NCBI GenBank assembly: GCA_035221665.1
Contig: CM069143.1
Coordinates: 42,036,001 to 42,100,000, forward strand
DNA from: Okamejei kenojei
Lineage: Eukaryota
Direction of reading: 5' to 3'
Length of the DNA: 64,000 bases
In this document: positions 1 to 64,000 of the stretch, one piece after another
Layout of the letters: the number at the start of each line of letters is the position of its first letter
Position numbering within the stretch: the stretch's first letter is position 1
Notes under the pieces: generated by a model
Databases searched by the model: none
What the model was told of the DNA's origin: nothing
Seen by the model: only the letters and a program-made list of their open reading frames with translations
Position numbers and translations under genes: made by a program

Positions 1-830
1 CACCAGAAATCATAAGCACTCTTTCTCATCCATAACTTTCGTCTCTAATATTTCTTCTAATGCTTTATGAGGCTTTATACAACGAAGGCTTTATACTGCA
101 AAGGATCTCCACCATACGTAGGAATTTCTACTGGTGGTAGAATGAGAGAAGTATTTTGTCAAGCTATGATCTCGTTGAATTCAGATTGCCAATTCAATAT
201 TGCCAATAATCCATCCTGATAACTCTGACTTGTTGATAAACAGGCCTTTGTGATTCAAACTGGCTTGCTCGTGCCTGTACTTCAAGCCTCAGAAAAGCGT
301 GGTCCGCAATTGCTTTGTCTCAAGCATCAAAAGACGCTCCAATGGTAATTGGTTTCGATCTAGCACTCATTTGCTGAGATGAAGTTTCACCCATCTTCCT
401 TTGTTCCAATGGGTTTTCAAAGCCTAGAAATTCAGTGGACATCGATTGTGGAATTGATTCAACTGCTAATTCACTTCGAGCAGTTTTCGTCTTGGTCCAG
501 AACTCATCGTCCTCGATAATCTAGAGCTACATCTTGAACCATCACCTTTCAATAGCTCGTTCTTTGATCTAGCAACTGCCATCTTTGTGTCAATTTCCAG
601 TTGTTCCTTTTGTCTTCTCAGCCTCTCATTCTGTAGCGTCATCTGTCATGTTATCTCTTCTTGTTGTCGTGTCACCTCTTCTTGTTGTTGCGTCATCTGT
701 CGCTTCATCTCTTCTTGTTCTTCTTCAATCTCATGCTTCTTCTTGATGGCATCCGCCTCTATTGAGAGCGCAGCTAGCTCAGCTTTAACTTCCAATTGAG
801 CAGAAGCCTTGAAACTGAACTGGCTGTTAA
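1..830 (-). mobile_element. Decayed BEL/Pao LTR-retrotransposon gag fragment (runs off the window start)
   Basis: The minus strand gives a coiled-coil segment KASAQLEVKAELAALSIEADAIKKKHEIEEEQEE (646-830). Downstream it gives LPPVEIPTYGGDPLQYKAF (140-84) and KALEEILETKVMDEKECL, typical of the DUF1759 region of Pao gag. Stops and frameshifts are present. Confidence 0.7.
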
Positions 831-3800
831 ACCAGATCTGCTGCCTGAAGATACATTTGAGATAATATCCCCAGGTGCAAAAAAATGATGCTAATTCAAA
901 TGGAATGCGCTTATCAAGAGACTCAAAACAATCCAAGGTCGGTCTGGCTAGAATCTCCATGCAGACTAGAAAAACACTTTCTGAGTTCTGTACTCCTGGA
1001 GTATTGTGCGCTGTTTTGATCCCCAATGTTAGAGGCAGTTTGAAGAGATTCAACTGGTTAATTCTTTTGTTGAGAAAGTTGTTCTATAATGTTAAATGGC
1101 AGGGTAATGTAGAGGGGCCAGTTGGCCAATCAGGATGGACAGATGCATGGTCAAGATAACTATGGCAGTCTATGTTTTTATGATGGACATTGGTCACTAA
1201 CCTACAACTGCATTGTGGTGATTCAGTTTATGGAATTCCAAGTCATTTTCATAGTTCTTCTTGGCAGAGAAATCTAGAGCTTTTCACAAATTATAATTAT
1301 GGTGGAGCTAGTGCAGTTCAGATGCATGGGCAAGTTGTAGCTCCTATTGGTTGGGATTTGATAAGTTGTCTGATAAACTCTAACATTGACTTTTATGCAC
1401 CTGATTTTCAGTTGTCACTAATGTTTTGGAGCATGCTAATAAACACAAAAAAGATGACTCGGCGATCAATCTAACAAACGTCTGCCCCTTCCATGACACA
1501 AGAAGTGTATACATCCTTAGTTATGATATAATGTAACAGGTACCAACCGTTGGATGGGGTAAGGGTCTCGTGCTTGTCTCTCTGATGAAGCAGGGTTTTG
1601 GTTTTGACAAGAATGTGCTCCAAGGGTTTTGTCAGTAGAAGAACCCCATTGGAGAACCCCATAGAAGAACCCCATTTCCCATTCCATGGTAATTGCATAT
1701 TACCAGAGATTAAGTCTTGTCATTGGCTTGCATCTTTTCCCATCTTGCTACTGGCATTTGTCTCCCTGCAGGATGAAGGCTTGGCTTTTTCTGGGTTGGA
1801 GTAATAGTCCAACCTTCATCCAGAACTTTTGAGATTGCAAGATATGCAATGTTGACTTTAGCATATTGATTGTGAAAAATTGGGGCAAAGAATTTACAGG
1901 CATCTTGGATGGCCACAGTTTTATGCATAGTTGAGACACCTTCCCTGCTGAAACATCCAGATGGAAGACTAGGAAATTGGCTTTCATAGCCTGCAAGGTT
2001 TTCCATGAATAATGTCATGGAAGAAGGTTATTGATGTACATGAAAGTATGATGCACAAATATGTCATGTTTTACAGTACAGGTTTTCCTCAATTTACCAA
2101 ATTTCCTGAAGAACATTTATTTAAGTGAAATTTTACAAATCAGGTAGCCTGGACACAATGTAATATAAGCATTTTGGTACAGTGGCTGCAAAATACTCTG
2201 GGCAAAGTGTGGAGCACTAAATATTGCAATAAAACATAGATAAGTAAATCAAATATACTTTAAAAGTCAATGGTGCTGTAGTGAACATTTGTAAAATAAA
2301 ATGTTTGTAATTTGAGAAAAAATTACAGATCAGCATATGTATGTCTATCTTTCAATATATATGAGGTGACAGTAAGTATTGTTTCTTTGCCAAAGATTAT
2401 TTACATTTTTGTCATGGATTGTTACTTTATTTCAGGTCATTACATTATTAATTGCCCATTGCCATGTAACTTTTTCACCGTGAATAAATTTAAAGCATCC
2501 CAAGTCAATTTAAAGAGATTTTAAACTTAATAAACTACAAGTTGGTTTTGGTCAGTGTTTCATTCATCAGATCAGGTAACCTGATTGAGTTTAATTGTTT
2601 ATCATAAATTAAGCGGTAAAGAGCCAGTAGTCTAAAAAGATCTTATGATAATGTGGAATGCTGACCAAAGCTATGGTAATAGTCAAATTTAGCATTGGCA
2701 TGTTCATCTTATGAACAGTATCCTCAATAACAGTGCAGACAAGCAGCATGTTTGACTGGCCATGTGATGTCATCTGTGTGTGGGCAACTTGCCCCAGGCA
2801 GGAAGCAGCAGCCTTATTGCACACAGACTGCACCCATCTGCTGCACAGAGTGACAACATGCTGTTTGTAAACAGCACTTACAATGTTTCTGTGGTGCATC
2901 ATCAACTCAAACAATGGCAACATGGGGAAGGCAATCCATTTATTTCCTTTGGATTGAGGTAGATCAAATGCTTGTCAACATTCCAACGAGACACTCCAGA
3001 GACTTCTGCGAATGATCTACTCTGTTCATTATGCAAATTTTCCAGTCTATGTTGCATTAGTGCAAACACAATATGAGAAAGGACAGGTAAAGACCAGCTG
3101 GTCCATTAAGCCCACCCTTTATTTGGCATGCTGTAAATTCTACATTTCATCATCTCACTCCCCCTCACATCCACACTAAAATGTGCATCCCCAGGGTGAG
3201 ACAAAAGACAAAGAAAAGCCTTTAGGCCAACTTGGGGAAATTGCTCTGAAATTTCATCCCAATCCCAAAAGGCAATTGAGCTCCAGTAGTGACTGTGGGA
3301 GATAAAGATTCATCCATCTTCAATGTTTATAATGTTAGCCTGTTTCATTCAGCACCTTGAACAGTGTGTTCACTTGGATGTGAGGATCGGGAGATCAGTG
3401 ATTGATTTTTGGTCACAGAGTTGACAACTTCTTGCGTTCAAATCATTAGGCCAAGAAGGATATTAATCCCCCAACAGTCCAGTGCAGCACCTTGACCTCA
3501 AAACTGTTGGTGAGCATTAAACTGTTGGTGAGCATTCTTGTGCCCTAGCCTTTTGTTGAGTCAACTGACCCCAAAGAACATGTGGAATTTCAGCCTAAGC
3601 TCAGTAGTTGTAATCAGATGTTGGGTTACAGTGGATGTCAAGACCATATTTCAGCTGAAATACAGTCATTTTCTCCAAGGATTTTTCCTGCGTAAATTGA
3701 CATCCATACCACCGTAAATTGTTTCTAGTGAGCTAGAACATGAGGCAAGTGAGAGGAATATAGAGAGAATAAAATGAAGGGTTGGATTAGCATAAATGGG

Positions 3801-5964
3801 TATTAGATAGTCAGTCAGCACACAGTTGGTGGGCTAAAGCACCTGATTATGTCTTGTACAACTGATTCTATAAACCTAATATATATTCATATGATATACA
3901 AGCTGTTTCCTGAACACAAAACAATGTAGGAAATGAGGGCAATATGTAGACTAAACTCTATTGATGCTCAGAGTCTTTGCAGCCACCATCTATATGTCCA
4001 ATCCAGGAAATTGGACTTTATACATTCTTTGGTGTTGTGTTCCATGTTGTATAATGTAAACTGTTTGCTGAAGAACAGTATGGAGTCGACACAGGCAAAT
4101 CTAATACTAACTTGAAAATGTAAAGAGACAATATGTATATGACTACCGAATATGTATCTTCACATCTAGTAAGTGAATTCACATGGACAGTTAAATGTTG
4201 AATACATAGCCAAAAATGTGAACTCCAGAAGAATAGACTGCTGTCTAACTTAGCAATATGGATTTTACGTAGGAATTGCTGTTCACTTAGAATTATACAT
4301 TGTCAATCCAGACTATAAATACAAGTTTTGTGTATGGTTTGGGTAATAGCACTTATACATTAAAAAAAATTAAACAATACAGGAACAGTTAATTTAATGT
4401 TTATTCAATGTAGTACTTAATGGACTTCCAACACATGATTTGAATTCTGATTCTATATTTAGAGAGTAGGTGAAGTGTTGACAACAGGCACTCCACACAC
4501 TATTAAAGTGTTCACATGCCAGTCTAAGTTAGTATATAGGCTTTCTACCAATGGCTGCTTGTGTACAGTAAGGCTCAGAGTTATTGACTACTCAGCCTGT
4601 GACAAATTCACCAGCTAGGTTCTGTAAATGTACAATATTAATATAACATCTATGTCTGCAGTCTGGTAACTGCACATTATATGTGAAGGTACATTAACTT
4701 TCACGGATAGTAAATCATAAATGTAGTACATGATTAAAAACTATTCACATAACAATTTTTTAATTTATTTTTTGTATTTGAAATAAAGTACCTGAATAAA
4801 AACATGAACTTATATATAAAAATATTCTTACATATATGAAATATTGCAAATTTAAAATCAGTTAGTAAAATAACACAACCATCCTGTACAAGAACTCATT
4901 AAACCTTTATGAAACTCATTATTATTTTAGTGATATGAAGGAGCCACAATCTGATTGGTGCTTGATTCAAGGTCCTTCAGAGAATTAGATTTAGCCAATG
5001 ACATCAGAGTTTAAAACAAAAGCTCTCCACATGACTGTGTGAGCACTTTGTCTACAGGAAACATAATACTCCAATGAAGATTCATTGTGTCACCCTCAAC
5101 ATACTATATTTTAAGACAATCAGTCATCTGTCAACGTATCTAAAGATTCATGAAATTGGACGCAAGGCCTCTTGTTCAGGCAATCTAGACTGCAGGCACC
5201 ATAACCTTTTTGCTCTATGAAAGCTGTTACAAACAAAACTACATTGAAAAACTAATGGCACACTTGCCTCAATGTATTTATTCTTTAGAAAATAAAAGTG
5301 GCAGATAAATATTAAAATAAGATATGGCGTTTCATTGGAAACAACGCAGAAGGAAATTAACCACAAATAGTAATCCTTTAAGATTATGGGAAGAATTTGG
5401 TAATTAAAAATGCCATTCACATTTCCATGAACTGAAATGGGAGTGAGATAAGCTTTCAGAATAAGATATTCTTTTTATCACAATGTTTTTATTCTTACAT
5501 TTAAAAAGTGCCTTTAGCTCAGATTATTCAGGACCCACTTTGATACTGCTTGTAACAGGACCATCATCTGCCTAATCCTTTTACATAGTTTGTATAGCCT
5601 AATGCTTTCTATCCTACTCCACTGCACTTTTCACAAATCCATTTAACATATCAATTGACACAACATTTCTTGAATCATTTCTGACCAATGCATATAACTC
5701 CCATAACTGTATAATCTGACATGTTTAGATCAGGAGAAAAACTCATGCTGAACAAATCCTTCTAATCTTAGAAAAATGCCCTGTGATGCTATTTGAGGTA
5801 GTGCGAACAGTGGTTTGCTCACATTGTTTTGTAGAATTCCGGGCAATATTAATGTAGCCTATATCCTGTTTGTACAATACTTTTCTCCCACTCAAACTTG
5901 TTGGTTTACCATTTCAGGTAAATTAAATTTACATGCATACCTGCACACATATGCAAACTTATAC

Positions 5965-7087
5965 AAACTTAAAGCATACAGCATTAGGGGTTCAGTATTA
6001 ATGTGGATAGAGAACTGGCTGGCAAACAGGAAGCAAAGAGTAGGAGTAAACGGGTCCTTTTCACAATGGCAGGCAGTGACTAGTGGGGTACCGCAGGGCT
6101 CAGTGCTGGGACCCCAGCTATTTACAATATTTATTAATGATCTGGATGAGGGAATTAAAGGCAATATATCCAAGTTTGCGGATGACACTAAGCTGGGGGG
6201 CAGTGTTAGCTGTGAGGAGGATGCTAGGAGACCGCAAGGTGACTTGGATAGGCTGGGTGAGTGGGCAAATGTTTGGCAGATGCAGTATAATGTGGATAAA
6301 TGTGAGGTTATCCACTTTGGTGGCAAAAACAGGAAAGCAGACTATTATTTAAATGGTGGCCGATTAGGAAAAGGGGAGATGCAGTGAGACCTGGGTGTCA
6401 TGGTACACCAGTCATTGAAAGTAGGCATGCAGGTGCAGCAGGCAGTGAAAAAAGCGAATGGTATGTTAGCTTTCATAGCAAAAGGATTTGAGTATAGGAG
6501 CAGGGAGGTTCTACTTCAGTTGTACAGGGTCTTGGTGAGACCACACCTGGAGTATTGCGTACAGTTTTGGTCTCCAAATCTGAGGAAGGACATTATTGCC
6601 ATGGAGGGAGTGCAGAGAAGGTTCACCAGACTGATTCCTGGGATGTCAGGACTGTCTTATGAAGAAAGACTGGATAGACTTGGTTTATACTCTCTAGAAT
6701 TTAGGAGATTGAGAGGGGATCATATAGAAACTTACAAAATTCAGGAAGATTGTTCCCAATGTTGGGGAAGTCCAGGACAAGGGATCACAGCTTAAGGATA
6801 AGGGGGAAATCCTTTAAGACCGAGATGAGAAAGACTTTTTTCACACAGAGAGTGGTGAGTCTCTGGAACTCACTGCCACAGAGGGTAGTTGAGGCCAGTT
6901 CATTGGCTATATTTAAGAGGGAGTTAGATGTGGCCCTTGTGGCTAAGGGGATCAGAGGGTATAGAGAGAAGGCAGGTACGGGATACTGAGTTGGATGATC
7001 AGCCATGATCATATTGTATGGCGGTGCAGGCTCGAAGGGCCGAATGGCCTACTCCTGCACCTAATTTCTATGTTTCTATGTTTCTAT
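5965..7087 (+). mobile_element. 5'-truncated CR1-clade LINE (HER1-like), 3' half of ORF2 RT plus 3' UTR
   Basis: WIENWLANRKQRV, TSGVPQGSVLGPQLFTIFINDL, SKFADDTKL, LVRPHLEYCVQFWSP; one in-frame stop and a small deletion; ends in (TTTCTATG)n. Confidence 0.95.
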
Positions 7088-7289
7088 ATTTAGAATTGGT
7101 AAAGCTTAATATACATGCACCATTTGTTAATTTATTGTTAATAACCTTTGCATCTGTTCAAAAGTATTAAAAGTTAAATAATATTGAAACCAATGTTCAA
7201 AATTTCCAGAGAACTAGCAAGTAGACAGTTTTATAACCTAAAAAGAAAAATACAAATATTTCACAGGATTAGCTTTTCTCTCCTTCAGT

Positions 7290-8215
7290 TTATAATCAAA
7301 GGCATAGAGCTACTAAAACAACCCCTTTGGCTAAACTTGTCCATGCTGACTGGGATGCTCATCAATGCTAATACCATTTTGGGGCATTTCGCAGATATCC
7401 CTCTATTCCTTTCCTGTCCATGTAAAATGCTTTTTAACCTTGGGTGAACATACCTGTCTCTGGCAGTGTGTTCCATATATGCATGCATCATCCTCTGTAT
7501 GAAAAACCTGCCATCAGATCTTCTTTAAATATTTCCCCTCTCACTTTAAACCTATGTCCTCTAGTTTTAGACTCTATGACACTTGGTAATAGATCGATTA
7601 CCTACCCTATTTATGACCCTCATAATTGTATATACTTCTATAATGTCATTTTCTGGGAGCTATGAACTAGTACTCCAAGGTCCTTCAGTATATCAAAGTT
7701 TCTGAGGTCCCTACAGTTTAGTGTATATTTCTGGCAGGTATTAGATGACGCAAAATATTACACCTTACATTTATCTGGATTAAATTACATCTGCCACTCC
7801 TTTGCAGAAACTTTCCAGCTGATCGATGTTCCAGTGTATCTGTAGGTACCATCTTCGCTTTCTATTATCAGACCACTGATATTCTCATCCAAATCATTTG
7901 GATATCTGACATATAACAAAGGTCCCAGTACTAATCCCTGTGGTGCACCACCGGTTACAGACTTCCAGTTAGGAAAAACTACCGTCTCCCCGCCTATCAG
8001 CAAGCTAGCTTGGATCTAGTCTGCCAAAACACTTGGACCCCAATTGCCCCAACTCTCTGGATCAGCCTACCATGCAGGACCTTATCAAAAGCCTTGTTAA
8101 GGTCCATGTAAACCATATCTACCACCTTGTCATTGTCAATTTTCTTAGTACCTGCTTCAAAAACTCAATCAGATTTGTGAGGCAGCATTTCCCATGCACA
8201 AAACCATGCCAACAT
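7290..8215 (-). mobile_element. Old decayed CR1-clade LINE fragment(s)
   Basis: The minus strand gives WKSVTGGAPQGLVLGPLLYV..NDLDENISGLI (7785-8003), flanked by degenerate CR1 3'-UTR-like sequence. Confidence 0.75.
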
Positions 8216-8639
8216 TACCAAAACAATGATATAAAGAGGGCATTCCTGCTGACATTAGTGATTCTTTATAAATGCAAATAAAATGATAGGATTTTAACAT
8301 GGACATAAGCAAAGTTATAAAAACCTGTGTGGAAGGTGGAAAAATTAAAAAAACATTAAATGTGACAAGAGTACAGCCATACACACGTAATGCTTTACAT
8401 TTTATGCTTCTGGTATCTGCTGGAATATAGAAATAATGTTCTTTGTGCTTTGGTAGTAATTATACATCAACAAAACTATGGGACACTGATGAAGCAGTCA
8501 CATGCTTTCCCTTGCAAACTGTGCCATGTTGATGAGAAAAGAGTGATTGAGATCTGTAGTTACATGTTATAAGGCAATTCTAAATATGAAAAATTATTGA
8601 AAAGTGGAAGACTGCTAGATATGTCCAGGAGAGGAATAT

Positions 8640-8885
8640 AGTTTAGTTTAGCTAAGTTTAGTTTAGTTTAGTTTAGTTTAGGTTAGTTAAATTTAGTGAT
8701 ACAGCATAGAAACATTTATGCTGTCTTTGGGATGTAGGAGAAAGCTGGAGCACCGTGAGGAACTCCACGTGTTCACAGGGAGAACAGGCAAACTCCACAT
8801 GGACAATACCCTAGGTCAGCATTGACCCCGGGTCTCCAGCACTGTGAGGCAGCAGTTGTACCAGCTGTACCATGATGCTACTCTC
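8640..8885 (-). mobile_element. tRNA-derived SINE (HE1/V-SINE-like) with (CTAAA)n tail
   Basis: (GTTTA)n tail at 8641-8695, followed by the reverse complement of the V-domain core (GGAGTTTGCCTGTTCTCCCTGTG...GGTGCTCC). Shared with copies at 26212, 44340 and 62485. Confidence 0.8.
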
Positions 8886-10397
8886 ATGCATGGAATTAAA
8901 TTCAGTACAGCATGGTTCCCTGGTTAATTGCAAATTGTTGTAGCATTTCATTATGATAGAAGTTAAATAAAAAACATCTGAGGTGCTTCAGGTTTTGTAC
9001 TATTGTTTATGCCATATCTTCTTTCAAAACGAGTTTCCTAATTATTAGAGACACCAAACACAGGCTGGATGGGCAATCTGCTGAATTCTTCCATTCAGTC
9101 TTGAAGAATTACTGTGATCTCCCATTTTCCTATCGCTTTAATTCTCCTTCCCACCCAATCTGACCAGCTTCCTGCACTCTCAATAAAGCTAACATAGACT
9201 GATGGAACAGGACCTTGCCCTCCAATAAGGCATGTCACATACTTTTGGACTTAACACTGAGACCAATAAATTCAGATAACCATTTCAGCCAGCGCTTGAT
9301 GGGCCAAATGGCCTTATTCTGCTCCTAGAACATGAATTTATGGAAATATTTCAGATTTCCACCATTCACCATACTCTGGTAATCTCACATAATATTTTGC
9401 TTCATCCATTTACACCTTCTCTAGACGACCTTTTGTTCCCTTATTTGAACTATTATCATCACCTTGCACCATCATGCTTTTGCCATTTAATTGCTCTTGA
9501 CTTCCAACCTCTCACCTTTGTTCCATCCTCCACTTACCCACTCTTACATCCTTTCTCTGCATCTTAAAGTGTGTTGGTCTCTCAATTTTTACCACTTCTG
9601 ATTAAATATCATAACATGAATCAATTAATCTTTTATCTCCACAGATCCTGTCTGCACAGCAAAAACAATTCCAGCATTTCCTGGTTTATTTTGTTTTTAT
9701 TTCAGGATCTCTTTCGCTAATAAAAGTTGGCCTTTTTGGTGACAATCAACTTGCCAGATCATTTGTTTTTACTCCAATATTTTAGAAATTCTTACATTTG
9801 TTTAGTTGCTGCACAGTTGCACAATGTGTACACATTATAGTTGAACAAATTGCCTCTCTTTTCACACAGCACCACTATTTACAATCAAATATAATTTTGA
9901 AGTATTTCCTGAGAAGTAAAATATGTAACAGAAATCACTATTCTCATGAAAGGCAAAGTAATAAAATCAGGAAAAATGTCATCAATGATTCTCCCAGTAG
10001 CTGCTTACTATGTTCCAATGTGGTTTGCTTTAATTGTCGGTGGTGTGCTGAAAGGTGACTGTACAAGAATTAAAATGTAGTTAATTCAGACAATATAACT
10101 TGGAGTCAAGGTAATATTTTCCCAGCACTTCATCTTGTCTTCTTCATCTTGGGCATAATTAACTTTTTCAGATATAGGCCAAGGTTTTTAAGTGCTTCCA
10201 GACACAGTAAGGTATGATTGGTTGCTAGATTAAGTTCCATCTACATTGCCTCAGCAACTACTTGCAGATAACGTACACATTATTCTATCAAGGACATAGT
10301 CATAAAAGATAATGCTTTCACTTCTTGTTGCTTCGCAGATGGAACAGGAATTCACTGAGAGTCTATCAAAAACATATTATTCATCTAGAGTGTATAA

Positions 10398-10522
10398 ACA
10401 AAGAACTGCAGATGTTGGATTATACCAAAGGAAGACACAATGTGCTAGAGTAACTCAGTGGTACAGGCAGCATCTCTGGAGAGAAAGGGTGGGTGACGTT
10501 TCGGGTAGGGGACTTTCTTCAT
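10398..10522 (-). mobile_element. Penelope-derived hammerhead-motif repeat (partial)
   Basis: aagaactgcagatg...gagtaactcag...ggcagcatctctggagaga...gtgacgtttcgggt...cttca matches the repeat family at 31424, 41522 and 53015. Confidence 0.7.
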
Positions 10523-11754
10523 ATTGTTCTATGGAGTATTATACTGGGATTTCCACATCATTTGGATCTATTTGTAATCAATAGATCCAAATTTCCACAT
10601 CATTTGGATCTATTTTAAAATCAAGTAGCAGACTTGCTAAGCATGATGATCACATATCCCTTTTTTGGGTTGTGTTATGATGCCAACAATTATTGAGTCA
10701 TAAGGCATTCCACAAAGGTTTTCCAGTGATCCAGTGATCTCAGATCTAACAAAATAGTTTGTAACACATTCCTGTTCACTATTAAATCCAGTGTAATTTT
10801 CAGCATGAATTCATCCACCTATTGTTTTCATTGACAAAATAGATCATACGTTGATACTACTAATGTCAGAATATGGGACAGGTTTTCAAAGGCCTGGAAT
10901 ATAATTCAGAGATATGAATTAGAACCCCATTATAGTAGCTGAAATTTTAAACTCAGTTCATTGTATTAATTTGGACTGATTTGAATTAATCCATTATCAA
11001 TAATAGTAATCACGATATTCCAGAAGCTTACCCGAAGAATCCTGTCTGGTTCACTGATGCCTTTTTAGAAAGAAAAAATGCTACATTGATGTACATGTGA
11101 TTCAATGTTGTTGACATTTAATTACTATCAAAGTGGTCTAACAAACAAAAGTATTTTCAAGAAAGTATCACCACTTTCTCAAAGGTAATTAATTCGGTGT
11201 GGGCAAATGATGCTGAGTTTGAATGTATTGCGCAAAAAATACCAGTGGAAAATTGGGTTGATTTCAATGTTCGCACTTTTTAGACTTCAAAACAAGGAAA
11301 TGAAATGATTGGTCAATATTTCACGGTGATAATCTGCTTCTTGGTGGAAACTTGTTAACTGCTCTATTGCATATTAGCTCTAAGTGCTTGGAGATGAAAT
11401 ACTTATTGATCAGATAATTATAAATAGACCTTGTCAGGGAGTTACTTTGGAAAGCTTTAAGGGGCTCTGTGGAAAAGAGAATTCTGAGAAACACATGCAG
11501 CTACCGTTCAAAGCGGAAACAAATTGCATTTACATAGCACCTCATCGGATCTCTCAGCAAATCCCAAAGTATCTCACTAAACTTCAGGAAGGTTAATGGT
11601 TTTAAGATACTATCCCTGTTACTTAATCAATGAAATGAACAAGATGAACGACCAGTTTATCTACTTTTGGTCCAGTGATTTTGCCAGGTACTAGATTCCT
11701 TATCATTTTACCACGATGTGAACTTCACTGATAAGCGCGGCATTTATTGACCAT

Positions 11755-11920
11755 AAACACAAAATGCTGGAGTAATTTAGCAAGTCAGGCAGCATATCTG
11801 AAGAAAAGGAATAAGTGGTTTCTTAGTATTTGCTCTCCTTCTATCCTACTGTCCCTTTCTCCAGAGATGCTCCTATATGTTGGATCCATTTTGGTGTAAA
11901 TCTGCCGTTCCTTCCTACAT
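11755..11920. mobile_element. Degenerate fold-back copy of the Penelope-derived repeat
   Basis: acacaaaatgctggagtaa...ggcagcatatctg...ttctccagagatgc: two inverted, diverged arms of the same family. Confidence 0.55.
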
Positions 11921-13244
11921 ACACATCTATTGTCCATCCCCAGTTCCCCGGAACCGGACAGCAGCTAATCGTCAACCACTTTGCTGTGGGTTTGATGTCG
12001 TAGATAGCACAGGGTAGATTAACGAGTAGATTCGCCGAAGAACATCAGAAGGGCATTGACAACTATCCACCTATTTCACTGTCGCCATTAGCAAATATTC
12101 CTTTCAGGTTTATATATATGAAGAGAATTTAAATTCTCCTCTCGTTATTTTTAGGATATATAACCTCTATAATATAATCTATGTTTCTAACCCATAATGT
12201 CTGTGGATGATGGAACTGTTAACTGCCGCCTGAATCTCTAAAGCAACCATAAAGGATGATAATATCGAATCGAAAGGATGAAAAAATTCCCATACTGCTC
12301 TCAGCTATTAACATATTAACGTTGCTCAACAATATGCACCAAATTCCCTAACATCCATGGATTGACTTCTAAATCTTCATCAGTGCTATCCACGCTTTTA
12401 CCCAACCCCATCTATTCACCTGATCCTGCACATATCTGCCTGCACGCCTCAGTTCCTTTGAATGTGACCCTTGTGTGCATTCCCTCCCTTCCCTCCCTTT
12501 CCTCCTAGACTGGTGGAAGAGGCTTTAGCCACAGAAACGGGAGCTCCCTCGCCAACCATGACTGTCGCTGTTGTGCTCTCTCGTCGCCCACCCTTTTCAC
12601 TTTTCCCATCCCAGGTTTTCAAAACATTCATTGACTTCCTCTTAACTACAATTCATGGCATGCCAACAGATGGGTTTTTTTTTAAATCTTACACGTGCAT
12701 GTGATTGTTGAACTCTAACAAATTCCATATTAATATTATCACTCTCTCAGATAGAGTCGCAATGGTTATTGTACTCCCATCCAGGTCCATTTGAAAAAAA
12801 AAATACGAACAATTACTAAATATCTCTATCAACACGGCTGGGTCGCGAACAATGGCCTCTGACTGGTCAATTTTCACCTGAGGAGATCGCGGATGTTGTT
12901 CTTCTTATGCCCGTGTTCAAATGTAAAGATTCAGAAATTTGTTATTTCCTGACATTGAGAAGATAATAAGAATTAAGGCACTTTAGCATCACAGAATAAG
13001 GTTTCATCGATGTATGGATTTGAATACTTCTCAGTTAAGGCAAGTTCTATGAATGTTTAAATACTTTTTCCTTAGTGTACAGCGCCCACAGACGTTACAG
13101 AGTGCTTGAAATAAACTGCGATAAGTTTCAGTAACAAATTCTCAGCGAAACCTTGAGCAGGGTTTTGCTAATCCCTCTGTCAAAACTGACATTCGTCATT
13201 TTCACCTAGGAGCAAGAAATCGTTGGAAGACGGAACCCACACCA

Positions 13245-13375
13245 GCCTGAACCAATGGTGGGACTGCATGGGAGGGTCCAGCCGACCGCCTGCCGATCGG
13301 AGCTCCGAGTACCAATGATCGGGGCGAGGGGCGGCCCGGGTGGCGTGTCCAGCAGCTGGCGCGGGTATAACTTAG
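13245..13375 (+). promoter_or_regulatory. Core promoter of the POU4F gene
   Basis: CCAAT at 13252-13256 and 13312-13316, GC box GGGGCGG at ~13328, E-box CAGCTG at 13353-13358, TATAA at 13366-13370, about 80 bp upstream of the ATG at 13447; CpG-rich. Confidence 0.65.
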
Positions 13376-13446
13376 TGACAAGCGGATGGAGTGTGATCGA
13401 GACAGCGCCAGTTCAGCGCTCACCTGCACATGACCCGCTTGCAAAC

Positions 13447-13566
13447 ATGATGTCCATGAATAGCAAGCAGCCTTTCGGCATGCACCCCATCCTGCATGAG
13501 CCCAAATACGCCACCTTGCATTCGAGCTCCGAGGCCATCCGGAGAGCCTGCATGCCCAACCCCCCG
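13447..13566 (+). CDS. pou4f4: POU class IV homeobox TF, coding exon 1 (40 aa)
   Basis: MMSMNSKQPFGMHPILHEPKYATLHSSSEAIRRACMPNPP, the conserved Brn3 N-terminus and start of the POU-IV box; ends in a phase-0 donor CCG|GTAAGT at 13567. Confidence 0.93.
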
Positions 13567-14307
13567 GTAAGTACCAGCCGCTTCTCCCACCACAACAGAA
13601 AATGTCTTGTTCAAAAAACGAACTACGCTAGTTTGGAAATAATGTTTGAATTGATTGCATTGCCTCTGTTAATTAGCCGGGGCATTTGAAGTATATCCTG
13701 TGTTTTTGTCATTTATCAAGAGGCGATTACTGATGGGTTCGTGGGATTGGTACAATTTCTTTTTTTGTTGGCTCCCTATGGCAAACCCCAAAGTGGGAGG
13801 CCAGGTGTCCGAAATGCGCGATCAGAGAAGTTATTTGAACCAAGATTATTTGGAATCATTCGGTGCGTGTCTAGCTAAACGTCCATTTACTGTGTGGAGC
13901 TAAGGGTTCAGGCTGTTTCATTAGCTTTTATCATGTTGCGATTTGCATTAAATATCCTTGTCCACGCATTGGTTCTGAGTCTTAAATAAATGCGGCCACT
14001 TCCTCTCGCCGAGATCAGTGACTTTCCTTTCATTAGTGTGCGTGTGTGAGTGTGCGAGTGTGTATGTGTGTGTGTGTAATTGATTAAATGTTGCCGCTGT
14101 CGCTGAATCCGTCAACTGCAGAACGTCATGAAAGCAGGGGTAATGATCTACGCTCAAACTACTTCGCTAGAACTCCTGAGCTACGAGTCAGGTGTCAATT
14201 CCGCTGGCCAGTTCTCAAAGACTCGGGTACCACGATTACGTTTCCGTATTGTTCTCACTGCAGACTGGGCCCTGATAATAACACGATCTTTTGCTTTTCA
14301 TTTGTAG
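13567..14307 (+). other. Single 741-bp GT-AG intron of the POU4F gene
   Basis: GTAAGT donor; polypyrimidine tract ttttgcttttcatttgtAG acceptor at 14306-14307; same position as the single intron of vertebrate POU4F genes. Confidence 0.92.
14036..14077 (+). repeat. Imperfect (GT)n microsatellite in the intron
   Basis: gtgtgcgtgtgtgagtgtgcgagtgtgtatgtgtgtgtgtgt. Confidence 0.85.
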
Positions 14308-15231
14308 TTGCAAAGCAATATTTTCGCCGGGCTTGATGAAACTTTGCTGTCCCGAGCCGAAGCCCTGGCAGCCGTGGATATTGTATCGCAGAAAAACCAC
14401 CCCTTCAAGCCAGATGTCACCTACCATACAATGAGCAGCGTGTCCTGCACTCCGACCTCCGCTTCTGTACATCTACCCCACCCGTCGGTCCTGACTACAC
14501 ACCCGCACCACCACCACCATCATCACCACCAGGCGGCCCAGGGCCTGGAAAGTGATCTCCTGGACCACCTGAACTCCGGCCTATCCCTGAGCGGGCTGAC
14601 GGGACCTGAGGTGGGATCCACGCCATCACATCCACACGCACACATGCCTGGCATGAACCACATGTCACATCACCCACATCACCATCATCAGCACATTAAC
14701 ATTTCCCATTCACACGCTCTGTCGGCCCACATCGGCCTGGGAGGTAACGAGGGCGAAGCAGATCCAAGGGAGCTCGAGTCCTTCGCAGAGAGATTCAAGC
14801 AGAGGAGGATCAAACTTGGAGTGACACAAGCCGACGTTGGGTCAGCCTTGGCCAACCTGAAGATCCCAGGTGTGGGTTGTTTAAGTCAAAGCACTATCTG
14901 TAGGTTTGAATCCTTGACTCTGTCGCATAATAACATGATTGCGCTCAAGCCCATTCTGGAGGCCTGGCTAGATGAAGCCGAGAGGGCTCAAAGGGAGAAA
15001 ATGACCAAACCCGAGCTCTTTAACGGAGGGGACAGGAAGCGTAAACGCACTTCTATCGCTGCGCCGGAAAAACGGTCCCTAGAAGCTTATTTCGCCGTTC
15101 AACCTCGTCCTTCGTCCGAGAAGATCGCAGCAATCGCAGAGAAATTGGACCTGAAAAAGAATGTGGTCAGAGTGTGGTTTTGCAATCAGAGACAGAAACA
15201 AAAAAGAATGAAATTTTCCGCCACACATTAA
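14308..15231 (+). CDS. pou4f4: POU class IV homeobox TF, coding exon 2 (POU-specific domain and homeodomain); total protein 347 aa; most like pou4f4/Brn3d
   Basis: LQSNIFAGLDETLLSRAEALAAVDIV; poly-His tracts; POU-specific domain PRELESFAERFKQRRIKLGVTQADVG...SQSTICRFESLTLSHNNM; homeodomain RKRTSIAAPEKRSLEAYF...VVRVWFCNQRQKQKRMKF. Family membership is certain. The paralog call rests on remembered diagnostic residues (RELESF, GVGCLSQ, LEAWL.EAERAQREKM). Confidence 0.9.
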   Translation: MQSNIFAGLDETLLSRAEALAAVDIVSQKNHPFKPDVTYHTMSSVSCTPTSASVHLPHPSVLTTHPHHHHHHHHQAAQGLESDLLDHLNSGLSLSGLTGPEVGSTPSHPHAHMPGMNHMSHHPHHHHQHINISHSHALSAHIGLGGNEGEADPRELESFAERFKQRRIKLGVTQADVGSALANLKIPGVGCLSQSTICRFESLTLSHNNMIALKPILEAWLDEAERAQREKMTKPELFNGGDRKRKRTSIAAPEKRSLEAYFAVQPRPSSEKIAAIAEKLDLKKNVVRVWFCNQRQKQKRMKFSATH

Positions 15232-16660
15232 GACAATCTACACACTGCTCTATCCAACTGAGCCGACATGGACCAGGATTTAATAACATTTGATTCTTTG
15301 GATAAACTTTGCCCAACAAATTGAAGCGATGGCAGGGACATCAAGCCGGAAGTATATCTCCGACGAATGAGTTTGAATTGTGTATATTTTGTACGGGTTT
15401 GAGAGAAGCAAGCTTTATGTCTTGGTTTAGATGAGACTTCGTGGATTTATCTGGCAATCATATTGTAACAAAATAATCTCAACGAGACTTGAATAATGTT
15501 TAATCACATTCTTGTGAAAAATATCCTGTTTGCTTTTCTATTGTAAAAGGCTGTACAAAGTCTGTGAATGAATTGTGCGTTTAACCTTTATTCACGAACT
15601 GGTGTCGTTCATTGATCCGGAGATGTACAACTGCCGCTGAACTGGGCACGGTACTGGGGCTAGGTTATGAAATATACCGCTGTCGATTTCATTCAGTAAC
15701 AAAACAGCAGAAAGAACCAGATCTGTGAGAACAGGTCACATTAATTCTATTGTACCTCCTGTATGGTCCACAAAGTCTGTCTCTGCATGATTTGTACATC
15801 ATTTCAGTTTAGTGAATGTCGCTATCACCATATTAATAACAAAAATAAAAAATAATAATAAATAAGTTTTAAATGTTTTGCAATAACTGTTTACGAATGG
15901 TTTCCTACCTCATCCACCCTGGAGGTTTTCATGGCGTTCTCTCTCTCCTCCCCGAACTCTATTTATCTCAATCATAAGTGTATTTATTTTCAACGTAAAT
16001 GGGAGGGGATCACAATGCATTGACAATCAAAGTTACTTTAAAACTACGTGCAGTGGTCAATAGAATCGCTTGAAACGATTGGGAATTGTTACATGTAGAA
16101 AGTTATAAATGAGAAGCCAGGTGCAGTGAGTACGAGTGCAGTCACTGACTGCCAGAGCTTTTCATTGCCTTTTGCTGCTTATATTTCATTTGATGTGAAA
16201 ATCCAGTCTCTAATCTTAGTTAGTCGCAGGAATGTGCGTGTGAAAGCGAGTGAGGCCAGAGCCTCTCGCTGTCCAGGTCTTTCCCTCGTCGCGTGTGTAG
16301 GCGGCCGAGTGTGCACTTTGTGTGCAAGCTGGTGGACTCGTCTATTTGCACCTACGTCTCACTGTTCACACTTTCCCCAGGTTTGGCCCCGATCTCAAAT
16401 GTTATTTATTTTACTTTATTGATTGTACGTGTGATTTTTAACCAGATGTGACTGCGAAGTTTTCAATAAAACCACGCACGCTGCAAAACGAAAGCATGGC
16501 GTTCTGAATTGTATGTTGTGTAAAGTATATTTGCAGCATGAACTCTTTACAAACATGTTCGTTATTAGAATACAAACTGCAATCAACTTAAACAGCATGT
16601 TGTATTAAACACTGTTATCCTACGTTGCCCCTCATGTTCTCCTTTTACGGAATAAAATAA
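15232..16660 (+). other. Probable 3' UTR with alternative poly(A) signals
   Basis: AATAAA at ~15844, ~16465 and ~16651; TGTA-rich and AU-rich elements. The true end is unknown without transcript data. Confidence 0.45.
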
Positions 16661-17047
16661 TGTAAGGAAGTGAAGTCTATTTAAGGTGGTGTATCCGTTC
16701 AATTTTTTAGCTGTTCTTTTAAAATCATTTGGTGTCATCAGATTTGAGGTCTGGTTATTTGCGAGATGGCGAGCTATGGAATAATCCTCCCCATATAAAT
16801 TGCACCTGATCAGTATATAAGAACATACTTCTGAAACAAATTGTCCCTCGATTCTATCACGACACTGTTAGCTATGGCCGCATACTGGCAGGAAGATTAA
16901 TTTTTCAGGGAGAAATTGTCCCTCTGTCGGTTTTCGGAAATAAACCTGGGAGATTAAATTGCTATTAATTTACATTAAGAGAGGTTATAACCATCATTTG
17001 TCTATCAACGTGCCAGCCTCTACAGAGGTGGGATGACATAGAACTAG

Positions 17048-17130
17048 TGTGAATGGGCGATGATGAACGCGGTGGGCCGAATGGCCCGTTTCCAAGCTGT
17101 ATCTTTCAATCAATTCAATTAATCAATTGG
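17048..17130 (+). mobile_element. 3' tail fragment of an HE1-type SINE
   Basis: ggtgggccgaatggcccgtttccaagctgtatct followed by a (TCAAT)n tail. Confidence 0.6.
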
Positions 17131-20100
17131 AGAGTATTGGAGCTGGTTAGAAGTGGGAGAGGCCGGGTGGCACGTGTGCCTTCTCTGCAGGCGTGGTCCA
17201 AAATCCTCCTTAAACCAACTATACCATTTGGCTAATAAAGACCGATCATTGGGAATCTCTATTACAATTGTCGCGTCTTTACACCCATGGCGCTACGGAA
17301 TTTTGCTTGGGCAATGAGAATATCAATAAGAACAAATCTGTACTAGTTTGGATAAGTTTTGAAATGACATCTGCGAGCTATTGATTACCATTAAGGCACT
17401 GCAGTAAGTGACTGAATAATGACTGTCGTTTCCCTGCCCCTGGATCACCTTTGACTCTTTATGAAACCTGATGAATTAAGGTCAGAATATCATTAAAAAT
17501 CTGCAAAGGAGTTAACGTTTCGTTTTGTTTTGCGTTTTGTTAAAATAAGCATGTTTTGCTTCCTCGTCAAATTTCCAGAATGATACAAATGCTATCTCCT
17601 TTAACAACAGTCCCCAAATTGTAAACTGGTCATTAAACCAATGAGAAACGAACCCGAGGGGTCTAGAGCAGCTGGAGATTTCTAGGTTCTGGAGCGGACG
17701 GACGCTGACCGCAGGTGTCAGGTGCAGCCAACAGACGGGCATAGACCAAAGCTCGTCTAATTGAACTGGAACCCCTTATATCGATACATTTTTCTTTAAA
17801 GTCTATTGATATCCATTAACCGAAAGCCAATACAACGACAGCCAAAGCCTGGGCAAAAATAAATGAAATAAAGAAAAACGAACATCACTACAGTGGTCAG
17901 AAAATGCAAGAAACGTTTTCACTTGGCATCAAGGCGCTGAACTGCGCTTCAAATAACAGGTGTCAACTCTTTCAATATATCAGCACTTTACCTTGATGTG
18001 CGATTACTTAAATGTGATATGTAACCGTTGGAGAGGGAGAAAGACCCAGTTTAAATCTTCTAAGTGAGAATTGGAATGAGAGGGGGTGATGATGGTTGGT
18101 GGGAATCATCTTGTATCATTGTTAGAATGTTTTATATCTTTGGGCCAACGATACTTGTAAGGTTATGGATTTTTTGTTAGCATCTACAGTGTGTCATCTT
18201 TACAGGCTCTATCGAGCTATATTCAATTTATCAACTAACACTTGTTGGCTAGTTGGTTTCATCTTGTAAAACCTATCATAAATGAATAATGAATTCTGGC
18301 TGTTATGATACTATCGATTTTTGGTAAACGGAACGATAATAACCCCTCGTGGATCATCGTATCAAGTAACTGTGGATGAACCCAAAGCTTTAGTTAAAGC
18401 GCCACTTTAAACTTCGCTGTGAATGGTTCAGTCGGTTTTATTTCTGTTTGTTGGGTCTGGGTGAATTTGTTTTGACAGCGAGAGTTGACGCGCCGAACTC
18501 CGACTGCACGTCTGAACCACAACGATGTTCAGTAATAATAATTAGCCTGTCGCGAATCATAGGATCCGATGAGAATCCTTCAGGTTACGTGTTAGTCCCC
18601 AATATTCCTCACTGATAATTATATACCCACATTTGCTGCTTGAAAACGCGATATAACTGTATTGATATATATTATTAATATTCTTGCAATCTTACGCAAA
18701 GCTTCGGACCCCATAAATCACTGGAGGTTTAATTTTGCTATTCCAACTCCCCCTCTTCTCCCGTAACCATTGGAAATGAAATGCGAGGTCAATCATTTTA
18801 AAACACTTTATCTCCATTGATAAACATTTTCATCCTTTCCTAATTTGTTTTCATACACTAGGTTCGCACACGTGTCGGCACAATTTTGGACCATCACCGT
18901 TTAAAGAAAGGATGGCCTCCCTGTAAAACAGTCCAAGAATATATAAAACGATGCCTACCATGTAGCCCTCCCGGGATGTTTTTATATCTGAAATATGGTT
19001 TTAGATCGTTTTAATATTTCATTTGCCAGATTTTCTATTCCGGTTTAAAGTGGCCCAGCTCGAAACACTTGACTTCATCCGACAGAAAAAAAGTGGCAGA
19101 CAGCTGATAATGGCAATGACTACACATCATACGTGGGGGTGCATTTCACTTCATGGGCTTTTCCAAATAAAATCTCTGTTGAGGTAGAACGAAAAGATGC
19201 TTTCACTAGAGGGTCCGTTTCAGCTCACTGCACGTCAGAGCGAGAAACTCAAACATTCTAAAATACTGTTTAGAAGATACAGGGAATAAGGTCATTTAGA
19301 TCACATCGATGCTTGCTCCAAATAGCTACACAATACTATATTTTTATTTTTCCATTACCCTCCTTTTGAACTACTTTATGCAGACTCAGCAATGTGTGAG
19401 GATTTAAACTCTACGAAAGTGTTCACCGTCGAAGTTACTAATCTACCGGACCGCCGGGATTAAGTACGTGGACAGTTCCTATTATCAACTTAATCCTTCT
19501 GTTTACTGCTTCTCCATCTTGAATTACTAACAAGGTACCCAAGGAGCCGTGGCACGGCGCTGATCAGCAGCGTAACAATATTCGGAATTATTTTACCCCT
19601 GCCCACTTTTGTAAATCATTAATGGGGGTAAAATGTCGGAAATTAATAGATTGCGCAGCGGAAAATGACAGGCGGCTAATTAGACTTATATAATTAAGAT
19701 TATTTTTTGCTATTCATGAAGGAGATTGAAACAGGGAATCTCTGAGGGAATACAAATTCACTCCTGTTCAGTTCCCAGTCATTGCCCTCGTCGCTAATGT
19801 CTGTGCAGCTCCCCAGTGCTGCGAGAGCCGCCGCGACCGCCTAGCCAGGGACATGTTTGCAAACATGACGGCAAGAAAGACCCAGCTAATGCTTTTGTCT
19901 GTCTTTAAATTATACATGCGAGCTCAGTTGTATAAAAATCGCATAACATTCCACCTTGTTCACACGCTTTCCGCCTAAACCATCTTTCTGAAGGAACATG
20001 TTTTTTTTATCATTCCCATATATCTAGCAGACTGAGCATCCATTCATGGTTAATCCGCACGGAAATACAAAGTCTAAGAGCCCAATTCGACCCTTACTCA

Positions 20101-23100
20101 TTTAAAATGGCGTACTGCCCGCTGGTGTGCATTTCATGACGAGGGGTGCATTTGGGTAACATTTAACATTTTGTCAATATTTAAAATATTCTAAATCCGG
20201 TTATTATGGTACTATTAATATGAAAACATAGCCTCAAAATAAACTAACTCGGCCAATGTGGCCGCTTTAACTTAACATGTATATATTCCATGGCCACCTG
20301 TATTGACTTGCATAGAAGGCTCTTAAAAACAGATTATTTTCATTTAAAGAAACAAGCTAAAACCTTCCATTGCTCGCTCGTTTCTGCTGACTGTTTTTTT
20401 TCCATGAAGCGGAAAGCACATTTTCATAAATAGACCTTGGTGAAGTGATGACTATAAAAAATTAATGAAGTCTGAGTCCTGAGTGGAGCCTCGGGGCCAT
20501 CTGAGAATAATTTAACCACTACATTATCATCGCTTTTTCCACAACCCCGGACTGGTGCTTTGTGTCTCTGAATTAGGCACAAGAAGCTAAAAAAAAAGTC
20601 GTATGCTATTACCAGAAAATATGTTTTGTTTTAAAAGAATAGGGGAACAAAGACAAACAAAAAACTGAAAAGTTTCTGATTAATAATCAACCATCTCGGC
20701 CGCACATGCACACACAAAACATCTCGCTTCATTACTTTTAAAACTTTTAAATGCACCCAATGCAATATTAATCAACTGCGTTATTATAAGTTTAGGCTGT
20801 ATATGGAGCACAGCCCGCGCAGGCCATCAGAGCGCGCACATGCAGTCTCCGTATCCTCCCCCCCCCCAACAACGCATTTCCAAGCCGATTTTGTGACTGC
20901 ATAACGAGGACTCAATATAGGAAGAGCCAGTGTTTCATTCCAGCTCACAAACGGTCCGATGCTGCCGCGCTTATTCGGTTTTAACACTAAATACTACCCG
21001 GTGCTTCAATCTGAGCATTGATTTTACCCTGTGATAATTAGCAGACGAATAATATAATGATTCTTCCAAATATCTCGTGTGTCTAGATTAGACCATTATT
21101 AAGAGATAATTGTTTAAATGACAACAAAATGAAACAGCGAATTATCTGTGCTCAGGGAGACTATTCAAGGTGGGGAACTTAATCTATCATCTGGAAATCC
21201 GTTGTCTGGCTATGCACTGCCCCTTTATCAAGATAGCAAAGGGTCTGCCTGGAGGACAATAGCTACAATTCCTTGATGTGCAAGTGTTGGGATGCACTGC
21301 AGTTCAAATTGATAGTTAACTTGTTGCGTTCTGGTGGAAAATGAACAGTGACCGGAATCACTCCCATTGTGTTTAAAGCAAGCCATGGTTCCTTTCCGGA
21401 ATTTGTGACGCAAAACTCTCCAGCTAAATGCAATACCGTCACACGAGAAAGAAGAGAAAAGCCTTTCATCTTCTCGAGATCTGAAACCTTTGCAGAAATA
21501 TTGGCAAATTGAAAGTTCACTTTGAGGATTGAAAGCTCAAACTGCGGCGGTTAAAGAGATTACAATTCGTAATATTGAGCCTCTTTCGCAATATGATTGT
21601 GTTCTATTCCATTTTTTTTTGTGGTGGGGGGGGGGGGGGGGGGGATATATCCAGTGCAGATATATTGTATTCGAAGTGTTCCACTTAATATGCAGTGAAT
21701 ATAAACAGCAAAGAGTAAATACAAGACGGGTAACTGTCCAACCAATCTACTATTTTCTCTCGGTAATTCTCCGCTCCCAACTCAAAAACATTCAAATTTC
21801 AATCTAGGGCATTTAAAAGTCTGCGACAAAACTAGTAACTTCAGATTTGATCCGAAGTCAACACTTCACAATTTATCCCAGGCGCGGGAAGTATTCCTCG
21901 TTATATGCAACTTCCCAATGCGGAACATTACAAACATTGTAATGCAATTGAACTCTACTCACACAACGCATCCCCTCCCTTGAACCTAATGTATTATTTA
22001 TGCCTGTATTTATTTTTAATCCGGAAGCCTTCGGCCGATGATTTCAACAAAAATTGTAATTGCCGAAAATCTCTATCATTATAGATGTAACGTGTTTTCA
22101 GTTTTAACGTCTTCGGATTCGATTTTAATCGCGCATTTGTTCCATCATACTCACAGATCTATCAGGACCGCGCATGAAATAATTCACGACAGCCGCACGT
22201 GACTCAACACCTTGCTATCGTGGTTGGCAATTAGGAAGCTCTGACATATTTCACAAAATAAAACTTACAGGTTAATTCTTCTGTCATGAACTAGAATTTC
22301 TGGGGGAAAAACTTATTGAATGTCTGCTTTTCAGAAGCGGGAGTTGTCCAATGACCAGCAATGGTACTTTATGGTGAATGATTACTTACGCCAGAGTATT
22401 GTTAGTCGGAACAGCAAAATGCAAAGTGCTGGCATGTCTATATTCTGGTATCTTGTTCATGTAAAATCAAGGGCAGTCCTGGCTTGCTGTGAAGTTTAGG
22501 GGCAGGAGAAGGTGCCTTTTTAATCTCTGCAATTTAGTGTCAACTTGTGTTAAATGGAATTCAATTGTATAACCTATAATATCCGAATTTAATATTGCAG
22601 CAAGACATTCATCCAGGAGCATGTCATAGCAGTCAGCAAAAAAAAGTAGAGCAACTACCAATTAGCTTTCCTCACCCCAACCTCTCCACTCCAGTTAAAT
22701 ATCCAACTTTTTTTCTCGTCGAGATCAATGTCATTAGCATAGAACGTGACATTATTTCAGTCATTGATAAGGGCAGGTCAGACTCAAGACATCAGGGCAG
22801 TAAAGAGATAATTCGGCTGCCAGCGTACTCACTCTTAAAGAAGGGTCAAGGTGCCTCAATCCAGTGCCTTAAACTGCTGCGAAGGGAAGGTTGTAGTCTG
22901 TTGACAGGTCATTGGGCAGCCTATTGCTGAAAGGAAATGGGGCCCTCCAATCCTGGCCCCATACAGTTCATTCTTCGATCCAGTACGTCGGACAGCTCAT
23001 CTTTCAGAAACGCCCCTCGGCTACTAGTGCTGATTGTAAAAGTACAATTCATAGCAAGACTGGAAAAAAAAAACGTTTTTTTCTTTTCAAAATCTTATGA

Positions 23101-25039
23101 AAGTTTTACACGTGTTTAGTAATGGTACTTATAAATAAAATTACATAGGGCCTTTGGCTTCACTATTATAAATGTACACCAATCTTTTTAAATACAGCAG
23201 CCACAATCATAACATATCAGATCAAACCTTCATTGATATCAAATAACAAAATGCATGCAATCAATTACATTAAATTTTAGCAAAGTGAAGGTATCCTCAG
23301 TTTTATAATAACTGATTTACATTCAATTTGACCTGTTTTTAATACGGTGCATTTTTCCATAGTGCACATCCATTTAATACTGATTTTTAATTTACTTTCG
23401 TCAAATGTTTGATATGAGAAATTTTAACTGAAAAAAAAAACTGTTCTGCTCCAGTGGCGATTGATATGGTGAAGAAATGTCAGACATTAAATGTCATAGC
23501 AGATCCCCAAAATCCAGAATCATTTCAATATCTTATTTACTCATCAATCTCCGGCAGGGGAGCCAAAGTTGTTGACTTTCAGGCGGTCTGAGATTTTGTT
23601 GATTTAGCATAAAAATTTAATGGACGAGTTTCGAGTCCTCTGGCATACTCATTTCTTAAATAAATCCGCCATTTAGAAAGATAAATATTCGGCTGCTTGA
23701 AGATGACCTCCTCCCACCCGCAGACTACGGGACTCCTATCATCGCAGTCCTCAGTAGGCGAGAGTGATGGTACAGTCGCTTCCAGCAGCTGAAGAAACAC
23801 GAATTTAACTACACACTTACATCACCAGTATGGGAATTTGGCGCTACAATTAAATCTCAATAAATCGATGCTCTAACACTGCTCCAGTGTGCGACCGAAT
23901 TATGATGTGATTCTTTTTTTTTACAGAACCACATAAATGTGAGCAGAGTTCAAAAGAACGCCAGGCTGGGATCATTCCACTCCCAAAGACACTAGATTAA
24001 CATAAGATAAAGATTGGACCGTTTCTCGCCACTCCGCAATTAATTTACACGCTTTGGGCAGGAATCTGCAAAGTGGCAATTGTTTAAACTAGTGATTAGT
24101 CTGATTTGAGCAGCGGAGGATCGAACAGTACCTGCTGGTATCTCACAGCTGCCCTGATTTCCATTCTTGTGATAGAAAATAATTAAAAAGCAGCGAAAAT
24201 GTTGATTCCTTTATTAACCTTTTTTTAACCTGCGCTGTTCAGTCAGTGAAGCCGAGTGAGGATTCTCATTTACGATTTCTGCTTTTTTTTTTAATGTATT
24301 AGGTTTAATATTCATTGGAATGGATGATAGCGCCACGAACGGCTACGGTTTATTTCATGGCATCTGATGAAAGTTACACTTTGGCAGCAATATTTGGGCT
24401 ATGTGATTGGGTAGTGAATTTCTAAATTCAACAGAACCCCGGCTGACATGGTGATCGTTCACGTATTTAGTTTCTGTGTCGGCAAGATTTACATCCTCAT
24501 CTACTGGCAGAGTTAACTTGTGGATCAATGTGCATAAGGATTCATTATTATGCCACTACTGCCATATATATTTTGTTTTATTCGAAGTCCACCACCCTGT
24601 AACTCAATTAGCCATTTAATCAGAATATAATGTTGAATTACAAAGTATTATCCTACCTCCCACTTATGACGAGATCGACCATAAAAGTGTGGGAACTCAC
24701 ACGGCTTCTTGTGTCCCTAGATGTTCATTTATTCCTCCTACAATCATCCCCAAACCCCAACCTATCAACCACAACCAACCCTCTTCCACCTCCACCAACT
24801 TTCATCAGAACTACAAAAAGTTAGAAGATGAGTATTTATTTAAATGTTGCTGATGAGAGAAACAAGTTCCCAGTAAAAGACTAAAACAAAACTGAAGGCC
24901 ACAGATAGTGTTGGTGTCAGCTAATTAAAGGGAGAGAGGTAGCAAATCTTCTTGATCAAAGTTAAACGTTCGGGTGGACATGTAGAGGGAAGCTCCCAAC
25001 CACTTCCACTAAAGCACCATTGATGCTGATTTGAAAATA

Positions 25040-25680
25040 CACTGCAATTTGCTTCCTGAAGTTGATAACTAGTTCCTTCATCTTGCTGACATTAAGAGAG
25101 ATTGGGTATTAACCTGACATCATGTTACTAAGTGCCCTAGATCCTTTCTGTACTTTGTTGCATCATTGTTTGTGATCTGGCTGACCACAGTTGTGTCATC
25201 TGCAAACTTGTAGATGGAGTTAGAGTCGAGATTGGCTGTATAGATGTGAGTATATAGGAGTATAGTTGTGGACTGAGAATGGATATTTGCAGGGCACCAA
25301 TGCTGAGAATTATTGTGGAGGAGGTGTTGTCACAAATCGTCACTGACTGTGGTCTGTAAATCAAGAAGTTGAGGATCCAGTGGCAGCAGGGAGTGCGGAT
25401 TCCTAGGTCCAGGAGTTTGGAGATGAGTTTGGATGAGACTATGGTGTTGAAGGCAGAGCTATAGTTAACAAATAGAAGTATAACACCGGAGTCCTTGCTT
25501 TCTAGGTGTTCCAGAGATGACTATAGGACCAGGGAAATGGTGTCTGCTGTGGACCTGTTGTGAGGGGAAGCAATATGCTGTAGATCAAGACCAGAGTCTG
25601 GAGTTAATTTGCTCCATCACCAGTCTTTTGAAGCATTTCATGATGGTGGATGTCAGGTAGTCATTAAGGTATGCTACCAT
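25040..25680 (-). mobile_element. Rex1/Babar-like LINE RT fragment, decayed
   Basis: The minus strand gives RPQSVTICDNTSSTIILSIGALQ..LSPQLYS, and YKFADDT (tgtgtcatctgcaaacttgta) in a shifted frame. Confidence 0.75.
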
Positions 25681-25699
25681 ACTTTTTTATTGGACCCTA

Positions 25700-26960
25700 C
25701 CTTATACAATTATCCAGCTAAATTCATTTCTAACATCCACCTACAAGTTTACAGACAACACCAGTAGTAGGCAGATCTCAAACGATGGTGAGATGGAGAG
25801 CTAGTAACACAGTGTCAAGCCAATAACCTCTCCCTCAACGTCAGCAAGATGAAGGAACTAGTTATTGACTACAGGAAACATGGTAGTATAGATGCCCCAA
25901 TCAGCATCTGTGGTACCAAAGTGAAAATGGTTGAGGGTTTCCAGTTCCGCAGCGTAAATATCACCAACAATGTGTCCTGGACCAATCATAGCTACGGCCA
26001 AAAAAAACACATAAACGGCTCAATTTCCTCAGGAGGCTAAGGAAGTTCAGCATAAGTCATAGTGATTCTATAGATGCACTGTAGAAAACCTACTAATGAG
26101 TTACATCACAGCATGCTTTTGGAACAGCTGTGTCCAAAACAGAAAGAAATTGCAGAGAGTTGGGGATGTAACCCAGTCCTTCACTAAGACCAACCCTTCT
26201 CTCACCATTGGCACAGAGGTGGCACAATGGCGCAGCGGGGCACCAAATACCTCAACACCAGAGGCCCATGACGACATGTGCTCTCTGTGCAGAGTTAGCA
26301 TGTTCCTGCTGTGACTGCGTGAGTATCCTCCGGGTGCTCCGGTTTCCTCCAACATTCCAAAGATGAGCAGCTTTGTAGGTTAACTGGATTTTGGAAATTA
26401 TCCCTAGTTTGTAGGATAGAAAAATGGGCAAACATAAAAGTGGTATACAGGTGATCAAGGTTGGTGTAAACTCGGGCTTGTTTCCACACTGTACAGTATC
26501 TCTAAACTAAGCTAAACATCAACTTCATCTACAGTGCACATTGCTTCTGGAAATCAGCCAAAATAATCAAGGACCATTTTCACTTCAGTCACTCCCTCTT
26601 CTTTTGTCTCCAATGGGCAGCAGATACAAAAGCTGGAAACCATGTACTATCAGACTCAGGGACTGTTTCTTCCTTTCTGCTATCATACTACTGAACAATC
26701 CTCCCATAAGCTACGACGTTGTCCCAATCTAAAACCTACCTCATTGCAGACTTTGCACATTTTCTGTGGCACAGTAATGCTACAATGATGCTATACTACA
26801 TTCTGCACTCTGGTGTTTTTCTCTTTGCTTTAGCTGTTGTACTTGTGTGTGGTTCAACTTTTCTCAGGTATTGTATTATCTGAATTAATTGGATGGCACA
26901 CAAACAAAAGCTTTTCACTGTATCTTGGTACACGTGACAATAAAAAAACAATACTAAAAT
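25700..26960 (+). mobile_element. Rex1/Babar-like LINE 3' part, interrupted by a SINE
   Basis: NNLSLNVSKMKELVIDYRK, RKKLQRV, GSRYKSW..TIRLRDCFF; 3' end cactgtatcttggtacacgtgacaataaa. Confidence 0.8.
26210..26517 (+). mobile_element. HE1/V-SINE-like SINE inserted in the Rex1-like LINE
   Basis: ggcacagaggtggcacaatggcgcagcgg...ctccgggtgctccggtttcctcc...ctctaaactaagctaaac. Confidence 0.8.
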
Positions 26961-28021
26961 CAAAAAAATGAATGCTGGAAATGACCAGCAGGCCAAGCAG
27001 CATCCATGGGGAGAACAAATCTAAGTTAATATTACGCCAACATTTTCAGAGTTAGCAAAGGCATTTCAGGCTGAATGGTTTCTACTAGTGTTAAACAGTT
27101 GAAACTTCTAACAGGTTCCAGTCAGTAAAGTTAAAGGAGCACAGTATCAGCTAACTTCCTTCCACAGTGGGTTTAATTTTGTTTCTTCCCACTCTGATAT
27201 AACTTAAGGGATTCACCAAACAAATGCAACTAAGCCATCAGATTTTTCTGGTTTTGCATAATTTATCCATTTTGGGTAAGCAGTGGAATTAGTCCATGCC
27301 TGGCATAGAGTGAATGGTGCACTGGGAGACTGAATTCAGGTATTTAAGTTTTCATAAACATCATTTGAAGAGAAGTTCCATCTTCAGGGTTACAGGTTTA
27401 CATGATGCAAAATTAATGACATGCTTTTAAGCAAATGAAGTGATCTAATGCACAGCTCTACTCTGTCAGGATTGTATATTGCTTCTGTCCATTTCAGCTG
27501 AGACATTCCTGACTCAACGAGTTTCTGCAAACTATTCTCTTTTATTTTCAGTTTCACCAGTTTTTGCTCTCTGATGCCAAACATCCATGGCAGAAGTGGC
27601 ATATGAATTAAACTGATGTGTTGTAATTGTGCTTTTAGAGACTGGAAATGCAATGCACATTTCATCAGCAATCCTACAGTACTGGAATCTAGTTCTGGTA
27701 AGTTGGCATGTATGGCAATAATCATTTGAATCCCTATATTGAGCTTGCAATCACGATATCATTGATGTAGAATAGGTATCTGTACATTTTGTCATTGACA
27801 AAAAATAAACTAAGCTATTAAAAAGACCTATAATTTTGAAAATCATGTGGGGGAAAGAACTTTGTTTTTGCAAATTTGACACTCTCTAGCCTCATATTCC
27901 CTTTTTCCTATCCACACAATTGTTTTTAGAACGTAATCTTCTATAAGATGAGACTTCTTAGGAATACAAAAATCCTGATGCCGCTGCACTACCAATGTGT
28001 TTCCATTCTGTAATCAATGAA

Positions 28022-28622
28022 TAAGAGCAGGGAGGTTCTACTGCAGTTGTACAGGATCTTGGTGAGGCCACACCTAGAGTATTGCGTACAGTTTGGTCTC
28101 CTAATCTGAGGAAAGACATTCTTGCCATAGAGAGAGTACAGAGAAGGTTCACCAGACTGATTCCTGGGATGGCAGGACTTTCATATGAAGAAACACTGGT
28201 ACTCGCTAGAATTTAGAAGATTGAGGGGGGATCTTATAGAGACTTACAAAATTCTTAAGGGGTTGGACAGGCTAGATGCAGGAAGATTGTTCCCGATATT
28301 GGGGAAGTCCAGAGCAAGGGGTCACAGTTTAAGGTTAAGGAGGAAGTCTTTTAGGGCCGAGATGAGAAAATCATTTTTCACACAGAGTGGTGAATCTGTG
28401 GAATTTTCTGCCACAGAAGGTAGTTGAGGACAGTTCATTGGCTATATTTAAGAGGGAGTTAATTGTGGCCCTTGTGGCTAAAGGGATCAGGGGGTATGGA
28501 GAGAAGGCAGATACAGGATGCTGAGGGATGATCAGCCATGATCATATTGAATGGCGGTGCAGGCTCGAAGGGCCGAATGGCCTACTCCTGCACCTAATTT
28601 CTATGTTTCTATGTTTCTATGT
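28022..28622 (+). mobile_element. 5'-truncated CR1 (HER1-like) LINE 3' end
   Basis: Closely similar to 6497-7087 (YSLEFRRLRGDLIETYKILKG); (TTTCTATG)n tail. Confidence 0.93.
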
Positions 28623-29034
28623 AACATTCCCTACATATGTGACATTAAGCTATTGCTGAAAGTTTCCATGTCTGGAACCAATGGCTTGAAGAGCAGAAAC
28701 GTTTTAAATGTACAGCATTCTTAGTTCTACCCTTCCTTCTATGGTTCAGCTGGATATAAGATGTATCAAGACTTTTTAACTGAAAAACAGAGTTGCTAAT
28801 CAATAGCCTTCACTCAACAAACACCAGCAAAAATAGATAAACTGAATAGACTAGGCAACAATGAAGTATTTTGCATTTGCCTATATCATAACATATTTTA
28901 AAAACTAACTAATCCTTTGAAATAGCTCTTGGATTTGAAAACGCAAATATAACAAAAATGATTTTTTTAAATAAACATTGAATCATCTTAAGGTTCCTTA
29001 ATTGCTGACCATAAAATAAATCTAAATAATATGT

Positions 29035-29142
29035 ATTGGAAAGAACTGCAGTTGCTGGTTTAAATCAAAGATAGGCAAAACTCAGAGGGACAGGCAGCAT
29101 CTCTGGAGAGGAGTGGATGATGTTTCGGGTCGAGACCCTTCT
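29035..29142 (-). mobile_element. Penelope-derived hammerhead-motif repeat (partial)
   Basis: ggaaagaactgcagttgctgg...ggcagcatctctggaga...atgtttcgggtcgagacccttctt. Confidence 0.75.
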
Positions 29143-29174
29143 TATTTCTGTTGGGTGCTCCTGCAAACTACATA

Positions 29175-29475
29175 CATAAAAGTGGTCACCAGATACCTCC
29201 AGATTCAGGGACAGTTTCTTCCCAGCTGTCATCAGGCAACTGCACCATCCTATCACCAACTAGAGAGCAGTCCTGACCTACCATCTACCTCACTGGAGAC
29301 CCTTGGTCTATCTTTTATCAGACTTTACTGGACTTTATCTCGCACTAAGTGTTGTTCGCTTTATCCTTGTACATGTACACTGTGGACGTAGTAGTCTATA
29401 GTCTTTTTGCTGACTGGATAGCAAGCAACAAAAATGCTTTTCACTGTATCCCTGTACAGGTGACAATAAACAAAA
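29175..29475 (+). mobile_element. Rex1/Babar-like LINE 3' end
   Basis: ccagattcagggacagtttcttcccagctgtcatcagg (RFRDSFFPAVIR) and 3' end cactgt...gtgacaataaa. Confidence 0.8.
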
Positions 29476-30554
29476 CTATATGCTGGTGTCACTCTATATT
29501 TGAAAATCAGTCTGGTCAGATTGTCAACTTGGTCTTTTATAGAAAGGATTTGTATCTGTAATTGGTTGGGTTAAGGTAATCTACTCAGGACTGGGAGGAA
29601 ACCTGAAGTAGGTGTGGAGATGTCCAGGTGTTGTGACCCACATACGAACCACTCATAGATAGAACTAAGAAGGAAGCTTTGTTGGAAGTATAATAGAAGC
29701 TGGGGTCTAAATTAACAAGTAGAACCACAAAGACAGTAATCACCATTTTTCACCATTTTACCACCTGAGCCATGTGCAACTTAGCCTTGCAGATCAAATA
29801 ATTGAAAGAACGGCTCAAAGTGGTGTGGAAGAAATGGGTCTTAATTCCTGGGCCACTGGTACTACTACTGGCCAACAAGCAAATTGATCCTTTGTAACAG
29901 CTTTACTTGAATTGGCCCAAGATCAGAATGACAAGAAGCAGAAAACACAAAGTTCATAGGCCTACTAAAGTAAGCTACCCATAGTCCAAGTATACACAAA
30001 AATAGCCATACTGTTGGGCAGAAATAATTTGACTTTTAACAAAAGTTATGGACTAATCTTTGGGGATTATACCTATCCTATAAATTGGGCAAATCAAATT
30101 GGTAAAACTATTATTAAGCACATTTATGGGATATACTTTAGATAATTTCCGAGAACAATATCTGTGGACCCAATCTGCAATCAGGCTATTTTAGATTAAT
30201 CACATATAATGAGACAGTATAAATTAGCATCCTAGTATGATACAACTTTTGATTCATTTTCAGTCTGATAAATTTACTGTAAATCCATAAATAGAGCCAT
30301 AAATGGAAGCAAAAGCAATAATTAAAGATAAACTGCAAGTTAATTAAAGTCAATTGAAAACTTAATATATAAGCAGCAGCAGTCATCTAAACAAATGTTT
30401 TATAATTTTCAAAAAATATGCATCTATTGAAAAGTAAGTTCATGGGAAAGGTGATTAATCTACATCAATATAAAGAAGCACAGAAAGGTACTCATTGAAA
30501 AAACAATGTACAAGTTGCAGAGAATAGTAGTAGTAGATGATCACAAAGAGTCTG

Positions 30555-31015
30555 GAAAGAGATAGAAGCAAATGCAATAGTGGCTGCAAGGGTGGGTGGA
30601 GTACAAAAGTAAGGAAGGTTTACTACCACCATAGAATTTTGATGAAGTTATGCAGCATGATGAAATCATGCTTATAATTATTCTCTTTAGCTTTGGAGAA
30701 TCCGATCTCATTGACGCATAACAGATTTTGATAGGGATTGAGGAATAGATGCTGGATGGATTTTTCTTCCACATTCGTGGAATCTAGAAGCAGGAGGCAT
30801 AGTTTCAAGATGAAGATGGAGACGTATGACTGGGAAGAAGAGGAACTTTATATTTCTGAATTTTTGGACTTCTCTATGCCAGAGAGTGTGGGCGCAAAAT
30901 TGTTGAGTATATTCAAAACTGTGATACATAGGACGGAGACTAGGAGGGGGCATGCGATTTTATGAATTTGAGCATAAATTATTAAAGCCAAAACTCAGAT
31001 CATTATTGAGAAGTG
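30555..31015 (+). mobile_element. Old CR1 LINE 3' fragment
   Basis: Degenerate tattctctttag..ttggaga..gatctcattga..taacagatttt and SRSRRHSFK, similar to the CR1 C-terminus. Confidence 0.6.
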
Positions 31016-31224
31016 AACTAGGTACCGTTATTTTTTTCTTACCTTCCAATATTTAATTTTAATACTGTCTTTAATCAGCCAAGTAACTAATTTCTAACCT
31101 GCAGTCTTCTAGAAGACTCAGGCTTCTTAGGGGTTTAATACTGAAAATCAGGGTGCATCTAATAGCACAGTAGTAGATTAATTTTTAAACTTATTTTATT
31201 TCCACATATTTTTGAAGAAGTATA

Positions 31225-32072
31225 AATGAATAGTGAAAGGCTTGGATAGATTGGATGTGGAGAGGATGTTTCCACTAGTGGGAGTGTCTAGGACTAGAGG
31301 TCAGAATTAAAGGAAGGAGATGAGGAGAAATCTCTTTAGTCAGATGAATTTGTGGAATACCCACAGAAGGCTGTGGAGGCCAAGTCAATGGATATTTTTA
31401 AAGCAGAGATAGATATATTCTTGGGTACACAAAAAGCTGGAGAAACTCAGCGGGTGCAGCAGCATCTAAGGAGCGAAGGAGATAGGCGACGTTTCGGGTC
31501 GAGACCCTTCTTCAGACTGGTCAGGGATCAGGGAAACGAGAGATATAGACGGTGATGTGGAGGGATAAGGAACAATGAATGAAAGATATGCAAAAAAGTA
31601 TCGATGATAAAGGGAACAAGCCATTGTAAGCTGTTTGTGGTGTGAAAATGAGAAGCTGGTGCGACTGGGGTGGGGGAGGAAGATAGAGATAGAGGGAATG
31701 CCAGGGCCCGAGGGCTGAGGGAGAGGTGGGAAGGGGAGGGAAGGGGAGGAGACAGCAAGGGTTAACAGAATTGAGAAAATTCAATGTTCAAGCCCAAAGG
31801 ATGCAGACTCCCCAAGCGGAATATGAGGTGCTGTTCCTCCAGCTTGCGGTGTTGCTCACTCTGGCCGTGGAGAAGGCCCAGGACCGAGAGGTCGGATGCG
31901 GTCCACTACAAACCCACTGGGGCCCTTGATATATTCTTGATTAGTACAGGTGTCAGGGGTCATGGGCAGGAGAATAGGGTTATGCGGAAGAGATAGATCA
32001 TCCGTGATTAAAGACGGAGTAGACGTTGGGCGGAATGGCCTAATTCTGCTCCTATCACGTATGACCTTATGA
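31225..32072 (+). mobile_element. CR1 LINE 3' end split by a Penelope insertion
   Basis: ggcttggatagattggatgtggagaggatgtttccactagtgggag...gatatattcttg | gatatattcttgattagtacaggtgtcaggggt...aatggcctaattctgctcct. Confidence 0.8.
31424..31927 (-). mobile_element. Penelope-like element fragment: GIY-YIG endonuclease C-terminus, 3' UTR and hammerhead motif; 12-bp TSD
   Basis: The minus strand gives SDLSVLGLLHGQSEQHRKLEEQHLIFRLGSLHPLGLNIEFSQFC* and CTGAAGAAGGGTCTCGACCCGAAACGTC. TSD GATATATTCTTG at 31412-31423 and 31928-31939. Confidence 0.85.
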
Positions 32073-32361
32073 TATTATCAGAGCGCAGGAAGTGTTGCTC
32101 AGCCTATCCAGGCTCTTATTTCCTTTGTTCTGATTGTATTCTAGTTTAGTCAGCTTGAGAGTTTAAAGCCAGCAGATCTTAAACTGAGCTCGAGGCCACC
32201 ACATTTAGTCATACATGAATTTATTTTTTATTTCTTCAAGGATCTATGCTTTGTTTGTAGTGTATAACAGGAATGGGATTTTGTGTTATATATTTTACTG
32301 ACAATTCAGTGAGGATTGTAATGAATTAAAATACACTAATGGATGAATGTTAATTCCCATT

Positions 32362-32860
32362 CATAGAAACATGGAAACGTAGAAAATAGATGCAGGAGTA
32401 GGCCATTCGGCCCTTTGAGCCAGCACCATTCAATATGATCATGGCTGATCATCCAAAATCAGTACCCCGTTCCTGCTCTCGCCCCATATCCCTTGATTCC
32501 ATTAGCCCTAAGGGCTATATCTAACTCTCTCTTCAACGGCTACCGGAGCTTCGATCACCCTGACGGAAAGTTTGACTGCTCCGACCACGGGAGAAGTAAA
32601 GAGGAAGATGTTTGGACTTCTTTGCCTTCCATTCACAGTAAGGAAAGTGGGGAATTCGCTGTGGTGGTTGGTTATGTTAACTTTTATGTAGCTGTGTGGC
32701 TGTAGCTGTTTTTTTCGTATGGCTGTATGGTGATTCGCATATCACTGTTCCTTAATTGGTACATGTGACAATAAAATACCTTTGAAGCCTTTGAAACCTT
32801 TGAATACATCTAGTGAATTGGCCTCCACTGCCTTCTGTGGCAGAGAATTCCACAGATTTA
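32362..32860 (-). mobile_element. CR1 (HER1-like) 3' end interrupted by a SINE-like insert
   Basis: catagaaacatggaaacgtagaaaatag...ggagtaggccattcggccc, then resumes gaatacatctagtgaattggcctccactgcc at 32802. Confidence 0.8.
32535..32803 (+). mobile_element. Non-autonomous retroposon 3' part with (AACCTTTGA)n tail
   Basis: Homologous to 50440-50689. Confidence 0.75.
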
Positions 32861-33196
32861 CCTTCAGTGTCAAATCAATTTACAAGTTTGTGCACTTGCA
32901 ATATTTGATACTGATTCTCAGTCTGATATAGACAAACACCATTCAATCCTCCTACAAAGGGTATAGCAATAGCATGGGAGTGTTTGTATTCTTTAAAGTT
33001 ACAATGTAGGGGTAGGATCGCTCTCATTCTTTTGACATCTTCCTACAGTTAACTTTATATGTAGGAAGATAAAGAGAATATCTGGTCAACACTGTTGGCA
33101 TCTGCTCAGAGGAGTAAAAAGCTTTTTATGTTTATTCTTTTTTCCTACAATTCATATGAACATTTGAACATGGAGCCTGCACTCCTGGGTTAATAA

Positions 33197-33300
33197 TTGG
33201 GTCTGAAGAATGGTTCCAATCTAAAACATCACTTATCCATTTCTGCAGAGATGCTGCCTGACCCACTGAGTCACTCCAACACTTTGTATCTATCTTTACT
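33197..33300 (+). mobile_element. Degenerate Penelope-derived hammerhead repeat
   Basis: gggtctgaagaatgg...aaacatcac...cagagatgctgcctgacccactgagtcactcc. Confidence 0.65.
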
Positions 33301-34924
33301 AACTACAGATATTGTTTTTTCAATCATTGAAATAGTTGGAGGATTTACCAAGTGCCAATCAGACATACAATTAGCTTTTTTGATTTTTGGCTGAGTATTA
33401 ATAATAATGACCAGTAGAAGATAAGTACATACATACTTATTGGGGTTTGAACAATCAAATCAATTGATAATCTAAAAAAAACATGCCTATGCTTCCACAT
33501 ATCAAATGCCAAATGTACTATTATTCAACAACTTTGTGAGGGCACACAACAATGTACAGTTAACTCAGGGCCTTAAATAATAATCACAAATACTTCAAAA
33601 ATAAACGAAAGGTGGCACTTTGCTGATTCAATTCTTTGGTCAGGTGTGGTGATAATTAATTGGCCATAATTTAAGTAATATAGGCCAGACACCCACAATC
33701 ATTCATCACAGCCACTTCACAGCAAATCTGGGATGGCTGTGGAAGGTCTGTATGCTTGCCTGGAGAATCCCAGAGTCCTGAATCAAGGCACTACACAATG
33801 AGGAAGTGTTGTCCCAAAACTTTACTGGTCGCCTTGGCCGCCAGCAAAGCCTCATCCCCAGCTCTGCTGGCTGTTAAATCTGTATGATTTTTGACAAAGT
33901 GTAATATCTCTGTTATCCAGAAACATTTCAAACCCATTAAGAATGAAAAAAGAATAACATTTCAAAAATGAACATTTTTTTCCAAAACATGACTGATCAC
34001 AAAATCTTAAATTTACAATGTGCTAGTTAAGATGGTCAGATCAGCACTATGGCCAGAGATCCTGCTGAGTTCAATGGGGTGCCCAGCACCCCAGCAGAAG
34101 TCTAATTGAGAGCACAATGGCTTTCAAGTCATTTTCTACTTTCTGTGGGAATGAATGAATGAATGTCTAAAACCACTTGACTATCTTCTGATAAGAATAG
34201 CCAGCCATTATAGGAAATGCCAATTTACAAAACCCACATAATGTTAAATAATGCATTGCATCCTCATACCAGCTGTGCCACAAACATACAATGTAAATTA
34301 GCATAGTGTTACCCCCACACTATGTTGTTGCACATTACATTAATAACAAAGGGCTTTAATACCACTCTGACAATTATGTGCTTTGATATATAGTACAGTG
34401 CTGCCCCAAGTCACACTGCAAGTAATAAACTGTTAACTTTCACAGTTATGTTAATCCACCATATCAACTGGGGAATACAATAAGTACAGTGTATTACACT
34501 ACTTTGCCAGCTCCACATTACATCAACTGGTATAGAGTGCCAGTTCTAAGGTATGTTAACTTCTAAATTATTTCTCTTGTAGCAGGATATGTTTAAATAA
34601 ATTCTTTCAACGTTAAATCTATGTTGTTAAAAAGGTAAGAGAAAAGAAGAAAATGTTTCAGAAGGTGGAAAAACAGGAATATAAATGCAAAAAAATAAAC
34701 CTGAGATTGATAGGTTGCTTTTTTATAGGAAAATTCTAATTAAGCTTATGGTCGTAGACTGCTTTCTACCACTGCTAAAATATTGTAGAACTGTCAAAAA
34801 AGGCATCGAACTTCTGGCACAGATTTCCCATCCAAAATCATTGCCACCATCACCACACACCTGCAGATACCTGGTCTTATAATGTTGTATCTCCACATTG
34901 TCATCCAATGGCAGGTATGCCTGA

Positions 34925-35152
34925 GTAAAACACAAACTGCTGTAGTAACTCAGTGGGTCAGGCAGCAGCATCTGTGGAGGGAATGGACAGGCAATATTTC
35001 GGGTCAGAATTCTTTGTCAGTCTGAAGAAAGGTCCCGAGCCCAAATGTCGCCCATCCATTGCCTACACAGATGCTGCTGCCTGACCTGCTGAGTTACTCC
35101 AGCACTTTTATCTTTTGCTTAAGATTCCAGCATCTGTGGGTCCTTGTATCTC
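34925..35152. mobile_element. Palindromic (head-to-head) Penelope-derived repeat
   Basis: Arms gtaactcagtgggtcaggcagcagcatctgtg and cacagatgctgctgcctgacctgctgagttac around a centre tcagtctgaagaaagg. Confidence 0.75.
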
Positions 35153-35528
35153 TAGCAGGATTACTTAGGTAGAATCAGTGGGGAGCATCAGGAAGTTCTT
35201 TTAATTTTAAATATCTGTGTGAATTTTGCCACTAATTTCAAATAGAATCTAAAGCCACTTAATATGTTGTTGTGATTTATTTATGCACAAAGGTGCACAG
35301 AATAGTAAGATTAAACGAGAACTTACCAGTTCGAAGTTTGATCGTTATTTTATGAGGAGTAACGATGAGGGATTACGTGAAGAAGCCCCGCCTGGCGCTG
35401 GAACGGCATACTTCAAAGCAGCGGCATGAAAAACACAGAACATAATAGCCGGAGTAAGATAGTAAGGCTCAACATAGATTTAGAACTACCAGATGATCAT
35501 TTATTTTATGAGGGTCGGGAGTGGAGGG

Positions 35529-35641
35529 CACGTAATCCCTCATCGTTACTCCTCATAAAATAACGATCAAACTTCGAACTGGTAAGTTCTCGTTTAATCT
35601 TACTATTTTACTTCGGAGTCACGTGAGTGACTACGTGAAGA
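35529..35641. repeat. Internal complementary region (ICR) of the DIRS element
   Basis: A 79-bp perfect inverted copy of the left terminus fused at ATT to a 37-bp perfect inverted copy of the right terminus. Confidence 0.92.
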
Positions 35642-35949
35642 GTTTGAAGCTTCTGTGTTTTTCATGTCGTAGAATTTATTCCATACGACAGTCCGGCTCA
35701 TTCAACACAGTAACGAGCGAATAACACATTTTTCCCCAAACATTGCCAAAAGTTATGTGATAAATTATTTCACATTATAAAGAATAAAAGTAATGCCCTT
35801 TCCATTGAAAGGCAAGTTTATCACAAAATATCAATTTTGATGGTATGTATATTTTGATGGTATATTTTGATGGTATGAACAAAGCAACAATTATAGAGAA
35901 CCCAACACTCCGTGTCCAAACCTGACACCATGACTGGTTCCTTTTATTT

Positions 35950-36820
35950 AACATTTAATTTACACCCTCCTGCGGCCTTGCATCTTTGCTCGAGCGGCTC
36001 ATCCTGTGCCATTCCTGTGAATGTATCTACCTCATTAACAGAGTGATTTTCCACATTTCAGTGTCTAGTTCCACTGAGTGTTATTTAATTTCTAACCATC
36101 TAGAATACATTCCTCTAGAACCATCAGTTTTTACTGAAACCTAATGTGGTTATTTGTGTGTAATAAGTAGTGCTATCTCATCACCAGAGACTCTTACCTA
36201 CTTCAACATATTTTATCAATGTTCACACACACACACAACTTAAGGCCGACAGGATATGCTTATAGGTTTACCTTGGTTTCAGCTCTTCTTGGTGTGCTTT
36301 GTTTGGTAAATTCATAAACATATATGATAATGTAATCTGTATCCACATGCAATTATAACGTAATATTTGCAATGTTTGCACTCTTATGTTGATACTAAAG
36401 TCATCAGCATTATTACTTTTAATGTTAACTTTTTTGAATCATTGATAGAATTTAGAGTCCATTGCCTAAGGCAATTCAGGACTATTGATCTCCTGACTTA
36501 TGTATTACAATTTTGAACACATTATATATACATATATATATTTATATTTATATCTACATATATATCCCTTTCCATATCGGGATATTACGAATGCACCCGA
36601 TAACTTCTTGGTTAGTATATTGTCCGTTAATAGGACGATAACACTCTGAGCCCTATTATTGGCTCTATCAATTAGATACTCAGAAAAATGCAATCCACAA
36701 GGAACTCGCATATAACTAATATGACAAAATAACTTTACTGTATACACAGACTTCCAATTTCTTATAACAAAATATTGTTTTTTAAAACTTATTTCTGCAA
36801 ATTGCAGGTATAACACTTTT
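35950..36820 (-). pseudogene. Decayed tyrosine recombinase ORF of the DIRS element
   Basis: Motif remnants in DIRS YR order with many stops and frameshifts; includes track ORF 36505-36816. Confidence 0.55.
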
Positions 36821-36977
36821 TTTATACATAATTATTTTATTGTTATGTTGTTATATTAGTTAAACATTCCTAGACTTCTTTGACCATCAAACTGTTGTAA
36901 TGGTCTGGTCAACCTGCAGATAGTCAAATTCATATTTTCATGTCATGGATGCCTTTGTACAACAATAAATCACTGCA

Positions 36978-37074
36978 GAGTTACACAAAAACTGAAGAAC
37001 CCAGCGGGTGCAGCAGCATCCAAAGAGTGAAGGAGACAGGCGACGCCCCGGGTCGAGACCCCTCCTCAGACTTT
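36978..37074 (-). mobile_element. Short Penelope-derived hammerhead repeat nested in the DIRS element, with clustered T>C changes
   Basis: Aligns to 31426-31518; TSD AATAAAT(C/T)ACTGCA at 36964-36977 and 37075-37088. Confidence 0.85.
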
Positions 37075-38490
37075 AATAAATTACTGCAACTATGAATCAT
37101 CACAAGTGGTTCAACATCACTCAATATTTATGAAAACCATGAAGGATCCGTTTTGGGCCACCAAAATGCCTCTGGCAGTATCCTGCTACATTTTCATCAG
37201 ACACTGTCCTATCAAACAAAAATGAGGAACATAAAAGAACATCTTTCCTCATGTAATTGAAAGAAAAGCATCCATCTTTCCTGTTCTTGGTTTACCCACG
37301 AGAACATTTGAAAGATCGGTGATTTAATCTGTATGTAACCAGATTAATCGTAAGTAATCCATATTAATGACAATGTGTTTTCCTCCCTTAATTTGTTGTC
37401 TCCGATACCATTGTCTCTTCCTTAGAGATATGCCACATCTGTTTACTCAGATAATCCCATGATTATTATTTTACTTATCTTGTGTGTTTTAACATATGCC
37501 ACAGCCGTGGTATTGTTCACCTTGATATGACATGGACACTTCCATAATAGAACAATCGATAATTAATCCATAACTCCTTATACTTCAATAATTAATACAA
37601 ATGTTTGGAGAAATTTCTTAGGACAATCCATTTATGCTCACCTGGTATTATTGTCCGTAGTCCCAACAAGAGACGTATCAATTATTTTTATATGAATAGA
37701 TAATATTCTTATCTTTACCCAAATATTCACAGAAGCTGTCCATCATCTGTAACACTTGCTTCAGTTTGCAACAGCTGCTAAGCTTATAGTTGAAGCAGCT
37801 TGTGAACTTTTTTTTTTTTTTTTCATTACTTTAATAATGATAACATATCATTTGATATTTGCATAAGCCTCTCACAAAGGCATACATATTCTTATAAGCT
37901 TCTGTATTCCTTCTTTTGGAGCTTTATTTACTCCTTTCCTAATGGAGAAACAAAGTATGTCAACAAAACAATGAGACATATTTGTATCATGGAACAATTT
38001 TCCCCCTCTTATGGTGCTGAATTACTCCTAAATTCAGAATAGTAATTTATGAATATTTTATTAATGCCTAAGCATACGCTTTATGTGATGGGTCAGGTCC
38101 TTGCCTGCCAACAGGTTTGTAATTGCAGCACTAATTTGCAGCTGACTCTTTATAACCTTCCAATTTAAATGTGATCAAGATAACCCATGACCATGTCCTC
38201 ATTAGTGCAAGTGCTGATCTTTTTATCAGCACAATTGTTCTTCCAGTATTCTGTTTAACAGCCTTGAACTGGTTTTAATCCTTTAGACAATGTTTTAACT
38301 TGCACAGCTTGACCCATTTTAATTAATTTCAAGCACCTGTAATATTGATTAACAATTTGTTAATAACAACTGTATTTCAATGTTCAAGATGTTTCCATTT
38401 TAATAAAATGTTCTTACACTGTGAAAGTGTATACAAAATGATGTTTTGTATGGTTTATACCATCAAATCTTTACACTGAGGTAATTTTAT

Positions 38491-38493
<3 letters not shown>

Positions 38494-38533
<40 letters not shown>
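38494..38533. repeat. (TA)n microsatellite inside the DIRS body
   Basis: About 20 perfect TA units. Confidence 0.95.
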
Positions 38534-38535
<2 letters not shown>

Positions 38536-40771
38536 GTACCCATTCTTTATTGGAATTACTTTTGGATGCAAACCTAAAATCAATTTTTAAGGTTTTCTTA
38601 TGCAGGTGAACCAATCCTTTCTTAGTTATATTAAATTAATGATCATGATACACCTGTAATCCCCCACAATTGGAGATTTAATGAACTTATTTTATAACAA
38701 GTTGTTTGCACCTCTTCAACGTACTTCAAGCCTTCTTTTTCCAATTATATGGGTTTGGATAAGGTTATGTTGGATTATACCATATTTTCTGCCTTTGTTT
38801 TGATCCATTATCAAATCTTTCATTGGATCATAGTTTTTCCCCCAAAGTTTAAAGATCAGTAGTCTGTTCTTTTGTAATCAATATTTTTGATTTATCATAA
38901 GGCAGGTTTTATTCCATAATAATCAGGAGTTTAATATAACCTGATTTGTAATGATCTGCAAATCTAGAGTGCAGATTTGGTAAATTAATATTATATATTT
39001 CTTCCCATTGAGCTCCACAAACTGATGGCAATTTATTTTATTTTAAATGTATTGGTTATTTGCACAATATTTTATTTGTTTTCCATTGAATGGAAATGCC
39101 ATGCACATGCACCAGTTTGAAATACTTTTAAAATCGTATTTCATTATATCTCATCTAATTGAGACATGGATATCATAACCGGATTCACCGTTGATATCTT
39201 TATAAACTTAAAAGTTTTATCATATTCTGCTGTTTCACCATAACAGCTTTGGTGAGGCCAATTAATTTTTTTTTTCCATATTTACTTTTCATGGCCTCAC
39301 TCATACATTCAGGTATCAAACCTAGTACACTTCTATATACATTTTGTGCTGAAGTGTACTTAAATAAAACATAAAAAGTTTTATTATTATTCTGCTGTTT
39401 TAATCATAACAGCTTTAGTGAGAGACCAATTAATTTTGGTTTCCGTGGTTATTTTCCTTGGCCTCACTTCTTATTCAGGTGTTGTACTTACACCTGTATA
39501 TATATAGTGTATATATATTACTGGTGCTGTGGTGGGTACTTCATGACCAGCCACCACTATCGGTGCATTTTTAGGGTCAGTTTTCCATTTTGCTGCCCTT
39601 GTTACTCCTGAGTTTTTCCTCAAGGAGACTACCTTCAAATATATCTGAGGTAGATAGTCCCACCATATTTCATCATATATATTAATATGTGAACCCCCTT
39701 TAGGGTAGGTTAGGGAATGTTTTTGGGCCATTTAACCCTTTTTGGCTTGAATTCTTTATTTACTTTATTTTTATTTTTTGGAATCTTTTTTCCATTATTT
39801 TTCCAAGCCATTAAACTTTTTTAGTCTGAAGACCTTTTATTAAATTTTTTAAATTATGGCCTTTCTGACTTTATAAAATTCCCCCCCCCCCCCCCTGCCA
39901 AAAGTTTGTGGAGCGACTAAAAAATCTTTCTAACGTAATTGTAACGGTCACCAGTATCGGAACCGGCTCCGTAATTAATCTCCCGTCCCGATCGCTGGGT
40001 ATTCCCCCGGGACGTTCTTTTTTAAACTCCGTTGTTTTATACAGAGTATTTTTGTTCTATTTTAACTTTTATTTATTTTTTGTTTTTAAATTCATTTTAA
40101 CACCTGGTTCAATGCACCAGGCACGGAGTTTCCAGACCCTAAAAGTTTTTCAACTGCACTTACCTGCCGGTTCCGTACCTACCGCTTTCGAGGAGCTAGC
40201 CTCTGCAGCTCTTGCTTCTGCCGTCAGCGTCGACGTAATGCCGTTCCAGCGCCAGGCGGGGCTTCTTCACGTAGTCACTCACGTGACTCCGAAGTAAAAT
40301 TGGCATTGAAGTGTTACTCTATTTTTATTCCAAATGCTTAGAGTATATACATCAGGTTTAAATAAAGACAAACAGTTTGCACAAAGAAATTAGACATAGT
40401 AGAATCCCAACAGCGGCATAAAGACCATGCCTGCCCCACCATTTCAGCAAGGAACAACAAAGACTTGATTTGTCCATCTACGCTTCATGCTGCCCCGAGA
40501 AGGCCACCAGCATAATCAAGGATCAGTCTCATTAGTCACTTCCTCTTATCCCCTCTCCTATCAATCAAGAGGTACAGATGTTTGAAAACGCATTCAGGGA
40601 CAGTTTCTTCCCAGATGTTATCAGCAAATGAATAGCCCTCTCATCAGCTTGAGTGCACTCCTGGTCTCCCATTTACCTCATTGGAGACCTTTAACCTATC
40701 TTAAATCGGACTTTATTGGACTTCAATGTTATATCTAACACTAAATGTTGTACCCTTTATCCTTTATCTCC

Positions 40772-41740
40772 CCAAGTGCCAGCATAACAACCTGGCTCTC
40801 AATATCAGTAAAACCAATGAACTGATTGGGGACTTTGGAAGCGGAAGGATGAGGACTCACAATCCTGATTATATCAATGAGACAATAGTGGAGAGATTCA
40901 AAAACTTCAAATTCCTGGGCGTGCATTTTCCAAAGATCTTTCCTGGACCCAGCACACTGATGCAATTAGAAAATAAAGCACATCAACACCACTACTTCCT
41001 GAGAAGGTTAAGGAAATTCAGTATGTCAAAGAGAATTCACCTGAACTTCTACAGGTGTACAGTAGAGAGCATACTGGCTGGCTGTATCGTGGCCTGGTTT
41101 GGCAACTTGAACATCCAGGAGCGGAAAAGACTGCAAAAAATTGTGAACACTGCCCAGTCCATCATCAGCTCTGACCTCCCCACCATCGAACCGATTTATC
41201 AAAATCGCTGCCTCAAAAAGGCAGCCAGCATCATCAGAGGCCCACACTATCCTGGCCACACACTAATTTCGCCACTGTCATCGGGAAGAAAGTACAGAAG
41301 TCTGAAAACTGTAACGTCCAGGTTCAGGTACAGCTTCTTCCCTACAGCCATCAGGCTATTAAACACTACAGCCTCAAATAAGCTGATATGTACGCACTGA
41401 ACTTTTTTTCTCTCTCGTTTATCATATTGTATACAGTGTACTACTGTATGTTTACATATTCTATTGTGCTTCAGCAATTAAAAATTTCATTGTTCTATCT
41501 GGGACATATGACAATAAAACACGAGGGTACACAAAAAGCTGGAGAAACTCAGCGGGTGCAGCAGCATCTAAGGAGCGAAGGAGATAGGCGACATTTCGGG
41601 TCGAGACCCTTCTTCACTCCTTCGCTCCTTAGATGCTGCTGCACCCGCTGAGTTTCTCCAGCTTTTTGTGTACCCTCGATTCTCCAGCATCTGCAGTTCC
41701 TTCTTTAAAAAAATGACAATAAAACACTCTTGACTCTTGC
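40772..41740 (+). mobile_element. 5'-truncated Rex1/Babar-like LINE (ORF2 C-terminus and 3' UTR)
   Basis: HNNLALNISKTNELIGDF, FKFLG, YFLRRLRKF, NFYRCTVESIL, RCLKKA, RFRYSFFPTAIRLLN. Confidence 0.9.
41523..41712. mobile_element. Young fold-back Penelope-derived insert with 15-bp TSD
   Basis: 62-bp perfect inverted arms at 41522-41583 and 41617-41678; TSD ATGACAATAAAACAC at 41508-41522 and 41713-41727. Confidence 0.88.
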
Positions 41741-43289
41741 TTGATTATATTCATATATGGTCTTTTCTTTGACTGAATAGTATGCAGCCAAAAGCTTTTC
41801 GCTATATTTGGTACACGTGATAACAATAAACTAAACTAAATGAAAACTATACATTGACATTTTAGTTCAAGGATATAGATTGTAGTTCAAACAGAACTCA
41901 AGTAAATACACAAGCCAATGCATTTCACTTCTAAGTGTGAGTTTCTTTGTGAAGTTACAAGTTATCATGGTAGTTGGCATATTTAGTTCCCTATGAACTT
42001 GAAATTTCATACAATAGCGGTACGGTTGATTCGTTTAAAATGAAACAAATTGAGGCTAAAGCTGACATCTCACATACAATTCTTTTCCTGTTGTTTAACA
42101 TGACTTTCACAATATCCTTTCCATATAAACAAATGAATTGTTACTAAGGGTCTTGACAAAACAAGTGCCTTATCATTTAGCAAAGGCCTGCTTTCTAGTT
42201 CAAAGATCTTTGCCCTTTGGAGTGGTAGATTGTTGCATTTCCTGATTTGCATTCAATACAGTTATTAATATACACATAAGGATTGTATTGTCAACACTCC
42301 TATTTAAACCAAGCTAAGCATGAGATGCATATAGAGAAAGATACAAAGCTGGAACTAGTGTTCTGGCATTTGTTTTCACATAAACATAGAGAGGTGAACA
42401 TGTGTTCAGCATCAGGCAAGCATCCCATCAATACTTTTTTGAGAATCAACTATTTATAGAATAGGTACTGATTGATTTTGACTGGCCACTGCAATAATTC
42501 TATGAGGACAAGATACCAGAAATTAAATGTGACCGATATCTACTGTATATTTCTGTCATGCCTTCCAGTACAATGCTCAAGGTGTTAAAGGATTTTGTCT
42601 TAAAATGAAACCTGCACAAATCAGTTTCTCCCTGATGTGACTGCATTACCCGGTATATCCTTTGCTGCAGCGCAACTTGGAGAAGCGTTGATGATATATG
42701 TAGTAAGGCAAGCATATGGAAGAAGAAAGAGGAGAGGAAGATTATCTTAGTAGGAGGCCACATTCAGTGCTCCTTTCTTTGCAAATAAAGATGTGAGAGG
42801 CATCTGCATTTCTGTGAGGGTGGACTTACTGAAATAGTACCTGCACCAGACCCAGCAAGTGAGTACTGCTTTATCAAGAGCTGTCAAGGTTAGTCAGGCA
42901 ATAATTTTTATGTGCCCAGTTCCTTTAGACTGGAGATACCTGTGAAATATTGTTGGATTATATTTCAAGAGATCTAATATTTTATTATTTCTAGCTGAAG
43001 ACCAGCAGGCTTACTTAGACTCTGCTTCAAGAGAATTTAGGTCTTCTCCTTGGAGCAGAATTGAAAGACTTGTCTTTGGTAATGGCCATGAATATCATGG
43101 GAATTTGGTTAATCTTCCTTTGTTTTTAAGTTTGATGGCTAATTAATATGACACACAACAAGAGGAATAACTTAAAGGTAAAAAAGATGTACTGAAACAG
43201 CAGCCTTCATCAATTCAAAACATCTCAATTAACACCCAGAGTGATACACCTGAAATTATATCACTGTCGTAGATAACAGACAGCTCACT

Positions 43290-43560
43290 TAAAGAACTTG
43301 ACAATGGCGCAGTAATCCGTTTCAGTGATATTTACTGAGTGAGAAATGTTGGCTTGGACACCAGGTATCACATTCCTGTGTTTGTTCAAGTAGTCCCATG
43401 GGATGTTATACATCCACCGAGGAGATTTCTTGAAGCCTCCTTTTAACATTTTCCCTCCAACTACTGCAGCACTCCCTCCCTCAGAGCAGCTGTCCAGATG
43501 TTTATTATTAAGTCTATCAAGTAAGGCTTGAATTCCAAATCATCCAACTCAGAGTGAATG
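43290..43560 (-). mobile_element. Ancient Deu-domain SINE (SacSINE1/AmnSINE-like)
   Basis: The reverse complement resembles the Deu core: gagggagtgctgcag...ggtggatgta..catcccatgggactacttgaac...cctggtgtccaagccaacattt...cactgaaacggatta. Confidence 0.6.
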
Positions 43561-43819
43561 GAAGCATGGAAGACTGTACAAATAAAATTCTTTACCATTC
43601 TGTGTCAGACGGTGTCTGTATGAAAACTTATGTTCACTTCAGTTTAGAGAATGTGATATAACTGGGACAACAAGCCTCATAAAATGTTAATGATGAAGAT
43701 GGTTCTCTTTAGATATTTCTAAGTGGGTATGCCCTCTGAAAATTTAACTCAAGGGATGAGACAAAATGAGCACTACATTCACATTTATCTATATTGCCTC
43801 TGCATGAACTCTTTTTCGA

Positions 43820-44160
43820 ACATAACTTGCATTTACGTGGCAAAATAGCCCAGGGAACTTCACAAGAGAGTTTTACAAATACCATTTTAAACCAAGCCAG
43901 ATAGGGAAAGTAGGGCAGATCAGATGTTGGATTTGTGAAGGGTTTTAAAGAAACAAAGAGAATGGATGAGGCAAGAAGGCTTTAAAAAGAAATCCCAGAG
44001 TTTAAGGCAAATCCACTAAGATGTTGAGATTAAAATTAAAGATGTTTGAATGGAGGTTTGCGAGAATGTACTTTCTGATGGATGGAGGATTGCAGACAGG
44101 GAAAGATAAGGGCGTGAAGTGAATTGAAACCAAAGATGGGAATTTTAAAATGCACCTAAA
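43820..44160 (-). mobile_element. Old L2-like LINE 3' fragment
   Basis: Tail aacttgcatttacgtggca...cttcaca and a degenerate L2-type 3' region. Confidence 0.4.
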
Positions 44161-44339
44161 TCCATAATTGCATTGGAAACAATGACTGAATTCCTATGCT
44201 TAATACTGCGACCACAGCAATGAAAACAATAGTGGTATGTTATTCAAAAGTAAAATTAAAAACTCTAAAAGTCAAAGTCAAATTCAAACTGATTTAAGGC
44301 ACAGTACACAATGGATTCATCAGTCTGCTGATCAACAGT

Positions 44340-44630
44340 ACTTAGTTTAGTTTGAGTTTAGGTTAGAGATATAGTGCGGAAACAGGTCTGGCGTTCTCTG
44401 CACCGACTAGTAATCACCCATAAACTAGATCTATCCTACACACTAGGGACAATTTACAGAAGCCAATTAACCTAAAAAACCCGCACATGTTTGAAATGTG
44501 GGAGGAAACTAGACCACCCACAGAAAACTCATGCGATCATAGGGAGAACATGCAAACTCTGTAAAGACAGCACCATAATCAGCATCGAACCTGGGTCACT
44601 GGCACGGTAAGGCAGCAACTTTGCCGTTCT
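44340..44630 (-). mobile_element. HE1/V-SINE-like SINE
   Basis: ttagtttag tail; ctagggacaatttacagaagccaattaaccta...gtgggaggaaac...cgaacctgggtc...gtaaggcagcaact. Confidence 0.85.
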
Positions 44631-44951
44631 AGGGTTTGTGGGAAAACAATTTATCGCAATCAATCATTGATTTGAATTATATTTATAGCACATTATGCCA
44701 TAATATCTTTGGTAACCATTGGTACTCAATTATAATATCCGATTGAAATTTACATTGCTCAATGGTTAATCACAAGCATACACAAATGAATAGGCTAATC
44801 TGTGGCCTTATTGTATACACATAGTAAGTTGTATTACATGGGCAAAATCTCCATTAATATTGAACATTACAAAGAAAGGAATTTTAAGTTTACAATGTGG
44901 TATGCAATGAATAAAACCATTTTCAAAGTGAATTATATTATAAATATACAG

Positions 44952-45085
44952 TACAGATGTCAAAGGTTATGGGGAGAAGGCAGGAGAATGGGGTTAGGAG
45001 GGAGAGATAGATCACCATGATTGAATGGCGGAGTCGATTTGATGGGCCTAAATGGCCTAATTCTACTCTTATTCTTCATGACATT
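44952..45085 (+). mobile_element. CR1 3'-end fragment
   Basis: gtcaaaggttatggggagaaggcaggagaatgggg...gaatggcggagt...aatggcctaattct. Confidence 0.75.
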
Positions 45086-45999
45086 AAATGGTGTGCAGTA
45101 CACGATAGGTTAATTTTTCTTCATATTGTGTGAAATGTTTAACCTCAGATGGGAAATACCACGATTTATAACTTACCTGTTGATATCATGAAGCTTTCAG
45201 TTTATTCATCTCTTACTAATGATGTGCAGCACTCAATGTGTTACAATATAATATCTCGTCAATGAGTTGATCTCTATTGTTCATCGATATTATTTAATGG
45301 GTTAATCTTTTTATAGATAATGCATGCGTAAAAATTTATATCCATGGACTAAAGTTAATTTATTTTGTGTTATACTCCTTGTCAATCCAATATTAATCCA
45401 ATACTCAATGAAATGTTGTATTCATGGAGAAAGGAAAAATTGTTACCTTTGTGATTTACAGTCCTGTTGTACAATAAGTTAATTTTTCACATCATTTTTA
45501 TCTCTTGAAATGGGTTAGTTTAACTATACGTTCGCCCTCAATGAGCACATAACAGAACCAGTTCTGACAAAGAGTAATACTGAAATATTAACATTGTTTC
45601 TCTCCACAGATCATGACTTACTGAAAATTACGGCATTGTCTGTGTAATGTCTGCTGTAAGATCCTGTTGTGACTAACACAATTAATGCTCATCCGACATC
45701 TTTTAAGATAAGTTTATTAATTCAACAACCAAACAGAAACTACGAGAAGGTCACTTGTCTTCAGTCAATGGCACAGGAACGCTCCTCAGCTTGTACTCCT
45801 GGCCTCAAGAGGGCACTGGCATTTGCACATTGATGACGAGTACAAATGTTTCAAGATGGCACTAGCATTTACATCACATCTCCCCCTTCAAACTATTTTC
45901 AATACTAATAAATTTAAACTTTAATCAATTTAATGTGGATATTAAACACAGTGCTCTTTATACTTCGAACATTATACAACAAAACTATAAAATCATTGC

Positions 46000-48900
46000 C
46001 TAACTATTTTACATAACGTCGAGTTGGCGGTATTGACAATCGCCCACTTCTCGTGCGAGTCGTATTTCCAACACGTTCTGTGTTGTATTTCTGTTGTGTG
46101 AGTGTGGCTTGGCACGCTGCGAGCAGGTTCCCCCACCACATTACCTTGTGATGCGGCCTGTGATTGTTCTCTTGAGTCTGGGAGACTTGCTCCGTCTGGG
46201 AGAGGGGCTCCTCCGTCTGGGAGAGTTTTCGTGCTCTTTTGCTGCGTGTTGCCAGGGCATGGCTCAGCTGCTTCGTGCGTAGGTCATATGTCTTTCCTGT
46301 TTCTGCGGTAATCAGTAACACTCGGTGTCGAAATGGAGCAGCTCCGAGGGACCAGGTTTTCTCGTGCAATCTGGCCATGTTGCCACTCGGTTGGTTTGGC
46401 ACCAAACCACACCTGTTGTTGTCGCTCCAGGCACGGCAGCGGCTCGACGCTTGCCTTCTTATTGAAGTGTGCTGCCTGTTTTTCTTGCCGGACGGCTAGT
46501 TGCGGTTTGCACACAGCGCTCCACCTGCCCATTGCTCTGTGGATATATGGGACTTGCAGTGACATGGCCAAATTCCCATTGATCCTTGAACTTGCGAAAC
46601 TCAACACAGTCAAATTGTCTCACGTTGTCAGTCATCACCAAGTCAGGAATGCCATTCTGGGCAAACGTGCCCTTCATCTCTCGTATCACCGAATGTGACA
46701 TCATGTCTGGCAGTTGCGCTATTTCTGGGTACTTGTAGTAATAGTTCACTACAAGTAAATGGTCAACTCCATCCAGATGGAAAATATCTGCCCCGACTTT
46801 AGATCAAGGTCTGCTGGGGATGAAGTGCGGTTGTAGCGGCTCGCTTGCTTGTGCTTTCCTTGTCGCCTGACATATCGAGCAAGTTCCCACTGTGTCACCG
46901 ATCTGTGCATTCATTCCTGGCCACACAAATAAATTGCGGGCTCGTTGTTTCAGTTTCACTAAAACGTGTTCAGCCTCTGCAGGCGCCTGCTTTGGGGGAC
47001 TACGATTCGGTTTTCACTTAAGACTAAACCATCTACTTCAACCAGCTCGTCATGGTATGCATGAAATGGAATCAAGTCTGAGGGTAGACCACGCCTGTTA
47101 CTAGGCCAACCCTTTCTTATGTACTCGCACAGCAGTGTTAGGGTTTGATCTTTTTCTGTTTCAGCTTTGAACTGCGCAAGGCGCTCGTCTGACATGTGTA
47201 GTATGGCCTACTGCATGTATCACGGTTGGCAGTGTGATGTGCTCTTCCGCAAGTGTGTTTGCACTGGGCAGCTGGCTCAGGGCATCAGGGACAAACGTTT
47301 CACGTCCCGGCTTCCACCGTATCTCCAGGTCATACCGTAGCAGGTGCATTCGCAAGTGCTGGAATCTGGGGCTTGTGATCAGTAAGGATTTCTTTGCGCT
47401 GACCAACAATGAAGTCATGGAACTTTCTGCATGCGTACAATATGGAGCACAGCTCCTTCTCTATAGTCGCATAGTTGCGCTCGGCCAGGTTCACACGTCG
47501 TGATGCGTAGGCAACAGGTCTCTCGTCTTGCATTAGGACCGCTCCAAATCCACTGTTGGAAGCGTCTGTTGCAATTGAAACGGGCGCGTTCACATCGTAC
47601 AATTTGAGTACGGGTGGCGATGTGAGAAGACATTTCAGCTTGTCTACTGCATGTCTGTGCTTCTGCTCAAAATGCCACGCTACACCCTTTTCTGTTAGCT
47701 GTCTAAGTGGGGCGGTGATCTCCGAAAGGTTCGGAATAATCGTGGCCATTTATGTCACCATCCCCAAGAACATTTGCACTTCAGCCTTGTTTGTCGGGCA
47801 TGGCATTTGCCGCACACTGCTGACACGAGATGTGCTTGGTGAAACGCCTGCTTGTGAGATGTCGTGTCCCACATGTTCAATCTCGTTTGAGCGCATTACC
47901 GATTTTCTAGGATTGAGCTTTAGGCCGGACTCTTTCACAGGCGCGAGTAGGGCTTTCACCCTTGTGTCATGCTGGGCTGCCATCTCTCCCCAAACGAGAA
48001 TGTCGTCAATGACTATCTCCACCCCTTCTAAATCACCAAACTCTTCCTGCATCGCCCGCTGCCAAATCTCACTTGCGGATGAGATTCCAAATGGAAGCAC
48101 GAGGTATCGGTATCTCCCAAAGGGAGTATTAAATGTGGTCAGGCGCAAGCTGGTGTCGCTCACTGGGAACTGCCAGTACCCACTTGTAGCGTCAAATTTC
48201 GAGAACCATTTTGCCTTTGGCATGCGGGCTGCAATGTTCTCGATCGTCGGCATCAGAAATGCTCCCTGCGAATGGCCGCATTGAGGTCACGCGGGTCAAG
48301 GCATATGCGGACTTCGCCATTAGGCTTGCTAACAACAGTCACTGAATTCACCCAATCCGTCGGTTCGCTCACGGGCTTTATGACTCCCAAGCTTTCCATG
48401 CGCTCTAATTCGGCTTTGACCTTATCCCTGAGCTTATAGGGGATAGTGCGGGGAGGGGGTGGTTTGCTTAGGTTGCACGTTCTCTTGCAGTGCTATGTTG
48501 TACTCATGTTTTTATAACCTTCCCAGCCCTTGGAAAATCTTGCAGTTTTCCTCACTGATTATCACAGTGTTTGATGAGCTCGCCTCATTTTGCACAAGAT
48601 GCCCTTACTTCTCACACGTCAGTCTCCCAAATATGGGTTTCACATCCCACTTCACTATTTGAAACACAACACTATATTCCTTCTTACCTAATTTAACGTT
48701 CCCCTTTGCCTGTCCCTGAGGCTTCATTGTATGTCCAGAGTATTACCTTCGTGTTCATTAAGGCAAGACCAGCCTTTCTGAACAAGTTCTCGGCAGGATG
48801 TCAACTTGAGCTCCAGAGTCAAGTTTCAACTCAATGCCCACATTGTTAATGCTGCACAGCTGTCCCCATTCACACGTCAAATCAATCACGGTGTCAATCA

Positions 48901-49844
48901 CGGTGTCAATCACGGCGTCAATCACGGTGTCAATCACGGTGTCAATCACGGCGTCAATGTAGAATACATCAAAGTCGTCGTTCACTGGCTCAGGCAGCGG
49001 TGAAGTGGACATCTGGAACTCAATGTCCCGGACGTCACGGCTCCTGTCCCCGGCCTTTTGTCTGATTAGCCCATCATGTTGTCGGGAACGTGGTTGGCTG
49101 TTGGGTGGTCTATTTACCGGGCAGTCGGGGGATCTGGAAAAATGTCCGATTTCTCCGCAGGTGTGACATCTCATGTACTGAGCGGAGCAGTAGTTGGTTT
49201 TATGCACGTGGGTGCATCATTACCATAATTACGGATTTCTGTGTGTGGTTGTCTGGGTCGCGAATCCCTGTCTCGGCCCCATGGCCGACTGGCACTGTCC
49301 CGTTTCAAGTAATCAACTGTCTCTTCAGTGGCGATGGCAGTTGGGTCGATCTGTTTCGCGTGCTCGGTTGATGCTTTGGCGATCATACGCATGTCACTGC
49401 GTTAAGTCATCGCATTGGAGAAGTTTCTCCTCGAGCGGCTGGCTGGTGATGCCACAGAATATTCTGTCTTGAAGCAACGAGTATGCAGACTGTCAAATCC
49501 GCAATCATTAGCTTAAGACTTCAGTGCAGTCAGGTAGCTGGAGAAGGTCTCCCCTCGCCGCTGATTATGTGTATTAAAGATGTATCTTGTGACAGTTAAG
49601 TTCTTTTTTAGTTCACAGTACTTCTGGAACTTCTTCTTCAGCGGTTGTATTTTGTCACATTCCTCCGGGGCGAACTGAAAGGTCTCATAAATCTGCAGAG
49701 CGGCCGGCCCCGCCTCGTGGAGCAATGTTGCACACAGAATCCTATGCTTACTCGTCAGCTCTGTCGCCATCTTGTACAGTCCTTATAATTCTTGGCTAAG
49801 TTCCCTTGCATGGAGAATGGTCCCGGTGGCTTGAGTCCTGCCAT
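46000..49844 (-). pseudogene. Frameshifted gag-pol of the Gypsy element
   Basis: MAGLKPPGPF start; zinc knuckle CHTCGEIGHFSRSPDC; PR LDSGAQ; RT FDATSGYWQ, LPFGISSA, IDDILV; RNase H TDAS, YASR, YATIEKE; IN GIPDLVMTDN, YPQSNGQVER. Confidence 0.92.
48882..48958. repeat. 12-bp tandem repeat x6.4 (TCAATCACGGYG)
   Basis: Read directly; encodes (IDTV/IDAV)n on the - strand between gag and PR. Confidence 0.95.
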
Positions 49845-50184
49845 TTGTTTTTACTCTGACACCATGTAATGTCTGCTGTATGATCCTGTTGTGACCAGCA
49901 CAATTAATACAGCCTGATTTGGACTCAGATTTCTAGTCTTTACCATATTTTCTTTGCTGAGGGGATTAAATTTTGTTCACACCTTGCAGTTTTCAATTGA
50001 TCATTCATGCATCTCACAGTAGGAAACACCAGCAAGGGGCAATCTCATGACAAAATGGTGGCGGTGTTTAATATAGTGCAGCTAATGTCAAACATTGGTT
50101 TTGTTGTGGTTCAACACAATGAATTGTGGTCTTACAATGACAACATTTAGAACAGTTTATCCAGGTCATACTGGGTTTACCTCG

Positions 50185-50689
50185 ACAGAGATGCGATTTT
50201 TTTTCCGTATCGTATCTCCATCTGCACTGCGGCCTAACATCAAGCAGTTAGCGGCCTCTGCGGGTGACCGACTTTTGAGAGCTCCACCATGGAAGCCTGC
50301 GGGACTTTATCATCGCGGAACCTTTGATCCCTTTGCCGGGGATCAACCTCGGAGCTCCAACCATGGGTGCCTGCGGACTTAACATCACGGAGCCCGCAAT
50401 CACCCTGATGTGGGAGCTTCGACCGTAGACTGCGGGTGCTTTGATCACCCCAATGGATGGTTCGACTGCCCCGACCGCGGAAGAATAAGGAGGAAGAAGA
50501 TTGGACTTTTTTGCTCTCCATCACAGTGAGGAATGTGGGAATCCGCTGTGGTGGATGTTTATGTTAACTTTTATGTATTTGTATGTTTTATTGGTTTTTT
50601 TTGTATGGCTGTATGGTAATTCGCATATCACTGTACCTTAATTGGTACATGTGACAATAAAAGACCTTTGAAACCTTTGAAACCTTTGA
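50185..50689 (+). mobile_element. GC-rich non-autonomous retroposon with a Rex1-type 3' end and (AACCTTTGA)n tail
   Basis: Internal repeated units (gagctcc..ccatgg..gcctgcgg.actt..catc.cgga); 3' end cactgtaccttaattggtacatgtgacaataaa; second copy at 32535. Confidence 0.7.
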
Positions 50690-52599
50690 GTTAATTGCAA
50701 TATAGTGATGCCCACTTTTAACATACAAATGTGCTTAACCCCAATCATCACAAGGAGAATTCACCCATAACAATGTTTTCAATTCTAGGTCAATGTATTG
50801 CACTAAATTACAGTAAAAGCTAAAAGGACAATCTCATGTCCATTGAAAACCGGATGAGAAAACCCACATTTCTCTCAAGACACCTTGCTGAAAGAATCTC
50901 ATTATTGCTGCTATCTGGCCAGAGTTTGAAACTTAAATCCTAGAGGTAAAAGGAACACAGTCCTATCAGAAAAAAGAGACATTCATCCATTCATTTTGGG
51001 ATGACAAACCCCCAAGGTGCTTGTGTCATCCCCAAGGACAGCATTTAATGCACTAATGTCACTGGTGATAATGCAATGAGCCAGTAATGGAAGAAAGACA
51101 ATGAAATTTGCAAAACAAGACATACAATTCCTGGCTGTAATGTAATTAAAATTTCAGTTTAATACAATGTAGAAAAGTGATTATTTGAAAAATAAGACAT
51201 TCCTTTATTTGCTGTATCTTGCTGCAAACTTGCTGCTCTGAAAAACAGCAACAAACTACCATTAACACAACAGCAATCCCAAGGTATACGGAATTTGGAT
51301 AATAGAGGAAAGTTACTCTCTAGTCAACCTACTGATATGTAAATTGGGTCTAATTAGTAGATTTTGTTAATGTATTCTCCCTCTTAGCATAATAAAATAT
51401 TCCCTCCCAGTTAAATAATAGTAAAACTAATTGTCTTTTTAAGTTTTGGAAGCACATTATATAATTAATCTAATATACATATGCAAACACGTTCTAATTA
51501 CTTTGATGTATTTTACTTTAAGCACTTGTGATGAAATACCACTATGAGTTTTTCCTGGCATGATGAGAACGTGAAACCATTTGCAGGTCTAGTTTTCTAA
51601 TAAGACCATGGGGGACAGACATTTCTCAGCAATATAGGTGAAATAGATCTTATATTCAGTTACCTGTTATTGATGTAAAAGTAACTGTCCCAGAAAGATC
51701 AACTTCAGAGCAGCTACAGTTAGATTCAGTACCATTGTAAAGCAGAAATGCAATTAATGGGTCGGGTCAACCAACCTTTCACTTGATTACTATTTTCTGC
51801 ATATAATGCTCCAGACTCCTTTACCAGAATCCTTCGATACGTATTGTCCATCGGCAGGAAAACCTCGCCAGAGGTGGCTGCATAGTTGTACATAAGCCTG
51901 GGAGAGTGTTCTTAGTAGTCTTTGACATTGACACCAGCCCACATAAAGTATCATAGCACCTACCAAGTAAGAAAAGGAAACCTCCTCCTGATTTTCACCT
52001 ACAGTTCTTCCTTAGCTGATGACCCAGTGCCATGCCATACTGAACAATGCTTGGAGGAAGCATTTCAAGTTCCAAGGTCACAGAACGCATTAAGTGGGGA
52101 ACTTCAATTTCCTTCACCAAGAATGGTTTAATAACATTACTACCACGCAAGTTGGCTGAGACCTGAAGGACATTGCTACCAGACTAGATTGGTGACAAAA
52201 ACTAAGTGAACTACGATTCGATCAGTGGATATTAAGTCGCATCGTCAACTGAAGATACTTTTCATTGAATTGTGTAGCACTATAAATCTGATAAATGGGT
52301 GGTCTGATAAAAGGTCTGTCAGTTCAAAGATGAGTATTTGCGCAATGCTATGGACCTCCAGAAGCAATACGTTTCTGCAAATGAATGAAGTACAGACAGA
52401 TCTATGTGATCCAGTGTATCAATTACAAAAGATTCAGCAGGGCAGTCCAATAACCAAATGCCGATTTTAGCCTCTGGTACAAAAGGATTGGAATTTTATA
52501 ATAAGATTGGGGTACCACCATCAATATCCCCATGAATACGTTAGCTACAGGTTAGGCATAGGCTGGTCACTCCGGTTTGTTAGTGACTCATCTCCTGAC

Positions 52600-54115
52600 A
52601 TCGTAAAAATTTTTCCACCATCTACCTGGCACAGATCAAAATATTTTCCGGCAAAATATTTTAAAGCAAGCAATCTTTTTAGATATCTTCAAATCTGCGA
52701 TTATGTGAAAACATACACACAAGACTGTCCTTTTATGGGATACCTTGCGTGGCTCAGCACTTCAACTCCCCCCCCATTCCATATCCGACCCCTCTGTCCT
52801 GGGCCTCCTCCACAGCCAGAGTGAGCAACACTGGAAATTGGAGGAACAGCACCTCATATTCCGCTTGGGGAGTCTGCATCCTGGTGGCATGAACATTGAT
52901 TTCTCACAATTCTGTTAACCCTTGCTGTCTCCTCCCCTTCCTACCTCTCCCTCAGCCCTTGGGCTCCTCCTCCTTATTTTTCCTTTCTTCTCCCCACCTC
53001 CCCCCACCCCCTATCAGTCTGAAGAAGGGTTTCGGCCCGAAACGTTGCCTATTTCCTTCGCTCCGTAGATGCTGCTGCACCCGTTGAGTTTCTCCATTAT
53101 TTTTGTGTACCTGTCCTTTTATGGGTCCAGATATATTAGACGATTGTTTGAATAGACATACTGACACAAGTAAGTAGATATCTTATATTTATAACACTCT
53201 CTGTTGATACCCCAACTTCTAAGATGTATAGGCGAGCATGGGAAGATGAGTTGGGTTTATCAATTTCAAAAAATATATGGGAGGAAAGCCTACTATACAT
53301 ACATTACTGTTCTTTCAATGTCAGGCATCCTCTGATACAATTCAAAATACAGAATTGGCTATACAACTCAAAGACTAAATTGAATAAGATCTTCCCAACT
53401 GTCTCCCCTATCTGTGATAAATGTCACCTCCAAGAAGCTACCTTGACCCATTCCTTTGCATCCTGTATAAAGATACAAAACTTCTGATTGGGACTATTCA
53501 ATATCTTCTCTAAAACACTTAAAATTAAACTGTAATCAGATACAAAACTAAAAATTTTAGGAATGTCAGAGGCCTGCTCTAAGTTAACGATATTTCAAAG
53601 ACGTTTCCTTGACTACGGTTTAATAACTGCAAAAAAACTCATACACAAATTCTGGAAATGTGGAGATGTACATAAGCCTAGGAAAAGTGACAATGTGGAT
53701 TACAGAAATGTCCGAGACACTATATTTAGGAAAAAATAGGCTTCTTTTGGCTGATAAAGTAGACCAATTCCCCAAAACATGGTCTCCTGTCACTGAATTT
53801 CATCATCAACAGAATAGTTGAACACAAATCTAAAATCGATGCTTGGGATGGGTGAGCGGGGGGGGTGGAAGGAAAGTGGTGCATATCTCTGTTTCTTTCT
53901 TTTTTTCTCTCTTCTTTCTTCTTTCTCTTTTTTTTTCTCGTACTTCATTGGTAGTTCAGGGGTCTTTTCTTCTCTCTCTTTTGCATCTTTCTTTTTCTTC
54001 ATGCTTTCCTTTTTTCTCTTTTTCTCGATTTATGTATCAATTTATAAAATGTTAAAAATGAAGCTGTACAAAAAATGTACAATTGCTTCTAATAAACTAA
54101 AATAAATTTAAAAAA
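52600..54115 (+). mobile_element. 5'-truncated L1/Tx1-clade LINE (ORF2 C-terminus, 3' UTR, A-rich tail)
   Basis: FRYLQICDYV; AWEDELG...LIQFKI..LY.SK.KL..IFPTVSPICDKC..EATLTHSF.SC (zf-RVT C-C-H-C); pyrimidine-rich UTR; aataaa tail. Confidence 0.85.
52740..53110 (+). mobile_element. Penelope-like fragment (GIY-YIG C-terminus, UTR, hammerhead motif) with 15-bp TSD, inside the L1
   Basis: VAQHFNSPPHSISD.SVLGLLHSQSEQHWKLEEQHLIFRLGSLHPGGMNIDFSQFC*; CTGAAGAAGGGTTTCGGCCCGAAACGTT at 53019-53046; TSD CTGTCCTTTTATGGG at 52725-52739 and 53111-53125. Confidence 0.88.
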
Positions 54116-54164
54116 TATATATTTATATATATTTATATATATTTTCTGGAATCCTTACATCAAT

Positions 54165-54370
54165 GTAATACCAACAACTCTGAAGAACCTTAACACCATC
54201 CAGGACAAATCAGCCCACTTGATTGAAACCAGTCAACACCCTAAACATTCTGTTCCTCCACCATTGGTGCACAGTGGGCTGCAGTGTTCATCATCTCTAA
54301 AGTGCACAGTTGTTGTTTGCCCAAACTACTCTGATCACACCTCCCAAACCCAAACCTTTACCATAAAAAA
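54165..54370 (+). mobile_element. Old non-LTR retrotransposon 3' fragment
   Basis: ccaacaactctgaagaaccttaacaccatccaggacaaa..gcccacttgattg reads PTTLKNLNTIQDK.AHLI, similar to CR1/L2-group C-termini. Confidence 0.45.
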
Positions 54371-55384
54371 CTCAATATCAGGCCATGTATTAATCCAGAT
54401 TTATGTTAAGGCACTTGGATGAGAAATTAATCCTTTGCTACTGCTGAGGATTGTTGAAACAATGATGAAACAAATTCAAGTCAAAAGATGTGGCAGTGAA
54501 ATTATAAAATAATTTTGAACTCTTGTCAATATCGTGGTACTAATGAAAATAAGTCTGAGAATATAACTATTCCCTTGTCTGTCTGTTATGTTCATATTGC
54601 TGCCTCTCTTGGTCTCTTTGGTATTTGAAATTATCTGAGGATTATTACAGGATATATGCAGAAAGTCTCCTAAGAATTTTTTATAAATAGGTATATAAAT
54701 ATCTTTATAGGTGGAGTGGATAATGTAGGTTGACACATTTTTACACAGAGATGAATTCTGTAATAGACAAGCCCTTAAAACTACAAACATGATAAAATAT
54801 CTTCGGCTGATGGAAATTTGAAATCAAACAGAAAATATAAAACTAAAAGAACCGGAAAAAGCTTGCAAGGTGCTCTGGAAAAATAAGACAGTTGCATAAG
54901 CATGGGAAAACAGTAGGTGTACTGAGGAAAATCAATGAATGAAAGAAATAGCGACGTATACAGACTGTGGAAGAGAGGTGAAATATTGCGGGAAGAATCG
55001 CCCAGACAGTATGTATGAAAATATCAAAAATTAACAGATTTGAACAATATTGAAGCACAGTGGCAGAAAAATCTTGTTGACATCAAAATCTTGCAGATTC
55101 CATTCGTCCAAATCTCTACCCTTAATCCACTCCCTCCATGTTATCCCCAAACACTCAGCTTCCAACAGTCCATAACAGCAGCATTTCCTAAGAAAGAGAT
55201 TAAGATCTGAAATTATTATAATTGATATTAGCATTACAAAGAGCTGCAATGTGCCTCATTGAAAAGTATTATGTTGACTAGTGGGAATCAGATGTTCTCT
55301 GTGCCCAGGGAGCTGGAAAGTTTCAATTTGAACACTGGAATCTGTAAGATTTATTGGTAATTGCACTCTCGTTTTGAAAGAGAG

Positions 55385-56030
55385 AGCAATCCAGTCGGTA
55401 AGTTTGAGGCCGGCTATTTTTAGGGCACCTTTTCTTGCCCTTTGCTCAAATGGGGTGAGCAGATTGGATCCCAAAGATGACTGCTATGTCATGGGTGCAG
55501 CTGCCGAAGGGCTCTTCTGCCTCGTTCCAAGAGTCCAGCGACTGAATCTAGCACCCACTGCCTGATGTGTCATCTCATGACTAGGGGCATCCAGATCTCA
55601 CAATCCTGCCCCCGCTACCACTTGCTGATCATCATAGGACTCATTTCAGGGTGTTAGGGTGGATTCCCTATATGGAGGATGCCTGTGCGTGACATGGGGA
55701 GACTGGTGCACAGGCAGCCACCGCACGGTTCGTGACAGATCTGGGTCAGAATCCAGTGGCATGGAGTCCAAGACGACCGGAGACCCTTTTTCTGCTGCAG
55801 CCTTCATCCGCTTTCCCAGCCGTTGTCACGCTCCACTAAAGTGTGCCATCATCCTCCGCCTGTACCACCATTGAGGTCTTGGTCAGATTGCTTCTTTGTC
55901 AGAGACCTCCCCCTTGACCTTACTGCCATGGTTGGCCCTACCAGGAGCATAGCTCCAGACGGCCTCGCTCTCAGGATCTCAGGGCCACACAAGCTTCTCC
56001 ACCACGTCAAGGTAGCAATCCACGGAGAAG
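55385..56030 (-). mobile_element. 5' UTR and ORF start of an RTE-clade LINE
   Basis: The minus strand begins ccttgacgtggtggagaagcttgtgtggccctgagatcc..gagctatgctcctggtagggccaaccatggc..ggtcaagggggagg..tgacaaag, resembling Expander/Rex3/BovB 5' ends. It then reads LKIAGLKLTDW, like an APE N-terminal motif. Confidence 0.7.
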
Positions 56031-57237
56031 TAATGCAGATACAGCCTAACGTACCAACTGTTTCCACTTAATTGCTTTTTGTTCAACTTTAGTTTCTTTT
56101 ACCACTTAGTTTTGTACTGGATATGGTGGATCCTTTATGAAATACTTGCTTTACTTCTACCTATATTTAGGATAATCTGATGTAAACTATCATTTTCCAT
56201 TTAGTTTAAGTGTTTTCATAGTTTCTTTACATTTTGGCACCATGCATGATTAAAAGAGGTCAGTAATTAGAATCAACAGCAAAGCAGAGGGGAACCCATC
56301 ATTTCTATTTGATCGCACATAAACATATTGGAGCCCTCAAAACAAATTTGCATTTCATGGTTCTGTCAGGTTTTGGTGATAAACATCACCATGGCCTCTC
56401 ATGTAATCTGACTCTGCCTGAGGCTAGAATCCATGCTGCTTATTACTGTGATGTTTACTAACCAGTGAAGAAAAGAATAAACCAGCAAAGCAGCCTTAAT
56501 AAAATGTCATCACTTGTCTGGCTTTGCTTTGTAGATCCAGCTCTTCCTCAAATATTCAATTTTCAACAACCTAAAACACAACATCCTCTTTCAAACCTGT
56601 GTGAGTTATAAAATATGAATGATAACACACCTCCAACATGCCTTTGTGCTTTATAGCATTCATACACTGCAGTGATGGAACACTCAGAGAGTGGGAGCAG
56701 ATATTTAGGAAAGAATTATTGGTTTTATTAGGAGCAATATAAATGCATAGTGAGTTTTAGCTTGTTAGACATAAATGCATTTTAGCTCTTTTTCTCAATA
56801 GCATGCCCCACTGAAAATTAGACATTCCTCCTCAGCTGCTAAAACATTGCTCTGCACCCAGTTACCCTTCTGAATTCTCACTGTGTTGAAACAAAAACCT
56901 GCATTAATTCATCTTCTCCCAGAACTTCTAAACAATGGAATTCCTTTTCTCAATGCTCTTCTTGCATCTTTAGTACCTAAAGGCTTCTAAAATCTTTGTT
57001 CTGCAAGAAGAACCAATAAATTCTAATTTCTTGTTCTTTTTCAAATTTGTTAATGCCTCATACTATATACTAAATCATTTCACATCTACCTTGCTTACAA
57101 TTAAGGATGTGAATTTGGGTAAGGTATATGACAGTTACATAAAGTTAATAGTGTAGTGATGCCAATGTAAGAAGTAATAACTTCAAATACTGTATGCTAC
57201 TACTGCAAATCTATATCTTTTTAGAGAAATATCATAT

Positions 57238-57458
57238 TTTAGCGGTGCAGAGCCGACGACCAGTTCATTTAAACAGATTTTATTACGAAATCTTGGTCAA
57301 CATGTCGACACACATGCGACTGGCCACCATGATGGTCATTCGATCAACTGCCACGCCAAAGCGAAACCGCGTGAAAAACATGGCCCCTCTCGAGTCATGT
57401 GACCACGGCTTCCGAACGCCAGGTTCGATACCTGCGTGCACCAGCAGGTGCCGCTACA
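57238..57458 (-). mobile_element. Solo LTR (221 bp)
   Basis: Inverted termini T(G>T)TAGCGG...CCGCTACA; ATAT TSD at 57234-57237 and 57459-57462; AATAAA on the - strand; CpG-rich. Confidence 0.72.
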
Positions 57459-59075
57459 ATATTCCTATTCTTCGCTCAAGGCTTGACAGTTTCAAATAAT
57501 GAGAAGTCAACAATAAACCACATAAAAACACCATTGGTATAATGAAATGTAATGGCACAGCTGAATATAAACCAAGGTCGTAATCACTCATTTATGCAAT
57601 TGCTTTATTTCAGGTGAAATACAACTTTTACGATTTTTGTAACAACTGACCCAAACATCAACCACCCACCCCTCCTATTTCCAGACAGAAAGCTGCCCTA
57701 TCGAGCTAATTACATTTATGGATATAAGCCACTTCCAAAGGTTCCAGTGCAACCTACACTGAAATTAAAAGAAAACAAAGACCAACAGAATTTGTACTAT
57801 TAGACCCAGCAGACTCCTAGAACAAACACCAATTTACAAATTAGTTAATAAACTGGCAAGGAGAGTTGGCGAAACTGTACTTTCAACTTAATCTCATTAT
57901 CACATTTATCAGTCATTGTCCCGTCAGACAACTCCCTTCAATAAAACAGATTATCCACTGTACCTCTCTCAGATATTGATCAGATTGTGAACATTCTGGA
58001 GGTGAGGTTTTGAAGTATGAAGAGTGTAGGAATGCTATTGATTCAAAAAAGAGATCTAAGGATCCCATTTGAAGACCCATGCGAATACACATGCTGATCT
58101 CGGTGATTGAATGTTCCATCAGCTAGATTTCTGCTTGTGTTCCTAGAACCTACAGGGGATTTTGACAAAACTAACACAGGCAGAATTTAATTGATTATCC
58201 AGGTTTACTTCATCGCTTGAGCGGGGTGGAAATATGGCTTTAAATAATTCAGAATGCAAACAGACAAAGAAGAAATCAATTCAGGTAATTCAGGTATTGA
58301 GTACTGATAAAGGTAGAGGCAAGGTGGAACCCACATATGCCCAAGGCTGTGGTGCTTCTGTGAATTTAAAGAATTTGAAACTGGCAACAAAACTGAAATT
58401 GAACTCTATGTTCAAAATCTCGCCCAATACAACAATCTTTCAAAATCGTGTTCAGTGTTGATTTCTGTGTTAAAGCACACAGATGTAGAACACTGCCAAA
58501 GTTAAAGAGAATAAAGAATTACCATCTATAGTTGTTATTGTATTGCCTGGATTTTAAAAGCCTCTTGGTGGCAAAAAGATGGAAAGAGAGAGAAGAGAAA
58601 AATAATTATATTGTTTTGAAGTTCGAGAGGTTGAATTAATGCATTGATTTTAAGGAAGAGGGTAAGAAGGTGCCAATCAATGTTTAAGCAGTTGAAGATA
58701 AACATGTAGAAAGTAAAGTGCAACATATCTTTGTGATTTTATTAAAGATAGTTCCTTGTGATTATATATGATAACTAGACTAAGAGGGACCCGTTGGGTC
58801 CCAGCATCACACAAGAGGGCTGGTCCCCCAACGCAATATTCCACCTCTCCACCAATTCCAGTGGTGGCCAGTGGAGTGGGGGGGGGGGGGGCTTTCTGGA
58901 GCACTAGTATGGGTGTTGTGGGCTGAAGGGACTGGTTTCCAGAGGGCTAGTATGGACATTGTGATTCAAATGGATTCTTGGGCTGGCGACTCAGTCACTG
59001 AAGCCTGTTGTGCTGGCAGCTCACTCACTCATGGCTGGTGGGCTGGCAGTTGACTCACGGCTATTCCTTGAAATT

Positions 59076-59195
59076 CCATTTCAAGCAGGGTACAAGGCTA
59101 CCAAATTCAAGTGAAGTTTCTTACCACTTCAAGCAGGTTGCAAGGCCACCAAATTCAAGTGCAGTTTCTTACCATTTCAGCAGGGTGCAAGGTCC
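59076..59195. repeat. 48-bp tandem repeat x2.5 inside the Helitron
   Basis: Unit ccatttcaagcagggtacaaggctaccaaattcaagtgaagtttctta. Confidence 0.85.
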
Positions 59196-59524
59196 CTAAA
59201 GGCAGCAAGTTGTGACCTCTCCCTCCTGCATCTTGCAGAGACTGAGCCATGCCCACACTTCTGGGTTTATAGTCCCTCCCCCCTCCCAACAAAAGGGGGT
59301 GGCCTTCATGGCATGATTGACAGGAGAGAGAATCTCAAGATTTTTAAAACACTAATAACTCTTTTATTTTTCATCGATGGGAAATATTCTTGGCACCTGA
59401 TGAACGGAGGGGGACTGAGTAAGATGGCTAAAAATCACAGCCGTACGTGGTAGCGTTTTTTCTAAAATCAATATTAAGCGCAAACAGGAAGTGATCAAGA
59501 TTAGACTCTTAATTATATAGAAGA

Positions 59525-59735
59525 CAAGGCAACTTTAATTAGGCAAGGCAACTTTAATTAGGCAAGGCAACTTTCCAAACCAAAGACAACACAGCTTTAG
59601 CATTTCCAAACCAAAGGCAACACAGCTTTAGCATTTCCAAACCAAAGGCAACACAGCTTTAGCATTTCCAAACCAAAGGCAACACAGCTTTAGCATTTCC
59701 AAACCAAAGGCAACACAGCTTTAGCATTTCCAAAC
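59525..59735. repeat. Adjacent 19-bp (x2.6) and 31-bp (x5.3) minisatellites
   Basis: CAAGGCAACTTTAATTAGG at 59525-59574; TTTCCAAACCAAAGGCAACACAGCTTTAGCA at 59572-59735. Confidence 0.95.
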
Positions 59736-60689
59736 TATATTTTCAAACCACATTAAGGGCACTGACAGGTCAATAAAACCACTCACAGTTTAGTAGACAT
59801 GTGTTTAGTGTTATTCACAGCTCAGATTGAGATACATGACCCTCTCGCTCTCCCATCTTGCAGAGACTGACTGAGGCACTCAACACCTCCGGGTTTTATA
59901 GTCCCTCCGGGTTTTATAGTCCCGCCTTCAGAAGAGAGAATCTCAACATTTTTTAAACACTAATAACTAATCTTTTATTTTTCGCCGATGGGAAAAATCC
60001 TCTGGTCCTGCACAGCGGATGGGGACTCTGAGTAAGATGGCCAAAAATCACAGCCATAAGTGGCAGTGTATTTTCTAAAATCAATATACAGAACAACAGG
60101 AAGTGGTCAAGATCAGACTTTTAGTAATGTAGATATATGTGTAACCTTTCTGACATGCATTGATCTTTTATATGAAGAGTAAAATGTAATTTATTGTGAG
60201 TAGTTAAAATATTAAAGTTATATGGGTTGCTGGAACCGCATGGGCTGATCAAAGTCTATTGACAATTGCAGCAGTTATTTTTAATGCAACATAGAAAGAA
60301 TTTGGAATGATTCTGGAGCTTAAATGATAGATTTTTTAGTAAAATCAAAAACTGTAGGTGGGGAATGGGAGAAGAAATGGTAAATGCAATGAAAGAAATG
60401 GGCAACAAGAAATAATAGGGCCCTTGTGTATTTTGGGCTGAGGTCTTGCTTCTGCTCTCAGTACAGCATAGGTTTTCACATAGGCATTGAATAGACTCTT
60501 AATGTAATGTTGTACATTTGTTTCTAAATGTTGATATTTTCCAAAAAGAATTATGTAACTGTTTAACCACTCATCTAAGAATGTTAGAAAACAGTATGTT
60601 GGAAGTACATCTCCAAAAAACTATGCTTGCAGTTCCCTTTATATTACAGGCTACTTGTGGATCTGCTTTGTGAGTGCAAAATAAATTCA

Positions 60690-60810
60690 CTTCCGCAAAG
60701 ACCTGAAACATTACCTATCCATGTCCTCCGGAGATGCTGCCTGACCCAGAGTTGCTCCCGCACTTTGTGCCTTTTTTATAAATCAGCATTTGCATTTCTT
60801 TTTGTCTACA
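60690..60810 (+). mobile_element. Degenerate Penelope-derived repeat
   Basis: gacctgaaacattacctatccatgtcctccggagatgctgcctgaccc. Confidence 0.6.
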
Positions 60811-62484
60811 AAGTTGGTTTACTGTTTTGATGGTATTCCTAATGCTCATTTTTGCTTTTATCTGAATTAATAGATTTTCATTTGTGACCACAGATTGTGG
60901 TTGAAGTATTTTTTAAACTTCTGTGGTGTAATCCTATAATTCCTTCTCCTTACATAGTGATGGAAATTTGTTTTATCGTTGAGTAATCCTAAATAAGAAT
61001 TTACAAAAAGTTATCTTTATATTTACGTTATAATCTCCATCCCATCATTGACCTTATATTTGCTCACCATCAACTGTTCAGTATCTTTAATAACACTACT
61101 ACCACCCACGCACTCACTCCACACTTCCATTCAAACTTCTGACTCTTCCGAGATGACATTTCAAATCCAACAATGAATTAATCCTCACAAGGCAATTATT
61201 ATACTGTGCTGATCGGCTCCTCAACACACAATTTTAGGAATTTATAGCATAGGAAGGTGTTATTTTGTTTCTGTTGGGTCTTTGCTCTGGAAATTCAAAA
61301 TCAATTGTAATACCTTCTATTTGCAGCCCCATATGTTCCTCTGGTTTAAAAACCAGTAGTTATTTAGCTGTCCTTTAAAAATGCAATGATAAAAAGCAAA
61401 GAAGGAAATAAATCAAATCTCTTACAGCATGCATTATTAAGATATATCTTCAAATCCTCTGCTTGTTCCTTTTAGAAATCTGAAATGTTGGACCCATTTT
61501 CATTGGCACCTCAAACAAAAAAAATAATACTTCATTATTCAACCCCAACGAATCATTAATTCCCCAAAGATGTTTATTGAAGCTCCTCTTAGCCTTTTTC
61601 TGCTCCACTGGCAATCACTCCACTTTCTTAGTAGATGTGTTGTTATTGTAGATGTGTCATTATTTATTTTCCGTTCAATTTTCTCAATGATTCTTTCCTG
61701 TAAATACTTTCAGAATTTAATATTACCTCCTAATGGAGTACCCAAATATGCTTTCAATCCTCCAGCAGTGGTCAAATATTACCTTACACATTTTTTTCAT
61801 AATCTCTTAGGTTTGATACTCTATCTCATTATCTTAAAAAAATTACCGACTATCCCCCAGTACTTTTAGAACCAGGGAATGTTATATTATATTGTGCGGT
61901 TACTCTGTTCTTCCACATCTAGTAATGTTTATCAATTAAGTGCATGCTTTCATTTCTTATTTCCACTTCAAAGTGAATAATGATGCCTATATTCATCAGA
62001 CCAATAATTTTTCTAATTCAATGGAAATTGAGTTCATCGGCAATACTTTCTCTCTCACCAATATATTTTATCCTTGTGGTGATCAGACATGAAAAGATAC
62101 ATCTCACCAGTTCCTTCCTAAGCAGAATAACTGTGAATAGCCTAATACTGTATAGACAGTTGTCGATCCTGCCAATCAAAAGATTAAGATCAATACTTGC
62201 ACTGCACTTTATACAATCATAATGAAGTCAGCAATTGATACTTTAGCCTATCATCTTTTAAAAGTACTTTCAACGAAATAGATAATTTATTGAAAGAATA
62301 TTGCCCAAAAAAAGTTGTATCTGGATTAATAAGAGTAAAACACATTTAAATAAAACAATGTTAAGGCTCAGAGAATTAGATAAAAAATAATAAAATAATA
62401 ATAGATGATTAAAGGAATAATTAAAAATCCCATCTAAAAAGAAGATACAGAAAAAGGGGAGAAAGTCTGATGGTGGATCCTTTG

Positions 62485-62785
62485 TGGCTCACTTAATGAT
62501 GCAACGATAGAGTTGCTGCCTTACATTGCCAGAGACCCGGGCTCTATCCTGACTACAGGTGCTGTCGGTATGAAGTTTGTACGTTCTCCCTGTGAGTGCA
62601 TGGGTTTTCGCAGGAGGGCTCTAGTTTCCTCCCACATACCAGGTTTGTAGATTAATTGGCTTCGGTAAAATTGTAAAAATTGTCCCTAGTGCAATGAATA
62701 GTGTTAGTGTACGGGGTGATCAATCGTCGGTGCAGACTTGGTGCGCCAAAGCGGCTGATTCCACACTGTATCTATAAAGTCTAAA
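62485..62785 (+). mobile_element. HE1/V-SINE-like SINE
   Basis: gtggc...agagttgctgccttaca..gccagagacccggg..atcctgactac...tttgtacgttctccctgtg...tgtccctagt...ctgtatct. Confidence 0.85.
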
Positions 62786-63077
62786 GGCTGAGAACCAACT
62801 TTTATTTAATGGCCTTCACGTCAGATACCTTGGGCCATATAGTTATGTTAAAAGCCCTGCATTAATATGAGTTGATATTCTTATTCTGATCAGTTTATTA
62901 CAAGGATCTGCCTCTCCACATATTTATAGTTTACGAACAAAAGGGACTTGATTAGATGGGGCATCTTGGTCGACAGGGACAAGCGGTGCTGAAGAGCCTA
63001 GTTTTGGGCTGTATGACTGCGACTCTAAATATAAGGTATGGTAAGTGTCTTTGTTTGAAGACCTGGTTTGCATCTGA

Positions 63078-63220
63078 GGATGTAGGAAGGAATTGCAGAT
63101 GCTCCAAAATGCTGGAACAACTCAGCAGGACAGGCAGCATCACTGGAGAGAATTGGGATGTTTCAGATTGAAGAAGGGTGTCGACCCCTTAGCATCACCC
63201 ATTCTTTCTCTCCAATGTGA
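63078..63220. mobile_element. Collapsed fold-back Penelope-derived repeat
   Basis: gtaggaaggaattgcagatgct...ggcagcatc...gtttcagattgaagaagggtgtcgaccc..catcacccattctttctctcca. Confidence 0.65.
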
Positions 63221-63469
63221 CATCTGAGGGTTTTGTGTGCATGCATACGTGCGTGCATGTGTGCTTGTATATCTGTAGGTGTCTGTCAGTCACTCTATGT
63301 TTGGGAGTTGGGGTAGAAATGAACCAGACTGGTGGGAAATCAATATTGAATAGGATGAAAGTGTATGCAATAAGATTGTTCATGGTCATTTCTGGGTTAA
63401 ATCATGTTACTGGGTTAAGTCATGTCAAACTCTGAGTAAATCATAATGACAATGGCTAAATGAATCAAA

Positions 63470-63989
63470 ATTATCTATCAACCCTGCAAACCAATTCAGA
63501 ATTATTCATATGTTTGTACTTTTCAAATGTGTTACACATGAATAAGTCCTGCGACAAATTGTCACACAATATCATTTTACAGACATTTATTCTCCTCTGG
63601 CACTGAAGGACATTGGATAATTACATCCATTTCACTTATTTCTATCTAAAAGGAAAATAAAACAATGCATTTATTTTATCAATAAAGACATTTGCTTGTA
63701 TAATATGGTAAAATGTCGGACTGGTCGGTACATATTAATGAAAAACTAAATGCAGGCCACTCATACCCATGGTGGCTTATCATGATGATTCTTGCTTCAC
63801 CTGCATTGCCATTGGCAGCACAGTGCTGGACCATGTACTGAGATGAAGTAGGATCTCAAGTTTTGATTATAATTCTGTCTAGCCTCCAGTATCCCAATTT
63901 TTTTTTAACTTGCCATTATCTAGCAACCCTGACAACCCAATTCAGAATCATTCATATGTTTGTACTTTCCAAATGTGTTACACATGAAT
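63470..63989 (+). repeat. ~74-bp direct repeat pair
   Basis: 63470-63543 and 63915-63989 share attatct..caaccctg..ccaattcagaat.attcatatgtttgtacttt.caaatgtgttacacatgaat. Confidence 0.85.
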
Positions 63990-64000
63990 TAGTGCTTAAT

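Follow-up and report, generated by a model that had tools for sequence, protein, structure and literature searches.

A whole DIRS1-like retrotransposon, 5000 bp in length, occupies positions 35301-40300 of the window, the complete 64,000-nucleotide stretch of DNA that was analysed. Its sense strand is the minus strand, which places the 5' end at 40300, and both sense ends read ATT. Three perfect inverted matches organise the ends, pairing the right terminus with the right ICR (79 nt), the left terminus with the left ICR (37 nt) and the conserved parts of the two ITRs with each other (36 nt). All three had been named in the original prediction as perfect and CpG-retaining, and together they hold 285 distinct sites and 22 CpGs with no mismatch (95% upper bound 1.05% per site). 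The two ICRs lie near the 3' end, are complementary to both termini, overlap by 3 nt (AAT) and together cover sense positions 4660-4772. They include the exact end-to-end junction of the element, as had also been claimed, and the window has a single occurrence of the junction 19-mer, within the ICR. DIRS1-like elements are recognised by an NTT at start and end that matches the junction, without other target duplication (PMC3266345), and the ATT termini and AAT junction agree with this definition. The strictly complementary part of the ITRs is the 36-bp pair, and the divergent part of the right ITR is identical to the left at 13 of 27 nt. The core shared by ITRs and ICRs measures 10 nt in the left overlap and 6 nt in the right, compared with at least 10 nt common to all four repeats in described DIRS1-like elements (PMC3266345). 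An Ngaro/PAT-like arrangement (split direct repeats, A1-internal-B1-A2-B2) is ruled out because the terminal repeats are inverted.

Features of the element, listed from its 5' end, with positions in the window
Feature	Position	Strand	Remark
Left (5') terminus, sense 1-37	40264..40300	-	Perfectly complementary to left ICR
Conserved part of left ITR, 36 bp	40238..40273	-	
Unrepeated 5' leader, CpG-rich	39901..40237	-	21 CpG, o/e 1.38
Decayed tandem duplication, gag-position region	39210..39480		39210-39314 vs 39374-39480; internal clock
(AT)20 microsatellite	38494..38534		Upstream of reverse transcriptase ghost
Reverse transcriptase ghost	38171..38401	-	YLDH at 38182 replacing YL/IDD motif
RNase H ghost	37491..37685	-	IIDTS at 37685, NNTTAVAYV at 37517
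Methyltransferase ghost, three frames	37131..37345	-	YVPH at 37233, PSW at 37145
Target-site-duplication-like repeat, right copy	37075..37088		
Nested Penelope-like repeat fragment	36982..37072	-	Same sense as element
Target-site-duplication-like repeat, left copy	36964..36977		14 bp, 1 mismatch to right copy
Tyrosine recombinase ghost, three frames	35968..36488	-	HSVN at 36045 (or HSVE at 36080) replacing HSTR
Left ICR, 37 bp	35605..35641	-	
Right ICR, 79 bp	35529..35607	-	Shares 3-nt circle junction 35605-35607 with left ICR
Spacer, degenerate direct copy of right terminus	35458..35533		Imperfect alternative partner for right ICR
Conserved part of right ITR, 36 bp	35374..35409	-	
Right (3') terminus matched by right ICR	35301..35379	-	Divergent ITR 27 nt + right extension ~46 nt

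The interior has decayed, and its earlier description as dead and AT-rich, with no long ORF, with microsatellites and with a nested repeat, holds. Positions 35700-39899 contain 32.6% GC and carry microsatellites and homopolymers; no other 4.2-kb segment, out of 505 compared, has so low a GC content, the lowest being 35.4%. The intact long ORFs of an autonomous DIRS1 element are absent: between the repeats, stop-free stretches reach at most 108 aa in sense and 123 aa in antisense. An open frame of 142 aa on the plus strand (39869-40297) has no Pfam match and was taken as chance. The CpG observed/expected ratio is 0.32 in 35761-39900 versus 1.38 in the unrepeated leader, a putative promoter or packaging signal. 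The change near 39900 is a step (no CpG in 39601-39900, nine in 39901-40000), and another step lies near 35750. ICR copying accounts for the identity of the repeats but not for the survival of CpGs, so the 21 CpGs of the unrepeated leader must have been kept by selection, left unmethylated or acquired recently.

Remnants of the coding region can be read by eye in the minus-strand frames, where ghosts of reverse transcriptase, RNase H, methyltransferase and tyrosine recombinase follow one another in DIRS order and at published spacings. From YLDH to IIDTS the distance is 497 nt (against about 490 as published), YVPH and PSW are 88 nt apart (published 78), and the last recombinase ghost lies 404 nt before the left ICR (published range about 170-440); about 100 nt have been deleted from the stretch that joins the RNase H ghost to the methyltransferase ghost, and the recombinase ghost lacks the catalytic Arg. 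The rest of the methyltransferase ghost and the remaining words of the recombinase ghost are tentative assignments based on known DIRS sequences. A chain of eight motifs scored 107, which was reached by none of 1000 shuffles and none of 68 control windows in a post hoc test whose spacing windows were set after the frames had been inspected. With motifs from the published table only, a seven-motif chain scored 72, which is not significant: the shuffles reached it in 64 of 1000 cases and the unanchored controls in 35 of 68.

The recombinase and reverse transcriptase ghosts had been predicted, and they are visible in this sense but went undetected by library searches. In Pfam, the six full interior frames gave no family and 21 interior segments one match (E 0.27); nine segments gave one match in PHROGs (E 0.15). 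A word-indexed protein search of the interior returned 2414 candidates, none at E<=0.01, further interior queries returned four, none at E<=10, and another returned none. With phmmer, the interior matched none of 1.84 billion representatives, and among PDB sequences it had one chance match at E 1.1 in one search and none in another. The interior likewise did not match the Gypsy reverse transcriptase of the window, a comparison of little weight in that the frame compared differed from the YLDH frame. In these protein searches the interior was translated through stops as X. Their negative outcome leaves a DIRS origin unrefuted, because each frame held only short pieces of old ORFs and no DIRS protein served as a positive control. 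In Rfam nothing reached the gathering score, and the matches below it were hairpin look-alikes. Bacterial and archaeal genomes, the collection scanned with a terminal 20-mer, yielded no autonomous partner; there were two matches, both inside an ordinary Desulfobacterales gene, which showed no similarity beyond the 20-mer and were put down to chance. When the rest of the window was compared with the element, no other copy was found, and only the nested repeat and the microsatellites matched.

Two internal clocks show that the interior is older than the ends. The copies of the tandem duplication agree at 92 of 109 aligned bases (84%), corresponding to 17 substitutions in 218 copy-sites as against 0 in 285 sites at the ends (p = 5e-7). 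The nested insert carries 5 events other than A>G in 93 nt (p = 8e-4 against the same 0/285), or, counting substitutions only, 3 in 75 (p = 0.009). Both clocks thus predate the ends, and the interior is the more mutated part; ends younger than the coding decay are what a non-autonomous DIRS family would display. It is therefore highly likely that the element moved in trans after its coding capacity had decayed, and the last cycle would have been recent in mutational terms, at under about 1% per site. The differences within the duplication (5 A/G vs 4 C/T) lend no support to element-wide A>G or G>A hypermutation.

On balance, we favour the reading that the locus holds one copy of a non-autonomous DIRS1-like retrotransposon, whose autonomous ancestor decayed in place, losing all reading frames while its cis signals were kept. 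The CpG-rich leader would drive a near-full-length RNA, an autonomous relative would supply the reverse transcriptase to copy it, and ITR and ICR would template the missing ends, resetting the three repeat pairs to identity in every cycle. The tyrosine recombinase of the relative would then insert the product at ATT, leaving ATT at both ends. With selection acting on the ends only, the interior would drift towards AT and lose its CpGs, and over successive genomic residences it would gather microsatellites, deletions and inserts. Action in trans and a requirement for the ICR have been shown for DIRS-1 (PMC7192593). The original prediction had proposed a long-lived non-autonomous lineage still mobilised in trans, and had treated both the ICR and a circular cDNA as established. 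The DIRS1 anatomy and the movement after decay are now supported, while the long life and continuing mobilisation of the lineage stay conjectural with one copy at hand. The ICR requirement stands, but the circle is a model: most DIRS-1 cDNA was linear, and an inverse PCR directed at the junction did not succeed (PMC7192593). A length constraint or a cargo role, which had also been suggested, finds no support in a single copy that contains deletions and insertions.

The sharp CpG boundary near 39900 is compatible with a chimera as well. In that case a young active family would have supplied an old DIRS fossil with new ends of about 400 bp apiece, either through a template switch inside a shared particle or through recombination of cDNAs, and the fossil would have moved once or a few times. 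This origin, which also implies movement in trans but dispenses with a long-lived lineage, appears unlikely to us. The abrupt CpG changes near 39900 and near 35750 would follow from it, as would the CpGs of the unrepeated leader, which lie beyond the reach of ICR copying, and the window holds one copy only. However, two switches would be needed, yet the element is collinear and of near-normal length (published mean 5160 bp), the distance from the last recombinase ghost to the left ICR falls within the published range, and a CpG-rich, unmethylated promoter under selection would yield the same profile.

Alternatively, the insertion could be old and never have moved again. Gene conversion at the locus could then have kept its repeats identical, or selection by the host could have done so, for instance if the element serves a regulatory role some 20 kb from a POU-homeobox gene. 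A POU-homeodomain exon is indeed present at 14308-15231, and the 79-bp arms, 149 nt apart, form a very stable hairpin (z = -17.6) in which conversion is plausible. We nevertheless regard such a static fossil as improbable: 4.6-4.8 kb separate the members of the 37- and 36-bp pairs, the identity ends exactly at the limits of the DIRS model, including the 3-nt overlap, conversion would not preserve the CpGs of the unrepeated leader, and neither the nearby 14-bp duplication nor the tandem duplication has been homogenised. It is more improbable still that the locus is an artefact, in which mis-assembly, a collapsed consensus or a planted sequence put good ends on an interior that is unrelated or degraded. 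The conspicuously round span of exactly 5000 bp and an interior without database confirmation would suit an artefact, but the interior has a natural fine structure with collinear ghosts at DIRS spacings, the repeat family of the insert occurs elsewhere in the window, and the insert has a flank resembling a target duplication and a strand-specific A>G cluster.

The closest counterparts of the element are the short-ITR DIRS1-like elements AcaDIRS1/2 and LgDIRS1/3, which likewise start and end with ATT, have an AAT junction and ICRs near the 3' end (Table 3, PMC3266345). Their conserved ITRs of 31-36 bp and right extensions of 48-49 bp compare with 36 and about 46 here, and the element is like them in length (4.7-5.8 kb) and, as far as its ghost motifs show, in the order RT-RH-MT followed by YR (PMC3266345). 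It differs from these four in having no intact ORF and in its altered catalytic motifs (YLDH, HSVN). The vertebrate DIRS1-like elements of the PMC3266345 table have conserved ITRs of 102-148 bp, in contrast to 36 bp here in what is apparently a vertebrate host. Non-autonomous DIRS elements are already known. The interior described here, the collinear ruin of the element's own genes, differs from that of one of them, TOC1 of Chlamydomonas reinhardtii, which is about 5.7 kb long, has no long ORFs and carries split direct repeats in place of the ITR and ICR. The suffix -N conventionally denotes a non-autonomous family, and zebrafish DIRS-N1, by its name, would be one, which may or may not have a full-length decayed interior. 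The relevant passages of PMC5613634 and PMC9940879 describe TOC1 as the non-autonomous partner of TOC3 and as a tyrosine-recombinase retroelement making new insertions, and a passage of PMC5400779 gives DIRS-N1 as a named DIRS family. LARD-like non-autonomous LTR elements, according to the pertinent part of PMC8969392, keep their ends, have an interior made non-coding by mutation and are moved by an autonomous partner. The element shares the first two traits and very probably the third, whereas LARD-like elements use LTR and integrase chemistry and have no ICR.

If many copies share the same lesions, the family would amount to a natural deletion-and-mutation scan of DIRS replication, a cycle put to experiment in Dictyostelium alone (PMC7192593). 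The cis needs of the DIRS order would then be marked out by the 400 bp or so retained at either end, and the contrast between ends and interior would be direct genomic support for end regeneration through the ICR. Should the element prove single-copy, it would be a curiosity that made one late jump when already dead. Because annotation based on proteins misses decayed elements of this kind, as our own negative searches illustrate, DIRS activity in vertebrates may be undercounted.

The nested Penelope-like insert adds a further record. On the sense strand of the element, 7 of its 15 A (or 8 of 16) have changed to G, compared with 4 of 76 for other changes (p = 2e-4), 2 of 108 in nine other matches and 0 of 28 for T>C (p = 2e-4). 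ADAR-type editing avoids a 5' G neighbour, and among the small numbers here 6 of the 8 A lacking such a neighbour changed as against 1 of the 5 having one. One-strand A>G clusters are a hallmark of ADAR-type A-to-I hyper-editing (PMC2873906), and the cluster, a new observation, fits what such editing, once fixed by reverse transcription, would leave; it points to an RNA stage, which the edited insert would record as a dated molecular trace. The cluster could also predate insertion into the DIRS element. Its changes turned the hammerhead-like GAAA into GGGG and destroyed the core. From this a bolder history may be drawn, which we consider rather doubtful: a full-length DIRS lineage, long replicated on borrowed enzymes and with an interior recording its RNA history, would have been rescued by host editing from a Penelope-like ribozyme. 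The sense-oriented fragment, with a self-cleaving hammerhead, would have cut the DIRS transcript, A-to-I editing of that transcript by the host would have broken the ribozyme core, reverse transcription would have made the edits permanent, and none but the edited copy would have kept moving. If true, host RNA editing would have rescued one retroelement from the ribozyme of another.

As PMC6155905 and PMC8557442 describe them, Penelope-like elements insert in 5'-truncated form with inverted copies side by side, and their repeat contains a minimal hammerhead. Copies of the repeat elsewhere in the window (41522-41678 and 34934-35108) are similarly palindromic, and two young copies match a hammerhead core pattern (seven matches in all versus 1.4 expected); Rfam did not match a hammerhead in the repeat. 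Unlike Penelope-like elements with the minimal hammerhead, the nested copy has lost its core through A>G change, and no Penelope RT/GIY-YIG ORF was identified next to the copies in the window. The 14-bp pair flanking the insert resembles a target-site duplication, and 4 of 3000 random pairs match equally well.

The feature at 35301-40300 of the window is a real DIRS1-type element, working like a non-autonomous retrotransposon, that most likely moved after the death of its genes. Read on the minus strand, its sense, it starts and ends with ATT, and its arrangement of ATT, inverted terminal repeats (ITRs) as well as internal complementary regions (ICRs) fits the definition of DIRS1 ends in PMC3266345. 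The perfect inverted matches of 79, 37 and 36 nt described in the original prediction were all found again, and the ends were rightly called mutation-free and CpG-keeping (285 distinct sites in three pairs, 22 CpGs, no mismatch); the ICR does spell the exact end-to-end junction. In dimensions it comes nearest, among the elements tabulated in PMC3266345, to AcaDIRS1/2 and LgDIRS1/3 from molluscs (conserved ITR 31-36, extension 48-49), whereas the vertebrate elements of that table, with a conserved ITR of 102-148, are unlike it. The spacer that separates the right ICR from the right ITR copies the terminus directly, in degenerate form, which gives the right ICR another, though imperfect, partner for pairing beside it, possibly a folding switch. 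The length of exactly 5000 bp between round coordinates is probably coincidence.

Features of the element and its surroundings (window positions unless marked as sense positions of the element)
Feature	Position	Strand	Remark
Conserved ITRs	sense 28-63 and 4892-4927	minus	
ICRs	sense 4660-4696 and 4694-4772	minus	left ICR 4660
TLKY	sense 1918		by eye
YLDH	sense 2119		by eye
IIDTS	sense 2616		by eye
NNTTAVAYV	sense 2784		by eye
YVPH	sense 3068		by eye
PSW	sense 3156		by eye
HSVN	sense 4256		by eye
Spacer	35458-35533		
Leader	39901-40237		unrepeated
Run of C	39882-39895		
Tandem duplication	39210-39314, 39374-39480		
Nested insert	36982-37072		
Direct repeat flanking insert	36964-36977, 37075-37088		14 bp, one mismatch
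Palindromic family copies	41522-41678, 34934-35108		
POU-homeodomain exon	14308-15231	+	histidine runs; ~20 kb from element
Broken Gypsy-type element	~46000-49400	-	zinc knuckle, protease-like, RT, RNase H pieces in different frames
12-bp tandem repeat	48882-48958		within Gypsy-type element
LINE-type fragments	5797-7087, 28021-28620		two copies, 86-99% alike, RT match
LINE-type 3' fragment	40705-41400		differs from the pair; 400 bp from element's 5' end
Minisatellite cluster	58978-60096		units 30, 48, 19, 31, 18 bp

The decayed interior between the ends is AT-rich, as had been claimed (32.6% GC, lower than 505 of 505 other 4.2-kb windows; CpG o/e 0.32), and has no long ORF, sense frames staying open for at most 108 codons. 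At its border with the CpG-rich leader, an unrepeated 5' stretch, stands a run of at least 14 C (G in sense). Searches against Pfam, PHROGs and PDB sequences, three word-indexed protein searches and phmmer against 1.84 billion proteins, all run without a DIRS protein as control, did not recognise the interior. Two matches of a terminus 20-mer in bacterial and archaeal genomes (L001, 2400-2419; L002, 6001-6020) are chance, inside a small Desulfobacterales gene, and unrelated to the element.

The recombinase and reverse transcriptase ghosts proposed originally are nevertheless visible by eye in DIRS order. Set against the positions published for 28 elements (supplement S3 of PMC3266345), spacings are 201 nt versus 192-195 (TLKY-YLDH), 497 versus about 490 (YLDH-IIDTS), 88 versus 78 (YVPH-PSW), about 995 with the nested insert taken out versus about 950-995 (PSW-HSVN) and 404 versus about 170-440 (HSVN-left ICR); IIDTS-YVPH, at 452 versus about 550, therefore suggests a deletion of about 100 nt. 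A chain of eight published motifs, its RNase H word chosen after spotting, scored 107, a value that none of 1000 shuffles and none of 68 control windows attained (plus strand, 81); the first run of the test gave 0/177 and a three-motif chain 0/1000. This outcome depends in good part on the RNase H word, present in a published alignment (PMC2685390 S6), and the chain of seven S3 motifs alone was not significant, 64 of 1000 shuffles and 35 of 68 unanchored controls reaching its score. Going by motif order and spacing, the interior is likely to be of DIRS origin, short of formal proof. Several further words in it resemble DIRS methyltransferase and recombinase segments, a lead only. Two motif aspartates read asparagine (37517 and 37345, minus strand; G>A, first codon position), a change that either plain decay or editing by a deaminase could produce and that stays anecdotal without a reference.

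Two clocks inside the element make the ends younger than the interior. Over 109 aligned columns the copies of a tandem duplication show 17 substitutions, besides gaps, against 0/285 in the ends (p=5e-7). Comparison of the nested insert with a young window copy gives, over 93 nt, five events that are not A>G (p=8e-4); counting substitutions only, 3 of 75 sites differ (p=0.009). Some of the latter changes could stem from subfamily differences or from errors at insertion; at two of the three sites nearly all other copies side with the reference copy. Change in the ends has an upper bound of 1.05% per site, a relative age with no conversion to years. Decay of the ends too would be expected in a fossil aged in place.

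Transcription would be driven by the leader (21 CpGs, o/e 1.38), the RNA would be copied and inserted by the enzymes of a partner, with ITR/ICR templating resetting the repeat pairs every round. For Dictyostelium DIRS-1, PMC7192593 describes an essential ICR, a reverse transcriptase working in trans, integration of supplied cDNA by endogenous proteins, and continued mobility with a marker cassette. The circular cDNA, presented earlier as established, remains a model, since DIRS-1 cDNA is mostly linear and the junction could not be amplified (PMC7192593). Templating accounts for repeat identity but not for CpG survival, because a mutated ICR would pass its change on to the end and the leader is not among the repeats; therefore either cis sequences are under selection or the ends were recently acquired. 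Selection acting over many cycles on cis sequences free of methylation is the best reading and a reasonably probable one, while recent capture of the ends from a young family, which would also leave CpGs in place, seems unlikely to us. Each of the two readings implies movement in trans after decay, of which, taking them together, we are quite confident. The long-lived, still-active family of the original prediction is so far a conjecture, and its length or cargo constraint is unsupported by this single copy.

The nested insert, a Penelope-like fragment in the element's sense, is a member of a family of repeats present in the window several times, in part as palindromic copies (arms 62 nt perfect and 87 nt at 78%); the 99% likeness of the copies at 31423 and 41525 shows that the family is young. 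Its flanking direct repeat has the look of a target duplication (4 of 3000 random pairs match as well), and the mismatch there is an A/G difference, with G on the 3' copy, that may have arisen in either direction. Of the insert's 15 A on the sense strand of the element, 7 have become G (three of four equally good alignments give 8 of 16), against T>C at 0 of 28 and three to four other substitutions (p=2e-4 or lower). Nine further alignments to that reference copy, many of them distant subfamilies, show A>G at 2 of 108 adenines (2 of 104 substitutions). Such a one-strand cluster is a hallmark of ADAR editing (PMC2873906), and its fixation in DNA points to reverse transcription of edited RNA. 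Editing may have struck the Penelope-like RNA before insertion or the DIRS RNA afterwards, both having the same polarity. Against the latter, the insert lacks an inverted partner inside the element for double-stranded RNA. Young family copies presumably carry a hammerhead-like core on this strand, a pattern that an Rfam search did not confirm. In the nested copy GAAA of this putative core is now GGGG, and the A>G cluster would thereby destroy it. Penelope-like elements do carry hammerhead cores, of which the minimal ones may cut poorly as monomers (PMC6155905, PMC8557442), a further point against editing of the DIRS RNA. That such editing killed the hammerhead, with the edits fixed by reverse transcription and the edited copy still moving, is improbable.

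Known non-autonomous elements of the DIRS order include TOC1 (PMC5613634, PMC9940879) and, by its name, the zebrafish family DIRS-N1 (PMC5400779); among LTR elements, non-autonomous ones whose interiors have mutated are routine (PMC8969392). Titles and abstracts, main DIRS reviews and Repbase aside, yielded no element of the ITR/ICR kind whose perfect ends enclose a collinear ruin of full length and none such in cartilaginous fish, and titles and abstracts held no case of a retroelement in which editing knocks out a nested ribozyme, all of which is weak evidence.

With its POU-homeodomain exon, LINE-type RT fragments and broken Gypsy-type element, the window is vertebrate-type DNA (CpG o/e 0.47), and its repeat families suggest a shark or ray as the host. 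We take its POU exon to resemble class IV (Brn-3 type). A 69-bp direct repeat (59415, 60028) brackets the minisatellite cluster.

What the first reader, a model, noticed from the sequence alone, without database searches (positions are those of the whole stretch)
36964..37088. Probable genomic fossil of ADAR A-to-I hyper-edited RNA: a hammerhead repeat with clustered A>G changes inside the DIRS element
Seen: aligned by eye to the sister copy at 31426-31518, this ~92-bp insert has 11 substitutions and 2 single-base gaps. Eight of the substitutions are T>C on +, i.e. A>G on the - strand, which is the sense strand of both the ribozyme repeat and the host DIRS. This runs against the AT-ward decay of the surrounding DNA. 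In both GAAG contexts only the second A changed, UAG and UAU sites changed, and the GAC and GAU As did not; two of the eight changes are at 5'-G sites. The changes turn the core GAAA into GGGG and CUGAAGAA into CUGAGGAG. Established: ADAR disfavours a 5' G and inosine is copied as G by reverse transcriptase. Inference: this repeat exists in both orientations and as fold-backs, so it forms dsRNA. It was edited in the germline and fixed by reverse transcription, either its own or that of the DIRS RNA. Killing the ribozyme would also let a full-length DIRS transcript avoid self-cleavage.
Basis: partly seen in the sequence, partly recalled or inferred. Interest (0 to 1): 0.85.

Follow-up and report, generated by a model that had tools for sequence, protein, structure and literature searches.

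The report
RNA-editing scars inherited by retrotransposon families
A 97-base transposon fragment inside a second transposon carries one-stranded A-to-G changes, shared by hundreds of genomic copies and mirrored in a sister family, most likely because the RNA-editing enzyme ADAR altered the transposon RNA in the germline and reverse transcription wrote those edits into DNA more than once.

Summary
Observation confirmed: 8 T>C among 11 substitutions against the sister copy. T is the ancestral state of this Penelope-type terminal repeat (36,119 matches; 98 of the first 100 all-T). It is neither an assembly error nor one locus: 418 DIRS-like copies carry the insert, 499 lack it. Filled copies form one clade; its earliest branches have 5 of the changes, and 3 more, plus one in the target duplication, were likely gained later. 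A second DIRS family (1,365 matches) holds the fragment antisense and shows A>G on its own sense strand (13 sites against 1). Three fold-back loci carry 20-28 A>G each. A 5' G is avoided (9/79 against 86/138). ADAR editing fixed by reverse transcription is likely (0.85); the enzyme and its duplex partner are not shown. Ribozyme killing as a purpose is unsupported. Against: a matched control removes any excess of double changes genome-wide, and the DIRS terminal hairpin shows no edits. The scan noted a similar L1 copy in another genome.

The parts
36978..37074 (-). Inserted 97-bp fragment of a Penelope-like 3' terminal repeat (pLTR) with a minimal-hammerhead-like motif, sense to the host element
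   Evidence: the empty site fixes the boundaries
36964..36977 (.). Left copy of the 14-bp target-site duplication; T>C at 36971 only in the window's subfamily
   Evidence: empty-site sequence; 36971 is C in 43 and T in 46 of 92 sampled filled copies
37075..37088 (.). Right copy of the target-site duplication, equal to the empty site
37021..37065 (-). Five founder A>G changes (37021, 37046, 37047, 37062, 37065), present in the earliest-branching filled copies
   Evidence: C in 91, 90, 92, 57 and 92 of 92 copies; 37062 is T in the largest subfamily
37001..37048 (-). Three A>G changes inferred to be gained later and repeatedly (37001, 37037, 37048)
   Evidence: 5, 5 and 4 parsimony steps against a mean of 0.76 for 905 flank Ts; 0 of 884 flank Ts changed to C on the stem of the window's subfamily
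37040..37071 (-). Minimal-hammerhead-like core: C3 at 37069, N7 at 37065, A9 at 37063, helix II 37061-37050, G12 at 37049, A13/A14/A15.1 at 37048-37046 (now G), C17 at 37042
   Evidence: read from the sequence against PMC4209133; helix II folds in the sister copy; no Rfam hit; activity untested
35301..40300 (-). Host element DIRS-A: 5-kb DIRS1-like element with decayed coding region
   Evidence: terminal and internal complementary repeats; no stop-free frame over 157 aa in the 2.7-kb part examined in 30 empty copies; weak translated matches to DIRS-B
40238..40300 (-). Left inverted terminal repeat of DIRS-A
   Evidence: 89% complementary to 35347-35409
35529..35641 (-). Internal complementary region: 37 nt matching the left end and 79 nt matching the right end, both 100%
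   Evidence: layout as in PMC7192593 (passages)
35301..35409 (-). Right inverted terminal repeat of DIRS-A; no excess of A>G among copies
31423..31905 (-). Unedited sister copy: 3' end of a Penelope-like element, pLTR plus the end of a GIY-YIG-type endonuclease frame (31762-31905)
   Evidence: 79% identical over 34 aa to a frame whose Atlas neighbours carry GIY-YIG
41522..41678 (.). Unedited fold-back copy of the same repeat, 62-nt perfect arms

Best explanation
The insert is a fragment of a Penelope-like terminal repeat whose adenosines were likely deaminated by ADAR while it was double-stranded RNA in the germline, and the inosines were likely copied as G by reverse transcription into heritable DNA. 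Shown: the fragment entered one DIRS-A copy with a 14-bp target duplication, that lineage amplified to several hundred copies, and all sampled descendants carry A>G on the DIRS sense strand in ADAR-favoured contexts. Inferred: five edits date from the insertion or the first DIRS cycle, and further edits were added on DIRS RNA in later cycles, so the window's 8 (+1) changes are the sum of at least two rounds. Inferred: the pairing partner was an antisense copy of the repeat (a flanking inverted copy in a read-through transcript, antisense Penelope RNA, or DIRS-B RNA). Loss of the hammerhead core is most likely a side effect.
For: Ancestral T: 98 of the first 100 of 36,119 matches. Mirror test: DIRS-A (repeat sense) has 8 distinct T>C sites and 0 A>G in 14 copies; DIRS-B (repeat antisense, 1,365 matches) has 13 A>G sites and 1 T>C in 34 copies; Fisher p 2.8e-5; 11 of the 13 sites appear in the 30 copies not chosen for being edited. 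Confinement: 0 T>C at 884 flank Ts on the window subfamily's stem against 3 of 13 remaining insert Ts, p 2.4e-6; 3 of 13 against 14 of 905 sites changed in 10 or more copies. Independent loci: L190 has 13 and 7 A>G in the two arms of a fold-back on one strand and none in the tandem neighbour copy; L192 has 28 in 200 columns, L193 26 in 203. All five founder sites are among the seven edited in the sense arm of L190. Pooled 5' neighbour: U 20/27, A 50/67, C 16/44, G 9/79, p 7e-14 for G against the rest, matching U=A>C>G (PMC3113232 abstract and opening). Penelope RNA is a major ADAR target in lizard and Xenopus tropicalis, and hyper-editing is abundant in elephant shark (passages).
Against: No RNA-level or enzyme evidence: only assembled contigs exist, and the two putative RNA runs are guesses. 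The insert has no long partner inside DIRS-A. The perfect 79-bp hairpin at the DIRS-A 3' end shows no A>G excess in 30 copies (0 and 2 T>C against 2 and 2 A>G). The control pattern with two fixed A>G at GAC sites gave 47 matches against 16 for the test pattern, so double changes are not in excess genome-wide; only further changes at free sites are (11/70 against 8/329, counts read by eye and control imperfectly matched). The window subfamily's stem also has 2 G>A and 2 C>T in the insert, above flank rate (p about 0.001 with an estimated denominator). In L192 and L193 only one arm is edited. The fold-back loci were found by searching for A>G, and pooled sites are not fully independent. The order of the later gains rests on weakly supported basal nodes (0.70-0.96), and L236 suggests that this segment can be replaced by recombination.
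Confidence: 0.85

Rival explanations
1. One editing event only: the founder already had all eight changes, and T states in other subfamilies are C>T reversions or gene conversion from the tens of thousands of unedited repeat copies.
For: C>T runs about 2.6 times T>C in these copies. 37062 is T in the largest subfamily, most simply one reversion. L236 in DIRS-B looks converted. Basal nodes are weakly supported.
Against: The earliest branches (L171, L166) have T at all three sites at once, interleaved with retained C sites, which needs several tiny tracts. L099 and L168 have an extra T>C at 37072. DIRS-B lineages carry different A>G sets.
Confidence: 0.15
2. DNA-level error-prone synthesis of the polymerase-eta type, which also favours A>G after A or T (recalled, not from a call), made the clusters.
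For: Same 5' neighbour bias. Extra G>A and C>T on the window subfamily's stem. One-arm-only changes in L192 and L193.
Against: 28 A>G against 3 other substitutions in L192 and 26 against 2 in L193, with no A>T or A>C in those arms. Both arms changed on one strand in L190 while the adjacent copy is clean. The strand follows the host RNA in two families.
Confidence: 0.05
3. Reverse-transcriptase misincorporation with an A>G bias, unrelated to dsRNA.
For: DIRS-A flanks show a mild sense-strand A>G excess (304/931 against 194/790 variable sites) without neighbour bias.
Against: The excess is about 1.3- to 2-fold and context-free, whereas the insert has over half its As changed and avoids 5' G; flanks on the same branch have none.
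Confidence: 0.04
4. The edits were selected because they kill a hammerhead that would cleave the DIRS RNA.
For: All 92 sampled filled copies have the A14 change (37047) and no clearly unedited filled copy was found (1 of 426 with T at 37065, a copy one base short).
Against: Non-core sites are as universal, so a founder effect suffices. The antisense insert of DIRS-B is edited as well. A single minimal hammerhead did not cleave in vitro. Only about 2 bp of helix I can form.
Confidence: 0.12

Closest known systems
ADAR hyper-editing of repeat-derived dsRNA (PMC5625713, PMC10636886; passages read)
   Same: Dense A>G on one strand, 5' G depleted, inverted repeats; Penelope named as a top target in lizard and X. 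tropicalis.
   Different: Those are RNA-versus-genome differences. Here the changes are in genomic DNA, inherited and amplified to hundreds of copies.
APOBEC DNA editing of retroelements fixed in vertebrate genomes (PMC4866542, PMC2873906; passages read)
   Same: Deaminase scars on retroelements fixed by reintegration, recognised by strand bias, direction from the majority state and sequence context.
   Different: Those are G>A from C deamination of cDNA, mainly in LTR elements; PMC4866542 has no mention of ADAR in its main text. Here the change is A>G, limited to a pairing segment.
A>G hypermutated retroviral proviruses attributed to dsRNA deaminase (recalled, no call)
   Same: Edited RNA copied into integrated DNA.
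   Different: Single somatic or cultured-cell events in viruses, not germline transposon families with stepwise build-up.
Minimal hammerheads in Penelope-like pLTRs (PMC4209133; passages read)
   Same: CUGA-N-GA and GAAA core, bulge before helix II, palindromic helix III, location in the pLTR.
   Different: Here a lone truncated copy inside another element, with the GAAA core changed; cleavage untested.
DIRS1-like tyrosine-recombinase retrotransposons (PMC7192593; passages read)
   Same: Inverted terminal repeats plus an internal region complementary to both ends.
   Different: DIRS-A and DIRS-B are decayed and apparently non-autonomous; no intact helper was located.

Membership tests
ADAR A-to-I hyper-editing | Cluster dominated by A>G on one strand | tested here: met
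   8 of 11 in the window; 28 of 31, 26 of 28 and 20 of 24 in three other loci
ADAR A-to-I hyper-editing | Direction from A to G, on the RNA strand | tested here: met
   majority state; mirror strands in DIRS-A and DIRS-B; the RNA strand itself is inferred from element layout
ADAR A-to-I hyper-editing | 5' neighbour U=A>C>G | tested here: met
   U 20/27, A 50/67, C 16/44, G 9/79
ADAR A-to-I hyper-editing | Confined to double-stranded RNA | tested here: inconclusive
   met at fold-back L190; no partner inside DIRS-A; DIRS terminal hairpin unedited; one arm only at L192 and L193
ADAR A-to-I hyper-editing | Inosine or A>G in RNA but not in matched DNA; ADAR dependence | not testable with these tools
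   only assembled contigs, RNA status guessed
DIRS1-like retrotransposon (host) | Inverted terminal repeats and internal complementary region | tested here: met
   DIRS-A; DIRS-B, L201
DIRS1-like retrotransposon (host) | Tyrosine recombinase and RT/RNase H coding | tested here: inconclusive
   a 235-aa DIRS-B frame resembles tyrosine recombinases in the Atlas (0.94-0.97) but has no Pfam hit; DIRS-A frames are decayed; RT not tested
Penelope-like element (source of the insert) | GIY-YIG endonuclease end followed by a terminal repeat | tested here: met
   Pfam gave no hit; the RT was not tested
Minimal hammerhead ribozyme | Conserved core and helix II in the unedited repeat | tested here: inconclusive
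   core letters and helix II present; helix I about 2 bp; no Rfam match
Minimal hammerhead ribozyme | Self-cleavage | not testable with these tools
   needs an in vitro assay

The most novel reading that the evidence does not exclude
ADAR is a recurrent, heritable mutagen of germline retrotransposons: two DIRS families with the same termini carry one Penelope fragment in opposite orientations, their RNAs pair with each other during mobilisation, each is edited on its own strand, and every cycle writes new edits into the genome, leaving a dated record of germline ADAR activity.
Probability: 0.25. Interest if true: 0.88.

Novelty: new variant of a known kind. Interest (0 to 1): 0.74.

Why it matters
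RNA editing is normally treated as non-heritable. These families appear to show edits passing into the germline genome and building up over successive retrotransposition cycles, an ADAR counterpart to the known APOBEC scars. The two orientations form a natural control, and about 2,000 copies make it possible to test site preference, timing and whether ADAR restricts or merely marks retroelements. It also warns that A>G clusters in repeats can be genomic, which affects editing calls from RNA alone. Six literature searches plus one broad one found no report of ADAR edits fixed in Penelope or DIRS families; I saw listings only for most hits, and the library lacks most subscription papers.

Tried and rejected
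Rfam: no hammerhead match, four chance hairpin hits at 41543-41658. DNA search with the sister repeat returned nothing because common words are skipped. Pfam PF05869 search for an autonomous helper: 0 matches. First tree was distorted by non-homologous flanks and was replaced, which dropped L170 as too short; its haplotype labels were partly mis-parsed. Count of double T>C copies as evidence: rejected after the control (16 against 47); one of the 16 is a DIRS-A copy. Assembly error, a common outside subfamily, and strand-symmetric GC-biased conversion: rejected. Editing of the DIRS terminal hairpin: not seen. ADAR context in DIRS flanks: not seen. Seven junction matches with A at repeat position 59 (six with a DIRS-B 5' end, one truncated) scatter through the tree and look like reversions, not unedited ancestors. 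Putative RNA runs X6 and X8 hold contigs like the edited core at depth about 3,000-7,500 where DIRS flanks have about 100-300, and more variant contigs at 37048 (22 and 52) than DNA runs (11 and 8): a weak hint of live editing only, as the runs may be DNA and contig depth is no measure of level. Pfam scan of two frames: no hits. Whether an unedited source copy shared by the two families survives was left open.

Full report
Observation. The insert differs from the sister copy at 31426 by 11 substitutions and 2 gaps in 93 columns; 8 are T>C on +. On the minus strand these are A>G with 5' neighbours U 2/2, A 4/4, C 0/2, G 2/6.

What the repeat is. A degenerate 34-base pattern has 36,119 matches in the 2.76-Gb genome. 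Of the first 100 listed, 98 have T at all seven T positions, one has a single T>C and one is the DIRS insert. T is therefore ancestral. In the window the sister copy continues into a frame (31762-31905, minus) that is 79% identical over 34 aa to a frame whose Atlas neighbours carry GIY-YIG. The repeat is thus the 3' terminal repeat of a Penelope-like element, where minimal hammerheads are described (PMC4209133, passages). Rfam does not detect it. The repeat content recalls a cartilaginous fish; that is recalled and not shown.

What the host is. 35301-40300 has a left terminal repeat (40238-40300), a right one (35301-35409) and an internal region (35529-35641) complementary to both ends, the DIRS-1 layout (PMC7192593, passages), which sets the minus strand as sense. 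Coding is decayed. I call it DIRS-A. 499 copies have the empty site and 418 the filled site under the same exact flanks; a junction pattern gives 627. The empty site defines a 14-bp target duplication, and the left duplicate in the window has a ninth T>C (36971).

Not an error, not an outside subfamily. The 30 closest paralogues carry the same changes apart from scattered private ones. The exact edited 30-mer occurs 42 times; 30 were viewed and lie in DIRS-A (29 directly, L042 being the place of L025), 7 more coincide with places, and 5 were not viewed. Short-read contigs of two samples carry the variants.

Stepwise history. In a tree from flanks only (122 copies; the sample is enriched for the window's subfamily), the 92 filled copies form one clade with support 1.0. 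The earliest branches carry five changes (37021, 37046, 37047, 37062, 37065). Positions 37001, 37037 and 37048 need 5, 5 and 4 steps against a mean of 0.76 for flank Ts. On the stem of the window's subfamily 0 of 884 flank Ts changed to C, against 3 of 13 remaining insert Ts and one in the duplication. Only 1 of 426 junction matches was listed with T at 37065, a copy one base short. Caveats: basal supports are 0.70-0.96, the largest subfamily has T at 37062, and the same stem has 2 G>A and 2 C>T in the insert, which I cannot explain.

The mirror family. A search for A>G on the other strand of the repeat gave 11 places. Four belong to a second family, DIRS-B, with the same termini, 4.3 kb in L201, 1,365 junction matches and a frame resembling tyrosine recombinases (no Pfam hit). 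It carries the fragment antisense near its 5' end. In 34 copies (30 first-listed, 4 chosen as edited) there are 13 distinct A>G sites and 1 T>C site; in 14 DIRS-A copies 8 T>C and 0 A>G; p 2.8e-5. The changed strand follows the host element, not the repeat. The two inserts share a one-base deletion (0 of 29 ordinary copies show it at that place, 33 of 34 DIRS-B copies do) and two non-standard end bases, suggesting one origin; neither carries the other's edits. DIRS-B lineages differ in their A>G sets. It also has T>G at one site in 13 copies and C>T at several.

Independent fold-backs. L190 (same place as L174) has 13 and 7 A>G in the two arms of a hairpin on one strand, none in the tandem copy beside it, and background levels in the 1.2-kb body. 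L192 and L193 have 28 and 26 A>G, but in one arm only. L176 and L177, paralogues, show T>C in two oppositely oriented copies. Pooled 5' neighbours are U 20/27, A 50/67, C 16/44, G 9/79, matching U=A>C>G (PMC3113232, abstract and opening). These loci were found by searching for the change, so they show existence and not frequency.

Results against. The control pattern gave 47 matches against 16 for the test pattern, so double changes are background; only further changes cluster (11/70 against 8/329). The perfect 79-bp hairpin of DIRS-A is not edited in 30 copies; it may be purged or rebuilt during replication, as the DIRS-1 transcript lacks most of the terminal repeats, but that is inference. 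No long partner for the insert lies within DIRS-A. There is no usable RNA evidence.

Mechanism. Shown: insertion, amplification, strand, context and confinement. Inferred: ADAR as enzyme, germline RNA as substrate, fixation by Penelope or DIRS reverse transcription, at least two rounds, and a partner supplied by flanking inverted copies, antisense Penelope RNA or DIRS-B RNA. Whether the five founder edits arose on the inserting RNA or in the first DIRS cycle cannot be told. Ribozyme killing: the GAAA changes would break the core, but 37065 is N7 and 37062 the bulge, non-core sites are as universal, the antisense copy is edited too, and a lone minimal hammerhead did not cleave in vitro.

Comparison and novelty. 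ADAR editing of Penelope RNA is known (passages), and APOBEC scars fixed in genomes are known (passages). My searches found no report of ADAR edits fixed and accumulating in retrotransposon families; supplements were not read. This scan noted an A>G hypermutated L1 copy in another genome (e1-8045548), which I did not test. Verdict: real, likely ADAR-derived, a new variant of a known kind; interest 0.74.

Noticed in passing
L191, L198-L200, L208-L244 (for example G000:C9:17803780-17808100): DIRS-B, a second decayed DIRS family with the same termini, 1,365 junction matches, carrying the pLTR fragment antisense plus a short sense tail and its own target duplication of about 14 bp.
   Followed up: partly
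L192:1434-1741 and L193:1488-2035 (as oriented): Fold-back Penelope copies with only the 5', antisense arm heavily A>G and the sense arm clean; may record a template jump from an unedited sense RNA to an edited antisense RNA.
   Followed up: partly
window 35660-38380: DIRS-A flanks show a mild excess of A>G on the sense strand in every copy group (1.3- to 2-fold) without neighbour bias; possibly reverse-transcriptase error.
   Followed up: partly
window 36978-37074: The window's subfamily also gained G>A at 36979 and 36995 and C>T at 37028 and 37074 in the insert, above the flank rate; unexplained.
   Followed up: no
L236 (G000:C1:78418800-78418913): DIRS-B copy nested among deletion-bearing copies but lacking the deletion and carrying different A>G changes; likely recombination with another Penelope copy.
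   Followed up: no
window 35301-40300: A 5-kb element with decayed frames and 30-35% GC in its interior has still amplified to about 900 or more copies at 95-97% identity; no autonomous helper was located.
   Followed up: partly
window 41522-41678 and 34934-35108: Two fold-back pLTR copies flank DIRS-A within 1.3 kb and 0.2 kb; the young one is unedited.
   Followed up: no
window 59572-59735 and 48870-48965: Tandem arrays of 31-nt and 12-nt units.
   Followed up: no
window 40705-41397, + strand: 231-aa stop-free frame that looks like the end of a LINE-type reverse transcriptase (recalled, not tested).
   Followed up: no
L196 and L197 (G000:C30:10948611 and 11095457): Near-identical pair 147 kb apart in opposite orientation with several A>G in a Penelope copy; probably a segmental duplication.
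   Followed up: no
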